Positions 1-64,000 of a DNA stretch of 64,000 nt are shown piece by piece. This DNA is from a virus. Its lineage: Duplodnaviria; Caudoviricetes. The DNA lies in the IMG/VR virus record IMGVR_UViG_3300005281_000021, positions 18,783-82,782 of that record. One strand, written 5' to 3'. Below the pieces are notes generated by a model that saw only the letters and a list, made by a program, of their open reading frames with translations, was not told the origin of the DNA and ran no database searches. The position numbers and the translations under genes are program-made. Each line of letters opens with the position of its first letter. Positions within the stretch are counted from its first letter, which is position 1.

Positions 1-2
1 TC

Positions 3-350
3 GGGCTGGCCAGCGCCAGCGGCTGGTGGACTGACCCCGAGACCGGCAAGGACGTCCGGACGTGGCCGGACGGTACCCTCAAGCTGTGGATCGCGGCCAA
101 GCTGGCGCTGGTGCATTCCGAGGTCAGCGAGGCCCTCGAGGGTCTGCGCAAGGGCCAGATGGACGACAAGCTGCCCCACCGCTCCATGCTCGAGGTGGAG
201 CTGGCCGATACCGTGATTCGGATCTTCGACCTGGCTGGCGGGCTGGGCTTGGACATGGGCGGCGCGATCGCCGAGAAGCTGCGCTACAACGCCAGCCGGG
301 CCGACCATAGGATGGAATCACGGCGCGCCGCCGGCGGCAAGGCGTTCTAG
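3..350 (+). CDS. MazG-like nucleotide pyrophosphohydrolase (5'-truncated by window edge)
   Basis: Frame open from nt 3; motifs LALVHSEVSEALE, EVELAD and EKLRYN typical of phage MazG-like NTP-PPases. Confidence 0.8.
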   Translation, partial: GLASASGWWTDPETGKDVRTWPDGTLKLWIAAKLALVHSEVSEALEGLRKGQMDDKLPHRSMLEVELADTVIRIFDLAGGLGLDMGGAIAEKLRYNASRADHRMESRRAAGGKAF

Positions 351-388
351 GCAAATCCCGGTCGTTACCGCCCGGTCCTGCATTTTTG

Positions 389-408
389 TGCGCCCGACCT
401 GCGCCCGA
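389..408 (+). repeat. Integrase arm-type site, tandem TGCGCCCGA-CC-TGCGCCCGA
   Basis: Identical 20-mer at 673-692 on the other side of the tRNA-derived core. Confidence 0.7.
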
Positions 409-496
409 ACTTTTCCACTGCCCGCCGAGCACCAGTTGACTGGCGGGCCGACTTGCTCCTAAGTGATTGGGAACCCGTGATGTTTTGGTGACGAAG

Positions 497-541
497 TGGC
501 GCGCCCGAAAGGATTCGAACCTCTGACCCCCAGATTCGTAG
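497..541 (-). mobile_element. attP core: 3' half of tRNA-Arg(ACG), not a complete tRNA
   Basis: Minus strand CTACGAATCTGGGGGTCAGAGGTTCGAATCCTTTCGGGCGCGCCA: anticodon loop ACG, T-loop GGTTCGAATCC, CCA end; 5' half absent; adjacent to integrase. Confidence 0.85.
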
Positions 542-672
542 GAAGTTACTCGGGGTCTGCCACGACATCCTTCCGCATCACCAGAGTGAGCAAAACGTAA
601 CGGGTTTCAACGGTTTTCAGCCTGCACAACAGCACGGCGATGACCGAACCTAACCCACGGATCCCGGATTTG

Positions 673-692
673 TGCGCCCGACCTGCGCCCGA
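673..692 (+). repeat. Integrase arm-type site, second copy
   Basis: Direct repeat of 389-408. Confidence 0.7.
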
Positions 693-734
693 AATCCGGG
701 GCCGGACGCAAGCACCAGACTCAGGACTCACACA

Positions 735-1919
735 ATGGAGCGCACCAGAATAACCAAGAGCCTCATCGACGCTATCGAACCGGGACAGACAGATGTCTGG
801 ATCTGGGATAGGGAGCTGCCCGGCTTCGGCATCCGCGTCCAGCCGAGCGGGCGAAAGACCTATGTCGTCAGGTACCGGACACGACGGGGCATGACCCACC
901 AGCGCAAGATGACCATCGCTCGCTGCTGCGACCTGACCCCGGACAAGGCCCGGGAGCAGGCTAGGAAGGTGTTCGCCGCCGTGGCCGACGGCAGAGACCC
1001 GGTGGGCGATATGCGGCAGGCTGCCGCTGACGCCAAGACCATGCAGGATCTCAAGGTCCACTACATGCGACTGCACGCGAAGCCATTCAAGAAGCCGCGC
1101 AGCATCGAGCTGGACGAGAAAAACTGGCGCCTGCATGTCCTTCCGGCCATCGGCAACAAGCAGGTGCGGGAGGTCACCAAAACCGACATCCTGTCCATCC
1201 ACGGCAGCCTGAGCAGCCACCCGGCCACCGCCAACCAGGTGCTGGCGATGCTGTCCAAGGCGTTCAACCTGGCCGAGGATTGGGAATGGCGCGAGCGAAA
1301 CACTAACCCGACCGACGGTGTCAAGAAATTCAGCATACCCATCCGGGAGACGATCCTCTCGACCGCGCAGCTCCAGCGGCTGCATCTGGCGCTGGCCGCC
1401 ATGGTGGAGGACAGGAGCGTCCCGAAGGAATTCGGCGACCTCGTCCGTCTGCTCATCCTGACCGGCTGCCGGCTGCGGGAGATCATGCACGCCAAGAGGG
1501 AATGGGTCGACGATGAACGCCGCGTCCTCGTCCTGCCCAACACCAAGGTCGGCAGGAGGATCATCGCCCTCTCGCAGCCCTGCATGGACATCATCCGCGG
1601 CATTCCACGCAGCAACGAGTGGTTGATCCCGGGCCGTGTGGCTAACAAGCCGATGATCACGCCCTACTCCATGTGGCGGCGCCTGAAGAAGCGGGCCGGG
1701 CTGCCAGACGAGCTGCGGATCCACGACTTGCGGCACACTGCCGGGTCGATGGCTCACGCCGCCGGCCTGACCCAGAAGCAGGTCGCCATCATGCTCGGCC
1801 ACAGACAGCTATCGACCACCGAGCGGTACATCCACGGCCTGCACGGCGAAGGCGCCCGCGTCATGGACACGCTGGCCAGCGTGATCACGCAAAGCTGGTC
1901 ACCGGCCCAAGCGACCTAA
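735..1919 (+). CDS. int: Tyrosine integrase with N-terminal arm-binding domain
   Basis: WDRELPGFGIRV arm domain; catalytic LTGCRLREI, HDLRH, LGH..TTERY. Confidence 0.95.
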   Translation: MERTRITKSLIDAIEPGQTDVWIWDRELPGFGIRVQPSGRKTYVVRYRTRRGMTHQRKMTIARCCDLTPDKAREQARKVFAAVADGRDPVGDMRQAAADAKTMQDLKVHYMRLHAKPFKKPRSIELDEKNWRLHVLPAIGNKQVREVTKTDILSIHGSLSSHPATANQVLAMLSKAFNLAEDWEWRERNTNPTDGVKKFSIPIRETILSTAQLQRLHLALAAMVEDRSVPKEFGDLVRLLILTGCRLREIMHAKREWVDDERRVLVLPNTKVGRRIIALSQPCMDIIRGIPRSNEWLIPGRVANKPMITPYSMWRRLKKRAGLPDELRIHDLRHTAGSMAHAAGLTQKQVAIMLGHRQLSTTERYIHGLHGEGARVMDTLASVITQSWSPAQAT

Positions 1920-2123
1920 CTTCTCGGCTGCCGTCGCGCAGGCCACGCACAGGCGGTAGCCGTAGGCGCGACGGCACTCTGGCATATCATCCTCGCACTC
2001 TGCGCAGACCTCGGGGCCGTACTCGGGGTCTTGCGGCGTAAAGACCCGCTTCTTCGTGCGCGGGCCGTTGTTCATTTCCCAGATCCACGCTTCGTGGTCT
2101 TGGGCGCGATCTTCCAGGGACAT
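1899..2123 (-). CDS. DksA/TraR-type C4 zinc-finger protein
   Basis: CAEC..MPECRR....LCVAC pattern. Confidence 0.75.
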   Translation of the reverse strand: MSLEDRAQDHEAWIWEMNNGPRTKKRVFTPQDPEYGPEVCAECEDDMPECRRAYGYRLCVACATAAEKLGRLGR

Positions 2124-2380
2124 CAGTGTTCCGTAAGCTGTCGGATATAAGTCGCCTTTGCCGCGTTCGCGGCGGCGCACTCGGAGTACAGGCCGATCAG
2201 CGCGTCATCGTGCTCGAGCAGGTCGCCCATGGTGGCAGGCTTCGGCAGCGACGGGATCGGCGGGCATTCGGACAGTAGGCTGGCGTCCGGCACCGGGCGG
2301 CTGGTTTCCACATAGACCGTGGGCTTCGTCGTGCAGCCGGCCAACGCCAGGACGGACAGGACCACGGACAGGCGCATCAT
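2123..2380 (-). CDS. o-spanin (Rz1-like lipoprotein)
   Basis: Lipobox LAGC, Pro-rich, follows i-spanin. Confidence 0.8.
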   Translation of the reverse strand: MMRLSVVLSVLALAGCTTKPTVYVETSRPVPDASLLSECPPIPSLPKPATMGDLLEHDDALIGLYSECAAANAAKATYIRQLTEH

Positions 2381-2772
2381 TTCTTTGCCCCCAGAAACCG
2401 CAGATTCGCGGCATCGATGTGCCGGTTCAGCAAATCCACGCCGGAATCGGGGAGCTGGCAGTCGGTGTAAACGAGCTTCTCGCGCTCGACGCGAACCTCG
2501 TGGTTGAACGTCTTGTTCTCGATGCGGATGTTCTGCAGGGCGGTCAGGAATTGAGTGGCGATCTCCTGCCCGCGGCGCTGCTCGGCCAGCAGCTGGTCGT
2601 TCGTTGCCTTGAGCGCGTCGGCTTGAGCCTGCAGGAGCGCCTCACGGTCGGCTGCAAAGCGACCGGCAGCGATCTCATACCCCAGGTACATGCCAGACAG
2701 CAGAAGCGCGCATCCGCCAATGATGTACCAGGGAGTCGCGCTACTGGTGAGCCAACGCAGGATCTTGATCAT
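2377..2772 (-). CDS. i-spanin (Rz-like)
   Basis: N-terminal TM then coiled coil with a C-terminal Cys; lysis cassette position. Confidence 0.75.
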   Translation of the reverse strand: MIKILRWLTSSATPWYIIGGCALLLSGMYLGYEIAAGRFAADREALLQAQADALKATNDQLLAEQRRGQEIATQFLTALQNIRIENKTFNHEVRVEREKLVYTDCQLPDSGVDLLNRHIDAANLRFLGAKK

Positions 2773-2869
2773 CGGAGGAAATACCACCACACAGCAGCGA
2801 ACGAGGACGCGAACGGCGCGAGGTACGCGCACGCCATGCGAACCCGACTGTTCTGCTGATAGGCCCGTC

Positions 2870-3082
2870 TCATGGGACGATCACCTTCGAGATGACGGCC
2901 ATCACAACGGCGCTCATGGCGCCCGTGGCCAGCCCGTAGGCAATCAGCTTGACCGGAGCAAACTCGGCCTTTGTCACCAAGTCCTCGACGAGCTTCTCGA
3001 GATTTTCCACCTGCACCTGCAGACGGACTACGCTCTTCGAGAGCTGCATCAGGTCGCCGTGATTGTTGATGCCGTCGCTCAT
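2870..3082 (-). CDS. Small membrane protein (holin/antiholin-like)
   Basis: Coiled coil plus C-terminal TM, coupled to endolysin. Confidence 0.5.
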   Translation of the reverse strand: MSDGINNHGDLMQLSKSVVRLQVQVENLEKLVEDLVTKAEFAPVKLIAYGLATGAMSAVVMAVISKVIVP

Positions 3083-3084
3083 TG

Positions 3085-3786
3085 CTACTCCAGGAAGTAG
3101 GGCTCGTACTTCGCCCTACGCACATAGATGATCTCGCGGACGTACCCGCGGTTGATGTCGAAAAAGGACTGCCCATAGCCGGGCGATGGCTTCCTCGATT
3201 TCAGGCTGGTGCGCTCGACGTTGGAGAACCAGCGCGACGGGTCGCAGCCGGTCGTGTTCGAGCACAGGCGCCGATCCTGCAGCACACCGCTCTCGCCGCC
3301 ATTGTAGGCGGACAGGGTGAAGGCAAGCCGGTCGATCGGCGTGGCGGCGTCGCGCACGCGACCGAAGATCGAGCGATCCATCTCCACCAGCGCCAGGAGC
3401 TGGTAGTGTGGGTCGTAGCGGTTATCCCACGACCAGTCGCGCAGGCTGGCAAACTCCCGCTTCAGCTCCGAGAACTTGTCGAAGCGGATCGAGCCGTCGG
3501 CGCGGTAGGCGCGGGTGATCTGGCCGAAGCCGAAGCCGTACTCGCGGCTGGTCTTAAGCTCTGCGCGCGGATTCCAGCACCGGCTGTGCCTGAGCGTGAT
3601 GCAGGACTCCTTCTCGACCTGAGCGGCCAGGAAGGACGGTATCGGCGCGTCCGGCCACTTCTCGACCTGGATCCCGCGCAGGATCGGCAGGTACTGCTTG
3701 GCATTGGCGGGCACGTCTTGAGCGTGCCCGGCCACCGGAACCATCAGCGCGAACAGAACAGCAAGCGCGCGCAGCATGGCCGTCAA
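3085..3786 (-). CDS. Endolysin, SLT-type lytic transglycosylase with signal peptide
   Basis: QVEKES catalytic Glu, GFGQ, AYNGG motifs; hydrophobic leader ending GHA. Confidence 0.85.
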   Translation of the reverse strand: MTAMLRALAVLFALMVPVAGHAQDVPANAKQYLPILRGIQVEKWPDAPIPSFLAAQVEKESCITLRHSRCWNPRAELKTSREYGFGFGQITRAYRADGSIRFDKFSELKREFASLRDWSWDNRYDPHYQLLALVEMDRSIFGRVRDAATPIDRLAFTLSAYNGGESGVLQDRRLCSNTTGCDPSRWFSNVERTSLKSRKPSPGYGQSFFDINRGYVREIIYVRRAKYEPYFLE

Positions 3787-4091
3787 GCTCTCGCCCAGAC
3801 CACCAGAGCGAAGAACAGGATGCCGACGAAGAAAACGATCGACGACGCAATCAGCGCGGCAGGAAGGCTGCGCTCATTGATCGCCTGCTCGACGGCCTCC
3901 GTCAGGTGAATTTGCGGGAAGATGATGCGGCTGATAAAGATCGCCACGCCGGCCAGGATCGGCGCAAAGATCACCCACTCGATAAGGGTCGCCAACATAG
4001 GCCGGTCAATCCAGTACATAGCGACGAGCGCCGGCAGGATCAGGATCCACGCCGACCGGTCGAACAGGGCTTTTACACGGCGAAAACTCAT
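3783..4091 (-). CDS. Putative holin, 3 TM
   Basis: MSFRRVKALFD start with GGAG SD; three hydrophobic segments; directly upstream of endolysin. Confidence 0.65.
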   Translation of the reverse strand: MSFRRVKALFDRSAWILILPALVAMYWIDRPMLATLIEWVIFAPILAGVAIFISRIIFPQIHLTEAVEQAINERSLPAALIASSIVFFVGILFFALVVWARA

Positions 4092-4159
4092 GATCGCGCT
4101 CCATACAAACTGCGGGCTTGATGCCCGCAGAGTACGATCACGACCGACTGTTGCACGAC

Positions 4160-4765
4160 CTAGACGCCATACCGCCTGAAAGGGCTGACCCGGAACGCCA
4201 GCATGCACCGGCCCTTGTCCTCGACCTGTGTTCGGTAGAGCTTCCAACCGAACTGCAACTCCAGGCAGCGATGATCCGTGTAGTAGATCTGCCGCTCCCA
4301 CAAAAACGCCGTCTGGCCGCGGGCATTGACCGCCGTCCAGTAGCTCATGGACGGCTGCCCGGTGTCCCAGGTGTCGGAACCGTCCACGTGCTTGGTGATC
4401 TGCACGCCGGTCATGTCGTAGCCCAGAAGCCATTGAACGTAGTAGGCCGGATTGCGCCAGATCCACGCGGCCCTGGCGTACCAGCGCAGCACAGGCGACG
4501 ACAGCACGCGCTCGCGCCCGAAACGGCCCAGGAGCCAGTGCTCCTGGATCGCCGTCGGATGGCGCAGGATCAGGTCGATCTCCTGATCGTGCGTTGTGAT
4601 CCATTGCCAGTACCAGACCAGTCGCTCGCGGCCATCGTCGCCGACGCGAACGAACACTGGCAGAGCCGCGATGGGCGCCAGCACGAACGCCAACACGTCG
4701 GCGATGGTGGCGATGATCGCGCTCGGCACATAGCGCACGAGCGCACGAGCGAGTCCGGCGGTCAT
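4160..4765 (-). CDS. Hypothetical phage protein (Trp-rich, WIWRNPAY)
   Basis: Start overlaps upstream stop (ATGA); protein-like composition. Confidence 0.6.
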   Translation of the reverse strand: MTAGLARALVRYVPSAIIATIADVLAFVLAPIAALPVFVRVGDDGRERLVWYWQWITTHDQEIDLILRHPTAIQEHWLLGRFGRERVLSSPVLRWYARAAWIWRNPAYYVQWLLGYDMTGVQITKHVDGSDTWDTGQPSMSYWTAVNARGQTAFLWERQIYYTDHRCLELQFGWKLYRTQVEDKGRCMLAFRVSPFRRYGV

Positions 4766-5202
4766 TTGCTTGCGGCAAGGGCGAACAGATCGTCCAGACC
4801 CTGCTCTGTGCCGCCGAGCGCGGCCCACATCGACTTCAAGAACTCGTTGTCGCGCTCCCAGGTGTCGGCCTCGTACTCGATCTGTGCGGCGCGGCGCTGC
4901 ACAGGGTCGGTGATGGCCTCGATGGCTGCCTCCACGTCGTCCAGCTTGCCCACTTCCAGCAGCGCCAGACGGCCCTGGCGGCGGGTCACTTGCTGCGGCA
5001 CGTATGGCGGCGCTGGCGGGAATGGATGCTTGGAAATCGCGCCGGTATCAGGATCGATCTTCCAAACTCCGTCGGTTTCGTTGATGGTCTGCCAGAACAG
5101 TTCGTCGGAAATCTCGGCGGCATCCTCTGGTATCTCGCTATGGAGTTCAGAATCATAGCGGGCGACTAGTTCGTGCTGGCCATTAAATTGTGCAAATTTC
5201 AT
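4762..5202 (-). CDS. Tail fibre assembly/chaperone-like protein
   Basis: Follows fibre gene; VPQQVTRRQGRLALL..LDDLFALAA module. Confidence 0.7.
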   Translation of the reverse strand: MKFAQFNGQHELVARYDSELHSEIPEDAAEISDELFWQTINETDGVWKIDPDTGAISKHPFPPAPPYVPQQVTRRQGRLALLEVGKLDDVEAAIEAITDPVQRRAAQIEYEADTWERDNEFLKSMWAALGGTEQGLDDLFALAASK

Positions 5203-5204
5203 AA

Positions 5205-6179
5205 TTACCACCCTATAGCAATATAGGCAAACACATCCGTTGGCCCGCCACCGTATCCCATGAACCCGGTATTAGTCAGGTTGTTGTAACTTTGAACATA
5301 CCTGCTGCCCGGAAGCCCAAAATCCATAGCTGCCAACGCAAACGCTGCATTAGGAAAAGCAATGGGAAATATGACTTGCGTACCGGTTTCCGTTATTTGC
5401 GCTTGTCCCCATTGAATAATCAGCCCGCTAGGCAATTTCTGGTAGCCATTGACATTCATAAAATTCCCAAACGCAGCCGCCTTCCCCATCTGCAGGCTAC
5501 CGCTAACCGCGTACCAATTGACGCCGTTGGTCACGAAAGTGATGCTGTCTCCGTTCGCGCCGGACACCGACGTGTGCGTTCCCGCGCCGCCCAGATAGAT
5601 GATATCGGAGCCTTGACGCTGAATCGTCTGCGTCCCCGCCGTGCTCGAAAAGAAGAATTCGATCCGCGCGCCAGGCGTCATGGTGCTGGCCAGCGGCAGG
5701 GTCACGGTGTAGTTGGTGGTGCCGCTCAAAAATACCGATGCGCCCGCGTGCTGCGCGGTCAGCGTGGTCGCGCCACTGAGCGAAACGAAGGAACTCGACT
5801 GCAGCCCTTGGCGCCGCACGAACTCGGTGGTGGCGATGTTCGTGCTGTTATCGAACCGCGGCGGCGTCGGCGCTGTGGAGTTGTTCGCCAACGCCAGCGG
5901 GCCGATCATCGTGCCGCCGAGCGCCGTGATCGCGTTCGCAACCGCGAACCAGGAAAAGTTGATGCCCTGCAGGATCTCGCCGCCGATGGCCGGCGTTGCG
6001 AGCGTCAGGGTGAGCCCATCGGTCGCCGTGTACTCGCTCGAGTCCATCAGGCGACCGTCCAAGAAGAACAAGCAGACACCAGGCGTGTAGACGAGCGACA
6101 CCACGGTCTGCCCCGGCGTCAGCGTGACCGCCGGAGTGGCGTACATCCGGTGGATTGGGGAGTTTCCGAGATAGGCCAT
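5205..6179 (-). CDS. Tail fibre / receptor-binding protein
   Basis: PTPPRFDNSTNIATTEFV repeat; C-terminal GYQKLPSGLIIQWG..FPIAFPN; AT-richer tip. Confidence 0.85.
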   Translation of the reverse strand: MAYLGNSPIHRMYATPAVTLTPGQTVVSLVYTPGVCLFFLDGRLMDSSEYTATDGLTLTLATPAIGGEILQGINFSWFAVANAITALGGTMIGPLALANNSTAPTPPRFDNSTNIATTEFVRRQGLQSSSFVSLSGATTLTAQHAGASVFLSGTTNYTVTLPLASTMTPGARIEFFFSSTAGTQTIQRQGSDIIYLGGAGTHTSVSGANGDSITFVTNGVNWYAVSGSLQMGKAAAFGNFMNVNGYQKLPSGLIIQWGQAQITETGTQVIFPIAFPNAAFALAAMDFGLPGSRYVQSYNNLTNTGFMGYGGGPTDVFAYIAIGW

Positions 6180-6244
6180 AGTTACGCCTGCTTCCCAAGT
6201 GTTTGTGACATAATCATTTCGTCTCTGTGCCGATCCGAATACTC

Positions 6245-6811
6245 ATGCAGACGAAAGAAATTTGGCGTCCGGTGCCGATACAGCCGTTTGATCAATGCTA
6301 CGAAGTCAGCAACCTTGGTCGCGTTCGCAGCCTTCCAAGAAGCGTACCGTCCCGACCGGGAGTGACGAAGATCGTGCGCGGCGGCATCATGACCGCCACG
6401 AGAACCGGAGACGGGTACCTGCAGGTTTTCCTGCGCCGAGACGGACAAAAGAAGTTTGCTCTGCTGCATAGGCTGGTGGCCGGTGCGTTCTTGCCAGCAC
6501 CAGCGTCCGCGAACGACAACAACCTTCTTCAGGTAAACCACAAGAGCGGCGACAAGGCGGACTGCCGAGCAAGCAACCTCGAATGGACGACTTCCGCCGA
6601 GAACCATGCCCATGCTGCCAGTCTCGGACTCCGAGCGGTTGGCGAGCGATCGAACCTCAATAAGCTCACGAGCGATCAGATTCCAGAAATCCTGGCAGCG
6701 CGAGAAAACGGAGAATCCTACGCCAGCATTGGGCGCAGGTATGGAGTCACGGCGCCCGCTATTCGAAACGTCTGCATAGGAAAGTCGTGGAGACATATCA
6801 CTGGCTTTTGA
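6245..6811 (+). CDS. NUMOD4-HNH homing endonuclease
   Basis: EIWRPV..YEVSNLGRVRS; HRLVA, VNHK..NLEW..ENHAH; C-terminal HTH; antisense to operon. Confidence 0.9.
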   Translation: MQTKEIWRPVPIQPFDQCYEVSNLGRVRSLPRSVPSRPGVTKIVRGGIMTATRTGDGYLQVFLRRDGQKKFALLHRLVAGAFLPAPASANDNNLLQVNHKSGDKADCRASNLEWTTSAENHAHAASLGLRAVGERSNLNKLTSDQIPEILAARENGESYASIGRRYGVTAPAIRNVCIGKSWRHITGF

Positions 6812-7376
6812 TGATGTAGTTAAGTGCGACGTTGCGCGGGCGGGCTTCGGAGCCGCCTTCAGAGCTGACGAGGCTCTCCGAGCTTAAGTCGCTGTTGTAA
6901 ACCGTCGAGGCGCCGTTGGCGTTGAACGGCAAATTGTTGTTGCCGCCATTCACCAAAGGCATGGCACTGCTGGCCGCGCCTTTCGACCGCTGCATCAGGA
7001 ATTGGTGCCGGTGCGCCTTGTTCTCGTCGCCCTGCGAACTCCCCAGCGTCCGCCCCGCATCCACCCCGCGCCCGTTGTCCAGACCGCGGATGAACTCGCC
7101 ACGCAGATCCGGTAGCCCGAACGTCGTCGAGCCGTCGCCCGCCCCGTATGTCGTGCCGATGACCGCAAACAGACGAGCGTAGGTCGTGCGGCTTACATTC
7201 GACCCATCGCATAGCAGCCACCCGGTCGGCGGCACTGCGCCAGCGAACGGCAGGACGGTGCCGGGCGGCAGGAGGTTCTGCACGAACTCCGTCGACGCAG
7301 GCTGGGACGAGACATCATTCGCCGCCTGCGTCGGCACGTTGCGGTACGGAGCAATATCGTAGTTGAGTTGTCCCAT
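6798..7376 (-). CDS. Tail collar-domain fibre protein
   Basis: PPGTVLPFAG..GWLLCDG..YARLFAVIGTTYG..LPDLRGEFIRG..RPRNVALNYIIK. Confidence 0.9.
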   Translation of the reverse strand: MGQLNYDIAPYRNVPTQAANDVSSQPASTEFVQNLLPPGTVLPFAGAVPPTGWLLCDGSNVSRTTYARLFAVIGTTYGAGDGSTTFGLPDLRGEFIRGLDNGRGVDAGRTLGSSQGDENKAHRHQFLMQRSKGAASSAMPLVNGGNNNLPFNANGASTVYNSDLSSESLVSSEGGSEARPRNVALNYIIKSQ

Positions 7377-7694
7377 TTACAGCTCCGTCGCGGAAATCAC
7401 GTAATCGACGGCACCGGACTGGTCTGCTTGAACGTTAAGCGAGTTTCCCGCTTCGAGGATGATCTGAGCTTCAGGCTTGAGGGTCAGCGTGCCGCCCGGC
7501 GGAATGCTCGCCTGGTACAGAACATGCTTCGTGTTGCCCCCCTTGGTCACGGACACCGAGACCTGGGCAACATCACCGTTTGTGATGTTGCAGAAAACCG
7601 CCGAGGTGATGATGGCCGGGCCGGTTCCGGGCGCGGTATAAGCCGCAGCAGCCACGGTGCCGCAAGTGCCGATCGAACTCTTGAAAGTTGCCAT
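7377..7694 (-). CDS. Virion structural protein, fibre-associated
   Basis: Beta-rich ORF coupled between fibre genes. Confidence 0.6.
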   Translation of the reverse strand: MATFKSSIGTCGTVAAAAYTAPGTGPAIITSAVFCNITNGDVAQVSVSVTKGGNTKHVLYQASIPPGGTLTLKPEAQIILEAGNSLNVQADQSGAVDYVISATEL

Positions 7695-7697
7695 GGG

Positions 7698-8411
7698 TTA
7701 ACCCCCGAAAATGATCGCGTAAATCAGCGCCGTGTCGTTGACCTCCTGCTGCACGAAGGCCGTCGTGGCGACCTGCGTGGTGCTGGTGCCTGGTGAAGCC
7801 GTCGGCGCAGTCGGAACACCGGTCAGCGCGGCGTTGGTCAAGTCGCTGGTGGACTCGCGCACATCGGTGCCGTCGCACCAGATCTCGCGGTCTTTGCCCT
7901 GCGCGACGGCCACGCCAGTGCCCGCGGCGGTCTTGACGGTGAGCGTGAACGCGCCGCTGGTACGGTTCGAAACGATCCAGCTCTTGCTGACGTCCGGCAC
8001 GATCACATTGATGTTGGCCGTCAGCGTGCCGGTAAACACCAGGATGCCGGCGCCGGCTTCGGTAGCCGACAGGGTGACATTCGTGCCGCCGGCGACGTTC
8101 TTGGTGGTGATGCCGTTAACCGTGCCCTGCACGAACGCGGTCGTGGCGATCTTGGTCGAGTTGTCGCCAAGCGGCGGGGTTGGTGCCGTCGGCGTGCCGG
8201 TCAGGGCCGGCGAATTTTTCGGCGCGACAGTCGGCGGGATGGTGGCGCCGCTTTCCAGGTCGTCGACGTGCTTCTTCAAGTAGGCGGTTCGGTTCGCCAA
8301 GTTGAGTAGCGGCGCGTTTGCGACCCCGCCCACGCCGCCCGCGACCGGGTCGGTGACCTCGAGCTGGTAGACGCCAGTGTCGTACTGGATGATCTCCGGT
8401 TGATTCGCCAC
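7698..8411 (-). CDS. Proximal tail fibre protein
   Basis: GVYQLE..LANRTAYLK baseplate-attachment N-terminus; two ALTG.PTAPT..ATTAFVQ repeats. Confidence 0.85.
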   Translation of the reverse strand: MANQPEIIQYDTGVYQLEVTDPVAGGVGGVANAPLLNLANRTAYLKKHVDDLESGATIPPTVAPKNSPALTGTPTAPTPPLGDNSTKIATTAFVQGTVNGITTKNVAGGTNVTLSATEAGAGILVFTGTLTANINVIVPDVSKSWIVSNRTSGAFTLTVKTAAGTGVAVAQGKDREIWCDGTDVRESTSDLTNAALTGVPTAPTASPGTSTTQVATTAFVQQEVNDTALIYAIIFGG

Positions 8412-8418
8412 GGCAACC

Positions 8419-8868
8419 TCAGAAGTTGATGGTCCAAGTGCCCGCGAGTGTTATGTCGCTCTCCTTGTGGAGCGGAGCGCTGCGCGTCTTGCGGGCGTAC
8501 AGGGTGTTACCGGCGGTCAGCAGGCCGAATTCGGAAATCGCCTTCCCGTTGGCCTCGCCCGTGCCGAGCGAGAAGGCGAAGCGCACCTGGTTGTTCGCGG
8601 GATAGGACACCGTGTCGATGGGCTTGACGTAGGCGTCCGTCAGGGACGTATTGCCCGCGGTCGGCGCGGTCGGGTTGGTGCCGAAGCCGATCTGGGTGAT
8701 GCTGCGGTTGGTCACGTCGCCGCCCAGCAGGCGAGCGTGGATCTGCTTGGAGTTGTTGACGATGAGGTTTCGCTCTTCGAAAACCTCGATCAGCTCCCCG
8801 CGGCGGTAGACCTCGAGAACAAAAAAGCCGCAGGGCATCTGGGCATAATCGGTAATGGAGAAGCTCAC
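8419..8868 (-). CDS. Baseplate/fibre attachment protein
   Basis: NLIVN..GEANGKAISEFGL..ARKT motif; GGAGG SD before GTG. Confidence 0.7.
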   Translation of the reverse strand: MSFSITDYAQMPCGFFVLEVYRRGELIEVFEERNLIVNNSKQIHARLLGGDVTNRSITQIGFGTNPTAPTAGNTSLTDAYVKPIDTVSYPANNQVRFAFSLGTGEANGKAISEFGLLTAGNTLYARKTRSAPLHKESDITLAGTWTINF

Positions 8869-8912
8869 GCAGACCTCCGGTAGTTTGGGATGATTGTCCC
8901 GTCACGACCCCA

Positions 8913-10025
8913 TCAGACCGACTCGGTCACCACCTGGCCGCCCAAGAAGAAAACCTGCCCGTTGAAGTAGCGGATCCCGTTGTACTGGTAGTTGTAGGAG
9001 ACGGTCAGCTCGCCCTCGTCGTCCGGCGCCGCCAGGGTGTCGTCGATCCCGGCCATCGTGCTGGACATGCCGAAATCGGGGTCGTCCGGATCCGGCAGGG
9101 TATCGTCGAGGTCGGCGCCCACCTGCCACTCGACAGGCCCGCCATCAGTGGGCGGGGTCAGGGAGTCGGACATATCCGAGCCGCGCAGCAGCAGCGACCG
9201 CAGGTGCGTGCCGGCGTCGCGCAGCCGGTCGATGACCTCGCGGACGATCGACTGGAACTGAGTGATATCCCCGCCATTGATGAAATCGTAGTCGTACTCG
9301 ACGTCGAACAGGCCGTAGTACGGGAAGGCGTCGGCGTCGTAGTTGTAGGCGCCGTTGTAGAAGATCGTCGCGTCGTGCAGCGGGAAAACCGGCCCGTACA
9401 GGGTCACGTCCGTGACCTTGGCGTCCTGACCGGTGTAGACCTTGATCGCCGCCTCCATGGCGACGTTGTTCCCGCGGGGACGGAGCACCTCGGCGATGAT
9501 GCGCGGCCCGTAGGACACATCCGGCTCCCCCTGGATCCTGGGGACGCCATAGTAGCCGCCCAGCTCGTCGAGCCACTCGCCCTCGGCGGTGCGGGTGGAC
9601 ATCTGCTTGAGCGCCTCGGGGATTTGGGCAGCGGCCAGCTTCAGCTCGCTGGCCACGGCCTCCATGTAGGCCCAGAGCAGGCTGGTGTAGGCATACAGGT
9701 GGTCACCGTTTGACCTGGAGATATCCCCCTCGCCGTCCATCAGGGCGAGCGCCGAGACCTGCGCCGCGCTTCCCTGTACGCCGTAGGCGATCTCGTAGCC
9801 GGGCTGGGACGCCAGATAGAACATCAGGTCGGCCAGCCGGTACTGCGACAGGTCGACGACCAGGTCGCTCCCCGGCCCGCCGGTGACGGTCGTGTAGAGG
9901 ACGCCGTCCTCAATGCGCCAGGTCATCCCCCCTCCCTCGTACTGCAGGCGCAGCGCGAGGAACTTCCCCGGGTCTTTGTCGAAAACCCGGTTCAGGTAGG
10001 ACAGGAGCTTCTGGGTCAGGCGCAT
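8913..10025 (-). CDS. Baseplate wedge protein (P2 gpI-like)
   Basis: TAEGEWLDELGGYYGVPR..GE.D..Y..RI. Confidence 0.75.
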   Translation of the reverse strand: MRLTQKLLSYLNRVFDKDPGKFLALRLQYEGGGMTWRIEDGVLYTTVTGGPGSDLVVDLSQYRLADLMFYLASQPGYEIAYGVQGSAAQVSALALMDGEGDISRSNGDHLYAYTSLLWAYMEAVASELKLAAAQIPEALKQMSTRTAEGEWLDELGGYYGVPRIQGEPDVSYGPRIIAEVLRPRGNNVAMEAAIKVYTGQDAKVTDVTLYGPVFPLHDATIFYNGAYNYDADAFPYYGLFDVEYDYDFINGGDITQFQSIVREVIDRLRDAGTHLRSLLLRGSDMSDSLTPPTDGGPVEWQVGADLDDTLPDPDDPDFGMSSTMAGIDDTLAAPDDEGELTVSYNYQYNGIRYFNGQVFFLGGQVVTESV

Positions 10026-10028
10026 GGT

Positions 10029-11144
10029 TTAGGCGATCGTGATGTTGCCCGGCATGATCTTGGTCGTCTTGTCGACGGCCACGTCCGCGGTCGGGGTGCT
10101 GGGCACGAAGTTGTAGACGCCCTCGATCTCCATGACGCGGGCGATGATCTCCGACAGGATGGCCGGGTCGCCGATTTCCAGCCCCTGCAGGTACGCGAAG
10201 ATGGACTCGGTGGCGAGGTTCACCAGGGTGGCATGGTCGTACCCCGGCAGAGCGGTCAGCACGCCATCGACGTCCAGATCCTGCTCGTTGGCGGGGTGGA
10301 CGTCGACCTTCACCCCCGCGGCCTTCCAGCCAGGGACGGCATTGCCGTGCTCGTCGTAGTAGCCGTACACGACATCCCGCGCCCGATTGACCAGGGCGCT
10401 GGTGGTGTTGCCTACGCCGTTGTGGACATAGCACTGCACCCAGGCGATCGGCATGTTCGGGTCGATATCCTTGTAGGGCTCGACGATCGACACCGAGACG
10501 ACCCGCTCGATGAGGTTCCCACCCGGATCCAGGAGCTGGGTGGTCTTCAGGCCGTACTCGAGCGCGGCCACTGTGCCCCGGCTCAGGGACTGGATGTAGG
10601 CGTTGAAGCGCAGCTTCCGGTCCTCGTCCGTCTCCTGGTTGATGCCGTTCATGAACGGGCTGAGGTTCGTCGCGCTGACGAAACCCTCGGGCGGCGGGCT
10701 CAGGGTGAAGGACAGGCCGGCGCCGATGTTGCCGATCGTCCCGGGCTGCGTGGCAGCCACCAGAACGTCGACGAAGCTGTCGCCAGGATTGATGATCGCG
10801 TCATCGGTGCTGACGTAGGTGGTCGAGCCGCCAGACGCGGTGAAGATGGTGCCAGACTGGATCAAGATGGGGTTTGCACCGGGCGTGACCGTCACGCGCA
10901 CCAGGCCGCTGGCCGCGACCGCCTCGATGCGGGCGAAGTCGAACGAGTGGTAGACGGAGACCGGGATCGCCTCTTTGATCCCGAAGAACATCTGCTGGTA
11001 ATACTCGTCCAGCTCCACCGCCGGCGCTTCCACCAGCGTGCGGGCCACGCTGCCAACGTTGAAGTCGGTGATCTTGGTCTGCGTCGACCGCATCCAGTTG
11101 ATCATCGACGCGACGATGGAGCGAAAATCCTTTATCTGAAACAT
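10029..11144 (-). CDS. Baseplate J-like protein
   Basis: ITDFNVGSVARTLVEA, A..PGTIGN, G..QETDEDRKLR. Confidence 0.9.
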   Translation of the reverse strand: MFQIKDFRSIVASMINWMRSTQTKITDFNVGSVARTLVEAPAVELDEYYQQMFFGIKEAIPVSVYHSFDFARIEAVAASGLVRVTVTPGANPILIQSGTIFTASGGSTTYVSTDDAIINPGDSFVDVLVAATQPGTIGNIGAGLSFTLSPPPEGFVSATNLSPFMNGINQETDEDRKLRFNAYIQSLSRGTVAALEYGLKTTQLLDPGGNLIERVVSVSIVEPYKDIDPNMPIAWVQCYVHNGVGNTTSALVNRARDVVYGYYDEHGNAVPGWKAAGVKVDVHPANEQDLDVDGVLTALPGYDHATLVNLATESIFAYLQGLEIGDPAILSEIIARVMEIEGVYNFVPSTPTADVAVDKTTKIMPGNITIA

Positions 11145-11153
11145 TTCCTGTCC

Positions 11154-11768
11154 TTACGGATTCGCGGCGATTTCAAGCGACTCGCCGGCCACCGGCTCCA
11201 CGTACACAGTGACCCGCACGGCATCGCCGGTAACCTCGGCCTCGGCCCGCAGGATCCGGCGCACCCGAGGGTCGCCCGCCACGGCAGCCCTGGCGTACTC
11301 GGCCACGATCTGGCCGGCAGCCGGGCCGTTGATGGCGCCCAGCATCCGGCGGACTTGCGAGCCGTAGTCGAGGTGGAACATCAGCTCCCCGCGCTCGGTG
11401 TCGATCCGATGCTTGAGCGCCTGCCGGAAATTCGCCCGCCCAGAGATGACCGCGAAGTCGCCATTCTCGGCGGTGAGCTGCCCGCCGGTCAGGTCAATGT
11501 CCGAGCCAAAGACGCTCTCCGGATCCGGGCGCGACGCGGCGGGCGCAGGCGCCGGGACAATGATCAGGTCGCCCGGCACCAGCACGCCAGGCCGCGGCGG
11601 CGCGGACGGGCTGCCGACGATGAACGGCGGGACGAGGGTGTTGTAGGAGATCAGGTCGTACCAGCGGCCAGCGTCACCCAGCTCGCGAGCGGCGATCTGC
11701 TGCAGCGTGTCTCCGATCCGCACCTCGACGAACCGGAAGCCGAACATCTGGCGCGAGAACTCGGTCAT
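11154..11768 (-). CDS. LysM-like + gp25-like baseplate wedge protein
   Basis: GDTLQQIAARELGD..W; TERGEL.FH..YG..DPRV. Confidence 0.8.
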   Translation of the reverse strand: MTEFSRQMFGFRFVEVRIGDTLQQIAARELGDAGRWYDLISYNTLVPPFIVGSPSAPPRPGVLVPGDLIIVPAPAPAASRPDPESVFGSDIDLTGGQLTAENGDFAVISGRANFRQALKHRIDTERGELMFHLDYGSQVRRMLGAINGPAAGQIVAEYARAAVAGDPRVRRILRAEAEVTGDAVRVTVYVEPVAGESLEIAANP

Positions 11769-12928
11769 GCGGACACCACCATGCCGGAAGCAATGTCCGT
11801 GACCGCCGACCGGATGGAAGCCGTCGGCAGCGGCGACAGGACGGGGTCAGTCAGCGCCAGGGTGCGCAGCGCGGACTGCGCCGAGCCGTTAATCGAGACG
11901 GGCAGCGGGCGCTGGGTCGGCACCACGGCGTAGAACGGGTTCTGGCCGGCCAGCACGCTGATCGGGCGACCACCGCTCGTGCTCGAGCAGTTGGACGCGC
12001 CGAACAGCGGGTCGTAGTCCTCGTAGAACAGCTGCTGGCGGAGCGCGTTGCGCAGCACGCAGAAGATGTTCGAATAGGCCCCGGCGATCTGCATCAGGCG
12101 GCTGCGAATCTGGTTCGGGATATTGGCGACCGCTGCCACCGTCCGGAACAGATTCACGCCGGCCTGCGCCGTCATCTGCGCCACCCGGATCAGCGACCCG
12201 GCCACGCCGTCGACTGCCGCCACGGCGCCGCGCACTGCCCCGTAGAGCCGGGCGGTCTGGTTCATGAAGGCCTGCACCGGCGACGCGATCGTCCGGTCGA
12301 CCCAATGCTGCACCTGGTTGATTGCGCCGGTGATCTCGTTAATGGACGCCGTCAGGCTGTCCAGCCCGAGCGACTCTAGGACGTCGGTGTTCAGGAGACC
12401 GCCGCCGCCGAACTGCAAGAAGCTGGCCTGGCCAACGTTCTGGTCGAGCACCGTCAAGTTGATCTGGTACTGGAACAGCAGCGGGCGGGACTTCGACCGC
12501 CGCAGGGTGAAGCTGACCGGCGCCACGACGACCGTGATGCGGTCGAGCGCGTCGGCGAAGATGAGCTGCACCAGATCCGGGTCGCGTCCGGCCTGCACCG
12601 CGTCCCGGCGCCGGGCGTGCCACTGGTCGAAAACCTGATCCTTCAGGGCGTGAAACCGGGCCTCCCCGTCGTCTGCGCTGCCCATCGTCCGGCGCCAGCC
12701 GGTGTGGCCGCTGATCGTGATCGTGGGGATGCCCGGGCCGAAGGCGTCGGCCCACGCGCCGCCTAGCGTCTGCTGCACGTTCAGGCGCGACGAGTCGCTC
12801 CGGACGAGATCCTCCGGGCGGATGGCCAGGTTCAGGCTGACCGGCGGCAGGCCGGACGCCTGATCGTCCAGCAGGAAGCTGATCGGGCGGACGTCGGCCT
12901 TCTGGCTGGTGGGCGGATTTAGGAGCAT
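11765..12928 (-). CDS. Tail tube initiator / baseplate protein
   Basis: IRPEDL..QQTLGGAW.D.FG.G..ITISGHTGW; position in module. Confidence 0.65.
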   Translation of the reverse strand: MLLNPPTSQKADVRPISFLLDDQASGLPPVSLNLAIRPEDLVRSDSSRLNVQQTLGGAWADAFGPGIPTITISGHTGWRRTMGSADDGEARFHALKDQVFDQWHARRRDAVQAGRDPDLVQLIFADALDRITVVVAPVSFTLRRSKSRPLLFQYQINLTVLDQNVGQASFLQFGGGGLLNTDVLESLGLDSLTASINEITGAINQVQHWVDRTIASPVQAFMNQTARLYGAVRGAVAAVDGVAGSLIRVAQMTAQAGVNLFRTVAAVANIPNQIRSRLMQIAGAYSNIFCVLRNALRQQLFYEDYDPLFGASNCSSTSGGRPISVLAGQNPFYAVVPTQRPLPVSINGSAQSALRTLALTDPVLSPLPTASIRSAVTDIASGMVVSA

Positions 12929-13027
12929 GGCCGCAGTTTCCCGTCACGACAGCCGGGCGGGTTGCTTTACTCTTTTTCGAGCATACGGTACTGTCTAGCT
13001 GTCTTAACTTTCTGATACGTCCCCAAA

Positions 13028-13369
13028 ATGAAACGCGTCCTTCTTGCCGCCATGATCGGCGGCGCAATGATGGCCGCGACCACCGTCGCGGAAGCCATAG
13101 AGCAATCTCAACCCCAACCCGAGCCATGGCTGGTAATGGCAGACCGCGGCGCGTGCACGCCGCTCCTAGAAGTCATGCCAGCCACCAAGCCCGAGGACGT
13201 GCTCAATCTGATGCGCAGCACGGGGATGAAGGTCGGTCTGCGCTACTACGGCCCGAGCTATGCCGAGGTGTACGATCTGGCCGGCATCTCCACGTCGTTC
13301 CCGATGACAAATGACCCGAAGAACTGCGCCGTAATCCTGCCTGCGCACATGGTAGTCCCGCGGCGCTGA
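13028..13369 (+). CDS. Secreted hypothetical protein (moron-like)
   Basis: Signal peptide, two Cys, AT-rich upstream region, opposite strand inside baseplate module. Confidence 0.65.
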   Translation: MKRVLLAAMIGGAMMAATTVAEAIEQSQPQPEPWLVMADRGACTPLLEVMPATKPEDVLNLMRSTGMKVGLRYYGPSYAEVYDLAGISTSFPMTNDPKNCAVILPAHMVVPRR

Positions 13370-13384
13370 CCAGCGCCGCGCCCG

Positions 13385-14269
13385 TTACGGCACCGAGTCG
13401 CTCGTGCGACCGCCGACGTCGCCTTCCATGTGGCCGTGACCTTTGAGCTTGATGAGGTCGGCTTCCACGTCGCCGTTGTTGACCCTGATGGTGCCCTCGA
13501 AGGTCGACACCGCGCCGGACGCGCCGGCGCCCAGCACGTTCATCGCGCCCTGAACGGTCAGGTTTCCGGTGCACGTCGTCTGCGGCGTATCGAGCGTGAC
13601 ACTCGGCGCCGTGACCGTTGCTGCACCGCCGGAAGTGACGTCGGTAGTGCCGACCACGTTGACGGTGGCGGATCCGCCGACATCCACGCTCAGATTCCCG
13701 ACATGGGTCAGGGTCACGTTGCCGCTCGGGTCGATGTTCAGGGACGCCACGGTGCCGCCGGCGTTCGCCACGGTCACCTGCAGGTGGACGGACTTGCCGA
13801 CGTTGCGGGCGATCTTCCAGCGCCCATCGGCGTCCTTGCCGGTCAAGTCCTCGTGGGCCGGGCTGGTGCCAATGCGCAGGAAGGTGCCGCTCGGGTGGTA
13901 CAGCTCCGCATTTCCCTCGGCGTCGATCGTCGAGTAGACGTCGGATGCGTGGCGGCTCACCCGCCGCTCAAGCTCCTTGAACAGCATCTGACAGACCTGC
14001 GGGTAGCGGAAGCCGATGACCACCGGCAGGTGGTCAAAGAACGCTACTGCCGCGATCACGTCGCGGCTGGTTTCCTCCCGCAAATCCCAGACTTCACCGC
14101 TGGATGGAGTCGCGGGCTGCGCCAGATCGTTGAAGCCGGCATTCGAGCTGGCAAACGGCGCAAGCACCTGCACGCCAGCCAGGCGCGAGCCGTCGTCGGT
14201 CATGACTAGATCGACCGAATAATCCTCCGGGTGGATCGCGGCCACCCGCCCCCAGCGCAGACTAGACAC
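13385..14269 (-). CDS. Baseplate spike (gpV-like)
   Basis: OB-like N-terminus, beta-helix repeats, terminal LKGHGH metal motif. Confidence 0.85.
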   Translation of the reverse strand: MSSLRWGRVAAIHPEDYSVDLVMTDDGSRLAGVQVLAPFASSNAGFNDLAQPATPSSGEVWDLREETSRDVIAAVAFFDHLPVVIGFRYPQVCQMLFKELERRVSRHASDVYSTIDAEGNAELYHPSGTFLRIGTSPAHEDLTGKDADGRWKIARNVGKSVHLQVTVANAGGTVASLNIDPSGNVTLTHVGNLSVDVGGSATVNVVGTTDVTSGGAATVTAPSVTLDTPQTTCTGNLTVQGAMNVLGAGASGAVSTFEGTIRVNNGDVEADLIKLKGHGHMEGDVGGRTSDSVP

Positions 14270-15788
14270 CCCTCGTCTCCTGCAATTCGGCCATGTACGG
14301 GCTGGCCGCGCCGCCGCCGCGCTTGGCGCGCTCGACGAAGCCCATGCCGCGCTCGACCGCCAGCGTCGAAAAGAAGCCGCTAAACGGCACGTAATCGTGC
14401 TCTACCTGGGTCACGTAATACTCGGCGGAGAAGCCGCCGCGCTTGAGCCTAACGAACTTTCCGGGCCGGATCCGCTCGTTGCCGCGCACTCGTATCGTGC
14501 CGCGCTCGAGCAGCACGTTGTCCTTGTTCTGCTCGACAAGGAACCGACGACGGGAGTCGATCCAGTCCACCATGTCGGCGTCGCGCTTGCGCTTTTCCGA
14601 CTCGGGCTGCCCCGAGTTGAAGGTGTCGACCTTGTCGCCGCCCTGCTCGGTTTGGCCGTACATCACCCGGGTGCCGTACAGAGCCGTGGCACTGTTCGGA
14701 TAGTCCTCGAGCAGCACGGACTCCTTGTCGGCCCCCTGGATGGCGAACAGCTGCCGGTAGATATCGCTCACCAGCTCGAAGCGCGGCGACCGCACCCAAT
14801 AGAAGTTTGCCACATGGGCATCCGTCCGGGACAGGTTCAGCGACAGGACGTCGGTGTCCGGGATCTCGATGGTTTCCGGCGCGGCATAGTCCTCGTCGTC
14901 GTAGATCTGCGGGTAGATCGATTTGCCGTCGATGCCCTTCGACGGGTTCGGGCGATACACGCAGTAGACGCCATCCTCCCGATCCTCGAGGAACAGCTCG
15001 TTCCAGATGCCGATATCGCTGTAGGTGCGCAGCAGGTCGTAGATCGACCCCTCCTGGTTCTGTGGCCCGGAAACGCTCGACGTGCCGTGCTTGACCTGCA
15101 CGTCGAGCTTCACCTCTGTGGGGTTCGGCGAGTTTTCCGGCATCAGGCGCTTGATGTACGGGTTCAGGATCTTCTGCACGACCTCGGTGACGAACTCCCC
15201 CGCCGTCATCGTGGTCTTGAAGCCCACGCCGAACCGCTCGAACAGCTTGAAATTCGACAAGATATCCTGGCCGATGACGTAGCCAGGCAGGTACAGGATC
15301 TGCAGCTGCTGCCAGAGCTTGCCGTAGTCCTGGCCGCTGATCACCACCGACCGCTGCGGGCGACCGTCCGCCCCCATGGCCTCCGTGCGCACGACCTCGG
15401 AGACGAAGCCGCGCATGATGATGGGCGGGCGCGTCGGATCGTCGGTCGGGTCGTTGATGAGGTTGCCGATCAGATCCGGCGGGTCGTGGCGCATCCGGAT
15501 CTCGACGAAGTCCATCGGCTCGATCAGGCCGTACAGAGTCTCGAACGAGAACACCTGCTTGTGCGGCTTGTCGGCCAGCGTGATCGAGAAGCCACCCGCC
15601 GGGGAGTTGATCGCCTTGGACGTGCGCACGCCGCGCTGATCCGCCAGGAACGGCGAGAGGTCGATCTTCTGGTCGATCCCCTTGTACCGCTCCGAGACCG
15701 GCATCTGGCCGTTCAGCGTCGACCGCTTGATCGTCTTGTAGAGGATGACCCGAATGTCGGGCTGGTAAACCTTGACCTTGGGGGACAT
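14262..15788 (-). CDS. Baseplate hub protein
   Basis: Between tape measure and spike; ISGQDYGK, GTIRVRGNERIRPG, YYVTQVEH. Confidence 0.75.
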   Translation of the reverse strand: MSPKVKVYQPDIRVILYKTIKRSTLNGQMPVSERYKGIDQKIDLSPFLADQRGVRTSKAINSPAGGFSITLADKPHKQVFSFETLYGLIEPMDFVEIRMRHDPPDLIGNLINDPTDDPTRPPIIMRGFVSEVVRTEAMGADGRPQRSVVISGQDYGKLWQQLQILYLPGYVIGQDILSNFKLFERFGVGFKTTMTAGEFVTEVVQKILNPYIKRLMPENSPNPTEVKLDVQVKHGTSSVSGPQNQEGSIYDLLRTYSDIGIWNELFLEDREDGVYCVYRPNPSKGIDGKSIYPQIYDDEDYAAPETIEIPDTDVLSLNLSRTDAHVANFYWVRSPRFELVSDIYRQLFAIQGADKESVLLEDYPNSATALYGTRVMYGQTEQGGDKVDTFNSGQPESEKRKRDADMVDWIDSRRRFLVEQNKDNVLLERGTIRVRGNERIRPGKFVRLKRGGFSAEYYVTQVEHDYVPFSGFFSTLAVERGMGFVERAKRGGGAASPYMAELQETRGV

Positions 15789-18610
15789 CAGCGTGCTCCG
15801 TAGGGCACCGGAACGCCAACCCGGGTGCTCACGTTCACGGGCGGCGCCAGCGGCGTGCCGGTCGGACTATTCAAGGTGAACTGGCCATGGATGGCGACGT
15901 GCTGGGTCTGACCGGGTACGTCCACCTGGCGCACGCCGCCGGGCACCGGCGCATCGTGCATGCCTGCCCGGGACAGGATGGCCGGAACATAGGCCTGCGT
16001 CTCCTGCGGCGCATGCGCCAGCCAGTCGTCACCGTACTGCTGCACGGCGCGGTCGACGTTCCCCGGCCCCCAATTGTAGGCGGCGAGCGCCTTCCGCCAG
16101 TCGCCGCCATACCGGCGCAGCATCGCGTTCAGGTATTCCCGCCCGACCCGCAGGTATTCCTCGCGGGAGTTGTTGCGAATGCCGACGACGCCAAAGCCAG
16201 GATCCCTGGCCGTTCCCGGCATGAGCTGGGAGATCCCGGCGGCGCCAGAGCGCGGGTTGGTGACCAGGTTCCCGGTCTCGTCCGTATGTCGGCCACCGGA
16301 CTCCTGCATGATCAGCGCGTCGAACACCCGGGCGAACTCGGTGCCCGGGGTGCCGGTGAACTGCTGGCGAATCTGGTCCTGTTGCCGGCGCAGGGCTTCG
16401 TCCTCCGCAGAGAGGGCCGCGGCTTTTTCCTCTTCCAGGCTCCGATTCGTCTCCCCGACGCGACGCCGGGCATCGGCCAGCTCGCGCAGGCGCGCCCGAG
16501 CTGCCGCCTGCTCTTCCGGCGTCATGGTCGAGCCGTTGCGGCGGAATTCCTCGTAGGCGGTCAGGTAGGCGCTGTTCGCCTCGTCGTAACTGAGCTTGTA
16601 CGAGTCGTAGCGCGCCCGAATGGCCTCCTTGCGCTCCTCGGCCTCAGCTTCCGCCACCGCGAGCTGGATGCCCATCGGGCCGCGCTTGCCGCCGCCAGCC
16701 ATGTAGATGATGCCAGCCCGCATGTCGTTGAGCAGCGGGACGGTAAGGCTGGCGAGCCGCTGCACCTCGTTCTGCACACCGACGATCGTGCGACGGGTCT
16801 CGCTGCCCTCGGTACGCTCCTGCTCACGGGTGGCCGTCAGCTCGGTCAGGACGTCGCGCAGGGTTTCCTCGTTGCCACCCTGCAGCGCCGCCGTCAGGCG
16901 GTCGCGTTCCGCCGGGCTCAGTGCGTCCACCCCGGTGCGCGCGAACAGGCTGCGCGCCTGCGCTTCGAGCACGTCGCGCCCGCCAGTCTGGATCCTGGCC
17001 AGTGCCTCGATGCCGGTATAGGACAGGCGGCTCAGATCCAGCCCGGTGCCAGACCGGCCAAGCCTGTCCATGATGCCCGTGAGCGCCTCCGGCTTGGTCA
17101 GCGCCAGCGCCATCGCCTGCGACGTGTTGATGCCGAAGAAATTCGACATCGCATTCGCCATCAGCTCAGGGCGCCCCGCGTAGATCTTGCGGAAGTGCTC
17201 CATGATCATCTGCAGGTTGGTCGACGCCGAGCCAGCCGCCGCGCCGGGCGTCGACAGGCCGAATTCCTCGGCGAACCGGGCATAGAGCGAGCCCGACCCG
17301 AACGCCGCCGACCCGGTGCCGAAGGCCCCCTGCTCGCGCAGGATAGCCGTCTGGATAGGGTTCAGGCCGAGCCGGCTGCCGAGCGCCGCATAGATGAAGT
17401 GCTGGCCGGCCTCCCCGGCTGCGCTGCCCCCGGCAATGGCCGAATTGACCCGCCCGAGCAGCGCGCCGGCGCCTTCGACGTCCAGGCCTGGGATGCCGGA
17501 TCCGGTCATCGCGGCCAGCATGCCCGCGTAGCCGCCGACGTTGGCCGTCACCAGGCCCAGGCGGGTCTGCTGCGCCGCGAAGTTGCCGATCGCCGCCAGC
17601 ACTTCCTCGGCCTTGGCAAACGCGCCGCCCCGGGCGATGCCCTCTCCGATCATCAGCGCCAGCCGCCGGCTGTCGTTCTCGTTGCGGGTGACCCCGAACA
17701 GACGCATCTGGGCGAAGAACGCGCTGCTGCGGCCCGGATCCATACCGAAGGCCCGCCCGAAGCCGCCGCCGATGGCGACCTCACTGGCCAGCGTCCGGTA
17801 GGCCTCCGGCGCCAGATTCGCCATGCGGGCGAACTGCTCGCCGAGCTTCTGGCCTTCCTGGAACGTGATATCCAGCGCAGACGAGGAAGCCCGCAGGGAC
17901 TCCTTCAGAGTCTCAAATCCGACATTGACGTCGCCCAGCGACCGCTTGAGCACGTCGTAGGAGATGAACTCCTGCTCGGCGGCGCCGATCTTCTCGCGCA
18001 CAGCGCCTATGGCCTTGCCAATGCCGAGCGCCAGCAGCCCACCTGCCAGCCCGACCAGGCCCGCCATGGCGCCGCCGGCCAGTCCTGCCGTCAAGGCGTT
18101 GTTCGCCACGCCGCCGGCAGGCCCGAGGGCGCTCAGGCCAGCGCCGAGGATCTGCCGGCCAGCACCGGCGACGCCGGCAGCAGCAGGCGTGGGCGGTGGA
18201 GCAGGCGGCGGTGGTGGCGCTGCCGGGCGCGCAGGCGACGCGGAGCTTCCAGCCGTCGCCGGGAACGAGTAACCGGTGACGTACTCGAACGCCTCGCGCA
18301 TCCGGCGTGCCCGGATGGACGGGTCGGAGTAGACCCGCGCCCAATCGACATCGAAAAACCCGGCGCCAGACTGCCCGGTGGCGCTCAGGCGCTGGCGAAG
18401 CGCCGTGGAGACCTTGAGCAGGCTCTCGAACTGCTGCGTGACCTTCTTCAGGTCGTCGACGGATGCCTTGTCGATCGGCGTGAACTTGACCTTGTTCGCC
18501 TGCGCGATCATCTGGCCCAGCTTGTTGAACTGCTGGACGAACTGATCAGTCGCCTGCTTCAGGTCGGCAGCGTTGAACTGCGCTTCAACCGGGATCTTGA
18601 TGCCGCTCAT
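15788..18610 (-). CDS. Tape measure protein with C-terminal SLT domain
   Basis: Ala/Gly-rich 940 aa; MQESGG, GAAGISQLMPGTA, ALAAYNWGPGNV. Confidence 0.9.
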   Translation of the reverse strand: MSGIKIPVEAQFNAADLKQATDQFVQQFNKLGQMIAQANKVKFTPIDKASVDDLKKVTQQFESLLKVSTALRQRLSATGQSGAGFFDVDWARVYSDPSIRARRMREAFEYVTGYSFPATAGSSASPARPAAPPPPPAPPPTPAAAGVAGAGRQILGAGLSALGPAGGVANNALTAGLAGGAMAGLVGLAGGLLALGIGKAIGAVREKIGAAEQEFISYDVLKRSLGDVNVGFETLKESLRASSSALDITFQEGQKLGEQFARMANLAPEAYRTLASEVAIGGGFGRAFGMDPGRSSAFFAQMRLFGVTRNENDSRRLALMIGEGIARGGAFAKAEEVLAAIGNFAAQQTRLGLVTANVGGYAGMLAAMTGSGIPGLDVEGAGALLGRVNSAIAGGSAAGEAGQHFIYAALGSRLGLNPIQTAILREQGAFGTGSAAFGSGSLYARFAEEFGLSTPGAAAGSASTNLQMIMEHFRKIYAGRPELMANAMSNFFGINTSQAMALALTKPEALTGIMDRLGRSGTGLDLSRLSYTGIEALARIQTGGRDVLEAQARSLFARTGVDALSPAERDRLTAALQGGNEETLRDVLTELTATREQERTEGSETRRTIVGVQNEVQRLASLTVPLLNDMRAGIIYMAGGGKRGPMGIQLAVAEAEAEERKEAIRARYDSYKLSYDEANSAYLTAYEEFRRNGSTMTPEEQAAARARLRELADARRRVGETNRSLEEEKAAALSAEDEALRRQQDQIRQQFTGTPGTEFARVFDALIMQESGGRHTDETGNLVTNPRSGAAGISQLMPGTARDPGFGVVGIRNNSREEYLRVGREYLNAMLRRYGGDWRKALAAYNWGPGNVDRAVQQYGDDWLAHAPQETQAYVPAILSRAGMHDAPVPGGVRQVDVPGQTQHVAIHGQFTLNSPTGTPLAPPVNVSTRVGVPVPYGAR

Positions 18611-18924
18611 TCGCTCTTCATGTCGATGATGGTTTCAAAGTCGTCATCCGGCGGAAGCTCGCCGCCACCGGCATGCGCAGCCTGCTCCTCGGCCCACTGC
18701 CGCTCGATTTCAGCCGGGTCGAATTCGTCGTCCTCGATCTCTTCGACCACTCGGTTGTCGGCATAGTGGTGCGCCCAAAAATCGGTCTCGATTTCCTCGA
18801 GCGTCGCCTCCAAAAACCGAGGGTCCGTCGGCGGCAGGTTGTATTTTCGCCTAAACCAGAACTGCAGGGTCTTAGCCCACTGCTTCCCCCTTGCCTTCGC
18901 CCGCTTGCTTCTTTCCGCTGCGAA
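18607..18924 (-). CDS. Tail assembly chaperone, frameshifted C-terminal (T) segment
   Basis: WFRRKYNLPPTDPRFL segment lacks a plausible own start; +1 frame relative to 18872-19237. Confidence 0.65.
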   Translation of the reverse strand, partial: FAAERSKRAKARGKQWAKTLQFWFRRKYNLPPTDPRFLEATLEEIETDFWAHHYADNRVVEEIEDDEFDPAEIERQWAEEQAAHAGGGELPPDDDFETIIDMKSE

Positions 18925-19237
18925 AGGAGTCCTCCTTTGCGCGCAGGGCGCTGTAGACCTTCGCCAGCTTGGCGTAGTCCTCATCCGACAGCGGATCCAG
19001 CTCATCCAGATCCCAACCTTCCGGCCCCCTGACGGTCAGCACGCGCAGCGTGGCAATCCAGTTGCCGACCAGTTGCAGGAACTCGTTCGGCTTGTCGACG
19101 CCCTCGCAGATCCGCGAGAACTCGGCGGCGATCTTCAGCTCGTCGGGCATCTTGCGATACCCGAACACAAACGAGCCGACGCCCTCGACGTGGAGGGTGA
19201 AGTCCGTAGGGCTGGGCGGACGGGTTGGACTGGCCAT
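18872..19237 (-). CDS. Tail assembly chaperone (G)
   Basis: Between tube and tape measure; AGGAG SD. Confidence 0.75.
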   Translation of the reverse strand: MASPTRPPSPTDFTLHVEGVGSFVFGYRKMPDELKIAAEFSRICEGVDKPNEFLQLVGNWIATLRVLTVRGPEGWDLDELDPLSDEDYAKLAKVYSALRAKEDSFRSGKKQAGEGKGEAVG

Positions 19238-19258
19238 ATGCTCTCCTAGTTGACGTGG

Positions 19259-19281
19259 AAAAAGCCGCCACGAGGGCGGCT
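19259..19281 (-). terminator. Rho-independent terminator after tail tube gene
   Basis: AGCCGCC/GGCGGCT stem followed by T5 on minus strand. Confidence 0.7.
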
Positions 19282-19300
19282 ACCTTTGATCGACGCGGCG

Positions 19301-19726
19301 TCAGGCCGCCACACCGACCACGTCCAGAGCGTTGAATACCCCGGACTGGATCAGGATGGCGTGCTTGCTGATTTCGATATCACCGGACGCATAGGAGCAG
19401 CCGACGTACTTCCGCAGCTGCTGGCCGGTGTCCTTGTCGTAGACCTCGATATCGAACACCAAGCCCTGCAGCATCGCGTCGCCGTTCTCGGCGGCAATCC
19501 CGGCTTCCAGCAGGGCGCCGCGGTTCAGCATCATGGCGCTCACGTTCAGGGTGTGGCGCGCCATCGTGGGCACGTACTCCTGCACATGGATATCGCCGAT
19601 GCCGGACGCGGCGTCCGGCGCGTAGTCGTCGTTCATTCGGACGGACTGCAGCAGGCCGATCTGCTTGCCGTCGAAGGTGATGACTATCCGGTTACCAGAC
19701 CGGGTTTTCAGGTTCTGTTGAGCCAT
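19301..19726 (-). CDS. Tail tube protein
   Basis: 141 aa after sheath; SGNRIVI..IG..QS..GIGDI..QEY. Confidence 0.85.
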   Translation of the reverse strand: MAQQNLKTRSGNRIVITFDGKQIGLLQSVRMNDDYAPDAASGIGDIHVQEYVPTMARHTLNVSAMMLNRGALLEAGIAAENGDAMLQGLVFDIEVYDKDTGQQLRKYVGCSYASGDIEISKHAILIQSGVFNALDVVGVAA

Positions 19727-19744
19727 ATCGCGCTATCTCCGCAA

Positions 19745-21460
19745 TTACGCCGTCGCCGTCCCGCTGTAGGGCACAGCGTAGATCGTGATCGGGATGTAGT
19801 TGATGGGCAGCACCGGCGAGCACTGGAACTCGACCCGCAGGACGTCGCCCTCGATCGTGGCGCGGATGTTCCGGTAGGGCGGGTTTTCCGCATCGCCGAC
19901 GATCACGCCAGGACCGGACGGCTCCGGACGGGCAAGCTCGCGCAGGGTCGACTCGGTGATGCTGACCGCGCGAGACAGCGAGATCGGCGAGGCCTTCTCG
20001 CCGCGCAGGATATCCAGCGCGTTCCGCACGTTGCGGGCAACGAAGTCGCAGGCGAAGCCGACCGAGACCTCGACGCGGTTGTAGTTGTCGTTGACCAGCC
20101 AGGTGGTGATCGACTTGACGACCTTGTAACCGCTCGGGGTGTTCTCGACGCACAGCACACCGCCCTCGATCAGGACGTCCGTGTCGGTCGGGTTGCGCAG
20201 GTCGCGTTCCAGTCCGCGCACCTTTATCGTCTTGTTGGTCAACGGGGTGCCCGGGTTCACGCCGGAGAATGCACCGGCGATCATCGCTGCCAGCAGGTAC
20301 GGCGGGAACAGGGACAGCTTGCCGTTCTCGTCGTAGTCGTAGTAGCCGATGTGCACCAGCGAGGTGCGGTCGCTGTTGAGCGCCTTCGCAGCGGCCAGCG
20401 CATCCTCATCCGACGTGCCGATGCCCGTGCCGACGATGCCGCGGCGCTCCATGCGCGCGACGTTCGACATAAACGCGCAGTGCGAGTCGTTCATGGCATG
20501 AATGGCCGGATCCGAGCTGACCGGCACCACCCACTGCACATCCACCGTCTGCAGCGTCGTGTAGGCATCGCTCCATTCGCTGTTCGTGACGATGCCGTCC
20601 GAGCCGCCGGACAGGTAGGTGAACGGGATGTTCGCCGGCACAGCGCCAGCGTTGGCCGCACGGGTGGCGGTCACGAAGCCCTCGGTGGTGCTGTTGAACC
20701 AGTCGACGATCGCCTGCAGGTTGGCCGTGGCCACGTAGTCCGCCGTCTTGACGTCCTGGACCGTGACGCTGTCCAAGCCGTTCAGGGCGGGTTTCTGGCC
20801 GTTGCCGTCCAGCACGGTCGCCGTGAAGCCGGTCGTGGTGTTGATGCGGTCGACCAGCTCCTGGATCGTCCTGAACGTGTTCAAATCGATCACCGCCACG
20901 TCGGTGCCCGAGGGCGCCTGCAGATTCACCTGCGTGTTGGTGATCGTCATGACAGCCGTGGCCGCGGCACCGTTGTACCGGATGGAGAAAGCGTTCCGCG
21001 CCAGATTGTCCTGCGAGTAGTAGTCGTTGCCCAGCTGCGTGGTGACGCGCTTGCCGGCATTCGTGCCGTTCTCGATCTTCACCTTGATCTGGTTGGTGTA
21101 CAGGCCGTAGTCGGTCGACACCAGATCGATCACCGGGTTGTTGCTGGAGTCCAGCAGGGTCAGGCTGGCCTGCGTGGCCGGGTTGACGCGGATCGCCACG
21201 ACGGTCGACGGCCCATTGGTCTGGGCGCTGGGGTCGAACGCCTTCAGGACAGCCGTCAGCAGCTCGCCACTGCGCAGCACGGCCTGCGCCTCCGACGGGC
21301 TGCCGAAGCGCAAGGGAGTGTTCGGCTTACCGCCGCTCGAACGACCCATCAGAGCAACGACGTTGCCGACCGACAAATTCTGGTTCGCCATTGCGGAGTC
21401 GTCCACCACCGACATGGTGGCGGGCGAGATCCACAGGCGACCGTTGAAGAACACAGCCAT
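19745..21460 (-). CDS. Contractile tail sheath (SPO1/K-like)
   Basis: G.SSGGKPNT..A..VLRSGELL..RVNPA; LSGGSDG; 571 aa. Confidence 0.9.
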   Translation of the reverse strand: MAVFFNGRLWISPATMSVVDDSAMANQNLSVGNVVALMGRSSGGKPNTPLRFGSPSEAQAVLRSGELLTAVLKAFDPSAQTNGPSTVVAIRVNPATQASLTLLDSSNNPVIDLVSTDYGLYTNQIKVKIENGTNAGKRVTTQLGNDYYSQDNLARNAFSIRYNGAAATAVMTITNTQVNLQAPSGTDVAVIDLNTFRTIQELVDRINTTTGFTATVLDGNGQKPALNGLDSVTVQDVKTADYVATANLQAIVDWFNSTTEGFVTATRAANAGAVPANIPFTYLSGGSDGIVTNSEWSDAYTTLQTVDVQWVVPVSSDPAIHAMNDSHCAFMSNVARMERRGIVGTGIGTSDEDALAAAKALNSDRTSLVHIGYYDYDENGKLSLFPPYLLAAMIAGAFSGVNPGTPLTNKTIKVRGLERDLRNPTDTDVLIEGGVLCVENTPSGYKVVKSITTWLVNDNYNRVEVSVGFACDFVARNVRNALDILRGEKASPISLSRAVSITESTLRELARPEPSGPGVIVGDAENPPYRNIRATIEGDVLRVEFQCSPVLPINYIPITIYAVPYSGTATA

Positions 21461-21471
21461 GATCTCTCACC

Positions 21472-21678
21472 TCAAACAGGTTTTTTCATGAAGGCCTGAT
21501 ACCGGGCGCGGTAAGCGGACTCGGCATCCTTGAGTCGGCCAGCTTGCCGTTCGGAGAAGTGGAACGCTCCGATCAGCTCGACCCGTCGGTCGCTCTCCGA
21601 AAGACGCTCGCAGAACTCGTCCAGCGTCAGATCGAAGGTGGCCGGTTCTTTCGGCGTGGGGTTTTCGCTTTTTGCCAT
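21472..21678 (-). CDS. Small hypothetical protein upstream of sheath
   Basis: GAGG SD, coupled spacing. Confidence 0.6.
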   Translation of the reverse strand: MAKSENPTPKEPATFDLTLDEFCERLSESDRRVELIGAFHFSERQAGRLKDAESAYRARYQAFMKKPV

Positions 21679-21690
21679 GGGGAATCCCTC

Positions 21691-22542
21691 TCAAGGCTGG
21701 GTAATGGGAATTGACACATCGACGTTGACGTCCACGTCCTCGATCGCTCCGACCTGAGAGCGGACAATCACGGGCGCGAGACAGGTGAAGGTGTTCACGC
21801 ACGCGAACAGCGGCACGTCGAATTCGCCATCCGTGAAATTCGCGTCCTGCGAGGACAGGTCGATCCTGACCATCCCGGCATCGTCGAACACCGGCAGGTT
21901 GCCGACGATCACGCGCCGGATCGCATGCCGCAGATTGATGCGCTCGTCCGGATTGAGCGACCAGCCGGTGATCTTCAGGGACACCTCGGCCAGCCAGCCC
22001 TCGCTCTCACGCCAAAAGCCGCCGATGACCTGGAAGTCGTCGCCCTGCATATCCTCGCCCAGGCCGCGGTCGGGCGGGCTTTCGGATTCCAGCTCGATCG
22101 TCACCAGCGGAAACAGCAAGTCGTCGGTGATCTGCGGAGGCCCCCAGACCACGCGGATCTGGTTGTGCTTGTTGCGCAGCGGGCCGCGCGCGACCTCGAC
22201 CGCCAGGCCTTCCGCGAGCCGGCGCCGGACGATGTTCTGCACGTCCGTGCTGGCGTCCTCGTAGGTGGCAGACGGAGTGCCGGATGCCGACGGGCCAGCC
22301 TGCCACGTGCCGCCCACCAGATAATAGGGACGGTAGTAGTAGAGAACGTCGTTCTTGAGCGCCTTCGTGTCCAGCACGACAGGCTCGTCACCCTCGTAGA
22401 TCCGCACCGACGCCGCGTCATCCGGGCCGGTGAAAGAGTCGTCCCCCTTGCGCAGGATCCGCCACTGCACGGCGCCAGCCGGCGGCGTCAGGAACAGCCG
22501 CATGGCGTTGCCGATCGGGAGAGGATAGACGGTGTGGATCAT
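21691..22542 (-). CDS. Tail terminator / neck protein
   Basis: Position upstream of sheath; leaderless late-promoter motif. Confidence 0.6.
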   Translation of the reverse strand: MIHTVYPLPIGNAMRLFLTPPAGAVQWRILRKGDDSFTGPDDAASVRIYEGDEPVVLDTKALKNDVLYYYRPYYLVGGTWQAGPSASGTPSATYEDASTDVQNIVRRRLAEGLAVEVARGPLRNKHNQIRVVWGPPQITDDLLFPLVTIELESESPPDRGLGEDMQGDDFQVIGGFWRESEGWLAEVSLKITGWSLNPDERINLRHAIRRVIVGNLPVFDDAGMVRIDLSSQDANFTDGEFDVPLFACVNTFTCLAPVIVRSQVGAIEDVDVNVDVSIPITQP

Positions 22543-22599
22543 GCAGAAATCATGCCGTCACGACCCACCGTGGACCGGGCGTGACGGTATCTTGCAGGC
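22543..22599. promoter_or_regulatory. Back-to-back divergent late promoters
   Basis: Minus GTCGTGAC-GG-CATGAT-N6-ATG(22542); plus GGCGTGAC-GG-TATCTT-N6-ATG(22600). Confidence 0.8.
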
Positions 22600-23400
22600 A
22601 TGGCCGACTATCGCATCTCCGTAGACCTGGGTGGGCTCGCCTCCATCCGGCAAGTGATCAACCGGGACGTCTTCCCCCTGTTGAACCAGGCCGTGCGCGC
22701 CGTCGCCTTCCAGACCGCCAAGAACTGGAAGCAGGCTGTCATGGAAGCGAAGCTGTGGAGCGGGGAAAAGGACGCCTACGTCAAGTCGATCACCTGGACG
22801 ATGACCGGCGACCTGAGCGCCGTCGTCCAGGCGGACTATCGGCACGCCGAGGAAATCGAAAAGGGCCGACCGCAGCGCGACCTCAAGAAGATGCTCGACA
22901 CCAGTCTGAAGGTCAGGGCATCGAAGCAGGGCGTCCGCTACCTCTACATCCCGTTCCGGCACAACACGCCCGGGCACGGCGCCTGGGCGAAGGCCATGCC
23001 GCCCAACATCTACGAGATGGCGAAGGAGATGGCGCCGTCCACGGTGGTCGGCAAGAAGCAGCGCCGCTCCGGCACCGGCGCCTACGACATCAAGACCAAA
23101 AAATTCTTGACCGTCAACCAGAACACATACCAGTGGGGTGGCCGGCTGCCCGCCGGGCTGGCACCGAAGCTAAACCCGACCCACAAGACCGACCCCTACG
23201 CCGGCATGGTGCGGTTCAACACCTCCACCCCGAACGCCAAGTCCAGCGCATACCTGACCTTCCGCACAATGAGCGAGAAGTCCAAGGGCTGGATCGTGCC
23301 GGCCAAGCCCGGCCTGTTCATCGCCAAGCAGGTGGTCGACAACATGAAGCCGCTGGCGGGCGCCGCCTTCACCGAGGCAATCAAGCGGTCGCTCGACTAG
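22600..23400 (+). CDS. Neck / tail-completion protein, inverted orientation
   Basis: IEKGRPQRDLK..YLYIPFRH..YLTFRTMS..GWIVP; own late-promoter motif. Confidence 0.7.
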   Translation: MADYRISVDLGGLASIRQVINRDVFPLLNQAVRAVAFQTAKNWKQAVMEAKLWSGEKDAYVKSITWTMTGDLSAVVQADYRHAEEIEKGRPQRDLKKMLDTSLKVRASKQGVRYLYIPFRHNTPGHGAWAKAMPPNIYEMAKEMAPSTVVGKKQRRSGTGAYDIKTKKFLTVNQNTYQWGGRLPAGLAPKLNPTHKTDPYAGMVRFNTSTPNAKSSAYLTFRTMSEKSKGWIVPAKPGLFIAKQVVDNMKPLAGAAFTEAIKRSLD

Positions 23401-24038
23401 CGGCCCATCAAGTCCCACTTCCGCAGCACGACCCGCCGCGGCAGCTTGGCGCCGCGGTGCTCGTTGCGGTCGGCGGCAAATGGCCCGAAGCAGTAATACT
23501 CGCTGTAGCGCGTCCCGTTGATGGTGTACGGCTTCTCAAGCGGCGGCTCGCCGCCGTTCGGCCAGGACAGGTCGCCGTCCGGCGACACCACCGGGATGCC
23601 TCCCTCGACGATGTTCCCGTCGTCGTCCAGCCAAAATACACGGCTCACGGACTCCACCGGCACCAGTAGGCGCTCGTTGGGCTCGCCATGGACGAGCACC
23701 CGCGAGAACGGGTCGGTCGCGTTCAACATGACCACGCGGTCGAACTGGCCCATGTGGTAGGCCGGGGAATTGCTGGGCAGCACTGCCACCGAGTCGCCGG
23801 ACTCCCACAGACCGAACTCGGCCCACTTCAGCTGCACGTCCTGATTGGCAACACCGATCGTTGTCCGCACCGGCGGCGACTCCCAGAATCGGCCCTTGCC
23901 GAAGCAGCGCGGGCAATTCGGCGTTGCCGACCCGGACGCCGGGTTGATGCACGGGCAGGTATGCGCCCGCGACCACAGGCAGTCCTGCCCGATGTGACGC
24001 AGGAACGAGTTAAACGCTGCGGGACTCAGTCGCGGCAC
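23397..24038 (-). CDS. Head-tail neck protein with Cys motif
   Basis: W.RA..CPC..C..C.GKG, like SPO1/K-type neck proteins. Confidence 0.7.
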   Translation of the reverse strand: MPRLSPAAFNSFLRHIGQDCLWSRAHTCPCINPASGSATPNCPRCFGKGRFWESPPVRTTIGVANQDVQLKWAEFGLWESGDSVAVLPSNSPAYHMGQFDRVVMLNATDPFSRVLVHGEPNERLLVPVESVSRVFWLDDDGNIVEGGIPVVSPDGDLSWPNGGEPPLEKPYTINGTRYSEYYCFGPFAADRNEHRGAKLPRRVVLRKWDLMGR

Positions 24039-24220
24039 GTTTCACCCCCCACAAGAGGCCCCTCGTCATTTCCCAGGAAACGCTTCGCCAGCGGTTCCCC
24101 GCCAGGCGGGGTATCCTGCGGGCCGGGCTCGTGCGGGACAAACCGCCCGCCCCCGATGTGGCGCATGACGCGCCCGCCGTAGTTGACGAGCGCGCCGACC
24201 GGCAATTCGGATCCGTCCAT
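24026..24220 (-). CDS. Small hypothetical protein
   Basis: GGAGG SD; coupled to neighbours. Confidence 0.45.
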   Translation of the reverse strand: MDGSELPVGALVNYGGRVMRHIGGGRFVPHEPGPQDTPPGGEPLAKRFLGNDEGPLVGGETCRD

Positions 24221-25332
24221 CAGATACCTCCCATCGCGCCAAAGCGCACGCCGTGAATCGCGGCCATCAGGCCGCCGTTGGTGCCCTTGTCGCCATAGAG
24301 GACGTGGTCAATCACGTCCTGATAGCCGTCCATCTGGACGGAGACCGACTGCGACAGGCCATCGGCGCTGATCGAGCCGGACTGCGGCAGGTAGCGGTCC
24401 TGAACGACCTTCAGCACCGCCTTCTTCTTGATCGCGTCCAGCAGATCGGGGAAGTCCCGGGCGACGTTCTCAAGCCCAGCCACGTAGGTGAGCTGGATCA
24501 TGAGCGGGATGGTGCGGCCACCGCCCAGCGCCTGCATCAAGAACGCCGACAGCGGCGCAGCGAAGGTGCTCGTCGCCGGCACGAAGCGGATGTGGCCGTA
24601 CTTCGCGTCCATCCGGATCCAGTCCAGCGGCAGGTCGAACATGCCCTGCACCTGGTCGGGATAGACGAACCGCACCCGAGTCACCCGGTGCACCGGCTTA
24701 AAGCGGGTGACCAGGAAGCCCCACTTCTCGCCCTGGAAGAAGCCTGGGTCGTAGTCGTAGCCGGGATCGATCGCCCAGGGCATGCCAGGCGGCAGTGCCG
24801 CCAGCTCCGCCGGGGTCGGCTCGATCGGGAAATACTGAGTCGGCACCAGCGGTACGCGCAGCTCCCGCGCAATTTCCGCCTCTGCGGCGAGCACCTTGCT
24901 CCACAGGTAGCCGTCCGTCAGGACGATGTCCGGATCCAGCAGGGACGCCGCCGCGGTCAGGCGGTCGTTGCGGATCTCGTCGACGACGACGTCGCGCACG
25001 AACAGCTGTGACGCGACCGGCTCCGTGACCGATTCCACCTGCATGCTGAACCGGCGCACGCCAAAAGCGTCGCTGGCCAGCAGCAGGATCAGATTGCCCG
25101 GCTGCAGGCCGGACGAGACGGCGGACGGCACGTCGACAGCAACGACGCCGCTCGACCAGTCCGCGCCGGCGGCAGCCGGATCCGGCGCCGGCAGGTCGTC
25201 GACGTGCGTGCGGCCATCAGACGTGTACAGAGCCGCCGTGATGCTGGCCGACGTGCCGATCGGTACGCCGGCACCGTCCTGGCGCACCGTCACAGTGAGG
25301 TGGGCGTCCTGCCCAATGACGATCGTGCTCAT
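24220..25332 (-). CDS. Head-tail adaptor protein
   Basis: YVAG..LLDAI..SGSISADGLSQS; position. Confidence 0.7.
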   Translation of the reverse strand: MSTIVIGQDAHLTVTVRQDGAGVPIGTSASITAALYTSDGRTHVDDLPAPDPAAAGADWSSGVVAVDVPSAVSSGLQPGNLILLLASDAFGVRRFSMQVESVTEPVASQLFVRDVVVDEIRNDRLTAAASLLDPDIVLTDGYLWSKVLAAEAEIARELRVPLVPTQYFPIEPTPAELAALPPGMPWAIDPGYDYDPGFFQGEKWGFLVTRFKPVHRVTRVRFVYPDQVQGMFDLPLDWIRMDAKYGHIRFVPATSTFAAPLSAFLMQALGGGRTIPLMIQLTYVAGLENVARDFPDLLDAIKKKAVLKVVQDRYLPQSGSISADGLSQSVSVQMDGYQDVIDHVLYGDKGTNGGLMAAIHGVRFGAMGGI

Positions 25333-25407
25333 GCAATCCCCGAGACAGAAAGGCCGCAGGGCGGGTCACACCCCACCGCTGCGGCCTGTGACCCGCAAGC
25401 CAGCCGG

Positions 25408-25632
25408 TTAGTTGGCGTCTTCCAGCGCCTTGATGCGAGCAGCCAAGGCCGAGATGGTCGCCTGCAGGTTGCCGGCGGACACGCCGTTGGTGGCATCCGC
25501 GGAAACCGTGACATTCGTCGCGTCCACGGTGTCGCCGCCACCAGCGGCCTGTTCCAGAGCAGCGATGCGGTCGCCCAGCTTGGCGCGCTTGGAGCCGGGC
25601 GTCATGTTGTTCAGAACTCGGGTGATATCCAT
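25408..25632 (-). CDS. Small virion protein (possible head decoration)
   Basis: AAGGA SD; repeated RI.ALE coiled-coil ends. Confidence 0.55.
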   Translation of the reverse strand: MDITRVLNNMTPGSKRAKLGDRIAALEQAAGGGDTVDATNVTVSADATNGVSAGNLQATISALAARIKALEDAN

Positions 25633-25653
25633 GATCGATCCTTTGCGGTGGGG

Positions 25654-25953
25654 TTACTCGGCAGCCTTGTCCGCCTTGCTGCGGCGCGAGCGGGTGCCGC
25701 TTTGGGGCTCCGCGGGTTCGGCGGGTTTTTCCCCTTCCGGCTCCTTGCCGCCTGCTGCAGCCTTCTCGCCAGCGCCGGATTTGTCTCCACCGGCAGCAGG
25801 CTCCAGCAGGGCGTAGCCGGGCACCAGCAGGAATGCCTTGGCGGCAGCCTCGTCGATTTCCTCGGACACCATCCCGCCGTCGGGATGAGGGTCAAACTTG
25901 ACGCCGTTTATCAGCGTCGACGTATTCGGTAGTTTGCAGATGACTCGCGGCAT
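25654..25953 (-). CDS. Hypothetical protein downstream of capsid gene
   Basis: GGAG SD; low-complexity C-terminus. Confidence 0.55.
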   Translation of the reverse strand: MPRVICKLPNTSTLINGVKFDPHPDGGMVSEEIDEAAAKAFLLVPGYALLEPAAGGDKSGAGEKAAAGGKEPEGEKPAEPAEPQSGTRSRRSKADKAAE

Positions 25954-26009
25954 GGCTCTCTCCAAAAACCCGGGGCCGCACCAGCAGCCCCGGGTTATTC
26001 ACCCTCGGA

Positions 26010-27470
26010 TCAGGCGAAGGGCTTCCACTTCGCGCCATCGGGGAGGATGTTCTCGATGATGGCGTGGTGACGCCGCTTGGAGATCCGCAGGTAGCCGAAC
26101 AGCAGCTGCGCCCAGGGCACGACAGCCGACACGGTCGGGTACAGCGGGAACTTCAGCATCGGCAGAAGCTGGCGCCAGGTGATGGCGTTAGCGCCGGGCG
26201 TCATGTTCAGGATGTACGCCTTGGTCGTGCCGGGGATCTTGCGGTTCTTGTCGACCCAGGTGGTGGTGCCACCGGCAGCCTTCGGGATCCGCGTGACCAG
26301 ACGGAAGTCGTCCGGGTTGTTCGTGCCGTTCTTGCGGGAACGGTAGATGGCATACCCGGTTTCTTGTCCGCCGCTCGACGCCGTGATCGACAGAGTCACT
26401 TCCTGGCCTTGCGACACCGCCACTTGCGTGGTGATCACGCCGGTGGATTGGCCGGCGGCGCTCACACCGGTGACCAGGTAGTAGTAGTTGCCGCCATGGC
26501 TGGCGCCCCACTTGCTGTCGGCACCGCCGGCACCAGCCGAAGCGGAAACCGACTGCGGCTTGAACGCGTTGTTCGCGGCAGCCACGACGGGGAAGTCGAC
26601 CTCGAAGGGCTTCAGCTGGCCTTCGTCGCGCACGAAAACGTCCGGCTTGGCGGCAATGTCACCCCACGAGGTGCGGATGCCCTTCACCGGAGCGCCCAGC
26701 ATGATATCTTGGCCGGTACCGGACAGCGACACGCGGAAGGCCGGGTCGAGGTTGGTGTCGAAGTCGGCCTGGGTCAGCTGGCTCATGAAGATGTGCGTCG
26801 GGCGCCCGAAGTTGCCGTAGGCGCTCACCGTCGCGGCGGCCTTGTTCACCAGATCGATCGAGGCCAGCGACTGACCCTCGGCGTCCAGCAGGTTGTCGGA
26901 GCTGACCTGACCGGCGCTGATACCCTCGACGATCTGGGCGTACACGCCAGGGAACTCAGTCGGCACGACCATGTCGTCGCCCTCGAAGCAGAGGAACTCC
27001 GCATCGGTCAGCAGCTGCAGGGCACCGTTCTGCTGCTCGGTGGCTTCCGAGTCAGCGATGGTGTTCTGCAGGGTCTGCACGAAGGACACCTCACGGCGGG
27101 TCATGAGGTACTTCACCAGACCCACGCGGCGGGCATAGCTGCCGGTGGCCTGAGCGATCGAGCCGGTTTCGGTGTTGGTCGAGCCACCGAGGAAACCGCC
27201 CACGCTCGACTGTTCAGTCCACTCGTCGACCGTCGCGGTCGCGTTGGTCTTCTGCAGCTCGTTGAACAGCGCAAAGTGCTGGTTTTCCTGGATGGTGGCC
27301 ATCATGGTCTTGTCCAGGGACTGGATGCGCAGGGCGCCGCCACCGGTCAAGGCCGCAACGTCCGTGCCGTAGCCGGCTTCGAGGGCTTTGCGCAGCTCGG
27401 TCACGTCGTTGAACGACATCGCGCCGGTCATGCTGGCCCCGGCCGCAATTTGGGGGAGCTGAATATTCAT
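26010..27470 (-). CDS. Major capsid protein (SPO1/K-like)
   Basis: RK|ALEAGYGTD..GGALRIQSLD; E...F.GD...EF.G; follows scaffold and protease. Confidence 0.9.
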   Translation of the reverse strand: MNIQLPQIAAGASMTGAMSFNDVTELRKALEAGYGTDVAALTGGGALRIQSLDKTMMATIQENQHFALFNELQKTNATATVDEWTEQSSVGGFLGGSTNTETGSIAQATGSYARRVGLVKYLMTRREVSFVQTLQNTIADSEATEQQNGALQLLTDAEFLCFEGDDMVVPTEFPGVYAQIVEGISAGQVSSDNLLDAEGQSLASIDLVNKAAATVSAYGNFGRPTHIFMSQLTQADFDTNLDPAFRVSLSGTGQDIMLGAPVKGIRTSWGDIAAKPDVFVRDEGQLKPFEVDFPVVAAANNAFKPQSVSASAGAGGADSKWGASHGGNYYYLVTGVSAAGQSTGVITTQVAVSQGQEVTLSITASSGGQETGYAIYRSRKNGTNNPDDFRLVTRIPKAAGGTTTWVDKNRKIPGTTKAYILNMTPGANAITWRQLLPMLKFPLYPTVSAVVPWAQLLFGYLRISKRRHHAIIENILPDGAKWKPFA

Positions 27471-27506
27471 TTTCGGTTCCTTACTTCCTTACGGTGAAGG
27501 GGCTGG

Positions 27507-28175
27507 TTACTTAGCGGCGACACGCGCCTTGATGTCTGCCGGGACATCCATGCCCCGGTTCAGATACGACTCGGCCCGAGCGACGTCGTGGCCGGTCAGA
27601 CGGCCAGCGCGCATGGCATCAATAGCCTTTGCCATGAACTCGTCGGGCGTGATGCCCTCGGGCTCGGATTTCTTGAGAACGCTGGGACGTTCGGTGACAG
27701 AAACAACGGCCTTGCGACCGCGGCCCTCGCCGGCCAGCGCCTTGACCTGTTCCTGCAGGGACTTGATCAGATCGGATTGCTCCTTCAGCTGCTCACCCTG
27801 CGACTTGATCAAATCGACAGCAATGCCGAGCGCCTTCGTCATGTCAGCCTCGGTGATCTCGACGCGATGGATGAGGGACTTCACCAGCTCGGTACCGTCG
27901 ATGGCCTCGACCGTGGTGCCGTCCTCAAGCGTGAACGACAGGCTCTTACCCATCGGCTCGCCTTCGTCGTCATCGCCGTCGACATCTAGGCCGGCGTCAT
28001 CCTCGCCCAGATCGGCGTCGTCGCCACCTTCACCGCCAGAAGCGGCGGCAGCTTCGGCAGCCGCATCTTCGCCGGCAGCGGCGGCGATCTTCGCATCACC
28101 GTCCTCGTCAGCGTCGGCGTCGGGTTGAGCCTTCGCCAGCAATTCGAGGTCTTCCATGAGTTTATCGAAGCTCAT
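27507..28175 (-). CDS. Scaffold protein
   Basis: Acidic coiled coil with many (L/M)xK(S/A) sites. Confidence 0.75.
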   Translation of the reverse strand: MSFDKLMEDLELLAKAQPDADADEDGDAKIAAAAGEDAAAEAAAASGGEGGDDADLGEDDAGLDVDGDDDEGEPMGKSLSFTLEDGTTVEAIDGTELVKSLIHRVEITEADMTKALGIAVDLIKSQGEQLKEQSDLIKSLQEQVKALAGEGRGRKAVVSVTERPSVLKKSEPEGITPDEFMAKAIDAMRAGRLTGHDVARAESYLNRGMDVPADIKARVAAK

Positions 28176-28177
28176 GA

Positions 28178-29068
28178 TTATCTCCGTTTCAAAACGTGGT
28201 TCAGATCGCGCGCAAAGCGCTTCACGAGGTCAGCCGCCTGATCTGGCGAAAGGCCGAACTTGAAGGAGCAATACTCCGCGATTTCTTTGAGGCCCGGATC
28301 ATCGCCAACGAGTCCGCGGCGCAGATCATCCGAAAGCACGTCTCGGATTTCGTAGTAGTTGGCCGGCACGCCGTGCAGGGACTGCTTGCGCAGCGAGCCG
28401 CCACCTTCCAGCGTCGCCGAATCCGTCCCGTAGCCCGCCTCGAGCGCCTTCGTGAGGTTCAGGCCGTCCGGCGTCCAGGATTTCGCCAGCGCGCCGAACG
28501 GGACGGTGGCGACCATCCCCACGTGCTGGTTGACGGGCTGGCGACTAATGGCAAGGTTTGTCCACCTCACCTTCGTGACGACCGCGACCTTTTCTTTCGT
28601 CTCGGGGTCGATCTTGGCAGACTTTGCCAACACGGTGCCGCCCACGCTCGGATACCACCGGGCGGGCGGGTTCAGCTTAGTCATGCTGTCCCAAACCATG
28701 TTGGCGCGCGCAGCCAGCTGCGTATCACCGGAATACAGGCGCGCCTTAACGAAGGTCACGCCGTCCTTAAACTTGACGTCGACAGGCTGCCCAATCTCCC
28801 ACGCCTCGGGATCGGTGATGCCGTACTGGCGCGCCACCGAGGGCATAGACTTGTGGTCGATGTCGAGATTCCCGAACTTCAGGAAGTGCTCAGCGGAGTC
28901 TTGGAGCGCTTTGCACAGCACGACCTCGTTCTGCTGGTCTCTCCCTTCCTGCGACGCTTCCAAATAGATGAAGCGGTCCCCTGCTTCCTCGGCGGGAGTC
29001 GCCTTCAGCATGGACTCGATGGAGATGAAGTCGGGGACTTTCCCGAGCAGTTGCTCGTCGGTTTCCAT
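28178..29068 (-). CDS. Prohead protease
   Basis: AS.E.RDQQNE, G.LDIDH, IG.P, PSVGG, A...PVN. Confidence 0.85.
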   Translation of the reverse strand: METDEQLLGKVPDFISIESMLKATPAEEAGDRFIYLEASQEGRDQQNEVVLCKALQDSAEHFLKFGNLDIDHKSMPSVARQYGITDPEAWEIGQPVDVKFKDGVTFVKARLYSGDTQLAARANMVWDSMTKLNPPARWYPSVGGTVLAKSAKIDPETKEKVAVVTKVRWTNLAISRQPVNQHVGMVATVPFGALAKSWTPDGLNLTKALEAGYGTDSATLEGGGSLRKQSLHGVPANYYEIRDVLSDDLRRGLVGDDPGLKEIAEYCSFKFGLSPDQAADLVKRFARDLNHVLKRR

Positions 29069-29151
29069 GACGCAATGATCACGTCACGACCGGGCGCATC
29101 ACAAAAAAGACCGCCCCGAAGGCGGCCAAGATCCCAAGGTAGGATGGCCGG

Positions 29152-29400
29152 TCAGATGCCGAGCGACTCCCGCGCCCGAGCGATGATCAGGTTCAGCTTG
29201 CCGCGCTCGAGCACCAGATGCTGGTAGCGATCCTCGTACTCCGGCATACCCATCTTCGCCTTCGGCGCGACGAACTCCAGCTCGGTGTTGCACGCATCCA
29301 GCAGCCGCTCGGCGTGCGCCAGTATCTGCCGCTCGGCGGATTCCGTGCGCTGCGACAGAGCCTGCAGCTGCGCGAGCGAAGCTATGGTCGAGTCCTTCAC
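29152..29400 (-). CDS. Hypothetical protein
   Basis: GGAGG SD before GTG; overlaps upstream stop. Confidence 0.5.
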   Translation of the reverse strand: MKDSTIASLAQLQALSQRTESAERQILAHAERLLDACNTELEFVAPKAKMGMPEYEDRYQHLVLERGKLNLIIARARESLGI

Positions 29401-29603
29401 CGCCGCACCTCCGCAAAGCACTGCGAGCGCAGGCCCGAGTCCTGGATCGAGTAGCAGCGCGACGGATCCCCGTGCGCCTTCGCCAGGCAGTAGGCCCGGG
29501 CGTCGGCGTCCGGGACGGCGTAGCAGGAGCTGGCATCCGCGGCCAGCGCCGGCGGCGCGACGACATAAAGGATGGCGAGCAGCCAGGGTATGAGTCGTTT
29601 CAT
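29397..29603 (-). CDS. Small secreted four-Cys repeat protein
   Basis: Signal peptide; two CY.(V/I).D...R..C repeats. Confidence 0.65.
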   Translation of the reverse strand: MKRLIPWLLAILYVVAPPALAADASSCYAVPDADARAYCLAKAHGDPSRCYSIQDSGLRSQCFAEVRR

Positions 29604-29617
29604 GCGGCCCATGTTAC

Positions 29618-32600
29618 TCAATTCTCAGGCAAGTGTCCGCTTTCGGCAGCCTGCCGCTTCTTCAGGAACCATGCAAACCCGGTGTCGTCCAGCCCATCCA
29701 TCGGGGACGTCATCAGGTCGCGCAGCTCGTACTTCTTCTGCAGCCGGTCGCGCGCCCGGAACTCCTCCCGGTGGTTCGCCACCAGATCGATCAGCTCGAC
29801 GTCGTGCTTCTGGCCGATCCGGTCGATTCGGGCGTTACGCTGGCCGTGGGTCTTGGCCGTATCCGGGATGTCGTGCTGGATCAGGTACCGGCCCGACTGC
29901 AGGTTCATGCCCACCGCGCCGGCGTCGGACGCCAGCAGGATATCCGCCTGCGCCTCGCCCTGCTCGGGGTTAAACATCTTGCGCTTGCGGTCTTTCTCGG
30001 CGGCGCTGTCGGCCCCCGTGATCGTGACGACCCGCTTGCCCGCCGCCTCGAGCCGCTTCCGGATGGCTTCAATGTCGGCCCGAGCGTGGGCGAAGATCAC
30101 CCCCTGTTTGCCAGGGCGCGCCTCCACCTCCTTCAGCATGGCGTCGATCTTGGCGTTGTCCGGGTGGGAGTTGATCACCCGCCGGATGGCGCTCGAGCGC
30201 ATGATACCCAGCGACTTCTGCAGCCGATCGGCGATCGCCATGTGCTCGCTCTCGGGCACCCCCTCGAACGACCCGGGCGAGATAGCCCTCATCGCCTCGA
30301 GGTTCACCTCCCCGCGCTTGCGCGCCAGCCGGGCCGCGGCGAAGTGCGCGTCCAGCTCCCGCAGGGCCTGTTTCTGGCCCTCGGTCAGGTCGACCGTTAC
30401 GGTCTTGCGCTCGGCGTTGACCCCGGAACTGATCCGGTTCGGGAACACGTAGCGCGACAGCTCCCGGCGCAGGGCCTCCTTGGACGCCAAGGTGTCGGCG
30501 CCGTACTTGCGCATGAACGCATCCCGGTCGCCGTACCGCTTGCGGTCGAGCTTCGCCAAGACGGAATGAATCTCGGACGCGTCGTTCTTCACCGGGTCGC
30601 CCGAGAAGTAGCCGTAGTAGGGCGTGTTATCGGACAGGGCGTCGACGACGTTGGACAGGGTCGAGTTTTCCTTGCCGGCCCGGTTCACGGTCTCGTGGGC
30701 CTCATCGACCATGGTCATGTCGAAGTTGATGCCCTCCTTTTCCATGACCGAGCGCATCCACTCCTGCCGCTCGTCAGGGGTCATGGCATTGACCCGCTTG
30801 GTCATCTCGCCCTCGTCCACCCCGGCGTGCTTGGCGCCCAAGTGGATCATGTCGTCCCGGAACGACTGGTGGGTCATGACGCAGAAGTGGTTCGACGGAT
30901 CCTTGTAGGCCGCGATCCGTTCCTCCCGGGACGCGCCAGGCTCGATGTGCCACTTGTACTTGCCCGGCTGCAGATAGCGCAGCGCCTCGCCGGCGAACTG
31001 CCCCTGCACGACCGACGGCACCAGCATGATCGCCCGCTTGACCTTGCCCTTCGAGTGCAGGTGAGAAAAGCCGCCCAGCATGATCGCCGTCTTGCCCGAG
31101 CCGGCGCCCAGCGCGCCGCCCAGCCGCTTGTTTGCCTCCAGCAGCTTGATCGCCCGCTGCTGCGGCGCGTACTTGCCCGACATCGACGGGTTCCACAGCT
31201 TGACCGGCTGCCCGGGTTTGAAGTTTTGGCCGACCACCGACATCATCTTGGCGACCTGCCGCCCGGCCACGTGCCCGACCGTGTGCCGCTCGTCCGCGGC
31301 CAGCTGGCGCGCCGGCGGCTCACCGGGTTGCTCGTCGCCACCGCCGAACAGGTCGCCGTCGGACGAGAAGAACCCCATCTGGGCCTGCTCGAAGGCCTGC
31401 TTCTGCTCCCGGAACGCATCCAGCTTGTCCAGCACGCTGCCGGCGGCGTACTTGCCCGACACCCGCTCGCGCAGGGCATCGCGCAGCGCCGCCTCCTTGG
31501 CCGCACGCTCGGCCCGTGCCTGCGGGTCGATGGTATCCAGGTGGGTCAAGTTGTTGCGGACGGTCGCCACCCCGACCTTGAGCGGCTTGTCCGGGTTGAG
31601 CCGGTTGTAGTGCTCGGCAAACTTCGACTCGACGTGCGACCGGATCAGGTCTTGCACGGTCTCATACGCCTTGGCCGTGCTCTTCATGGCAGCAACGTAC
31701 TTCGGCCAATTCAGGGACGCCGAGTTGTACTCCGCCGCGGCCTTGTCGCGCTCGGCCTTCCACTCCTGCCAGGCCGGGTTGACCGAGGTCTCCCCGAACA
31801 TATCGGTCGTCATGCGTTCCGGCTCGGACGCGTCCAGGGCTTCTAGCCGCTGGCGCAGCTTCGCCTCGTCCGGGGACTCCTTGGCGATGTTCCGCGCAAA
31901 GAAGTCCCGCAGCGCGCGCTGATCCTGCGGTGTCAGCTCGCCGACCTGCTTGTATGCCGCCACGCCCTCGGGGTGATCGGACAGCGCACGGTGCAGGGCC
32001 TCGACCGCCTTGTGGTCGACGTCGAAGGTCTGCTTGTTCAGGGTCGACCGGGCACCGCCGTACTCCCGCTCGACGTACTCGTCGGCGTACTGGTCGAAGA
32101 TCGGCGCCAGGGCGTCCGCCGTCATGAGCTTGCCGTCGGCGCCCTTGGTCGGCGCGATGGTATCCAGCACCGCCCGGTACTCCGCCGGCGCGCGGCCCGA
32201 CTTCTGGATGAAGTCGGCGGACTGGATGTCGGCCAGGATATCCGCCGGCGCGTCGCCGTCGGCCATCCGCCCGCCGATGTAGTCCTTCAGCGACCGCTCG
32301 AGATCAGGCCCTGCCTCGAACGGGCGCGCCAACCGCGGCGCCACGCCGGGCTTGACGTCCGTGGCCAGATCCGGGCGGCTGGCAAACCCCAGCGGCAGCC
32401 AGCCCTCCTCGTCCATGTCGCCACGGATGATGGCCTGGCTGCGCTTGAGCTGCGCCAGATCCTCCCGGTTCACCGGCTCAGCCAGCCGCTCCATGCCCTG
32501 GGCGTTGACCGTCAGGAACAGCTCCGACCCGACCCGGTCGAGCTGGTAGTCGCCAGGCTGCAGCCCCAGCGCCCGAGCCTGGGTAATGGCAGCCGCCTCG

Positions 32601-34186
32601 GTCGTGGCCCCCAGGGGCACCTCGAGCGACTCCGGATCCTGCCCCTGCATGGCCGCGACCAGGGCGGCGTTTGCCTCGGTCTCGCCCAGCACCGTGCCGA
32701 GAACCCGCCGGGCCTCCCCGATCGCCTCCCGGCGCTTGGCGTTCAAGTCCTGGGCCAGCTGCAGGTCATCGGCAGACGCCACCTTGTCCGGCAGCTCGAT
32801 GGACTCGGCAGCGGCTTGGAACTCCTTCGCCTTCGCCAGCGCATCGGCGGTCACCTGGGCGTACTGGCTGGCATGGTAGTCCTCGAGCGCCAGCCGGGTC
32901 TGCTCGAACTCCTCGGGCGACAGGGCCGAGCGCAGACGGCGGGCGACCACCTGCGCTGCGCCGGCCACGCCGAGCACGTCGACCACCGACCGGTCGATCA
33001 GGCCGTGACCGGCCACGGTCAGGGCCAGGGCATTCAGCGCGTTGTAAGCCCCGACCCCGATATGCCGCCCGAGCGCGCCGCGGTCGTGCTGGTCGACCTG
33101 GGACAGGAAATTCCGGGCCGCGATCGTGCGCAGGTCGTTCTCGACGTCCTCCCGCACCTTGGCCTCGAGGGCGGCGTCGTCATCGGTAACGGCCAGCGAG
33201 AACGCCTTCGGCTCGGCGATCGACTGGTCGATCTCCTTCGACACCTCCGCGGCCTGCTTCCGGATGAGCTGCAGCTTCTTCCGGGCCTTCAGGATTTCCA
33301 GATCCGACTTTAGGTCGGTGAGCTTCTTCTCGTCCTTCGGGGAGAACAAAGGCAAGTCGCGCACCGCCTCAAGCTCCTGGTGCAGCACCTTGGTGGCCTC
33401 GCCGCGGGCGAGCGCCGCCTTGCGCTCGTCCTCGGTCATTGCCGCCAGCTTCGCCTCGCGGTGCGCCTGCACCTCGGCGGCGATTTCCTCCGGCGTAGCA
33501 CCGGCGGCAGCCGCCCGACCCTTGTAGTCGGCATTGAACCCCAGCCCCCCGCCGGTGTCGGCCTTCATCGGGTCGATATCCGCCACGGAGAGGACGTCGG
33601 GGTCTTGGGTTTCCAGCGGGATCTCCCCGACCGCCTCCATCCGGGCGGCGTGATCCATCCGGGCTCGGTCGGCGGCTTCCTGGGCGGCGGCGTGCGCGGC
33701 CTTCAGGACGGCGGCGTGGTGGCGCTGCCGCATCTTGGCCTGGGCCTTTTCCGACAGGTGGGCGAATTTTTCCTCGGGGAACTCCAGCTGGGACAGATCC
33801 CAGCCCTTCGCCTTGGCGACCGCGGCAATGAACTCCTGCTCAGCCTGCAGGCGCTGCTGCCGGAGGGCCTTCCTGGCCGATTGTTTGGCCTCGTAGACGC
33901 CCGATTCCTTGTCCTTGGCAATCTGCTCGGCCCTGGCCTTTTTTCGCGCCTCCAGGCGCGCCTGTGCGGCCTGCTTGGCCGTTTCACCCGGCGCCCGGGG
34001 TCGGATGCGCAGTCCGGTGAGCGCGCCGCCGGCGCCGCCAATGATGTGGGCGGAGCCGTCCGGGTTTTCACGGATGAGGATGGGCTGCCCCTTCGTGCCT
34101 TCGCCATGCGGGTGGATGGTCACCCAACGCTCGTTCGGGCCGAGAGGGATTGCAGCTTTGTATAGGAATTCGACGGAACGGTGCAT
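29618..34186 (-). CDS. Large SNF2-family helicase/translocase, putative virion-packaged (DarB-like)
   Basis: GAGSGKT, DEAH, SGDPVKN, SDAGAVGMNLQ, QRNARIDRIGQ; within head module. Confidence 0.85.
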   Translation of the reverse strand: MHRSVEFLYKAAIPLGPNERWVTIHPHGEGTKGQPILIRENPDGSAHIIGGAGGALTGLRIRPRAPGETAKQAAQARLEARKKARAEQIAKDKESGVYEAKQSARKALRQQRLQAEQEFIAAVAKAKGWDLSQLEFPEEKFAHLSEKAQAKMRQRHHAAVLKAAHAAAQEAADRARMDHAARMEAVGEIPLETQDPDVLSVADIDPMKADTGGGLGFNADYKGRAAAAGATPEEIAAEVQAHREAKLAAMTEDERKAALARGEATKVLHQELEAVRDLPLFSPKDEKKLTDLKSDLEILKARKKLQLIRKQAAEVSKEIDQSIAEPKAFSLAVTDDDAALEAKVREDVENDLRTIAARNFLSQVDQHDRGALGRHIGVGAYNALNALALTVAGHGLIDRSVVDVLGVAGAAQVVARRLRSALSPEEFEQTRLALEDYHASQYAQVTADALAKAKEFQAAAESIELPDKVASADDLQLAQDLNAKRREAIGEARRVLGTVLGETEANAALVAAMQGQDPESLEVPLGATTEAAAITQARALGLQPGDYQLDRVGSELFLTVNAQGMERLAEPVNREDLAQLKRSQAIIRGDMDEEGWLPLGFASRPDLATDVKPGVAPRLARPFEAGPDLERSLKDYIGGRMADGDAPADILADIQSADFIQKSGRAPAEYRAVLDTIAPTKGADGKLMTADALAPIFDQYADEYVEREYGGARSTLNKQTFDVDHKAVEALHRALSDHPEGVAAYKQVGELTPQDQRALRDFFARNIAKESPDEAKLRQRLEALDASEPERMTTDMFGETSVNPAWQEWKAERDKAAAEYNSASLNWPKYVAAMKSTAKAYETVQDLIRSHVESKFAEHYNRLNPDKPLKVGVATVRNNLTHLDTIDPQARAERAAKEAALRDALRERVSGKYAAGSVLDKLDAFREQKQAFEQAQMGFFSSDGDLFGGGDEQPGEPPARQLAADERHTVGHVAGRQVAKMMSVVGQNFKPGQPVKLWNPSMSGKYAPQQRAIKLLEANKRLGGALGAGSGKTAIMLGGFSHLHSKGKVKRAIMLVPSVVQGQFAGEALRYLQPGKYKWHIEPGASREERIAAYKDPSNHFCVMTHQSFRDDMIHLGAKHAGVDEGEMTKRVNAMTPDERQEWMRSVMEKEGINFDMTMVDEAHETVNRAGKENSTLSNVVDALSDNTPYYGYFSGDPVKNDASEIHSVLAKLDRKRYGDRDAFMRKYGADTLASKEALRRELSRYVFPNRISSGVNAERKTVTVDLTEGQKQALRELDAHFAAARLARKRGEVNLEAMRAISPGSFEGVPESEHMAIADRLQKSLGIMRSSAIRRVINSHPDNAKIDAMLKEVEARPGKQGVIFAHARADIEAIRKRLEAAGKRVVTITGADSAAEKDRKRKMFNPEQGEAQADILLASDAGAVGMNLQSGRYLIQHDIPDTAKTHGQRNARIDRIGQKHDVELIDLVANHREEFRARDRLQKKYELRDLMTSPMDGLDDTGFAWFLKKRQAAESGHLPEN

Positions 34187-34201
34187 CCCCCCATGATGGG
34201 G

Positions 34202-34849
34202 TCACGACGCCACCGCCAGATCCTCGATGAGTTTGTTCTTTTTTCGGACGTTTTCAACCCAAGGGATGGCCCGCAGGTTCCATGGAACGTGCAAGCCACA
34301 AACCGTCTCGCCCTGAAGCGGCACGATGTGATCGACGTGATGCAGGATGCCGGTGTCGGCGGTCAGGCGGTCTGCTTCCTCGTACACCTCACGGATGGCA
34401 GATCGATCGACCCAAGGAGGTGTTGCTCGGACAATTTGCTTTTTTCGAGCCGCGTTCAGCTCCCGTATGACATGCCGATTTTTTTCGACCCATTCCTTCC
34501 TGCGCTCCTTCAAGCGGTCGAAATTCGCCACCCAATAGGCTCGCTTCATCTCAGCAAGCCGTTCGGCGTTCTTCGCGTTGTAAGCCCTTACACGCGCCTG
34601 TATCTGCTCCCTTTTCAGGATCCACCGCTGCCGGTCGTACTCCTTCCGGGCAGCGCGTTGCACCGGATCTGCACGGCGCCGATTCTCGCAGAGACGATTG
34701 CAGAGGACGCAACGCTTGTTGTCGGTTCGGCGCTCGTAGATGTGGCCACGCACGCACGGGCGACCGGTGAAGTAATGCCGGAATCCCCTTTCAAGAGCGA
34801 CGGAGCGCGGAACGAGGTGGAGCATCAACATGCCGCCGGATTTTGCCAT
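34202..34849 (-). CDS. HNH endonuclease
   Basis: YFTGRPCVRGH..C..C; ATPPW..HVDHIVPLQGETVCGLHVPWNL..N..K.N. Confidence 0.9.
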   Translation of the reverse strand: MAKSGGMLMLHLVPRSVALERGFRHYFTGRPCVRGHIYERRTDNKRCVLCNRLCENRRRADPVQRAARKEYDRQRWILKREQIQARVRAYNAKNAERLAEMKRAYWVANFDRLKERRKEWVEKNRHVIRELNAARKKQIVRATPPWVDRSAIREVYEEADRLTADTGILHHVDHIVPLQGETVCGLHVPWNLRAIPWVENVRKKNKLIEDLAVAS

Positions 34850-34857
34850 GGACTATG

Positions 34858-35232
34858 CGAAACCGGGCGCGTAACCGGCGGTTTCGCGCGGTTACGGCCT
34901 CCGGTTACGCGGAAAATCAATCAAATCAATGCCTTATGTATGTATGTAACCACGTAACCAAAAAATGGATAGATAGATAGATACGTATGCGCATGCGCAT
35001 ACGCGCGCACGCACACGCGCGCGCACATGCGCGCACGCATGTGGTGTCTATCTTTTTCCCGGTTTCGCGGTTACACGGTTACAACGGCCCGAAACCCGCA
35101 TGAAATAAAGATTTCTGCGTAACCGGTGAGGAATTACGCGCCGAAACGGCAGTTTCGGGCTGCGAAGGCGCATGAAATAATGATGGGGTCGTGTAACCGT
35201 GCCCGTTTCAGGCAGGCAAGCCGGTTACAGCG
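34858..35232. repeat. Origin-like element copy A
   Basis: Many GTAACC/GGTTAC repeats around an AT-rich tract and ~60-bp alternating purine-pyrimidine run. Confidence 0.6.
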
Positions 35233-35911
35233 CAGGCCCGCCCTGACCGTAACGCACCGCCTTGATGAGCACCGGCCCGCTCCCGGCGCCCTTCACCTGC
35301 CGGACGAACTCGGCCACCGGCACCGCTCGGATCGACCCCAGAAACCGCGGGTCGTCGTAGTGCTTCAGGAAGGCCGACCGGGCGTCCTCCTCGCTGGCGA
35401 ACCCGATCATGGCCTTCTGCTCGTCGTCCTTGTCCCACTGGCCAGGCACCCGGGTCATGACCACGTAGACGAACGGCGCATCGGCGTCCGGCCCGACGTA
35501 GCAGTCGACCGGGTCGCCATCCAGCCCCTGGGTGCCGACCAGATAGCCGTAGGGGTACAGCATCCGGATCGACCATTCGTTGCCGTCGCGGTCGCGCCCG
35601 GATCGCACCGTGCCCACCGGGCATTCGATGGCGATTTCCAGCCCCTGCCAGCGCATCCTGGGCTTCTTGTAGTTGCCGGCCTTGGCCTGGGCTTCCGTTG
35701 GCGCGCGCCAGCCGGCAGCCACCGGGTGCGGCCCGGACTTCACGAACAGAATGGGGATAGACTTGCGCATGGGTTCCTTCTTCTCGCCGCGGGCGCGCCC
35801 GGCCTTCTTGTAGGCGATGGCCACGGCCTGGTCGCGTGGATAGCCGGACAGAATCAGCTCGGCGATGTTGGCCGAGACCACCTCGTCGGAGTCACCATCA
35901 AGCAGCGGCAT
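35225..35911 (-). CDS. Inorganic-pyrophosphatase-like domain protein (polyvalent-protein type)
   Basis: GNYKK..GLEIAIE.P.G..RSG..W..YGY..T.G.DGD.VD.YVGP..DEQK.M.GF. Confidence 0.75.
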
Positions 35912-37067
35912 CCTTCTTGCCCTCCAACAGACGGCGCAGCCATTCGCCAAACTCGGCGTCCTCGCCAGGCTCGTCCTGCAGCACCGGCAGCCAGCGCCCC
36001 CGGCAGTGCGGGTGAACGAGCCCGGCGGGCACCCACCAAAGCTCCTCTGGGTCTCGAGGGACAAGGGCGTTGCCTACCCGCTTACGCGGCGCCGACGAGC
36101 GCCCGAAGTTGTCCTTCCCGACCCAAACCTGGGTTTCCGGATCCTTGTCCGGGTTGTCCGGCGAGACCACCTCCATGACCCGCCCGTGGATCCGCTTGCA
36201 GAAGCCGCAGGCGGACTTGTACTGCTCCACCCGCTCGACCTTCGTGCCGGGCGCCAGGCTGGCGATGTAGCCCTGCGTCTGGCACTCGCCGGCCTCGGTC
36301 ACCGCGATGCGCCGCCAATCCCGGTTCATGGTGCCGAAGGTGTCCAGCAGCAGCGACTGAAGGGTCTGGCCGGGCGTTCCCGGGATGCGCAGCATCTGCT
36401 GCTCGACGTGCTTCTGGATGACGGCGCGCAGCTTCTGCCGGGCGGCAGCCGAGAACGCCGTGACGCGGTCAGCGGCCCGGGTGGCGGCGAAGCTCAGAAT
36501 GGACTGCTGCAGCGGCGTGAGCGCGAACTGAGCGACCGCCTGTGTTGGGGTCGTAGGCAGGGCCGCGACGATGCGGTCGGCCTGCTTGTCGGTCAGCTTC
36601 TCGATGTTGGCCTGCACCTTGCCCATGAGGGTCGAGCGCGTCGCCAGCCATTCGGCCTCCGACTTCAGGACGTCGGCGGGCAGGTATCGCTGCACCAGGT
36701 AGTCGACCATCATCATGTAGTCGTCCAGCGTCCACTTGTGCGGCGGCAGGGCCTGCAGGTAGATCTTGACCAGATCCAGCTCCGCCGGCGTCCACCGCTC
36801 CATGACGCCAGGCGGCGCCGGCGGCGGTTTCAGGCCGGGATTGTGCTTGTGGCCGGCCATCCAGGCCTGCAGCTCATGCTGGACGGCCTCGACGCGCGTC
36901 AGCCCGCGCTCGGTGAACAGCTCGACCAGGCGCCGAACGAACGGGCTGTCCATCGGATCCCAGATCGCGTCGTCGTCGCCGTGATCGTGGATCGCCTTGT
37001 AGATTTCGGACAGCGCCCGGTTCGTCTGCGTTTCGTCCAGATTGATGACGTCGAGGAAAAGGCCCAT
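35898..37067 (-). CDS. Head morphogenesis protein (MuF-like)
   Basis: [19 protein letters not shown]; downstream of portal. Confidence 0.8.
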
Positions 37068-37091
37068 TCAGGCAGTGTGTCGTCACGACAC

Positions 37092-37273
37092 ACGAGAAGC
37101 CCGCCGGTTCCTCGGCGGGCGGGGGAAGGGTCGCCGTTTCTCGCACGGTATCGGCAAGTCCCGACGCGGGAGGCTCGCCGCAAGGGCTCACGTCTGACTT
37201 GCTGCGGGCTGTTTTTCCCGACAGTCCCGCTGCGGGGCCACGTCCAAGAGACATCCGCTCTGCCCGCTAGGGC
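37092..37273 (-). ncRNA. Putative late structured non-coding RNA
   Basis: Late-promoter motif at 37288-37295, several stems, terminator hairpin, no credible ORF. Confidence 0.55.
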
Positions 37274-37302
37274 AGCTCCATTTTTCCGTCACGACGTGCC
37301 CG

Positions 37303-37626
37303 TCAGCGTTTGACGACGATGCGCTCGGTCGCCATTCCCGGCGCCACGCCGATGAACCGGCGCTTGCCGGTCGCGTCCTCGACCAGCATCCCATCCTCGC
37401 CGTGCTCGATGAGCTTCAGGCGCTGCTCGGCGCGCTTCTTGTGGCCGAGGACGCGCTCCCACTTCACCTTGTGGCGCTTTCCCTTGGCGCACTCGACCGT
37501 GCAGCCGTGGCGCCCATGGGCCAGCACCCGGCCAGACAGCGGGATGCCGGACGGGTGCTCGAAATAAATCTCATCGCCAGGGAACACCCCGTGGCGAGCG
37601 TTCGGTTTGCTCTGCTGATCCATCAT
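37303..37626 (-). CDS. Small hypothetical protein coupled to portal
   Basis: ATGA overlap with portal stop; SH3/KOW-like beta pattern. Confidence 0.65.
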   Translation of the reverse strand: MMDQQSKPNARHGVFPGDEIYFEHPSGIPLSGRVLAHGRHGCTVECAKGKRHKVKWERVLGHKKRAEQRLKLIEHGEDGMLVEDATGKRRFIGVAPGMATERIVVKR

Positions 37627-39392
37627 GGCTCGATTACCAGAACCGGCGGCAGACCGAAGGACTTCTGCACCTCCTCGTCGCCGCCATACTCGACCGGATC
37701 GGGGTCGTCCGGGCCGTTGCCGTCGTCTTGACCGCCGTCACCGCCCTCGTCACCGCCGCCTTGGTCGCCCTCCTGACCTTGGTCGTCCTGACCACCATCC
37801 TGGCCGTCGTCGCCCGGCTGACCGCCGCCCATGGAGTCCGGGTCGCCGTAGTCCTCGCCCTGCTGCTGCTGCATCTGCTGCCAGACCTGGATGTGCGGCG
37901 GGTTGAGCGGCGCCTCGCCCCACGGCACAGGGTCGTAGCCCTGCACGGCCCGGGCTTCGTTGACCGTGAGGATCTGCTTGCGCATCTCCTCCCGCTTGTC
38001 CAAGTCCTCCTCGTCCAGTCCAGCCCAGCGGAACACGTACTTGTCCGAGAACTCGGCGACGATGAAGTCCGTGAACAGGTTCTCGAAGTACGCCAGCAGC
38101 GGGCGCAGCCCCTTGTCCTTCGACTCGGCCAGCTTTTCCTCGGTGTCGCTGCCAGACAGCGCGGACTTCGACGCCGAGAAGCTCTCGAAATTCAGCTCGT
38201 CCGGCGCGATGCCGTAGATGGCGCAGATCAGGCTGGCCAGGAACGTCATCCACTTCGAGAACATCATCTCGTTGACTTCGACGCCGAAATTCTCGAACGA
38301 CGCCTTCGACTCCTGATCCTTGGAGACCAGGAACGGCATGTTCCAGCGATTCTCGATGCCCCGCACCATGGCATTCCAGTACCGGCGGAACGCCGCCAAG
38401 TCCTGCTCGGAGTAGTTGCCGGTCAGGTGCAGGATGCCCTTGGGGATCGAGTTGGAGTCGAAGTATTTCGTGTTGTACGAGAAGGCGTTCAGGAAGCCCG
38501 TCACCGTGCGCACGAGCAGCTCGGTCTCCGACAGGCCGTAGCCGGCAGAGTTGACGTCGGTGCGCGGGTTGCGCGGGACATAAATGAGGTCGTCGTAGGT
38601 GTAGGCGGTTCGCACGACACCGTTGACCACCTGCAGGGCGAAAATCTCGTCCTCGCCCTTGTAGCCCTGCTCGGTGCACAGCCGGATCGTGGCGCCGTCG
38701 ACCGCATACAGGCCGTCCAGCCCGAGATTCTTGTCCCGCTTCCACTCGGTCTCGATCGGAGCCGAGTCCAGAACCAGCGAGTCCCGAACCAGCTTCGCCA
38801 TGAAGCTGGAGAAGTCGTCGCGCTTCAGGCGCATGCGCCGGCGCGGGTTCTTTTCCCAGCCGCAGTGCGAGAAAAAATCCTGCAGCAGTAGGATCGACTG
38901 CTTCTCGTCCGGGCCGATCTTCTGGTTCCGGTCGCGCAGGCGGATCTCGAAGCCCACGCCGGTGTCGCTTTCGCGCACCCGGCAGAACCGCTGCACCTGC
39001 CGGATCCGGGTCAGGACCAGGCCGGACAGGATCGGAGTCTGGTCGACCATCTGCCGCATCGCGTCAAAGCCCAGCGGGCTGGGCTTCTCGTAGTATTCGC
39101 CCAGCATGGCGATGTTGCGGTCGTCGACCCAGATCGACTGCATCCCAGGATCGCCGCGCTTGGCGGCGTTCGACGGGAACGGGACGAGCTTAGTCCCGAC
39201 CATCGATTTCTGCATCTCCTGCTCGGCGAGGTCGTTCCGGATCCACTCGATGACCGGCATGATGTCTTCGCGCGGGATCAGCTCGGACGCCAGGCGCGGC
39301 GTGTGCGCCTTCTGCAGCTCGGCCTGGGCGTCGAAACGCTCCGACGCGGGCGCCTCGGGATTGAACGCGATGGAAGTGGCTTTGTCGCTCAT
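37623..39392 (-). CDS. Portal protein
   Basis: AVDGATIR, PRNPR..YGLS.TE, YF...SIPKGIL, LTVNEAR; acidic tail. Confidence 0.9.
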   Translation of the reverse strand: MSDKATSIAFNPEAPASERFDAQAELQKAHTPRLASELIPREDIMPVIEWIRNDLAEQEMQKSMVGTKLVPFPSNAAKRGDPGMQSIWVDDRNIAMLGEYYEKPSPLGFDAMRQMVDQTPILSGLVLTRIRQVQRFCRVRESDTGVGFEIRLRDRNQKIGPDEKQSILLLQDFFSHCGWEKNPRRRMRLKRDDFSSFMAKLVRDSLVLDSAPIETEWKRDKNLGLDGLYAVDGATIRLCTEQGYKGEDEIFALQVVNGVVRTAYTYDDLIYVPRNPRTDVNSAGYGLSETELLVRTVTGFLNAFSYNTKYFDSNSIPKGILHLTGNYSEQDLAAFRRYWNAMVRGIENRWNMPFLVSKDQESKASFENFGVEVNEMMFSKWMTFLASLICAIYGIAPDELNFESFSASKSALSGSDTEEKLAESKDKGLRPLLAYFENLFTDFIVAEFSDKYVFRWAGLDEEDLDKREEMRKQILTVNEARAVQGYDPVPWGEAPLNPPHIQVWQQMQQQQGEDYGDPDSMGGGQPGDDGQDGGQDDQGQEGDQGGGDEGGDGGQDDGNGPDDPDPVEYGGDEEVQKSFGLPPVLVIEP

Positions 39393-39492
39393 TCCACCAT
39401 GGTCGCGTCACGACAGGCCCGGCGGCGCGCCGACCATCCTGATTAATCAAATTTGATGTATTATTGCGTTATCCACACAACAGGGGAGAAAC

Positions 39493-39807
39493 ATGATCGG
39501 CAAGTATCACCCCATCGGCACCAGGGTGGTGGTCGACACCAAAGGATGGCACCAACCAATTCCCGAGATCGACGGCAAGGCCGGACTCATCATGTCGGAA
39601 TACGGCCAGCACCAAACCGCCACCGGCATCTATTGGGGATACATCGTCCGCCTCGACAGCGGCCAGATTATCGTCGCCAGCCGGCGCCTGCTTGACCTGG
39701 CCGACGAGAAACCGGCCAAGGCGCCCAGCCCGCCACAGAACCGCGGAGACCTGGACGACAAGGTGTCGTGGGACGACTGCCCGTGGCGACCGAGCGAGGC
39801 GGCATGA
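39493..39807 (+). CDS. Hypothetical protein
   Basis: GGGGAG SD; -10-like TATTAT upstream. Confidence 0.6.
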   Translation: MIGKYHPIGTRVVVDTKGWHQPIPEIDGKAGLIMSEYGQHQTATGIYWGYIVRLDSGQIIVASRRLLDLADEKPAKAPSPPQNRGDLDDKVSWDDCPWRPSEAA

Positions 39808-40253
39808 GCCGGTTTGCCCAGCTGAACGAGCACCGCAGGCCGGTGCCGAACAAACTCGCCGCGCGGGAGCTGAGCGCCATCATGGCGCCATTGACGAACG
39901 CCCTGATCGCCTTCCGCCTCGGGCGCGGCAGCGACGACCACTACAACGACCTCGCCGCGGCCTTCGTCATCGCCCAGGAGATCGCCGCGCTGGTGCCGCG
40001 CCACCGGCCCCTGCAGGCTGAGCTGCAGCCGTGCGTGCAGGCGCTGCACCGCATCTGGGAGCGCCGACGGCAGCGCACCATCCCAGACGCCCCGTACACC
40101 GGCCTGCCCGAGGAAATCGACGAGGTAGAGAACGGCGTCCAGATATACCGCGGCCTGCTGCTGGCCACGCCCGGCAAGACCGTCCTGCGAGCCATCAGCC
40201 GCGCCATGGACGCCATCAAGCGGGCCGAGCCCGCCCCGGAGGTGGCGGCATGA
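39804..40253 (+). CDS. Hypothetical protein
   Basis: ATGA coupling; GAGG SD. Confidence 0.65.
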   Translation: MSRFAQLNEHRRPVPNKLAARELSAIMAPLTNALIAFRLGRGSDDHYNDLAAAFVIAQEIAALVPRHRPLQAELQPCVQALHRIWERRRQRTIPDAPYTGLPEEIDEVENGVQIYRGLLLATPGKTVLRAISRAMDAIKRAEPAPEVAA

Positions 40254-40423
40254 AGCTGAAACGCTGCCCGCGTTGCCAGGAAACCATGGCGGCAGACCTG
40301 ACCAACTTCGCTCCCAGGGACAAGCGCGGGCGACTGGACGGCTGGTGCCGGATCTGCCGCAGCGAGGATCAGATCGCCCGATATCACCGACGCAAGCAGC
40401 TCACGACACCGGCACAAACATGA
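40250..40423 (+). CDS. Small C4 zinc-finger protein
   Basis: KRCPRC..NF..WCRIC; GGAGG SD. Confidence 0.6.
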   Translation: MKLKRCPRCQETMAADLTNFAPRDKRGRLDGWCRICRSEDQIARYHRRKQLTTPAQT

Positions 40424-43010
40424 CGCAGCCGGGGTCACGTGGCCGCACGACCATGTGGCGCTCGGCGCAGGTTTTCGTCTCCTCGTTGAACGCCAGGCAG
40501 CGCCCGCACACCTCCCCGGCGGGCAGATCCTCGACCATCTGCAGCACCGGCTCAGGCAGGCCCGGCATGACATCGCTGACCGCCGCCCGCCGGGCGCTGA
40601 CCTCGTCCTCGATCGGCATGACGAACATGGACGTGCCGTGGGCGCGCGCCCAGGCGACGTCGCAGAGCATGTTCGCATAGCTGGTGTGCGGGTCGATGCC
40701 GACCTTCACCACCCGGCGCCGGTACTTCTTCTCTTCCTCGTCCTTCTCGGCAACCAGCGCGGTCTTCGTGAAGTGCAGGAACGCCAGATCCTTGCAGACC
40801 GAAACGGTCTTCCGGACGCCCTTCTCGAACACCTCCTGCACGAGCGCCGCAGGATCCGGAAACAGGCACAGGCGCTTGACGAACCGCGCCATGGACACCT
40901 GCATGCACTTGTACTGGTCGAGGGTGACCGTGTACCGGTCGCGCTCTTCTTCCGACGTGCGGCGCTCCGAGACGTCCAGCTTCGGCGCGTCGCCCCAGCG
41001 CAGCATCTCGTCCTTGATGTCCGCGTAATTCGCCAGGAACACCCGGCCCTGGTGGCGCTGCGCGAAGCGCTTCGCGTCGTTGTAGTTGGGCAAGGTTTCC
41101 ACGACGCAGCACTGCACGCCGTACTGCTCCATCAGCTCCGAGCACCTGGCGAACGGGTCGGCGTCGTAGATGTACTCCAGGTGCACCACCGCCTGGCGTC
41201 CGTCCGGCAGCCGCTCCTTGATAATGGCCACGTTGAAGTTGCCCATCTGGTCGATGCCCATGAACGTGCCGCGGGCGCGCTGCTTCCACACCAGCCCCGC
41301 CTCCATCCCGAGCCGGGCGCAGTCGTTCAGGATTTCCAGGGTCACCGGCACCTGGGACGGGTCGGTGTACGGCTTGCCGAGCTTGCGGTTATAGAAGTTT
41401 TTGAGGTCGTCGGCGGAGTTGTAGGCCTCGATGATCTCCCGCGGCGTGATCGTCGGCGACAGGAACTGAGGGTAGTGCAGCGAGACGATCTCCGCGTCCG
41501 GGTTCTTCGGGATCCACTCGCCGTCCTGCGGGTCGTCGATCCAGCCGCCGCAGTGCTTGCAGACGTACCGGTAGTCGCCTAGCACGGTCGCCGTGGTGCC
41601 GTCGGCGCGCCGGATCTCCCGCGGATATTCCGGGTCGAAGCGGATGCAGTCGGGGAAATACTCGTCCAGGACATTCCCCTGCCCGCACGACGGGCAGCGG
41701 GTGTGGAACTGGTGCTGGGTGCCGCGCTTGTACCAGAAATTGATGTCCTCGTCCGGCCAGTTGGCAGTCGACCCCATGAGGGTGAACCGGACGTCAGACG
41801 CGGACAGGCGCTCGCGGGTCTTTTCCATTTCTGCGATGGACATTTCCTGCACCTCGTCGAACGAGAGCACGTCCATCGGAAACGACTCGGTCATGGCCTT
41901 GCCGGACGTCCACAGAAAGTGGAACCGGCTGCCGCCCATGTTCCGGATGAGGATGTTGCCCTCCCCGGTACGGCGCCGACCACCGGCGTCGTCGGCCACC
42001 ATGCGCTCGTAGGCAGCCGGTACCGTCCGCACGATCGGCATGAACCGCTCGGACGACTTGGCGCCGGCCAGCTTCATATCCGGCAAGTACATCCCGATCT
42101 TGCACGGCTCGAACTTCAGCGCGAGATAGATCGCCGCCAGCATTTCCATGACGGTGAAGCCGACCTGCGCGCACTTCTGCATCACCACCGTGCGCCCGTA
42201 GGCCTCCTTCTTCGTCGACGGGATCTGCTCGTAGACGAAGCGCATGCTCGGGCGGTTGGACAGGGTGAACGGCTTGCCGTCCACCTTCAGGCCGGTCGAC
42301 TCGAGCCGCTCGCACCACTGGATGAAGGTCTCGTCCTCGCCGATCACGCGCTGCGACGACGACAGCTCCACGTGGTGGTCGAGGAACTCCGCCAGCACGC
42401 GCTGCTGGTACGACAGCTCGTCGAGATTCTCGGCCTCATCCCGGAACGACGCCGGCAGGTGCGGGTTGCAGAACGAGTCGAACTGCCAGACGGACCAGTC
42501 CGGATCCGTCTGCCCGGTCTTGAACAGCTTGTAAAACCCGTTGCGCTTGCCACGCGGAGTCGACAGCAGCCATGCGTCGCCCTTGTAGACCTTCAGCGAC
42601 GGGCGCAGCACGTCCTCCCACAGATCCGCCAGGCGGTCGGCCCGGGCGGCGTCGTCGACCACGATCGTGCCGTACTGCTCGTAGCACTCCGAGAAGTCGT
42701 CCAGGGCATAGAAGTCGATCAGGCCGGACGCCAGCTCGACTCGCTTCGCGTTCACCCGGCGCTTGATGGCCGGCTCGACCAGCCGCAGGATCCGGCGCCG
42801 ATCCTCGATCAGGTCGGACGTGGTCGCCGAGAACCACGCCACCGGATAGCCGCGCAGCGCCCCCTGCCGGCCAGCCAGCAGCACCTCGATGCCCAGCGTG
42901 GTCTTGCCGGCCTTCTCGCCCATGGCGACGACGTTAAACCGGCTGGCGCGGCTCAGGGTCTTCTGTTGAGCGGGATGCGGGTCAGGAAGGATGACTTTGA
43001 TCTCGGCCAT
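40401..43010 (-). CDS. terL: Terminase large subunit (gpA-like ATPase and nuclease) with extra N-terminal ATPase-like domain
   Basis: GEKAGKTT/IVVDDA/STPRG, then KCAQVGFT/FDEV/CPSCG/GIDQMG. Confidence 0.9.
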   Translation of the reverse strand: MAEIKVILPDPHPAQQKTLSRASRFNVVAMGEKAGKTTLGIEVLLAGRQGALRGYPVAWFSATTSDLIEDRRRILRLVEPAIKRRVNAKRVELASGLIDFYALDDFSECYEQYGTIVVDDAARADRLADLWEDVLRPSLKVYKGDAWLLSTPRGKRNGFYKLFKTGQTDPDWSVWQFDSFCNPHLPASFRDEAENLDELSYQQRVLAEFLDHHVELSSSQRVIGEDETFIQWCERLESTGLKVDGKPFTLSNRPSMRFVYEQIPSTKKEAYGRTVVMQKCAQVGFTVMEMLAAIYLALKFEPCKIGMYLPDMKLAGAKSSERFMPIVRTVPAAYERMVADDAGGRRRTGEGNILIRNMGGSRFHFLWTSGKAMTESFPMDVLSFDEVQEMSIAEMEKTRERLSASDVRFTLMGSTANWPDEDINFWYKRGTQHQFHTRCPSCGQGNVLDEYFPDCIRFDPEYPREIRRADGTTATVLGDYRYVCKHCGGWIDDPQDGEWIPKNPDAEIVSLHYPQFLSPTITPREIIEAYNSADDLKNFYNRKLGKPYTDPSQVPVTLEILNDCARLGMEAGLVWKQRARGTFMGIDQMGNFNVAIIKERLPDGRQAVVHLEYIYDADPFARCSELMEQYGVQCCVVETLPNYNDAKRFAQRHQGRVFLANYADIKDEMLRWGDAPKLDVSERRTSEEERDRYTVTLDQYKCMQVSMARFVKRLCLFPDPAALVQEVFEKGVRKTVSVCKDLAFLHFTKTALVAEKDEEEKKYRRRVVKVGIDPHTSYANMLCDVAWARAHGTSMFVMPIEDEVSARRAAVSDVMPGLPEPVLQMVEDLPAGEVCGRCLAFNEETKTCAERHMVVRPRDPGCVMFVPVS

Positions 43011-43067
43011 CAGGCCAGTGTCGCATCACGACAAAAATGAGTAGCCCCGCCGGAGCGGGGCTGTGCG

Positions 43068-44126
43068 TCAGGTCTGCACGTGGATGACTGAGTGTCCCTT
43101 TTCCGCCGCCCACTTCTTAGCCTGCTCCTTTGCCTCAGAGTAGGAAGTGCCGGACTGCGCCATGAAGAAGTGCTCGCCGGGTTTATCGCCGTGCTTACCG
43201 AAGTCGTGCGACTTGTGAGGCGAGAAGAACCACATCCCGCGACCGGACGGCTTCTTGCCATGGGTGAACTGGTAGTGGTCATCTCCGCGCACCTCGACGG
43301 AGGACGCCGGGATCTTCTTGTTCCCGCCGTCGGCGGTCGGCTTGTTCTTCGCTTCACTTTCACGAAGCATGCTCGCAATGACTTCGTGTTGATTGGCGTG
43401 CTTTTCGTGATACGCGCGGATAACATCGTTCTTCGCGCGCTTCGCTGCGGCCTTGTGAACCAAGGCAGCATGCTGGTGATAATCCGACTCTCCTGCTAGG
43501 TGCGCGACTTTGGTGGCACGTTCAGAATCCAGGAGGATTTTGCGCTCTTCAGGATCGGAGGACAGTTTCGCAACATGCTCCGCCATAGAGATAGGCTGAG
43601 ACCCAGAAGAATGCCAATATTTATCCTCGTGCTCCTTCAGACGGTCAGCGGCTGATTTGCCAGCCGCGCCGGCCTCGCCGGACGAATTCTGGCCGTGCTG
43701 CTGCTTCCAGCCTTCGAGAATCTTTGCATAGGCCGCGGCACTTTCCGGACCGGGCGTCCCACCGGAATGCTGGACGTGGTCGTTTTGGACCAGCATGTTC
43801 CCGAGGGCCTTGTTGTGCACCACCGACTTCCCGTCGCTCTGGCCGACATAGACCCCGACCGTTTGTGTTTTCGGGTTATCCGGGTGCGGGATTTTGACAT
43901 GCTGTCCAGGCACGAACCCCGAATGAGGATGCGGCGTGTGTTCGACAGAATTCAGCTTCGACGCGCGCATCACGGGCTGCTTCGGCGCGGCAGCCTGCCG
44001 GCTGTCCTCGTGCGCCTGCACGTAGGTGCCGTCCTTTCGGGTGTAGGCGGAGACGTGGGCCTTCGCCAGCGTTTCGAGCTGGCCAGCGGTTTCAGGTCGA
44101 CAGAAGAAATAAATCGGGGCCTTCAT
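43068..44126 (-). CDS. Putative head-packaged modular protein
   Basis: LAK|AHVSAYTRKDGTYV module shared with the NUDIX protein; late motif at 44158-44165 and GAGGA SD. Confidence 0.65.
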   Translation of the reverse strand: MKAPIYFFCRPETAGQLETLAKAHVSAYTRKDGTYVQAHEDSRQAAAPKQPVMRASKLNSVEHTPHPHSGFVPGQHVKIPHPDNPKTQTVGVYVGQSDGKSVVHNKALGNMLVQNDHVQHSGGTPGPESAAAYAKILEGWKQQHGQNSSGEAGAAGKSAADRLKEHEDKYWHSSGSQPISMAEHVAKLSSDPEERKILLDSERATKVAHLAGESDYHQHAALVHKAAAKRAKNDVIRAYHEKHANQHEVIASMLRESEAKNKPTADGGNKKIPASSVEVRGDDHYQFTHGKKPSGRGMWFFSPHKSHDFGKHGDKPGEHFFMAQSGTSYSEAKEQAKKWAAEKGHSVIHVQT

Positions 44127-44173
44127 GGGGTTCCTCGCAATTTCCAGGAAGTCTCGCATCACGACCAGGCTGC

Positions 44174-44653
44174 TCACTCACCGATGACCGTGACGTGGAT
44201 CTTACCGCTTGACTTCTTGCCACGACGCGTGGCCCGCTTGCGCGGCGCAGCGCCGGCCCGGCGCGCCGCCGGCTTCTTTGCCGGCAGGAAGTCGTCGTCG
44301 AAGTCGAACAGGCTGCCGCTGGCGCGCCGATCCCCGGCATACGGCGGGGTCGGCTGCAGGTCGGACATGATCGACCAGACGCGAGAGTAGGCACCGTGCA
44401 GGCGATGGTCGAGAACCGTGGCCTTGAAGTTGCCATACGCCATGGCGGCGACGTGCTCGGCGAGCTTGGCCGCAACGGTGTTGCGACTGACCACCGCCCG
44501 GTAGCGGTAATCCGAGGTCAGGCTTTGCCGCACCTTGACCCCTGGGAACACGCGCTCAATGTCCCCGGGACGGCGAGCGCGCACCAGCAGCTGATCTGGC
44601 TTGCAGTCTTTGTGAACGATGGACAGGAAGGCGTCCGGCAGGCAAATCCACAT
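44174..44653 (-). CDS. Hypothetical phage protein
   Basis: MWI....FLSIV..LLVRAR..DYRYR..Y.NFK; GGAG SD. Confidence 0.7.
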   Translation of the reverse strand: MWICLPDAFLSIVHKDCKPDQLLVRARRPGDIERVFPGVKVRQSLTSDYRYRAVVSRNTVAAKLAEHVAAMAYGNFKATVLDHRLHGAYSRVWSIMSDLQPTPPYAGDRRASGSLFDFDDDFLPAKKPAARRAGAAPRKRATRRGKKSSGKIHVTVIGE

Positions 44654-44716
44654 AGCGGTCTCCAAAAAGTTGACCGCAGTGTAACTCAAATTTGAACAAT
44701 AAGTGGCTGAAATTGC

Positions 44717-45574
44717 TCAAAAAATACTAGCCTGTCCGGATTGGGCCTTTTTGGGCGGATCGCCCGCACCAATCGCCTGCGCCAGCCCATGGTCGGTCGC
44801 CATGTTCAGCAAGTCGTACAGCTTGCCCTTCGGGCACAGCGAGACCGCTTGCGACTCCCAGCCCATGGCGGCGGGCGTCCCGCCCACGCGCACCGCCCGG
44901 TACATCCTGGCAACCGACGTCGTGCGCTTGAAGTCGCCCACGAACCCGACAATCCGCAGCTTCAGGCCCGTCTCCTCGAAGGCCTCCTTCAGCGCGGTCG
45001 CCTGCAGGGACATCCCCGGCTCCGCCGTGCCCTTCGGGAACGACGCCTGGTAGCCGCCGAACTGGTTGGTCGGGTGCGTCAGCCATACCCGCCCGTCCGG
45101 CTCTTCCACGATGACGCCGGCGCTGATCTTCATGCCGGGCGGCACGTGCAGAGGCGGCTCATCGAGGTCGTCGTCCACCCCGTCGTAGTATTCCCAGCCC
45201 TCGTCGGTCTTGGGGTGGTCGGCCCAGGGCGACAGCGGGACGCCGTGCAGCTCCGCCGGCACGGCGCCGCCAGGCACGAAGGTCGCCACGGCCTCCGGGT
45301 CGGACCAGGTCGACGGCGGCGTGGGCTTGGACGGGTAGTGGATCATGACCTGCTGGCCATAATGGTCAGGCTCCGGGTGCGGCTTGGCGCCAGCCGGAAG
45401 CGGCTTCTTGTCGACAGGCGGAGCCGGCGGCGGCGCAACCTTGGCCGAGTGCGCGCCAACGGCGGGCGGCTTCGGCTTGGCCGCGGGCGCCTTGGTCTCG
45501 TGCGGCTTGACGTAGGTGCCGTCCTTTCTGGTGTAGCCCTTGACGTGGGCCTTGAGAAAAACAATAGGCTTCAC
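44717..45574 (-). CDS. NUDIX hydrolase with N-terminal HVKGYTRKDG module
   Basis: Nudix box G.AEPG...TALKEAFEETGL. Confidence 0.85.
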   Translation of the reverse strand: MKPIVFLKAHVKGYTRKDGTYVKPHETKAPAAKPKPPAVGAHSAKVAPPPAPPVDKKPLPAGAKPHPEPDHYGQQVMIHYPSKPTPPSTWSDPEAVATFVPGGAVPAELHGVPLSPWADHPKTDEGWEYYDGVDDDLDEPPLHVPPGMKISAGVIVEEPDGRVWLTHPTNQFGGYQASFPKGTAEPGMSLQATALKEAFEETGLKLRIVGFVGDFKRTTSVARMYRAVRVGGTPAAMGWESQAVSLCPKGKLYDLLNMATDHGLAQAIGAGDPPKKAQSGQASIF

Positions 45575-46062
45575 CGAGGATACCCCATCAAAAGCTCGGC
45601 CACGCTGCCCAGCGCGTCCCGCAGGTGCTGCTTGGCAGCCGGGTCGGACAGGCGCCCGGCCTCGTGCTCGACCGCCACGTCCGTGATTGAGCGGGCCAGC
45701 TCGAGGAACAGAGTCTCGCCAGGGTCGGCGTCATCGGCCACGGCCAGGACGCGCCGGATCTGGGCACCCAGGGATTGCTTATTCCATGGCAGGGCAGCAA
45801 AGTCACCAGAGCGGCCCATGAAAATGTCGCCCCACTGGCGCGCAGCCGCGCGGATCCGCCGCTTTGCCTCGTCGCCCGAGAGCTTGCCGCGGTTGTAGTC
45901 GGTTCGGATCCCGATCACCTCGGTCGCAAAGTCCCTGACCAGGCCATTCACGACAGTCGGGTCGCCAAGGGACGGCTTGCCGCCCTCCGGCCACCCCAGA
46001 TCCTCCTGCCGCCCGCGGTCGGCAGCCCGCTCCCGAGATCCTTCAATTTCGCGTTTGTCCAT
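45571..46062 (-). CDS. Hypothetical helical protein between ART and NUDIX genes
   Basis: Operon spacing; stop overlaps NUDIX start. Confidence 0.6.
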   Translation of the reverse strand: MDKREIEGSRERAADRGRQEDLGWPEGGKPSLGDPTVVNGLVRDFATEVIGIRTDYNRGKLSGDEAKRRIRAAARQWGDIFMGRSGDFAALPWNKQSLGAQIRRVLAVADDADPGETLFLELARSITDVAVEHEAGRLSDPAAKQHLRDALGSVAELLMGYPR

Positions 46063-46074
46063 ATCGATACCTGG

Positions 46075-49000
46075 TTACTTCGGCAAGCCAAGGTCGGGTG
46101 GCAGCATGAGCACCTCAAGCTCGAGCCGCTCGCCGTATTTCGATTCGTCATTGACCATTTGTTTCGACAGTATCACGAACCGGGCATTCGGCAGAGTGGT
46201 GACCTCCTTCTCGGACTTGTAAGAACCCGAGCCGAACGACTCCACCCCCCGGGCACCCTTGGCGTACCTGATGACCACCCGGTGTTTGCCAAAGCTCTTT
46301 GTGGCGGTCGGAGAATACGACGCGCACATCGGGCCGGTGGCCTGGAACACGGTGCCGTCCGGCGCCGAGAGGATCTTCTGCACCATCGAATCCGTCATAT
46401 TCTGCCACCGGTAGATCGTCGTGCCCTCCGGTTGCTCGGTCGAGTAGTCAAGCGCGGCCTTCGCCACTTCGGCCAGGGAGTGGCCAGAGTGGTCCTCCTT
46501 TTTCCCCTGGCGGAACAACTCGTTGTAGGAGCCGGACGCCTGCACGGAATCGATAAAGTGCTTCGCCAGCGGCGGCGCATTCTTGTACCGATCGTAGGCT
46601 GCATCGATCGCCGCTTTGGTGAGGTGCTGGGTCTTCTTCGGCTTCAGGTGCTCGACCGAGCTGACGGAGCCCAGCGCCACCCAGAAGCCGAGCTTCTCGT
46701 TGGAATTGGCGCTGCTGACCGTCGTGCCGAACGGCTTCGGCGGGAACGCCGCGTCCAGCGCCTCGACCGTCGAGACCTCCTGGGCATGGAACAACTTCAG
46801 CGGGCGCGGCGGGTTGGCGATCTCGTCCAGGTGCTGCACCAAGTCCTGGTGCAGCTGCACGACGTGCTTGGACGGGTGCTCCGAGATCGGGAGCAGCTTG
46901 CCGGTCTTCTGCCCGGTCTCCTTGTCGATCTGCTCGAACTTTAAGCCCCTCAGCGCCGGCAGATTGCCCTGCTTGGCGATGGCCAGCATTTCCTGCTCGA
47001 TGGCAGTGTTTGCCTGGTTGATGTAATCCTTCGAGGACAGGCCCTTACCCGGCCCGTGCCAATTCAAGAAATCGTGCGCACTGGGCAGCTTCTCTGGGTC
47101 AACCGGCAGCTTGGTCGGATCCAGGCGCTTCTTCTTTTCCTTCTCGGCGAACTTGGCAGCCTGCGGGTACTGAGCGAGCAGGTCCGCCTTGCGCGCGAGC
47201 AGGGTATCGATGAGCTTCTTGCGGTTCGCCTCGCTGCCCGGCCCGTACATCATGACGACGGCGCGCAGGGCCTCGTCGTCGATGGCCGCGATCTTCGCCA
47301 CGCCGGCGGCAATGTCGGCCTCGGAGATGCCGGCGAACATGGCCGAGGCCTGCGGGTTGATGTTCGGGTCAAGCAGCGTCTTGGTCTCGTTGACGGTCGG
47401 CGTGAACGGCTTCTTCTTGCCGCGGGCGCGGTACGCGAGCGACGCGCCGACGTCGATGCGTACCGGCTTGCCGTCCGGCTTGAGCATGACGTTGTCGTGC
47501 ACCTTACCGGCAACGTCGTAATTCGCCAGCCAGGCATCGGCGGCGAAGCCCGCCTTCACGCCGTGAACCTGGCCGGATGCGAGCGCCGCGGCGTCGTGCT
47601 TCAGCTCCGGATCCATCAGGCTGGCGATGCCGATCTTCCCGTCCCTGGAGATGAGCCGCGTGAAAGGCACATCCACCCCGGCCAGGGCGTAGAGCTTCGC
47701 GGCCAGCACCTCGGAACGGGCGTGGTCGGGATCCTTCGGGAACTTGCAGTAGTACTGCGCGCCGTCCGGCGCCGCGAACACGCCGCCGGGATTCGACCCC
47801 TTCTGGCCACCGACCTGCTTCCAGCCGTCGATGCTGATCGGGGAGCCGCCAGACTGGACCTTGTGCCAGTGGCCATCGTGGAATACGAGCATGCCGTCGG
47901 CGCCCTGCTTGATGTCGCCCTCCTTCGGGCCGTCGTCGGCAGCCTTGGCCGGCTCTGCCTGCGTCTTGACCTGGACGCTAACCACCTTCGGCGCACGCGA
48001 CGGCAGACCGACTGCCTCCTTCGCGAACGCGACCGCCTGATCCTCGGTCGAGTAGAAATTCACCACCGGCTGGGCATCGCCGGCTTGGGTGTTCTTCACC
48101 GTCACGCCCCACTTCCCGTCGGCGTGCTTGTGAACCATCGCCGCCATGCCGGCGTCCTGGTTGAAGAAGGAATGCGCCAGCTCGGGCTCGGGCTTGGGCT
48201 CGGGCTTGGGCAGCATATACGGCTTCCAGGGGATCTTCTTGACGTACCCGATCTTGCCGCCCGGCTTGGCGACGGCGATCTCGTAGTCCAGGTGCACCAT
48301 CGGCACGCCGTTCTGGTTGAGCTTGACCACCCCGGAATGAGACTCCGTGGTCATGAACGCCCCGGCCTGCGTCCAGGATACCTTGTCGCCCGGCTTGACC
48401 CCGACCTCGGCCATCTTGGCCTGCATTTCGGCGCCGCTCTTTTTCGCCGTCTCCGCGGAGATCGCCTTATGGGTGTGGTACAGGCCGACCAGAACAGGGT
48501 AGACGTGCTCCTTGTACTCGGGGGAGCTGACGTAGCCCGTCCACGTCATGCCCAGGTCGGTGGCCCGCTGCTTCGCCCAAATGAGCGCGTCCTGGTAGGA
48601 GTCGAAGTGCGGCACCTGGACCGGCGTCGCGGCCTTGGACGGCGCCGCTGCGCCATTGCCGCCCGACAGGATCCCGTCGACGCGCAGCAGGTACGGCCCG
48701 CTGCCGACGACCGACACGCTGATGCCGGCGGCCTGCGCATGCAGGGCGAGCGACTCGGCCTTGTCCTTGTCGCCGAACATCACCGGGTGGCCGTTCTTGT
48801 GCTCTGCCAGCAGCATGCCGTGGGCGGCGTTTTCCGCCACGCCATAGCCGGCGGCGTGGACGGCGTCGGTGATCTGCTTCTTCTTCGCCGCCACCTGCGC
48901 GGCCATCTCGGCCAGCTTGGCCTGCGCATCCTGCCCGGCGGGCTTGACCGAGACCACCTTCGGCGCCGGCTTGGCGCCCTTCATTGCCGCCAGCAGATCG

Positions 49001-49722
49001 GCGGCGATCTTGGCCTGCTTCTTCCCGTAGGTGTTCGACCCGAACTTCATGGCCTCGATCGCGGCCACGTCGCCCGCGTCCGCGGCGTTTTTCAACGCGT
49101 CGATCTTCTTGTTGTGGCTGGGAGCGTTCGAGTTGCTGGGCGGCAGGTAGTGCTGCGCCCAGACCTCGTCCGGCCAGGGGTTCGGACTGGCGGGCTTTTT
49201 AGGTTCGGGAGCAGGCGCCGTCGCAGGAGGAACATCAGACGCGGGCTTGGCCTGCGTCGCCTGTTCGGCTGGCGCGTCGGCGCTCGGCGCATTCAGGTGG
49301 CCCAGCCCGCCGACCGCAGCCTGCACCTCGGCCATCAGCTGGTCGCGCTTGTCGCTGGGCAGCGAGAAAAAGGCCTTCCACTGGCCGGGCGTCGGGTTCT
49401 GGCCGGCCAGCGCGGCCTTCTTCCACATCGACACCGCCGCCGACAAAGACGCGGCGGACTGCAGCTCGGCAGCCAGGCCCTTGACCTTGTGCACCTGCTC
49501 GTGCGGATCCAGCGCGTGAAACGCCGGGTCAGCGTGTAGCTTCTTGACCGCCGCCGCCTGGTAGTGGGACAGCGCGACATGGTGCGCGTCGTGGGGTGCC
49601 GGCTTGTCCGGGTTGACCTTGTGCCAGCGCGGAGGGTTGCCGTAGAGGGCATAGCCGGCCTGATTCTTGATCGACTTCAGGAACAGGATAGGCCGGCGCA
49701 GGAGGGAAGTAATCGCGTCCAT
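46075..49722 (-). CDS. Multidomain protein: HipA/PI3K-like kinase domain + C-terminal R-S-E ADP-ribosyltransferase
   Basis: GSNPGG..YYCK..EVLAAKLY..DAWLANYD..NVM..RIDVG; IYRW..ASYS..SEKEV; start moved to ATG 49722 by promoter motif. Confidence 0.8.
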   Translation of the reverse strand: MDAITSLLRRPILFLKSIKNQAGYALYGNPPRWHKVNPDKPAPHDAHHVALSHYQAAAVKKLHADPAFHALDPHEQVHKVKGLAAELQSAASLSAAVSMWKKAALAGQNPTPGQWKAFFSLPSDKRDQLMAEVQAAVGGLGHLNAPSADAPAEQATQAKPASDVPPATAPAPEPKKPASPNPWPDEVWAQHYLPPSNSNAPSHNKKIDALKNAADAGDVAAIEAMKFGSNTYGKKQAKIAADLLAAMKGAKPAPKVVSVKPAGQDAQAKLAEMAAQVAAKKKQITDAVHAAGYGVAENAAHGMLLAEHKNGHPVMFGDKDKAESLALHAQAAGISVSVVGSGPYLLRVDGILSGGNGAAAPSKAATPVQVPHFDSYQDALIWAKQRATDLGMTWTGYVSSPEYKEHVYPVLVGLYHTHKAISAETAKKSGAEMQAKMAEVGVKPGDKVSWTQAGAFMTTESHSGVVKLNQNGVPMVHLDYEIAVAKPGGKIGYVKKIPWKPYMLPKPEPKPEPELAHSFFNQDAGMAAMVHKHADGKWGVTVKNTQAGDAQPVVNFYSTEDQAVAFAKEAVGLPSRAPKVVSVQVKTQAEPAKAADDGPKEGDIKQGADGMLVFHDGHWHKVQSGGSPISIDGWKQVGGQKGSNPGGVFAAPDGAQYYCKFPKDPDHARSEVLAAKLYALAGVDVPFTRLISRDGKIGIASLMDPELKHDAAALASGQVHGVKAGFAADAWLANYDVAGKVHDNVMLKPDGKPVRIDVGASLAYRARGKKKPFTPTVNETKTLLDPNINPQASAMFAGISEADIAAGVAKIAAIDDEALRAVVMMYGPGSEANRKKLIDTLLARKADLLAQYPQAAKFAEKEKKKRLDPTKLPVDPEKLPSAHDFLNWHGPGKGLSSKDYINQANTAIEQEMLAIAKQGNLPALRGLKFEQIDKETGQKTGKLLPISEHPSKHVVQLHQDLVQHLDEIANPPRPLKLFHAQEVSTVEALDAAFPPKPFGTTVSSANSNEKLGFWVALGSVSSVEHLKPKKTQHLTKAAIDAAYDRYKNAPPLAKHFIDSVQASGSYNELFRQGKKEDHSGHSLAEVAKAALDYSTEQPEGTTIYRWQNMTDSMVQKILSAPDGTVFQATGPMCASYSPTATKSFGKHRVVIRYAKGARGVESFGSGSYKSEKEVTTLPNARFVILSKQMVNDESKYGERLELEVLMLPPDLGLPK

Positions 49723-49738
49723 TTGAACGATCGTAGGG

Positions 49739-49984
49739 TCACGACGGGCGCGGGCGGCGTCCCTGCTCGTGCCAGTAGTAGGCATGATGGTCGACCACGC
49801 CGCCGCAGCGCCGGCAGCGGTACTTCCGGCGCAGCGGATCGTCGTCGGACAGCGGCCCGAAGTCGTGCCAGTCGCAGCCGTGGAGCCGATACTGGTTAGC
49901 CTTCACGTCGTCCCAGATCTGCCGCATGTCATCCCGGGACAGGCCCGTCATGGACGCCATGGCGCCGAGGAAGTCCCTGCTCAT
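49739..49984 (-). CDS. Small zinc-binding hypothetical protein
   Basis: C..H..CRRCGG; GGAAGG SD-like. Confidence 0.6.
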   Translation of the reverse strand: MSRDFLGAMASMTGLSRDDMRQIWDDVKANQYRLHGCDWHDFGPLSDDDPLRRKYRCRRCGGVVDHHAYYWHEQGRRPRPS

Positions 49985-50262
49985 TGCCTTCCTCCTGGCG
50001 GCGGGATCCGGCCAGTGACGGTAAACATGAACCCCGGGTGATCAAAGTCCGGGTCGATCAGCCCGTGCACCCACGCCGCGGCAGACCAGAGCAGATCGGC
50101 CACGTCGAGCAGCCAGTCGGGCCATCCGTTGCGCACGGCGACATCCGGGCACGGGCCGAACGGATCGCCCAGGTAGACCGGCACGATGCCGTAGAACCGA
50201 CCGAAGTGGGTGTAGCGGGTACCGATTTCGGCAGCGGGAACGCGGTCGAACAGGATAGCCAT
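49981..50262 (-). CDS. Hypothetical protein
   Basis: YTHFG.FYG.VPVY; leaderless late motif upstream. Confidence 0.65.
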   Translation of the reverse strand: MAILFDRVPAAEIGTRYTHFGRFYGIVPVYLGDPFGPCPDVAVRNGWPDWLLDVADLLWSAAAWVHGLIDPDFDHPGFMFTVTGRIPPPGGRQ

Positions 50263-50329
50263 GAGGGGGAGCGTGAGGTCACGACGCGCCAGGCGCTAGG
50301 CCGGGCTTGCGCCCGGCGCGGGTTAATGA

Positions 50330-50551
50330 TCAAGCCGACGGGTACGCATCACTTCGGTCCTCGATCGTGGCGAATGTCGCCCCAGGCACCGATGCGGCAA
50401 GCGCCCGGCCAACCTCAACAGCCTGACGAATATTCGGGAACTCGCCATACTGCGAGCAAGACGCCATCCCTTTGCCGTCACTTTGGAAGTGGGTAACGAC
50501 AAATCGCTTCACCGCGCGCACGCGGAACTCGTTCTCAGCTTTTGCTTTCAT
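50330..50551 (-). CDS. Hypothetical protein
   Basis: GGAG SD upstream. Confidence 0.5.
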   Translation of the reverse strand: MKAKAENEFRVRAVKRFVVTHFQSDGKGMASCSQYGEFPNIRQAVEVGRALAASVPGATFATIEDRSDAYPSA

Positions 50552-50625
50552 TTCACAACTCCGTCCGCCCCCGCAGGGGCATTGATGCCGGGAACCGCCC
50601 GGCGCGGTCCTACGAATCGGAACGC

Positions 50626-51979
50626 TTACACCGCCTCCTTCGCGGCGCGCTCAGCCTCCGCCTCGATGGCCTGGATGTACCGGACGACAGTGGGCGAGAA
50701 GCCCGTGATCCGCGTCCACTTGCCGTAGCCGACCCCGTTCGCGTAGTGGCCGACGTTGACCATGTAGCCGCGGGCAGCACCCGGCCCGACAACGGCGTCG
50801 GTCGACTGCTCGTCGGTGATGACGATCAGCCGGTCGGCATCCGGCGCCATCGCCTTGGCCTGCGCGACCGCGATGCCCAGGTAAGTGCCCATATGCGGTT
50901 GAGAGCGGGTGATCGCGTCGGCCAGCGCCATGCCGGAGCGCGGCGGAACATCGACCACCACGTCCGAAAACGAGAGCACCCGCGCCGACTCGGCGATGCC
51001 GCGCACCAGGATCGCCAGCGCGCAGGCCGCGTCCAGCCGGGTGAGGTCGGAGTGCCGGGACAGGCGGCTGTTCATGGATCCCGACACGTCGACCAGCAGG
51101 ACGGTCTTGCCCGGCATCTTTGGCATCCCCAACAGCGCCCGGCCCATGGCCGCGTCGATCCACTCCTCCCACGCCGGCACGGCGCGAGCAGCAGCGATGA
51201 ACTGGAACGGCAACGCCCGGGACTTCGCCGCGCCGGAGAGTAGCGCGTCGCGCACCAGCCCCTCGTCCACGCCGGCCTCGTGCATGTTGCGCAGGTTGCG
51301 CAGTAGGGCGACGTACCCGAGCTTTCCCTCGCGCAGCAGGCGCTCGAAGGTCTCGCGCTTGTCAGCGCCCGAGGACAGCGCCACCTCCCAGGTGTCCGGC
51401 GTCTTCAGCTCGCCGCGCAGCAGCCGGCCCCAGAGCGCCCCCTGCTCGGCATCCGCCGGCTTCGGGCGCACCATGCGCAGCACGTCGGCCAGCTTCACCT
51501 GATACGGGCGGTTGTACTTGGCGAGCTGGTACTCATCGAACTTGGTGAACGCCCGGGCGAGGCCCTTTTTGACCTGCGCCGCGATCGGCACCCGGCCATT
51601 GGCCCAATACAGGGCCAAGAACTCGGCCAACTCGTCGGCGCGCTGGATGACCCGGAATAGGGCGGTTGCCACCAGGCCCGGCACCTTGGCCGCGCCCGGG
51701 TGGCGGGTCAGCTCACGCACCAGATACAGCGGAGCATGGCGCAGCTGCATCTCCGAGCGGGCCTCGACCGCCAGATCGGCGACAGCGAGCGGGTCACATT
51801 GGGGCACCAGCCGCTTGATGCGGTCGGCGACGTCCTCGCCGGACTCGTAAAAGGACGACTCCCACAGCAGGCAGGCGAGCACCGTCCGGCGCAGCTGGTC
51901 GATCGGCGGCAGAGTGATGGCCGGCCCGCCCTGGTGGGTGCGCGGGCCATTGGCCGGCGGCGGGTAGGTTGGTACGCAT
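50626..51979 (-). CDS. rsr: Ro60/Rsr TROVE + vWA protein; SD-linked ATG is out of frame with the body
   Basis: RTH.GG..LACLLWE..FYE, FDEYQLAKY, TPDTWE, ALLRNLRN, vWA DVSGSM, ITDEQ. Confidence 0.85.
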
Positions 51980-51993
51980 GACACCTCCAAATG

Positions 51994-52023
51994 AAAAACG
52001 GGCCGCAACAAGTGCGACCCGTC
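51994..52023 (-). terminator. Terminator-like hairpin between Y RNAs and TROVE gene
   Basis: GACGGGTCGCA..TGCGGCCCGTT stem running into a T tract. Confidence 0.6.
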
Positions 52024-52033
52024 TGGGAAAAGC

Positions 52034-52169
52034 GGGGGAATGACCGGGGCCGGGTTTTTGAGCTGCTGCTCTACCACTTGAGCTACAGCCGACCGCCGCT
52101 AGGCGGGCGACTGGCGGGGCTCGAACCCGCAACATGCGGCTGGCGAAGTAACCGACTCCTGCACCACCC
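52034..52169 (-). ncRNA. YrlA-like Y RNA with tRNA-mimic domain
   Basis: T-arm GCGGGTTCGAGCCCCGC precedes closed acceptor-like stem and D-arm TAGCTCAAGTGGTAGAGCA; next to Ro60 gene. Confidence 0.85.
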
Positions 52170-52176
52170 AACGGAT

Positions 52177-52240
52177 CGCGGGAAAAGTCGAGTCCGGATT
52201 GCTTTCACCCAAACGAAGTAACCGGACTCTTCACCACGCG
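52177..52240 (-). ncRNA. Short Y-RNA-like RNA 2 (Ro-binding stem only)
   Basis: GGTGAA-GAGTCCGG-TTACTTCG..CCGGACTC; same stem architecture as YrlA copy. Confidence 0.7.
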
Positions 52241-52280
52241 AAAACTGCATCCCGGCTGCCAGGGCAGCCAGGGAAAACCT

Positions 52281-52345
52281 TGTCGGGCAAGAGCCGAGCG
52301 CGGTTCGCGCTCAATTCGAAGTAGCCGCGCTCTGCAGCACCGACA
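52281..52345 (-). ncRNA. Short Y-RNA-like RNA 1
   Basis: GCTGCA-GAGCGCGG-CTACTTCG..CCGCGCTC; -10 TAAAAT about 6 nt upstream. Confidence 0.7.
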
Positions 52346-52689
52346 GGCAGATTTTAATCGGATTTGAGCAAGCCGTGACGGATGAGATTGAAACAAGGCG
52401 CTACTGAAACGGGTTGTCCAGCAGGCCGGCAATCACCATCGCCCCCACCGCAACCACCACGATGGCCAGCACCAGCGTGACCGCCACGCTGATCCCGAAC
52501 TCCCTAGCGTACACGCGTCGCCCGCGCTGTCCGCAGCAGATAGGTCGTCGAGATTTCATGCAGGTGCGCCCGATGTGCGCCCGAAAGAGCGAAGCCCAGC
52601 CGGACAGCCGCGAAACCCAACGGCATCCGGCGCCCAAACACCAGTGTCCGAGTCCGGTGAATGTACACCGTACATACCACGTCGGCGAG

Positions 52690-52920
52690 TTACCGGGCGT
52701 TTCTGGAGGTATGCCACCAGTTGAACGCCCGCCGCAGCAGGTAGCTGCGCACCAGCGACACCGCCGTGAACAGCGCCCCGATGGCGAGGTTGTCGGCCAG
52801 CGACGGGCGCAGACCGAACAGCGGGAAGATCGCCAGCTGCGCGAGCAGCGCCACGACGTAGCCGACCGCCACGTTGACGACCGCCTCGAGCAGGCTGGCG
52901 CGCCGGGACTGGCCGCTCAT
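52690..52920 (-). CDS. Small membrane protein
   Basis: QSRR.SL.EA..NVAVGY..S.VRSY..RR.FN. Confidence 0.7.
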   Translation of the reverse strand: MSGQSRRASLLEAVVNVAVGYVVALLAQLAIFPLFGLRPSLADNLAIGALFTAVSLVRSYLLRRAFNWWHTSRNAR

Positions 52921-53231
52921 GGGCGCTCCGAAATATCGACCGCATCAGGCCCGAGCACCTGCACCGCGATCTGGCGACCGATATCCTCCGGGACAGCGCC
53001 GCAGACATTACCGACGTAGAGCGGCTGCGCGACGTAGCCGCTCGGCTCCATGTCCAGGTAGCTGACCTCGGGATCCGGAATTGCTGCCAGGACCGTGAAC
53101 ACGAAAACCCCGGGATGCTCGCGCGCAAACGCATTCACCTCGTCGGGCAGCTTGTCGACCAGGACCGCGTAGCGCGGGCGGTAGGTGGAAGGCGGCAGGT
53201 CGGAAAGTTTCAGGATCTTCAGCGCGCTCAC
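52917..53231 (-). CDS. Hypothetical protein
   Basis: GTGA coupling chain. Confidence 0.5.
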   Translation of the reverse strand: MSALKILKLSDLPPSTYRPRYAVLVDKLPDEVNAFAREHPGVFVFTVLAAIPDPEVSYLDMEPSGYVAQPLYVGNVCGAVPEDIGRQIAVQVLGPDAVDISERP

Positions 53232-53563
53232 GGCTTCCACCCCGCATCCTTGGCCTGCTTGGCCCGGGTCTTGTCCAGCGAGTCGAGCGCCGCCCGCAGG
53301 TCGTCCAGATGCGCGTCGGTCAGCGCGCCGCCGTTGACGACGATCCGGGCGAACAGCTCCAGCGGGCGCAGCGCCAGCACCTCGTCGGTCAGCAGCGGTC
53401 CGCGCTCGCCCCAGAACTCCTCGCCGCGGATCACGGCCTCGTAGTGATCGAGCATCGCGGCCACCAGGCTGGCGACGCGAGGGTCGGCCAGCGCCGCGGG
53501 GTTTTTCTTGCGGACGGCGTCTCGAACCGTCTTTTTCAGGTATTCGAAGTCTTCGGATTTCAT
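53228..53563 (-). CDS. Hypothetical protein
   Basis: GAGGTGA SD. Confidence 0.6.
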   Translation of the reverse strand: MKSEDFEYLKKTVRDAVRKKNPAALADPRVASLVAAMLDHYEAVIRGEEFWGERGPLLTDEVLALRPLELFARIVVNGGALTDAHLDDLRAALDSLDKTRAKQAKDAGWKP

Positions 53564-53571
53564 GGGTCACC

Positions 53572-53919
53572 TCAGTAGATGCTGCCCGGATGGCCGGGCG
53601 CAGACGGATAGCCGGCCCGCGCCATGTCGGCTGCGCCGGTGCCGGTGTAGGGCTGCGGCGCGCTGGCGCCCAGGTGAAACTTCGCCAGCTCGGCCTGATC
53701 CTCGTAGATCCGGCGCAGCTCCTCCCGGGCCGCACGCAGCGCCTCGGCCTGCCGCTCGCTCTGGCCGCGCCACATGTCGCGGTTGCGCTCGGTGCGCCGC
53801 AGGCGCTCGATCAGCGCGAGCGCGTCGCCAGGGTGGACGGGAAAGCGAGTGCCGCGCTCCATGGCAGCCAGCGCGGCGCGCTCGAGATCCTGCAGGATTC
53901 GGTCGGTCGGGTCAGTCAT
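53572..53919 (-). CDS. Hypothetical protein, Ead/Ea22-like helix
   Basis: P..ALALIERLR..E coiled coil; coupling. Confidence 0.55.
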   Translation of the reverse strand: MTDPTDRILQDLERAALAAMERGTRFPVHPGDALALIERLRRTERNRDMWRGQSERQAEALRAAREELRRIYEDQAELAKFHLGASAPQPYTGTGAADMARAGYPSAPGHPGSIY

Positions 53920-54380
53920 GCCGCACCCCCCGACAGGCGAACACGGGCAGACGAACGGCGGTGCCGCAACCGTGGCGGGCGGCAGGACGCGAAGCTCATG
54001 TACATGGCAGTGAACAAGAAGCCGAGGTTAACGATATCCTCCGAGCGAAAGCCGCCCAGGACGGCGCGGGCGACCACGCCGGCGACGAAGAAGAACAGGT
54101 TGCACCAGCGCAGGAACGCGCCACCCTCGCCGAGCACGGCGATCAGGGCGTCAGACCGGGCAGCCAGCACCATCAGCACGGCCTGCAGCGAGCAGACGAC
54201 CAGCACCGCGATCTTCATCGCATGCATGGGGCTCTCGGCCAACAGGAACCGGGCCAGCACGACCGCGGAGAACCCCCAGGCGCACTGCTCGGCCCACCAG
54301 CGCGGCCACCGGCCAGTAGCGTCGACGACCCACTGGTGCGCGGCGACCACGCGCGAGTCGAGATAGCGGAAGGCCCTCAT
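53916..54380 (-). CDS. Membrane protein
   Basis: Several TM segments; coupling. Confidence 0.55.
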   Translation of the reverse strand: MRAFRYLDSRVVAAHQWVVDATGRWPRWWAEQCAWGFSAVVLARFLLAESPMHAMKIAVLVVCSLQAVLMVLAARSDALIAVLGEGGAFLRWCNLFFFVAGVVARAVLGGFRSEDIVNLGFLFTAMYMSFASCRPPRLRHRRSSARVRLSGGAA

Positions 54381-54799
54381 GGCTGCCGCACCTCGTCGGG
54401 CACTTCAGCCCCGAACTTGGACGCCACGAAGGCACGCATGGCGGCGATCAGGTGCGTCGGTCCGCCCATACGGTAGCGATTGGTGCCGAGGCCCATGTCG
54501 GCGAAATAGCGCGGCGCCATGCTGTCCGGGTCGACCGAGAAGGTGCCTCGCTCGCGCTCGATGATCGGGCCACCGTGCTGCCACTGCATCGACGGCTCGA
54601 AAATCTGGTAGTCCTGCCGGAATGGGTTGCTGGGCACTAGGCGGCACACGGTGCGGCCACCCTCCGTGACCAGCTCGCAGCCCCGGAAGGTCGGGTCGAG
54701 CGTCATGGTCGGGAACAACTCGTGCGCCCAGACCCAGACCTCGCCGGCTTGCGCCACCCAGTAGTCGAGCAGACCGCCGGACAGCTCCGCAACCTTCAT
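54377..54799 (-). CDS. NinX/DUF2591-like protein
   Basis: MKVAELSG..LDYWVA..PS..W..GGPIIERE..GPT.LIAAMRAFVASKFG.EV. Confidence 0.8.
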   Translation of the reverse strand: MKVAELSGGLLDYWVAQAGEVWVWAHELFPTMTLDPTFRGCELVTEGGRTVCRLVPSNPFRQDYQIFEPSMQWQHGGPIIERERGTFSVDPDSMAPRYFADMGLGTNRYRMGGPTHLIAAMRAFVASKFGAEVPDEVRQP

Positions 54800-55191
54800 G
54801 CGCGACCTCCCGCCTCTTGCTCGGCCTCCGCCTGCTTGGCAGCGGCCAGAAGCTGGTCGGCATAGTGCGGCCACGCGTGAGCCAGATCCCGCAGGGAGAC
54901 CACGCCAGACAAGAACGCGTCCACCATGTCTTTGATCTTCGCCCGGTCTTCATCCGAGCCGCGATGCGCGACTTCCAGCAGCGCCATGGCGCGGTCGAGC
55001 CGTTGCAGCGCCAGCAGAACCAAGGCCGGGCTGCACACGCTCACGAAATCGGCGGTGGCCTTGTCCAGCAGGGACGCGTCGAACGGCTGGCCGGCAGCCT
55101 GTGCCGCACTGCGCTCGGCAAGCAGCCGGGCCGCGGTCTGGGCAGTGGCGCGCAGAGCGTCTAGGTCGAACTCATGTGCAGTAGCTTCCAT
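54796..55191 (-). CDS. Hypothetical protein
   Basis: AGGA SD; coupling. Confidence 0.55.
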   Translation of the reverse strand: MEATAHEFDLDALRATAQTAARLLAERSAAQAAGQPFDASLLDKATADFVSVCSPALVLLALQRLDRAMALLEVAHRGSDEDRAKIKDMVDAFLSGVVSLRDLAHAWPHYADQLLAAAKQAEAEQEAGGRA

Positions 55192-55447
55192 TCCTTTCCT
55201 TTTTCGCGGCAAGGGCCGCACGCAATACCGGCGCCACTTCGGCGTCGAAAATCTCCCGGGCGGCGCGCTCGAGCGCCTTCCGGGCGTCCGCCCCGCGTTT
55301 TGCCTCCACGCGGGACAAGTAACCGCGGCGCGCTTCCCGGTCGGGCAGCTTCGCCACGTAGCGCGCCTCGCATTCGGCGCGCCATTCCTCGGAGCTGCTC
55401 GAGACCTCGCGGCCATCGCGCAGCCGGACAACACGGTCAGGCCTCAT
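55172..55447 (-). CDS. Hypothetical protein
   Basis: SEEWR.ECEAR..RR.YL..V..KRG motif. Confidence 0.6.
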   Translation of the reverse strand: MRPDRVVRLRDGREVSSSSEEWRAECEARYVAKLPDREARRGYLSRVEAKRGADARKALERAAREIFDAEVAPVLRAALAAKKERNGSYCT

Positions 55448-55746
55448 GAGGGCATCGGCGCGAAAAAGACGGCCACGATAGCCGCGATGCAGAGCATCAT
55501 GCCAAGGACGCCGATGGCCAGACGAACGCGGATCTCGAACCGCTCCCGGCGCTCGGCGCGCCGCTTCATTTCGTCGTACATGTCGGGTTTGTGCCCGGCT
55601 GGCGCCCGGGTGGCGCGGCGGCGGGAAATTCGCAAGCCGCGGGCGGGGCTTACCAGCGCAGGCGTCAGAGTTTTAATCAGATTTGAGTATGCCATGAAAC
55701 CGCCCGGCGTGCCACGCATCACGCGCCGAGCACAACATCACGACGG

Positions 55747-56124
55747 TCAATCCGCATCGGCGGCTTCGGCACGCTCCGCAAGCGCCTCGTCGACGATCTG
55801 GCGGCTCCGGCTCGCGCTCGTCTCGGCGCGCCAACGGCGCACGGCATGAGCCAGCGACCAGGCCGCGTCGGTGAACTTGACCCAATGGGTAGGCCTGCGC
55901 CCTGGGAACAGCTGGCGCAGCTCGTCGATAACGGACGACGGGATCCTGCCAAACGACAGCAAGCCCGCCTCCTGAAACTGGCGCAGCGCGCGGATGTCTT
56001 GGATGTTCATCCGGACTCCCTCGAGCAGCCCGCCGTAATCGACCACGCAGCACTCGGCATACAGCAGGATGCTGCGCTGCTCGCGGGTCATGGTGGCAGG
56101 GGTGAAGGTCGTAGCGGTTTCCAA
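55747..56124 (-). CDS. Hypothetical protein
   Basis: GGAGG SD before TTG. Confidence 0.55.
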   Translation of the reverse strand: METATTFTPATMTREQRSILLYAECCVVDYGGLLEGVRMNIQDIRALRQFQEAGLLSFGRIPSSVIDELRQLFPGRRPTHWVKFTDAAWSLAHAVRRWRAETSASRSRQIVDEALAERAEAADAD

Positions 56125-56175
56125 AGTTGCCTCCCAGCAGTGAAGGGCGCCGCCGGACGACGGCGCCGGGTTGAA

Positions 56176-57045
56176 TTACCAGCCGAATTTTTCGGCGCAG
56201 ATCGGGCCGATGCCGCGGTCGATGCTTTCCTGGTTTTCCAGCTGCCGCCCGCACACCGAACACTTGCCGGTCATGCGCCCGTAGGCGACCGCGGATGCAG
56301 CCGGGTCGGACGCCACGCGCACGACCTCGGACGCCACATCCTCGGCGCAGTCGCGCGAGCGGTAGAAGCGCCCGTCGACGATTTTGCCCAGGTAGGTCTC
56401 GCCCTGCTTCACGTAGATGGCGCCGGGGTTTTTGCCGGCGCCGGCCAGCGAAAACACGAAGCCGGCCAGGCGCAGGCGCGGGCGCATCAGGCCGTTGCAG
56501 CGGGCGGTGTCGAACGCGCTGGCAATCACCGACACGTCGACCGGCTTCGCGCCAGCCTCGCGCTCGGCGCGCGCCGCGGCGATCTTGGCGACCACGGCCT
56601 GCGCGGCAGCCAGCTGGCGCTCGGTCAGCGCGCCGAACCGGCGCACGCCATGACGCAGGGACGCGGCGAAGCCGGAGTCGCTCGACTCCATCCAGGCGGC
56701 GATCTCTGGGTGCAGCTCGCGGAACTTCGCCAGGCGCTCCTCGGCCAGTTTGGCCTCACGCTCGGCCTTGCGGGCCTTGGCCGCGGCCCGGGCGGCGCGC
56801 GCCTTGGCCCTTTCCTCCGGCGAGGTCACGTACTCCTTGACGCCCCTGCCGGCGCAGGCGGTGCAGCGGTGGTGGCCCAGGCTGGTCGGGGCATTCCACG
56901 CGCCGGAGCCGCCGCACTTCCAGCAGACGGAGACGTACTTCGGCTTCGCGGGCTTCGCGGCAGCCTCAAGGACGTCGTCGAGATCATCGGGAAAGTCGGT
57001 GAAAACGGCGGACTTCGCGGCGGGGTTGGTGGTGGTGGCCAGCAT
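56176..57045 (-). CDS. Zinc-finger protein (DUF6011-like C-terminus)
   Basis: C..CGG.G..C..C.G.G; CSVCGRQL....SI.RGIGPICA; AGGAGG SD. Confidence 0.75.
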   Translation of the reverse strand: MLATTTNPAAKSAVFTDFPDDLDDVLEAAAKPAKPKYVSVCWKCGGSGAWNAPTSLGHHRCTACAGRGVKEYVTSPEERAKARAARAAAKARKAEREAKLAEERLAKFRELHPEIAAWMESSDSGFAASLRHGVRRFGALTERQLAAAQAVVAKIAAARAEREAGAKPVDVSVIASAFDTARCNGLMRPRLRLAGFVFSLAGAGKNPGAIYVKQGETYLGKIVDGRFYRSRDCAEDVASEVVRVASDPAASAVAYGRMTGKCSVCGRQLENQESIDRGIGPICAEKFGW

Positions 57046-57800
57046 TGTGGATCCTCCTAAGCCGTTGACATTGCTCAGGAAAGATCATAACTCTGAATTG
57101 CCGGGAAGTGTCGTGAAACGCGGTGAATTAGCGCGAACACAACACTGGGCCGGCCAGGCATCAGGCCGGGATCCCGCAGGAGCGCAGGATTTCCATGATG
57201 GCCGCCGATATGAAAAATCCCCGTCTCTCCGGGGTGTCACCACTGAGTCACCATGTCCCTGGCGGGTGGTCCGCCGTCGATAGCTCCGCATGGCAGAGGG
57301 CAGGATCGTCGCGTCGGCAATGCTCCGCCTGCATGCTTCAACACCGGCAGGGCCGGTGGCCGTACTAGCAACAATTCGATGATGGTGCCGGTTACGTCTC
57401 CGGCGCGGGGTTTCACCGCCGTCTACCTGTGGCCCGCGAGTTTGACCGCGCGGGACTTCAGCCCGCTAACGCCACGGGCGCGGATGGCCGCGTTGCCGCG
57501 GGCTGCGACCATCACCTAAGCGGTTGCACCGGCCCGCATTTCCCCAGATCGGCGGCGCCACGTCACCAGGAAGGCGCTGCACAGTGAACCGCTTAGGTGA
57601 TGGCCCCGGCCTTTTACGTCGCCGGGACGGACGGCGGCGGCACATCTTCGGGAGCCGGAAAGAGGAAAACGGGAACCGCCACGGCGAAATATTACCTCAA
57701 TTTTGAGCACGGCGCGCCCGACCTGCGCCCGGGGAAAACCCTGAGCACGAAAAAGCCACGACCGCCCGGGGCCTCCCGCGCACGCGCGCCAGACTGCAGA

Positions 57801-59180
57801 TCAGGTGGCGTCCAGCGCCGGCGCCGCGTCGGCGGGGAACTGCGCGCCGGTTTCAGCGTGCACAGCCCGCCGGCCCGTGTAGGCCTGCCAGCGCCGGACG
57901 ATCACGTCGACGAACCGCGGATCCAGCTCCATGAGCCGGGCCGACATGCCCATGCGGTCGGCAGCGATCAGGGTGGATCCAGAGCCGCCGAAGGCGTCGA
58001 TCACGATATCGCCCGAGCGCGCGCTGGCGCGCAGCATGCGCTCGATCAGGCCCACCGGCTTCATCGTCGGGTGGTCAGCGGAGCGCTTGGGCTTCTCGTG
58101 GTAGATGACCGAGCCCGGCAGCTCCTCGATCTGCGCGTCGCCCGAGACCACCAGCACCGAGTCACCGACCCGCACCGCCCAGCGCCCGTCCTCGAGCCTG
58201 GTGATGGCGCCGCCCTCGCCATGCTCGACCACGGTGGTGAGCTTGCGCCCGCCATACCAGCGATGCTTGGCGCCCGGCTTCCAGCCGTACAGGATCGGCT
58301 CGTGCATCCACTGGTAGTCCGAGCGGCCCAGCACCAGGGAATCCTTGCGCCAGATCAGGCAGCCGGACAGCTTGAAGCCGGCCTCGACGAACGCCCCGCG
58401 GAAATTCAGCCCCTCGGTGTCGGCGTGCGCCACGTAGATGGGCGCGCCAGGCTTCATGACCGAGAACAGCGCCACGAACGCATCGCGCAGGAACTGGCGG
58501 AATTCCGCGTCGGCCATGTCGTCGTTTTTGATCGACCCGGCCAGCTTTGACTCGTAGGCCACGTTGTAGGGCGGATCCGTCCAGCAGATATCCGCCTTCT
58601 CGCCAGCCATGAGCCGGTCCCAGGCGTCGATCTCTAGCGACGAGCCGCACATGACGCGATGCGGCCCGAGCACCCAGACGTCGCCCGGCTTGGACACCGG
58701 ATCGGGCGCCACCTCGGGCACCTCGTCGGGGTCGTTTTCGCTCGGCACCTCGGTCACGTTGCCGAACAGCTCGGTCAGCTCGTCGGCGGAGAACCCGACC
58801 AGGTCCAGGTCGAACCCATCGGCCAGCAGCGCGTCGGTTTCGACCCGCAGCATTTCCAGATCCCAGGAGACACCCTTCTCGGCCAGGCGGTTGTCCGCGA
58901 TCACGTAGGCCCGGCGCTGCGTCTCGGTGAGATGCGACAGATCGATGACCGGAACCTTTTCCAGGCCCAGCTTCTGGGCTGCCATGACCCGGCCATGGCC
59001 GGCCAGGATACCGCCATCGGCCACAAGCACCGGGTTGGTCCAGCCGAACTCCTTTATCGAGGCGGCGATCATGTCGACCTGCCACGGCTCATGCTTTCGC
59101 GAGTTGCGGGCGTAAGGGACGAGATCGGCGACGGGCACCGCCCGCACCTGCAGGGTTTCGATTTGCGACGTAAGGTCCAC
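57801..59180 (-). CDS. ParB-like domain + N6/N4 DNA methyltransferase
   Basis: LVPYARNSR.H..AGHGR; TDPPY; HPTMKP; DAFGGSGSTL. Confidence 0.92.
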   Translation of the reverse strand: MDLTSQIETLQVRAVPVADLVPYARNSRKHEPWQVDMIAASIKEFGWTNPVLVADGGILAGHGRVMAAQKLGLEKVPVIDLSHLTETQRRAYVIADNRLAEKGVSWDLEMLRVETDALLADGFDLDLVGFSADELTELFGNVTEVPSENDPDEVPEVAPDPVSKPGDVWVLGPHRVMCGSSLEIDAWDRLMAGEKADICWTDPPYNVAYESKLAGSIKNDDMADAEFRQFLRDAFVALFSVMKPGAPIYVAHADTEGLNFRGAFVEAGFKLSGCLIWRKDSLVLGRSDYQWMHEPILYGWKPGAKHRWYGGRKLTTVVEHGEGGAITRLEDGRWAVRVGDSVLVVSGDAQIEELPGSVIYHEKPKRSADHPTMKPVGLIERMLRASARSGDIVIDAFGGSGSTLIAADRMGMSARLMELDPRFVDVIVRRWQAYTGRRAVHAETGAQFPADAAPALDAT

Positions 59181-59183
59181 TGG

Positions 59184-59873
59184 TTAGCCTCCAGCGCCGG
59201 AGCGCTCGATAACGACCACGGAGGGGCCGGCCTGCGGGTCGGCGGCGTCCAGGCCCCAGGCCTTGCGCTCGCCCTCCTGGATGATCTTGATGGTCTCGCT
59301 GGTGATTTTCGCCAGTTTGGCCCGCTCGAAGTCCTTCGCCTGGATGGCCTCGTAGGACAGCTTGCGGGCGGCCTGCCATTCCTTGCGGTGCCGGTCAGCG
59401 ATCTCAGCACGCAGTTTGACCGCGACGTCCTGCACGACCGCGGGGTCATGGGGTGGCTTGGCCGGCTTGGCCGGCTCTTCGCGCGTCTCGGCCTGTTCGG
59501 TCGGCGGCGGGTCGGATTGGTCTTTTTTGGTCGCGCCAGGAGTGACGTTGACGGCGGTGACCTGGGTGACCTCGGCGACGTCACCGTCCTCGTCACCTAC
59601 GTCACCGTCCGGCGACTTCGGCGGGCTGGAGCGCTCGACCTGGACGGCGAGCTGCGCCTCTGCGGCCATGCGGTCGGCGCGCGCGTGGGCCTTTTTTGCC
59701 AGCTCGGCGAGATTGGCCGGGCGCTCCCAGCCCTCGCGCTTGGCGCGGCGGGAAACGGCAGCCTTGTCGACGCCGAGCCGGGCGGCAAGCGCGTAGAAGG
59801 ACAGGGTCGGGTCAGCTTCCCACGCCACGCGGGCGGCTGCCCATTCGTCGGGGGGGAGTCGTTTGTTGCTCAT
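59184..59873 (-). CDS. terS: Terminase small subunit
   Basis: N-terminal HTH (W..AR..WE..LAARLGV..AVSRRAKREGW), ERKAWGLD; late motif upstream. Confidence 0.75.
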   Translation of the reverse strand: MSNKRLPPDEWAAARVAWEADPTLSFYALAARLGVDKAAVSRRAKREGWERPANLAELAKKAHARADRMAAEAQLAVQVERSSPPKSPDGDVGDEDGDVAEVTQVTAVNVTPGATKKDQSDPPPTEQAETREEPAKPAKPPHDPAVVQDVAVKLRAEIADRHRKEWQAARKLSYEAIQAKDFERAKLAKITSETIKIIQEGERKAWGLDAADPQAGPSVVVIERSGAGG

Positions 59874-59883
59874 GGTCGGATTG

Positions 59884-60249
59884 TCACGTCACCACCTGAC
59901 GGGCGACGATTTCGGCGGGCGCCTCGGGGGACGGCGCGTCGTTACGGACGCATCGTACACCGAGGTCGCGCCCGGTTTTCATTTTCAGGCCGCAGGCGCA
60001 GATAGCCGAGGGAGCGTGGGCGATCACGCTCAGGCCGCAGCCCGAGCACCGGAACAGGCGCCCGTCGTCGGTTTTGCGGGAGAGGATCCGGCAGAAGCAG
60101 ACCTGGCAGACGTGGTCCTCGAGCCTCCACAGCTCGTCGGGCCGATTTTCGGGCCTTTGGCGCGTTTTTTTGCCCACGGACGACCCGAGATATTCACCCC
60201 GGTCTTTTTTCGCCCCACGCGCCCGATTTTCCGCCTTTCCAGCCATCAT
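59884..60249 (-). CDS. Cys-rich zinc-binding protein
   Basis: HVC..C.GR-like, CSGCG, CACG. Confidence 0.6.
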   Translation of the reverse strand: MMAGKAENRARGAKKDRGEYLGSSVGKKTRQRPENRPDELWRLEDHVCQVCFCRILSRKTDDGRLFRCSGCGLSVIAHAPSAICACGLKMKTGRDLGVRCVRNDAPSPEAPAEIVARQVVT

Positions 60250-60785
60250 CAGAACAGCCTGAGCTGCGGAAATTGGGCCGCGGCATTCGGATTCGACGTG
60301 AAGGCCACCGTGCCGCGGCAGTCACGCAGGGCGCCGACGACCAGCTCGAGCGAGCTTTGGGTCAGCTGCCGGTAGATGGTGCGGGGTTCCCCGGCCTCGA
60401 CGATGCGCACCGATCGGGGATCCAGGCGGGGCATCTTGCTGGGCCGGTTGCCCTTGGCATTTCGGCCACGCACCCATTCGCGCTCGCGGTTCCAGCAGGA
60501 CACGCAGAGCCACTTCCCGATGAGCCAGCCGCGGGAGGACATGCGGTGGCAGCGGCTGCAGATCAGGGTGCCCTTGATCGGGGACAGGGACGCCTGCTCT
60601 TCGCCAGCGTGGGCGGCGCCGATGGGGCACGAGCGGCAGGAGCTGCGCCGCTCGTCGTGCTGGTCATTGCCGGCGCGCCAGTTGGCGGCGCAGGACTCGA
60701 CCGAGAGGGTGGCGCGCATGCGCTCGCACCGGAAGAAATTCCGGTCGCAGCCATCGATGCGGAAGTATTCGGGGAGAGTGGTCAC
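60249..60785 (-). CDS. Cys-rich hypothetical protein
   Basis: C..C.IG..H, C.RC, CVSC.NR. Confidence 0.65.
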   Translation of the reverse strand: MTTLPEYFRIDGCDRNFFRCERMRATLSVESCAANWRAGNDQHDERRSSCRSCPIGAAHAGEEQASLSPIKGTLICSRCHRMSSRGWLIGKWLCVSCWNREREWVRGRNAKGNRPSKMPRLDPRSVRIVEAGEPRTIYRQLTQSSLELVVGALRDCRGTVAFTSNPNAAAQFPQLRLF

Positions 60786-60912
60786 GTCGCGCGGGCGGGT
60801 GGCCGTTGTTGAGTTGCTCGAATTTTAGTAGGCACCGACCCGGAAGCGCAATGATGAAACGGGGGAGTTACGGGGATGCGTCGGCGCTGGGCGGGATTGC
60901 TCAAATTTGAGC

Positions 60913-61320
60913 TGTAACCGGCGTAACGGCGCCGGTTACGGTTCCGGTTACACCAAAAACCCTTTATAAAACAACAACATACATCCATATAGATGATGAT
61001 GTAACCGTGTAACCAGGAAATTAAATATACGTATACGCATACGCACACGCACGCGCATACGCGCGCACATGCGCGCGCACACACGCATGGGGTGTATGTT
61101 TTTCGCGGTTTCGCGGTTTCGCGGTTACACCGCCCGGAAACACAGGAGTAGCAAGGGTTTCGGCGTAACCGGTGAGGGATTACGCGGGTTTCGGCCATTT
61201 TTGCCATGAAAACCCGCGTCGTTGCGTGAGCGAACCCCGTAACCGGGCCGGTTTCAGGCCGGGAGTTTCCGGTTACAGCGCCCACAAAAAAGCCGCCCAG
61301 GCGGGCGGCGTAACGGCAAG
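60913..61320. repeat. Origin-like element copy B
   Basis: Same architecture and orientation as 34858-35232. Confidence 0.6.
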
Positions 61321-61335
61321 CGGCAGGCGGACCGG

Positions 61336-62190
61336 TCACTCGACCCAGCGCAGGTGGTAGGCCTGCGGGTTGCGCCGCGAGAGCACGAACTCGATCATCT
61401 CGCGGATGATCATGAGCCCGCGCAGGTGCCAGTCGGTCGGGTGGTCGTCCTTCGGCTCCGGCTCGTGCACGACGTAGACCGCAGGCACCCAGCCGCCGAA
61501 CATCCCGCGATCGACACCCGGCACCAGCCCACGGACGCGCAGCGGCCTGCCCGGCCAGAAAGCCCCCCAGTTGTTCCGGATCGACTCGTCGAGCATGTCC
61601 AGGCCCGGGCCAAACTGTCTGCGGTAGACATCCAGCGCGTCGCGCATGCCGCGTGGATTGTGCGAGATGTGCGCATTGGCATTGGGCACCCTCAGCGCCC
61701 GCACCCGGACATTGCCGCCCGGAGCCGACAGGAACCGCTCGAAAGCCGAAATCGCGTCGGTCACCCGCTGCCGGCAGGCCTCCCAGTCCGGGCGGAAGAA
61801 CTCCGGCCCATCGACCGCGTCCCGGCCAAAGATCTGGTACAGGCCCGGCGCGCCAGCCAGCGCCATGGTCGCCTCAAAGCCGTCGTCCGAGCTGTCCGAC
61901 CCGATGTACCCGAGGCTGAAAGCGTGGTTCCGGTCGACCCCGGACAGCGGCACCAGGGCCGGCGCCCGGCCTGGGTGGTTGCCCCACTCGTCGAGCCCCA
62001 TCTCGGCAGCCATCGCCCGGTTGCGCCGGAACACCTCAGCGCGCTGATCTTCCGTCAGCGCGGAGTAGCCGCCGAGCGCCGCCCAGCTCTGATAGCAGCG
62101 AGCACGGTATTCGGCCTCAAGCCGATCGGCCTCGTCGATCGAGACGCCATCGACCCGGTACAAGTAGATGTCGATGCGCATGACCGCCAC
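61336..62190 (-). CDS. Hypothetical protein
   Basis: Long ORF in operon, followed by terminator hairpin near 61285-61309. Confidence 0.65.
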   Translation of the reverse strand: MAVMRIDIYLYRVDGVSIDEADRLEAEYRARCYQSWAALGGYSALTEDQRAEVFRRNRAMAAEMGLDEWGNHPGRAPALVPLSGVDRNHAFSLGYIGSDSSDDGFEATMALAGAPGLYQIFGRDAVDGPEFFRPDWEACRQRVTDAISAFERFLSAPGGNVRVRALRVPNANAHISHNPRGMRDALDVYRRQFGPGLDMLDESIRNNWGAFWPGRPLRVRGLVPGVDRGMFGGWVPAVYVVHEPEPKDDHPTDWHLRGLMIIREMIEFVLSRRNPQAYHLRWVE

Positions 62191-62733
62191 CTACTTGCTG
62201 GCTCGCTTGGTCGCGCGCTTGGTCGCGGACTTGGACTCGGCGGTCACCCGGCTCTTCGGCCAGCCAGCCGCCACGAAGTCGGTGACCACGTCGGTCAGCA
62301 CCGGCACGGCGCGAGACGGGGACTCCGTCTCGGGCGGCGCGTACTTGGCAAACTCGGGCAGCGCCTCGATGAGCTGCTTACGCGTCTTCACGGCAGCGAC
62401 GGCAGCGCGCAACTTTTGCCTCAGCTCAGACCGCCGTTTGTCCTGCTCGTGATCTTTATCCTCGAGATCGGCGAGCTTTCGCTGCGTCTCTTCGTCCAGC
62501 GGCGCGGTGCCGACGGCGGCGATAGAGCGGAACCGGCGGAAGTAATAGCAGACCTCGGCCTTCAGATAACCCCGCAGCTCGGGCTGCTCGTAGACGGCGC
62601 GAATCTCTCGCGGCAGGCGCCGCAGCTGGTAGTCCTGCACCAGCTTGGCAGCCTGGGAATAGTAGTCGACGTAAGGTACGTCATCCATGACGGCACGCAC
62701 GAACGCGTCGCGGCTGTCGTTGGTCAGTCGCAT
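62191..62733 (-). CDS. Nmad5-like (nucleotide modification-associated) protein
   Basis: MRLT...RDAFV.AVM.DVP..T.KQL...LPEF.KY.P; AGGAG SD. Confidence 0.65.
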   Translation of the reverse strand: MRLTNDSRDAFVRAVMDDVPYVDYYSQAAKLVQDYQLRRLPREIRAVYEQPELRGYLKAEVCYYFRRFRSIAAVGTAPLDEETQRKLADLEDKDHEQDKRRSELRQKLRAAVAAVKTRKQLIEALPEFAKYAPPETESPSRAVPVLTDVVTDFVAAGWPKSRVTAESKSATKRATKRASK

Positions 62734-62803
62734 GCTTGCTCCTAGAAATCGCCCCGGAGCCGCCGGGGCAGCGGGCAGGCACGGAGCCTGCGGACGTGGC
62801 GGA

Positions 62804-63619
62804 TCAGTTAAGCGGCGGCAGGCCTAGACGGGCGCGCACAATCGGGTCGGATCCCGTGTAGCGGGCCTTCTTCTCGGCCTCGGTCGGCTCGCGGGTGGCC
62901 ACGACCTGCTGCGGCGCAGCCGCGGCGGTCTTGGTCACGCCGCAGGGCTTGCCGGCGCGCGCCCGGGCAGCCGCGTAGGCCTTGACCTCGCACATCATCT
63001 CAGCGGCGACCTCCTTGTCGCCGAGGACGGCAGCGACGGTGCGCACCTGCTCGAGCAGCATGCAATTCTCGTCGGTCCAAGACGTGCCCATGGAGATCCC
63101 GAAGGTCACGCCCTGGCCGCCGATGCTGGACGAGCCCATGCAGACCGCGGTGGGCGCGATGTTGGGCGCGTAGGCCGTGGCCACCGGGATCCGGGCAGCC
63201 TCGTAGGTGTCACCGCCCACGGTCACCGACTGCGATGCGTTGTTGCCATCGTTGTAGGCGCTCGAGCGGTTGTCGTTGCGGCTGGACTGGCTCTGACCCT
63301 GCTGCTGGCCCTGCTGCTGGCCTTGGAGCTGGCCCTGGGCCTGGCGGTTGGAGTTGCTGTTGCTGTTGCGGTTGGCGTTCGTGTTCGCGTTGGACGAGTT
63401 GCCCGACCCGACGACGGATCCGCCGTCACCGCCCCGGCCACCCTGGCCGACGCCCACGCCGACGCCCATGCCGACGCCCACGCCGGCGCCGCCCTGGTTG
63501 GTCGTGTTGTTGATCGTGTCGCCGCTGGGGCAATTGCCCTGGCAGCCGCTGTTGTTGCTGGCCGCGTCAGCCGCGCCAGCCAGGCCCATGAGGGCCGCGA
63601 GAAGGATGAGACGTTTCAT
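62804..63619 (-). CDS. Secreted Gly/Asn/Gln-rich protein
   Basis: Signal peptide, low-complexity core, Cys-containing C-terminal domain. Confidence 0.75.
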   Translation of the reverse strand: MKRLILLAALMGLAGAADAASNNSGCQGNCPSGDTINNTTNQGGAGVGVGMGVGVGVGQGGRGGDGGSVVGSGNSSNANTNANRNSNSNSNRQAQGQLQGQQQGQQQGQSQSSRNDNRSSAYNDGNNASQSVTVGGDTYEAARIPVATAYAPNIAPTAVCMGSSSIGGQGVTFGISMGTSWTDENCMLLEQVRTVAAVLGDKEVAAEMMCEVKAYAAARARAGKPCGVTKTAAAAPQQVVATREPTEAEKKARYTGSDPIVRARLGLPPLN

Positions 63620-63688
63620 GGCAATACCTCGAGGAAGTGCCCGGGAAGCCCGCCGGGCGCGGGTGCCGCAGAGCCGCTGCGGCGCCGG

Positions 63689-63940
63689 TCAAAAGACGTG
63701 GGGTCCGACGTAGACCACCATCCAGTACAGGGTGATGACGGCTGCGGCGCCGGCCAGCCACCACCAGCCGCTGTCGCCACGCCGGGCGACCCGGCGGCGC
63801 TCCGGCGTCGACTTCTGTTGCAGCAGCGCCGTCTGCACGAGCGAAGCGTCGGCATCGATCGAGCGCCCGTAGCCGCGGAACGAGCCGTCGCTGAAGCGGG
63901 TGTCGAACTTCGGCGGCACGTACTTGGTCCCGATGGGCAC
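63689..63940 (-). CDS. Small membrane-anchored hypothetical protein (start may lie upstream)
   Basis: C-terminal TM segment. Confidence 0.5.
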   Translation of the reverse strand: MPIGTKYVPPKFDTRFSDGSFRGYGRSIDADASLVQTALLQQKSTPERRRVARRGDSGWWWLAGAAAVITLYWMVVYVGPHVF

Positions 63941-64000
63941 CTTCGGGGTCAGGCCGCGCCGGGCGTATGCGGGGGATTCGAGAGCGCCGGCTTCGGCGGC

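Follow-up and report, generated by a model that had tools for sequence, protein, structure and literature searches.

The window analysed here, a stretch of 64,000 nucleotides from a virus contig of 82,782 bases, carries between its portal operon and the gene for a MuF-like minor head protein a gap that holds a predicted RNA gene. The features of this locus, together with the two flanking genes, are as follows.

37303..37626, minus strand: 107-aa upstream neighbour, coupled to the portal gene and common in relatives whether or not they have the RNA
37280..37295, minus strand: predicted late promoter of the RNA, with the GTCGTGAC box at 37295-37288 and a -10-like box at 37285-37280
37095..37273, minus strand: predicted non-coding RNA of about 180 nt, 'family C' (29 aligned homologs, covariation, CM)
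37237..37273, minus strand: variable G/U-rich 5' leader with an optional GCCC/GGGC hairpin (37273-37262), nearly absent in L076
37204..37236, minus strand: predicted H-type pseudoknot with an A-rich loop, made of S1 and S2
37236-37233 with 37220-37217, minus strand: pseudoknot helix S1, CCCG with CGGG
37230-37226 with 37208-37204, minus strand: pseudoknot helix S2, GCGGG with CCCGC, extended by CUGU (37224-37221) with ACAG (37212-37209)
37154..37202, minus strand: long stem P3, comprising P3a, an internal loop, P3b and a side hairpin
37202-37196 with 37160-37154, minus strand: P3a, 7 bp
37194-37189 with 37168-37163, minus strand: P3b
37195 opposite 37162-37161, minus strand: A/GG 1x2 internal loop (A in 22/29 homologs, GG in 25/29)
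37187-37177, minus strand: side hairpin of P3
37169..37173, minus strand: CCUCC exposed in the distal P3 loop and resembling an anti-Shine-Dalgarno sequence
37131..37153, minus strand: conserved CG after P3 (28/29), optional hairpin P4 (37148-37134, loop RCGNNAN), then CGA
37095..37120, minus strand: 3' hairpin (37120-37099, loop AGGAAC) with a weak UUCU tail, the likely 3' end
37068..37089, minus strand: separate predicted promoter of the MuF-like gene, with the ATG 14 nt after the box (leaderless)
35898..37067, minus strand: downstream neighbour, a 389-aa MuF-like minor head protein, outside the RNA

The portal gene next to the 107-aa gene was assigned by PHROGs and Pfam. The 107-aa gene is present at 20/22 family-C loci and also at 25/38 loci with neither family C nor the second RNA family (family A, below); its product appears to be a beta-barrel-like module that in relatives stands alone or forms the N-terminus of 330-540-aa proteins. 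The 389-aa protein has no Pfam or PHROG match of its own and owes its name to relatives annotated as minor head or particle proteins and to Atlas look-alikes that carry Phage_Mu_F. Judged by this protein, the nearest cultured relatives are Bordetella phage PHB04, the Pseudomonas phages Dolphis, Jeremy and Touem01, Aeromonas phage ST4 and Yersinia phage fHe-Yen8-01 (49-60% identity). These phages encode a large terminase of the usual type. ARAGORN finds neither tRNA nor tmRNA in the window or in the 82.8-kb contig. Elsewhere among the head genes, the start region of a putative scaffold gene (window 28176-28200, upstream of 27507-28175) is strongly conserved in 21 genomes (CAACAAACGGAG-type), whereas the capsid gene start region lacks such conservation across the same genomes; the scaffold start is possibly a regulated site. 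It is almost certain, in our judgement, that a genuine stand-alone structured RNA gene lies between the portal operon and the MuF-like gene in this PHB04/Dolphis-like phage.

The preliminary description had noted a perfect late motif, GTCGTGAC-GG-AAAAAT, and this motif is indeed found at 37295-37280 on the minus strand. Within the window GTCGTGAC occurs ten times, always on the minus strand, against 3.35 copies expected on both strands, and none of 100 shuffles reached ten. Among the 14 GTCGTGAY motifs of the 82.8-kb contig, seven have an ATG exactly 14 nt downstream and two have it at 15 nt; the genes placed in this way include those for terminase, portal, the MuF-like protein, a helicase-like virion protein and protease. 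Such mRNAs are thus predicted to be leaderless, and this spacing, seen for 9/14 motifs, makes 37273 a sound prediction for the +1 of the RNA. A start near that position had been proposed before, and it is further consistent with the G found at +1 in 24/29 homologs. The accompanying claim that no ORF lies behind the promoter holds in so far as there is no start codon at the predicted +1, but upstream of it an ATG within the -10 box begins a MELP* frame, and from 37254 runs a frame of 126 codons. The longer frame is dropped by a codon-model gene caller, and the P3 lengths of the homologs (33-84 nt) preserve no frame. Across the 29 homologs the promoter consensus reads GTCGTGAY-NN-CAYACT, with A12 in 29/29, A14 in 28/29 and T16 in 29/29; the TCGTGA core served as the anchor of this alignment, the other positions being free. 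Behind the family-wide form, GTCGTGAY-NN-(C)AYA(C)T, with the start codon at +14/+15, the starts of portal, protease and other head or tail genes are predicted to be leaderless in most of 21 related genomes. In the window this promoter is placed, on the minus strand, at 8908, 12950, 22564, 29090, 34208, 37089, 39414, 43032, 49745 and 50285. We infer from the genes behind the motif (terminase, portal, protease) that the promoter is late, and its palindromic box near -22 together with the -10 box presumably resembles P1 late promoters. A further promoter motif, at window 4144-4095 on the minus strand, has no ATG at +14 and is followed by a hairpin and a gene led by a Shine-Dalgarno (SD) sequence.

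Loci near MuF relatives were gathered from contigs of viral, metagenome and genome origin (the first 80 of 189 and of 133 relatives, respectively), and iterated nhmmer yielded 31 units. After removal of the near-duplicate L033 and the truncated relic L122, 29 distinct sequences remained, the window's own among them. The relic (L122:276-380) retains the promoter, P4 and the 3' hairpin; its pseudoknot and most of P3 are gone. Six more divergent distinct members (L064, L134, L151, L390, L391/L397 and L402) were recognised after model building, some of which score below significance and were assigned by position and by eye. The family-C CM scores the window element at 73.8 bits, the window's own sequence being part of the model. 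Homologous units measure 125-220 nt and invariably adjoin a MuF-like gene, 169-976 nt upstream of its start; record titles name a Caballeronia isolate and Paraburkholderia and Mesorhizobium bins as hosts. One family-C phage contig, L184, is that of Caballeronia pedi LMG 29323. The distribution is patchy. Of the MuF loci scored, 100/132 were without the RNA (two of these turned out to be divergent members), and among 30 whole records it occurs as a single copy in nine and was not found in the other 21. None of the six cultured phage records searched that share the head module contains it, and no copy outside a phage contig was found among genomes surrounding G001, 150 at the family level and 150 at the class level, in a shallow scoring of only 26 candidates per genome that was limited for one genome. 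In a FastTree phylogeny of 132 MuF sequences, family C sits on several basal branches of the PHB04-like clade, and a large derived clade without it carries a different RNA.

The family had not been recognised at first, and Rfam 15 likewise offers no match for the window element or its homologs: there is none in the window, where the best E-value matches reach 16-18 bits, far below the gathering threshold, none on the element in L032 and none in nine other loci. The blastn searches of phage and plasmid records with the element or two homologs returned short chance matches only, and two pattern scans for more members recovered those already known and further chance matches. We found no description of the RNA in the literature, but a fragment may be among the models of the most extensive catalogue of candidate viral RNAs (Fremin et al., PMC10690425, consulted in extracts), of which the two MuF-adjacent entries looked at come from other settings; in extracts of a paper on the same phage group (PMC9503643), the words 'promoter' and 'non-coding' are absent. 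As far as the Rfam and literature checks reach, the family-C fold is new; its kind, a stand-alone phage RNA with an anti-RBS loop, is known.

Is the predicted structure real? Folded singly, the element scores a z of -1.41, with 17/200 shuffles folding as well, and the family mean is -1.4. Such values would suit a locus without any functional RNA, in which hairpins arise by chance in GC-rich DNA. We regard this explanation as extremely improbable, because the structure is supported by covariation in the homologs rather than by single-sequence folding. For the 17 pairs of S2, P3a and P3b, a structure drawn from the same sequences on which it is scored, 96.2% of 470 cells pair and 13/17 pairs show double changes. 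The covariation score is 0.66, compared with 0.19 for shuffles and at most 0.13 for slid-partner controls, and RNAalifold recovers the same two helices when given no structure as input. In a comparison of 14 disjoint nearest neighbours on the tree, which limits the effect of kinship, 24/26 double changes in P3a keep pairing where 11.7 would be expected, a value reached in 0/20000 simulations.

Several stems had been drawn from the window alone. Three of them, GCGGG/CCCGC, GCAAGUC/GACUUGC and GACGUG/CGCGUC, all covary in the homologs. Two others can form in the window but prove optional, CCGU/ACGG (P4) being found in about 16/29 homologs and absent in about 13, and the 5' GCCC/GGGC hairpin being found in about 9/28 (both by eye). 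The terminator-like hairpin said to end the unit can form as well, and a GC-rich 3' terminal hairpin is present in 29/29, often with a GNRA-type loop and followed by a U-run in about 13 (by eye); the copy in the window, whose tail is UUCU, is nevertheless not called by a terminator scan. The pseudoknot, the A/GG loop and the CUCC loop were absent from the first reading. The idea of a self-contained structured RNA gene with a promoter of its own is supported by conservation, covariation, promoter conservation and the absence of an Rfam match, its transcript being a prediction. A run labelled metatranscriptomic, in fact probably DNA, yielded no contig over the element, which has no bearing on expression.

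S1 would join the loop of the S2 stem to the C-rich stretch immediately before it. In all 24 sequences with CCG upstream the loop holds CGG, and in the five with a plain C-run it holds a plain G-run; where the outer 3' base is not G, the partner is complementary (L049, L052, L112). When anchored on hand-chosen anchors, 1/20000 permutations equalled the observed match with Watson-Crick pairs and 55/20000 with G-U pairs included, whereas the unanchored version was not significant (1014 and 6647 of 10000); kinship was uncontrolled in both. The held-out members, as independent cases, pair as well, by CCC/GGGG in L390, CUCC/GGGG in L391 and GCC/GGC in L064, L134 and L151, and in L391 the S2 core has changed to GCGU/ACGC with pairing kept. 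Judging from these sequences, an H-type pseudoknot in the RNA is likely. Invariant bases are concentrated in the pseudoknot and the junction. P3a begins with G in 29/29 homologs, the A/GG loop is lost in the L030 clade, and the distal part of P3 bears none, one or two side hairpins. Family C represents a new and well-supported family of phage RNAs.

Within the otherwise freely varying distal domain, the sole conserved sequence is CUCC or its core UCC. CUCC occurs there in 27/29 homologs and UCC in 29/29, whereas the next commonest 4-mers reach 16/29 and random windows of equal length would contain CUCC in 1.8 of 29. The motif lies either in the apical loop or between one or two side hairpins, in both placements unpaired, and it is predicted to be unpaired with a probability above 0.6 in 26/29. 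A Watson-Crick partner inside the RNA exists in 8/29, without a shared location. This partner is not the A/GG loop, since one clade lost GG and kept UCUCC and two members kept GG and lost UCC. The six held-out members contain UCC in four cases; L064 and L134 lack it and keep the fold. CUCC is preceded by U or C, both of which can pair with G, in 23/27 and followed by U in only 12/27.

The position of the RNA between two units raises the possibility of a role in cis, as a leader of the MuF-like mRNA or as a terminator or processing signal of the portal operon, and the weak U tail of the window's 3' hairpin, which makes read-through possible, counts in favour of it. We nonetheless consider such a role very unlikely. 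A separate promoter motif stands beside the start of the MuF-like gene in 32/32 family-C loci, compared with 14/41 and 16/59 in other classes. In L030, L049, L052, L185 and L084 the unit starts 660-976 nt before MuF, and in L084 a reverse-strand ORF of 255 aa lies between them. A terminator precedes the RNA's promoter in about 15/31 units (by eye), and the upstream gene varies.

The slot between the portal operon and the MuF-like gene also hosts other RNA genes. A tRNA-Met is found in this island at 9/21 family-C loci with enough flank, against 5/26 and 2/38 in other classes, and five of ten inspected have the three G-C anticodon-stem pairs of initiators. Permuted tmRNA genes occupy the same slot in L032, L042 and L084, and in L032 anti-hemB lies directly upstream of the family-C RNA. 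The islands of L032 (3165-4782) and L084 (3150-4020) are long and comprise tRNA-Met, about 900 unannotated nt, permuted tmRNA and anti-hemB. L032 (about 4050-4170) and L084 (about 3240-3370) share a stretch immediately before the tmRNA that has no Rfam match.

A second uncatalogued structured RNA, family A, occurs in the same slot in 43/132 MuF loci, for example in Dolphis (L013:2755-2975) and in L014, L015, L016, L017, L018, L019, L023, L036 and others. Its features are a GGGGCUAAG loop, an internal loop of CAG/UAGUCGYA and what appear to be two or three pseudoknots; it matches neither Rfam nor the family-C model, and contains CUCC in the 3' part of 17/40 members. The notion that the RNA of Dolphis, ST4 and Touem01 belongs to family C was rejected, the family-C CM giving no match. 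Since family A occurs in cultured phages, it is directly testable. Two further observations concern related phages: L394:2236-2340 holds a different short unit in this slot, with two hairpins and a U-rich loop between two promoter motifs, and L023:2086-2137 matches the Rfam abiF RNA above threshold.

Might the RNA be part of the virion? The preliminary description had suggested a virion- or packaging-associated RNA with phi29 pRNA as a functional analogy, and a structural RNA with the portal, the MuF-like protein or the prohead as its binding partner would fit a single-copy gene which always lies less than 1 kb upstream of the MuF-like gene (169-976 nt) and which shares its promoter type with head genes. 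The replacement by family A, which takes the slot in the derived clade and co-occurs with family C in only two loci, points the same way. The likeness to phi29 pRNA consists in size, phage origin and proximity to head genes; there is no similarity, however, and family C is dispensable across the phage group. Packaging is an unlikely function because many relatives with the same head module do without the RNA: it is missing from most of the MuF loci scored (100/132), from 21/30 whole records and from 6/6 cultured phage records. Moreover, a pRNA-like ring needs self-complementary loops, and the CUCC loop has no conserved loop-loop partner (8/29, in differing places). The slot, furthermore, is a general RNA island with tRNA, tmRNA and anti-hemB. 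The proposal has therefore lost ground, and we hold a virion role to be unlikely.

Comparison with known phage and bacterial RNAs narrows the possibilities further. GOLLD and ROOL are structured RNAs of phages and prophages, of unknown function, often near tRNA genes; they span several hundred nt and form large oligomers, whereas family C has only 125-220 nt and no Rfam match. The pseudoknot resembles what we take to be the hallmarks of tmRNA pk1, an H-type fold with a GCGG/CCGC stem and an A-rich loop. Relatives of the family-C phages do carry real permuted tmRNA genes in the same island, but family C has no tRNA-like domain (T loop, CCA) and no tag frame, is missed by ARAGORN and the Rfam tmRNA models, and instead continues after the pseudoknot with a covarying stem of 33-84 nt. 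CsrA/RsmA sponge RNAs present several GGA motifs in loops; in family C we find by eye no more than one GGA each in the loop of the pseudoknot and in the 3' hairpin, and neither is universal.

A compact pseudoknot core, invariant junction bases and a fixed 7-bp helix that starts with G (29/29) and is followed by CG might also point to a new class of small ribozyme or of RNA that binds a ligand. HDV-like ribozymes, including theta ribozymes, have a 7-bp P1 starting with G, a UCC-type L3, GG immediately behind P1, and a P2 closed after J4/2. Family C has a G-started 7-bp helix and a UCC loop but arranges them in another topology, with CGG, CGU, CGA or CUG after the helix in 29/29, hence CG or CU and never GG, and with P3b nested. 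With the HDV-type elements out of place, P4 missing in about 13/29, no Rfam ribozyme or riboswitch match and no gene under the RNA's control, we deem this option improbable. Group I intron, RNase P, SRP, cobalamin riboswitch and HDV were dropped as candidates, having no Rfam match and missing core elements.

How might the RNA act? A constant unpaired CUCC that has no partner in cis is most simply read as a sequence that pairs to GGAG, the core of the SD, and such a reading fits the leaderless late starts and the translation RNAs of the island. We tentatively propose, as a possibility that falls well short of even odds, that family C is an anti-Shine-Dalgarno RNA which damps SD-led translation. 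We envision a scenario whereby the pseudoknot and the long stem of the predicted late transcript form a scaffold that displays the CUCC loop, the loop would pair in trans with GGAG ribosome-binding sites, SD-led initiation, mainly on host and early messages, would be damped, and the balance would shift toward the predicted leaderless late mRNAs of the phage. We infer each of these elements, namely transcription, late timing, pairing in trans and the effect on translation, and a seed of 4-5 nt probably needs a protein helper.

This proposal has precedents. In the portions consulted of PMC5688073 and PMC1950547, anti-RBS sRNAs ('toxic small RNA' RF02278; anti-hemB RF02837, ncS04) are stand-alone and combine an unpaired, CU-rich, RBS-complementary stretch with a 3' hairpin, as does family C, and betaproteobacterial sRNAs with such stretches slow growth (PMC5688073). 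Family C shares with RF02278 and anti-hemB the unpaired SD-complementary CU-rich stretch (CUCC in 27/29, mostly unpaired) but shows neither the double-hairpin fold nor a CM match. It differs from anti-RBS sRNAs also in its pseudoknot and long stem with the A/GG loop, in having one seed of 4-5 nt, and in being found only on phage contigs, under a phage promoter. Leaderless mRNAs, according to the consulted part of PMC9031893, need neither SD nor bS1 and profit from more initiator tRNA. T4 RegB, which cleaves GGAG SDs (PMC10931766, in part), provides a functional analogy as a phage function aimed at these sites; RegB, however, is a protein nuclease, whereas family C is an RNA gene read from sequence, the effect of which is proposed only.

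A number of findings speak against the anti-SD proposal. SDs lead the late internal genes of these phages: the scaffold gene keeps GGAG in 10/10 RNA-bearing genomes, and the major capsid gene of this phage has an AAGGAA SD. There is no depletion of GGAG SDs, which account by rough gene calls for 15-40% of the non-leaderless genes in ten genomes with the RNA and 19-27% in 11 without it. No consistent CUCC target emerged among phage mRNA start regions, the best of 41 clusters having p = 0.0024, which is non-significant after correction, and phages without the RNA are equally leaderless (21 genomes). L064 and L134 keep the fold without UCC, the base 3' of CUCC is variable, and the invariant pseudoknot core and the A/GG loop exceed the needs of a simple antisense RNA. 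Since GGAG SDs are not rarer, the scaffold GGAG is kept and a consistent target is missing, a blanket block of SDs is unlikely; if the anti-SD idea holds, the action must be selective or helper-dependent.

Alternatively, the pseudoknot, the A/GG loop and the CUCC loop may form a surface that titrates a host protein or the ribosome. Candidate partners of such a decoy would be a translation factor, for instance bS1 or one that attaches to the 3' tail of the 16S rRNA, or else a defence or toxin protein that cuts RNA. The protein-sponge RNA suggested in the preliminary description thereby stays in play as a rival. A decoy role is consistent with the clustering of invariant bases in the pseudoknot and the junction and with the retention of the A/GG loop (22/29 and 25/29), and it is unaffected by the missing mRNA target. 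According to the consulted part of PMC10931766, pseudoknots are high-affinity targets of bS1 and leaderless mRNA can do without bS1, which lends support to a decoy of this kind. No phage protein strictly co-occurs with the RNA (best 7/10 versus 0/11), which points to a host or core partner. A small helix-turn-helix-like gene, G000:C1:6652-6849 (outside the window), is present in 7/10 genomes with the RNA and 0/11 without it and may reflect kinship only. Against a decoy, no similarity was found to the 16S rRNA 3' minor domain (helices 44-45, anti-SD tail) in genes of an alphaproteobacterium and a betaproteobacterium, either by nhmmer or by CM at E up to 10. A/GG looks like the A/AA decoding loop by visual comparison alone, the L030 clade lost A/GG while keeping UCUCC, and a bS1 sponge would harm the phage's own SD-led late genes. 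The decoy reading fits the invariant core better than the anti-SD proposal does, and we consider it nearly as likely.

Returning to the anti-SD proposal, its boldest form would combine the RNA, as a pseudoknotted mimic of the anti-SD tail, with phage-borne initiator tRNA and tmRNA to switch the cell from SD-led to leaderless translation. In this speculative and rather unlikely scenario, the island would constitute a take-over device made of RNA only, and family C would be one of several new, interchangeable folds in an island that belongs to the head module.

To our knowledge, few small structured RNA families have been described from tailed phages, and fewer offer a sharp, testable handle. 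In family C strong covariation goes together with a start site that can be predicted; the minimal core measures about 75-90 nt, and a single conserved, exposed motif is open to mutation. The RNA island of PHB04/Dolphis-like phages contains at least one further uncatalogued family that is present in cultured phages. Should the RNA act as a decoy, it would have for a partner some host factor by which the growth of the phage is limited. If it does act on SD-led initiation, T4 RegB would have a counterpart made of RNA, and leaderless late mRNAs would be tied to the take-over of the host.
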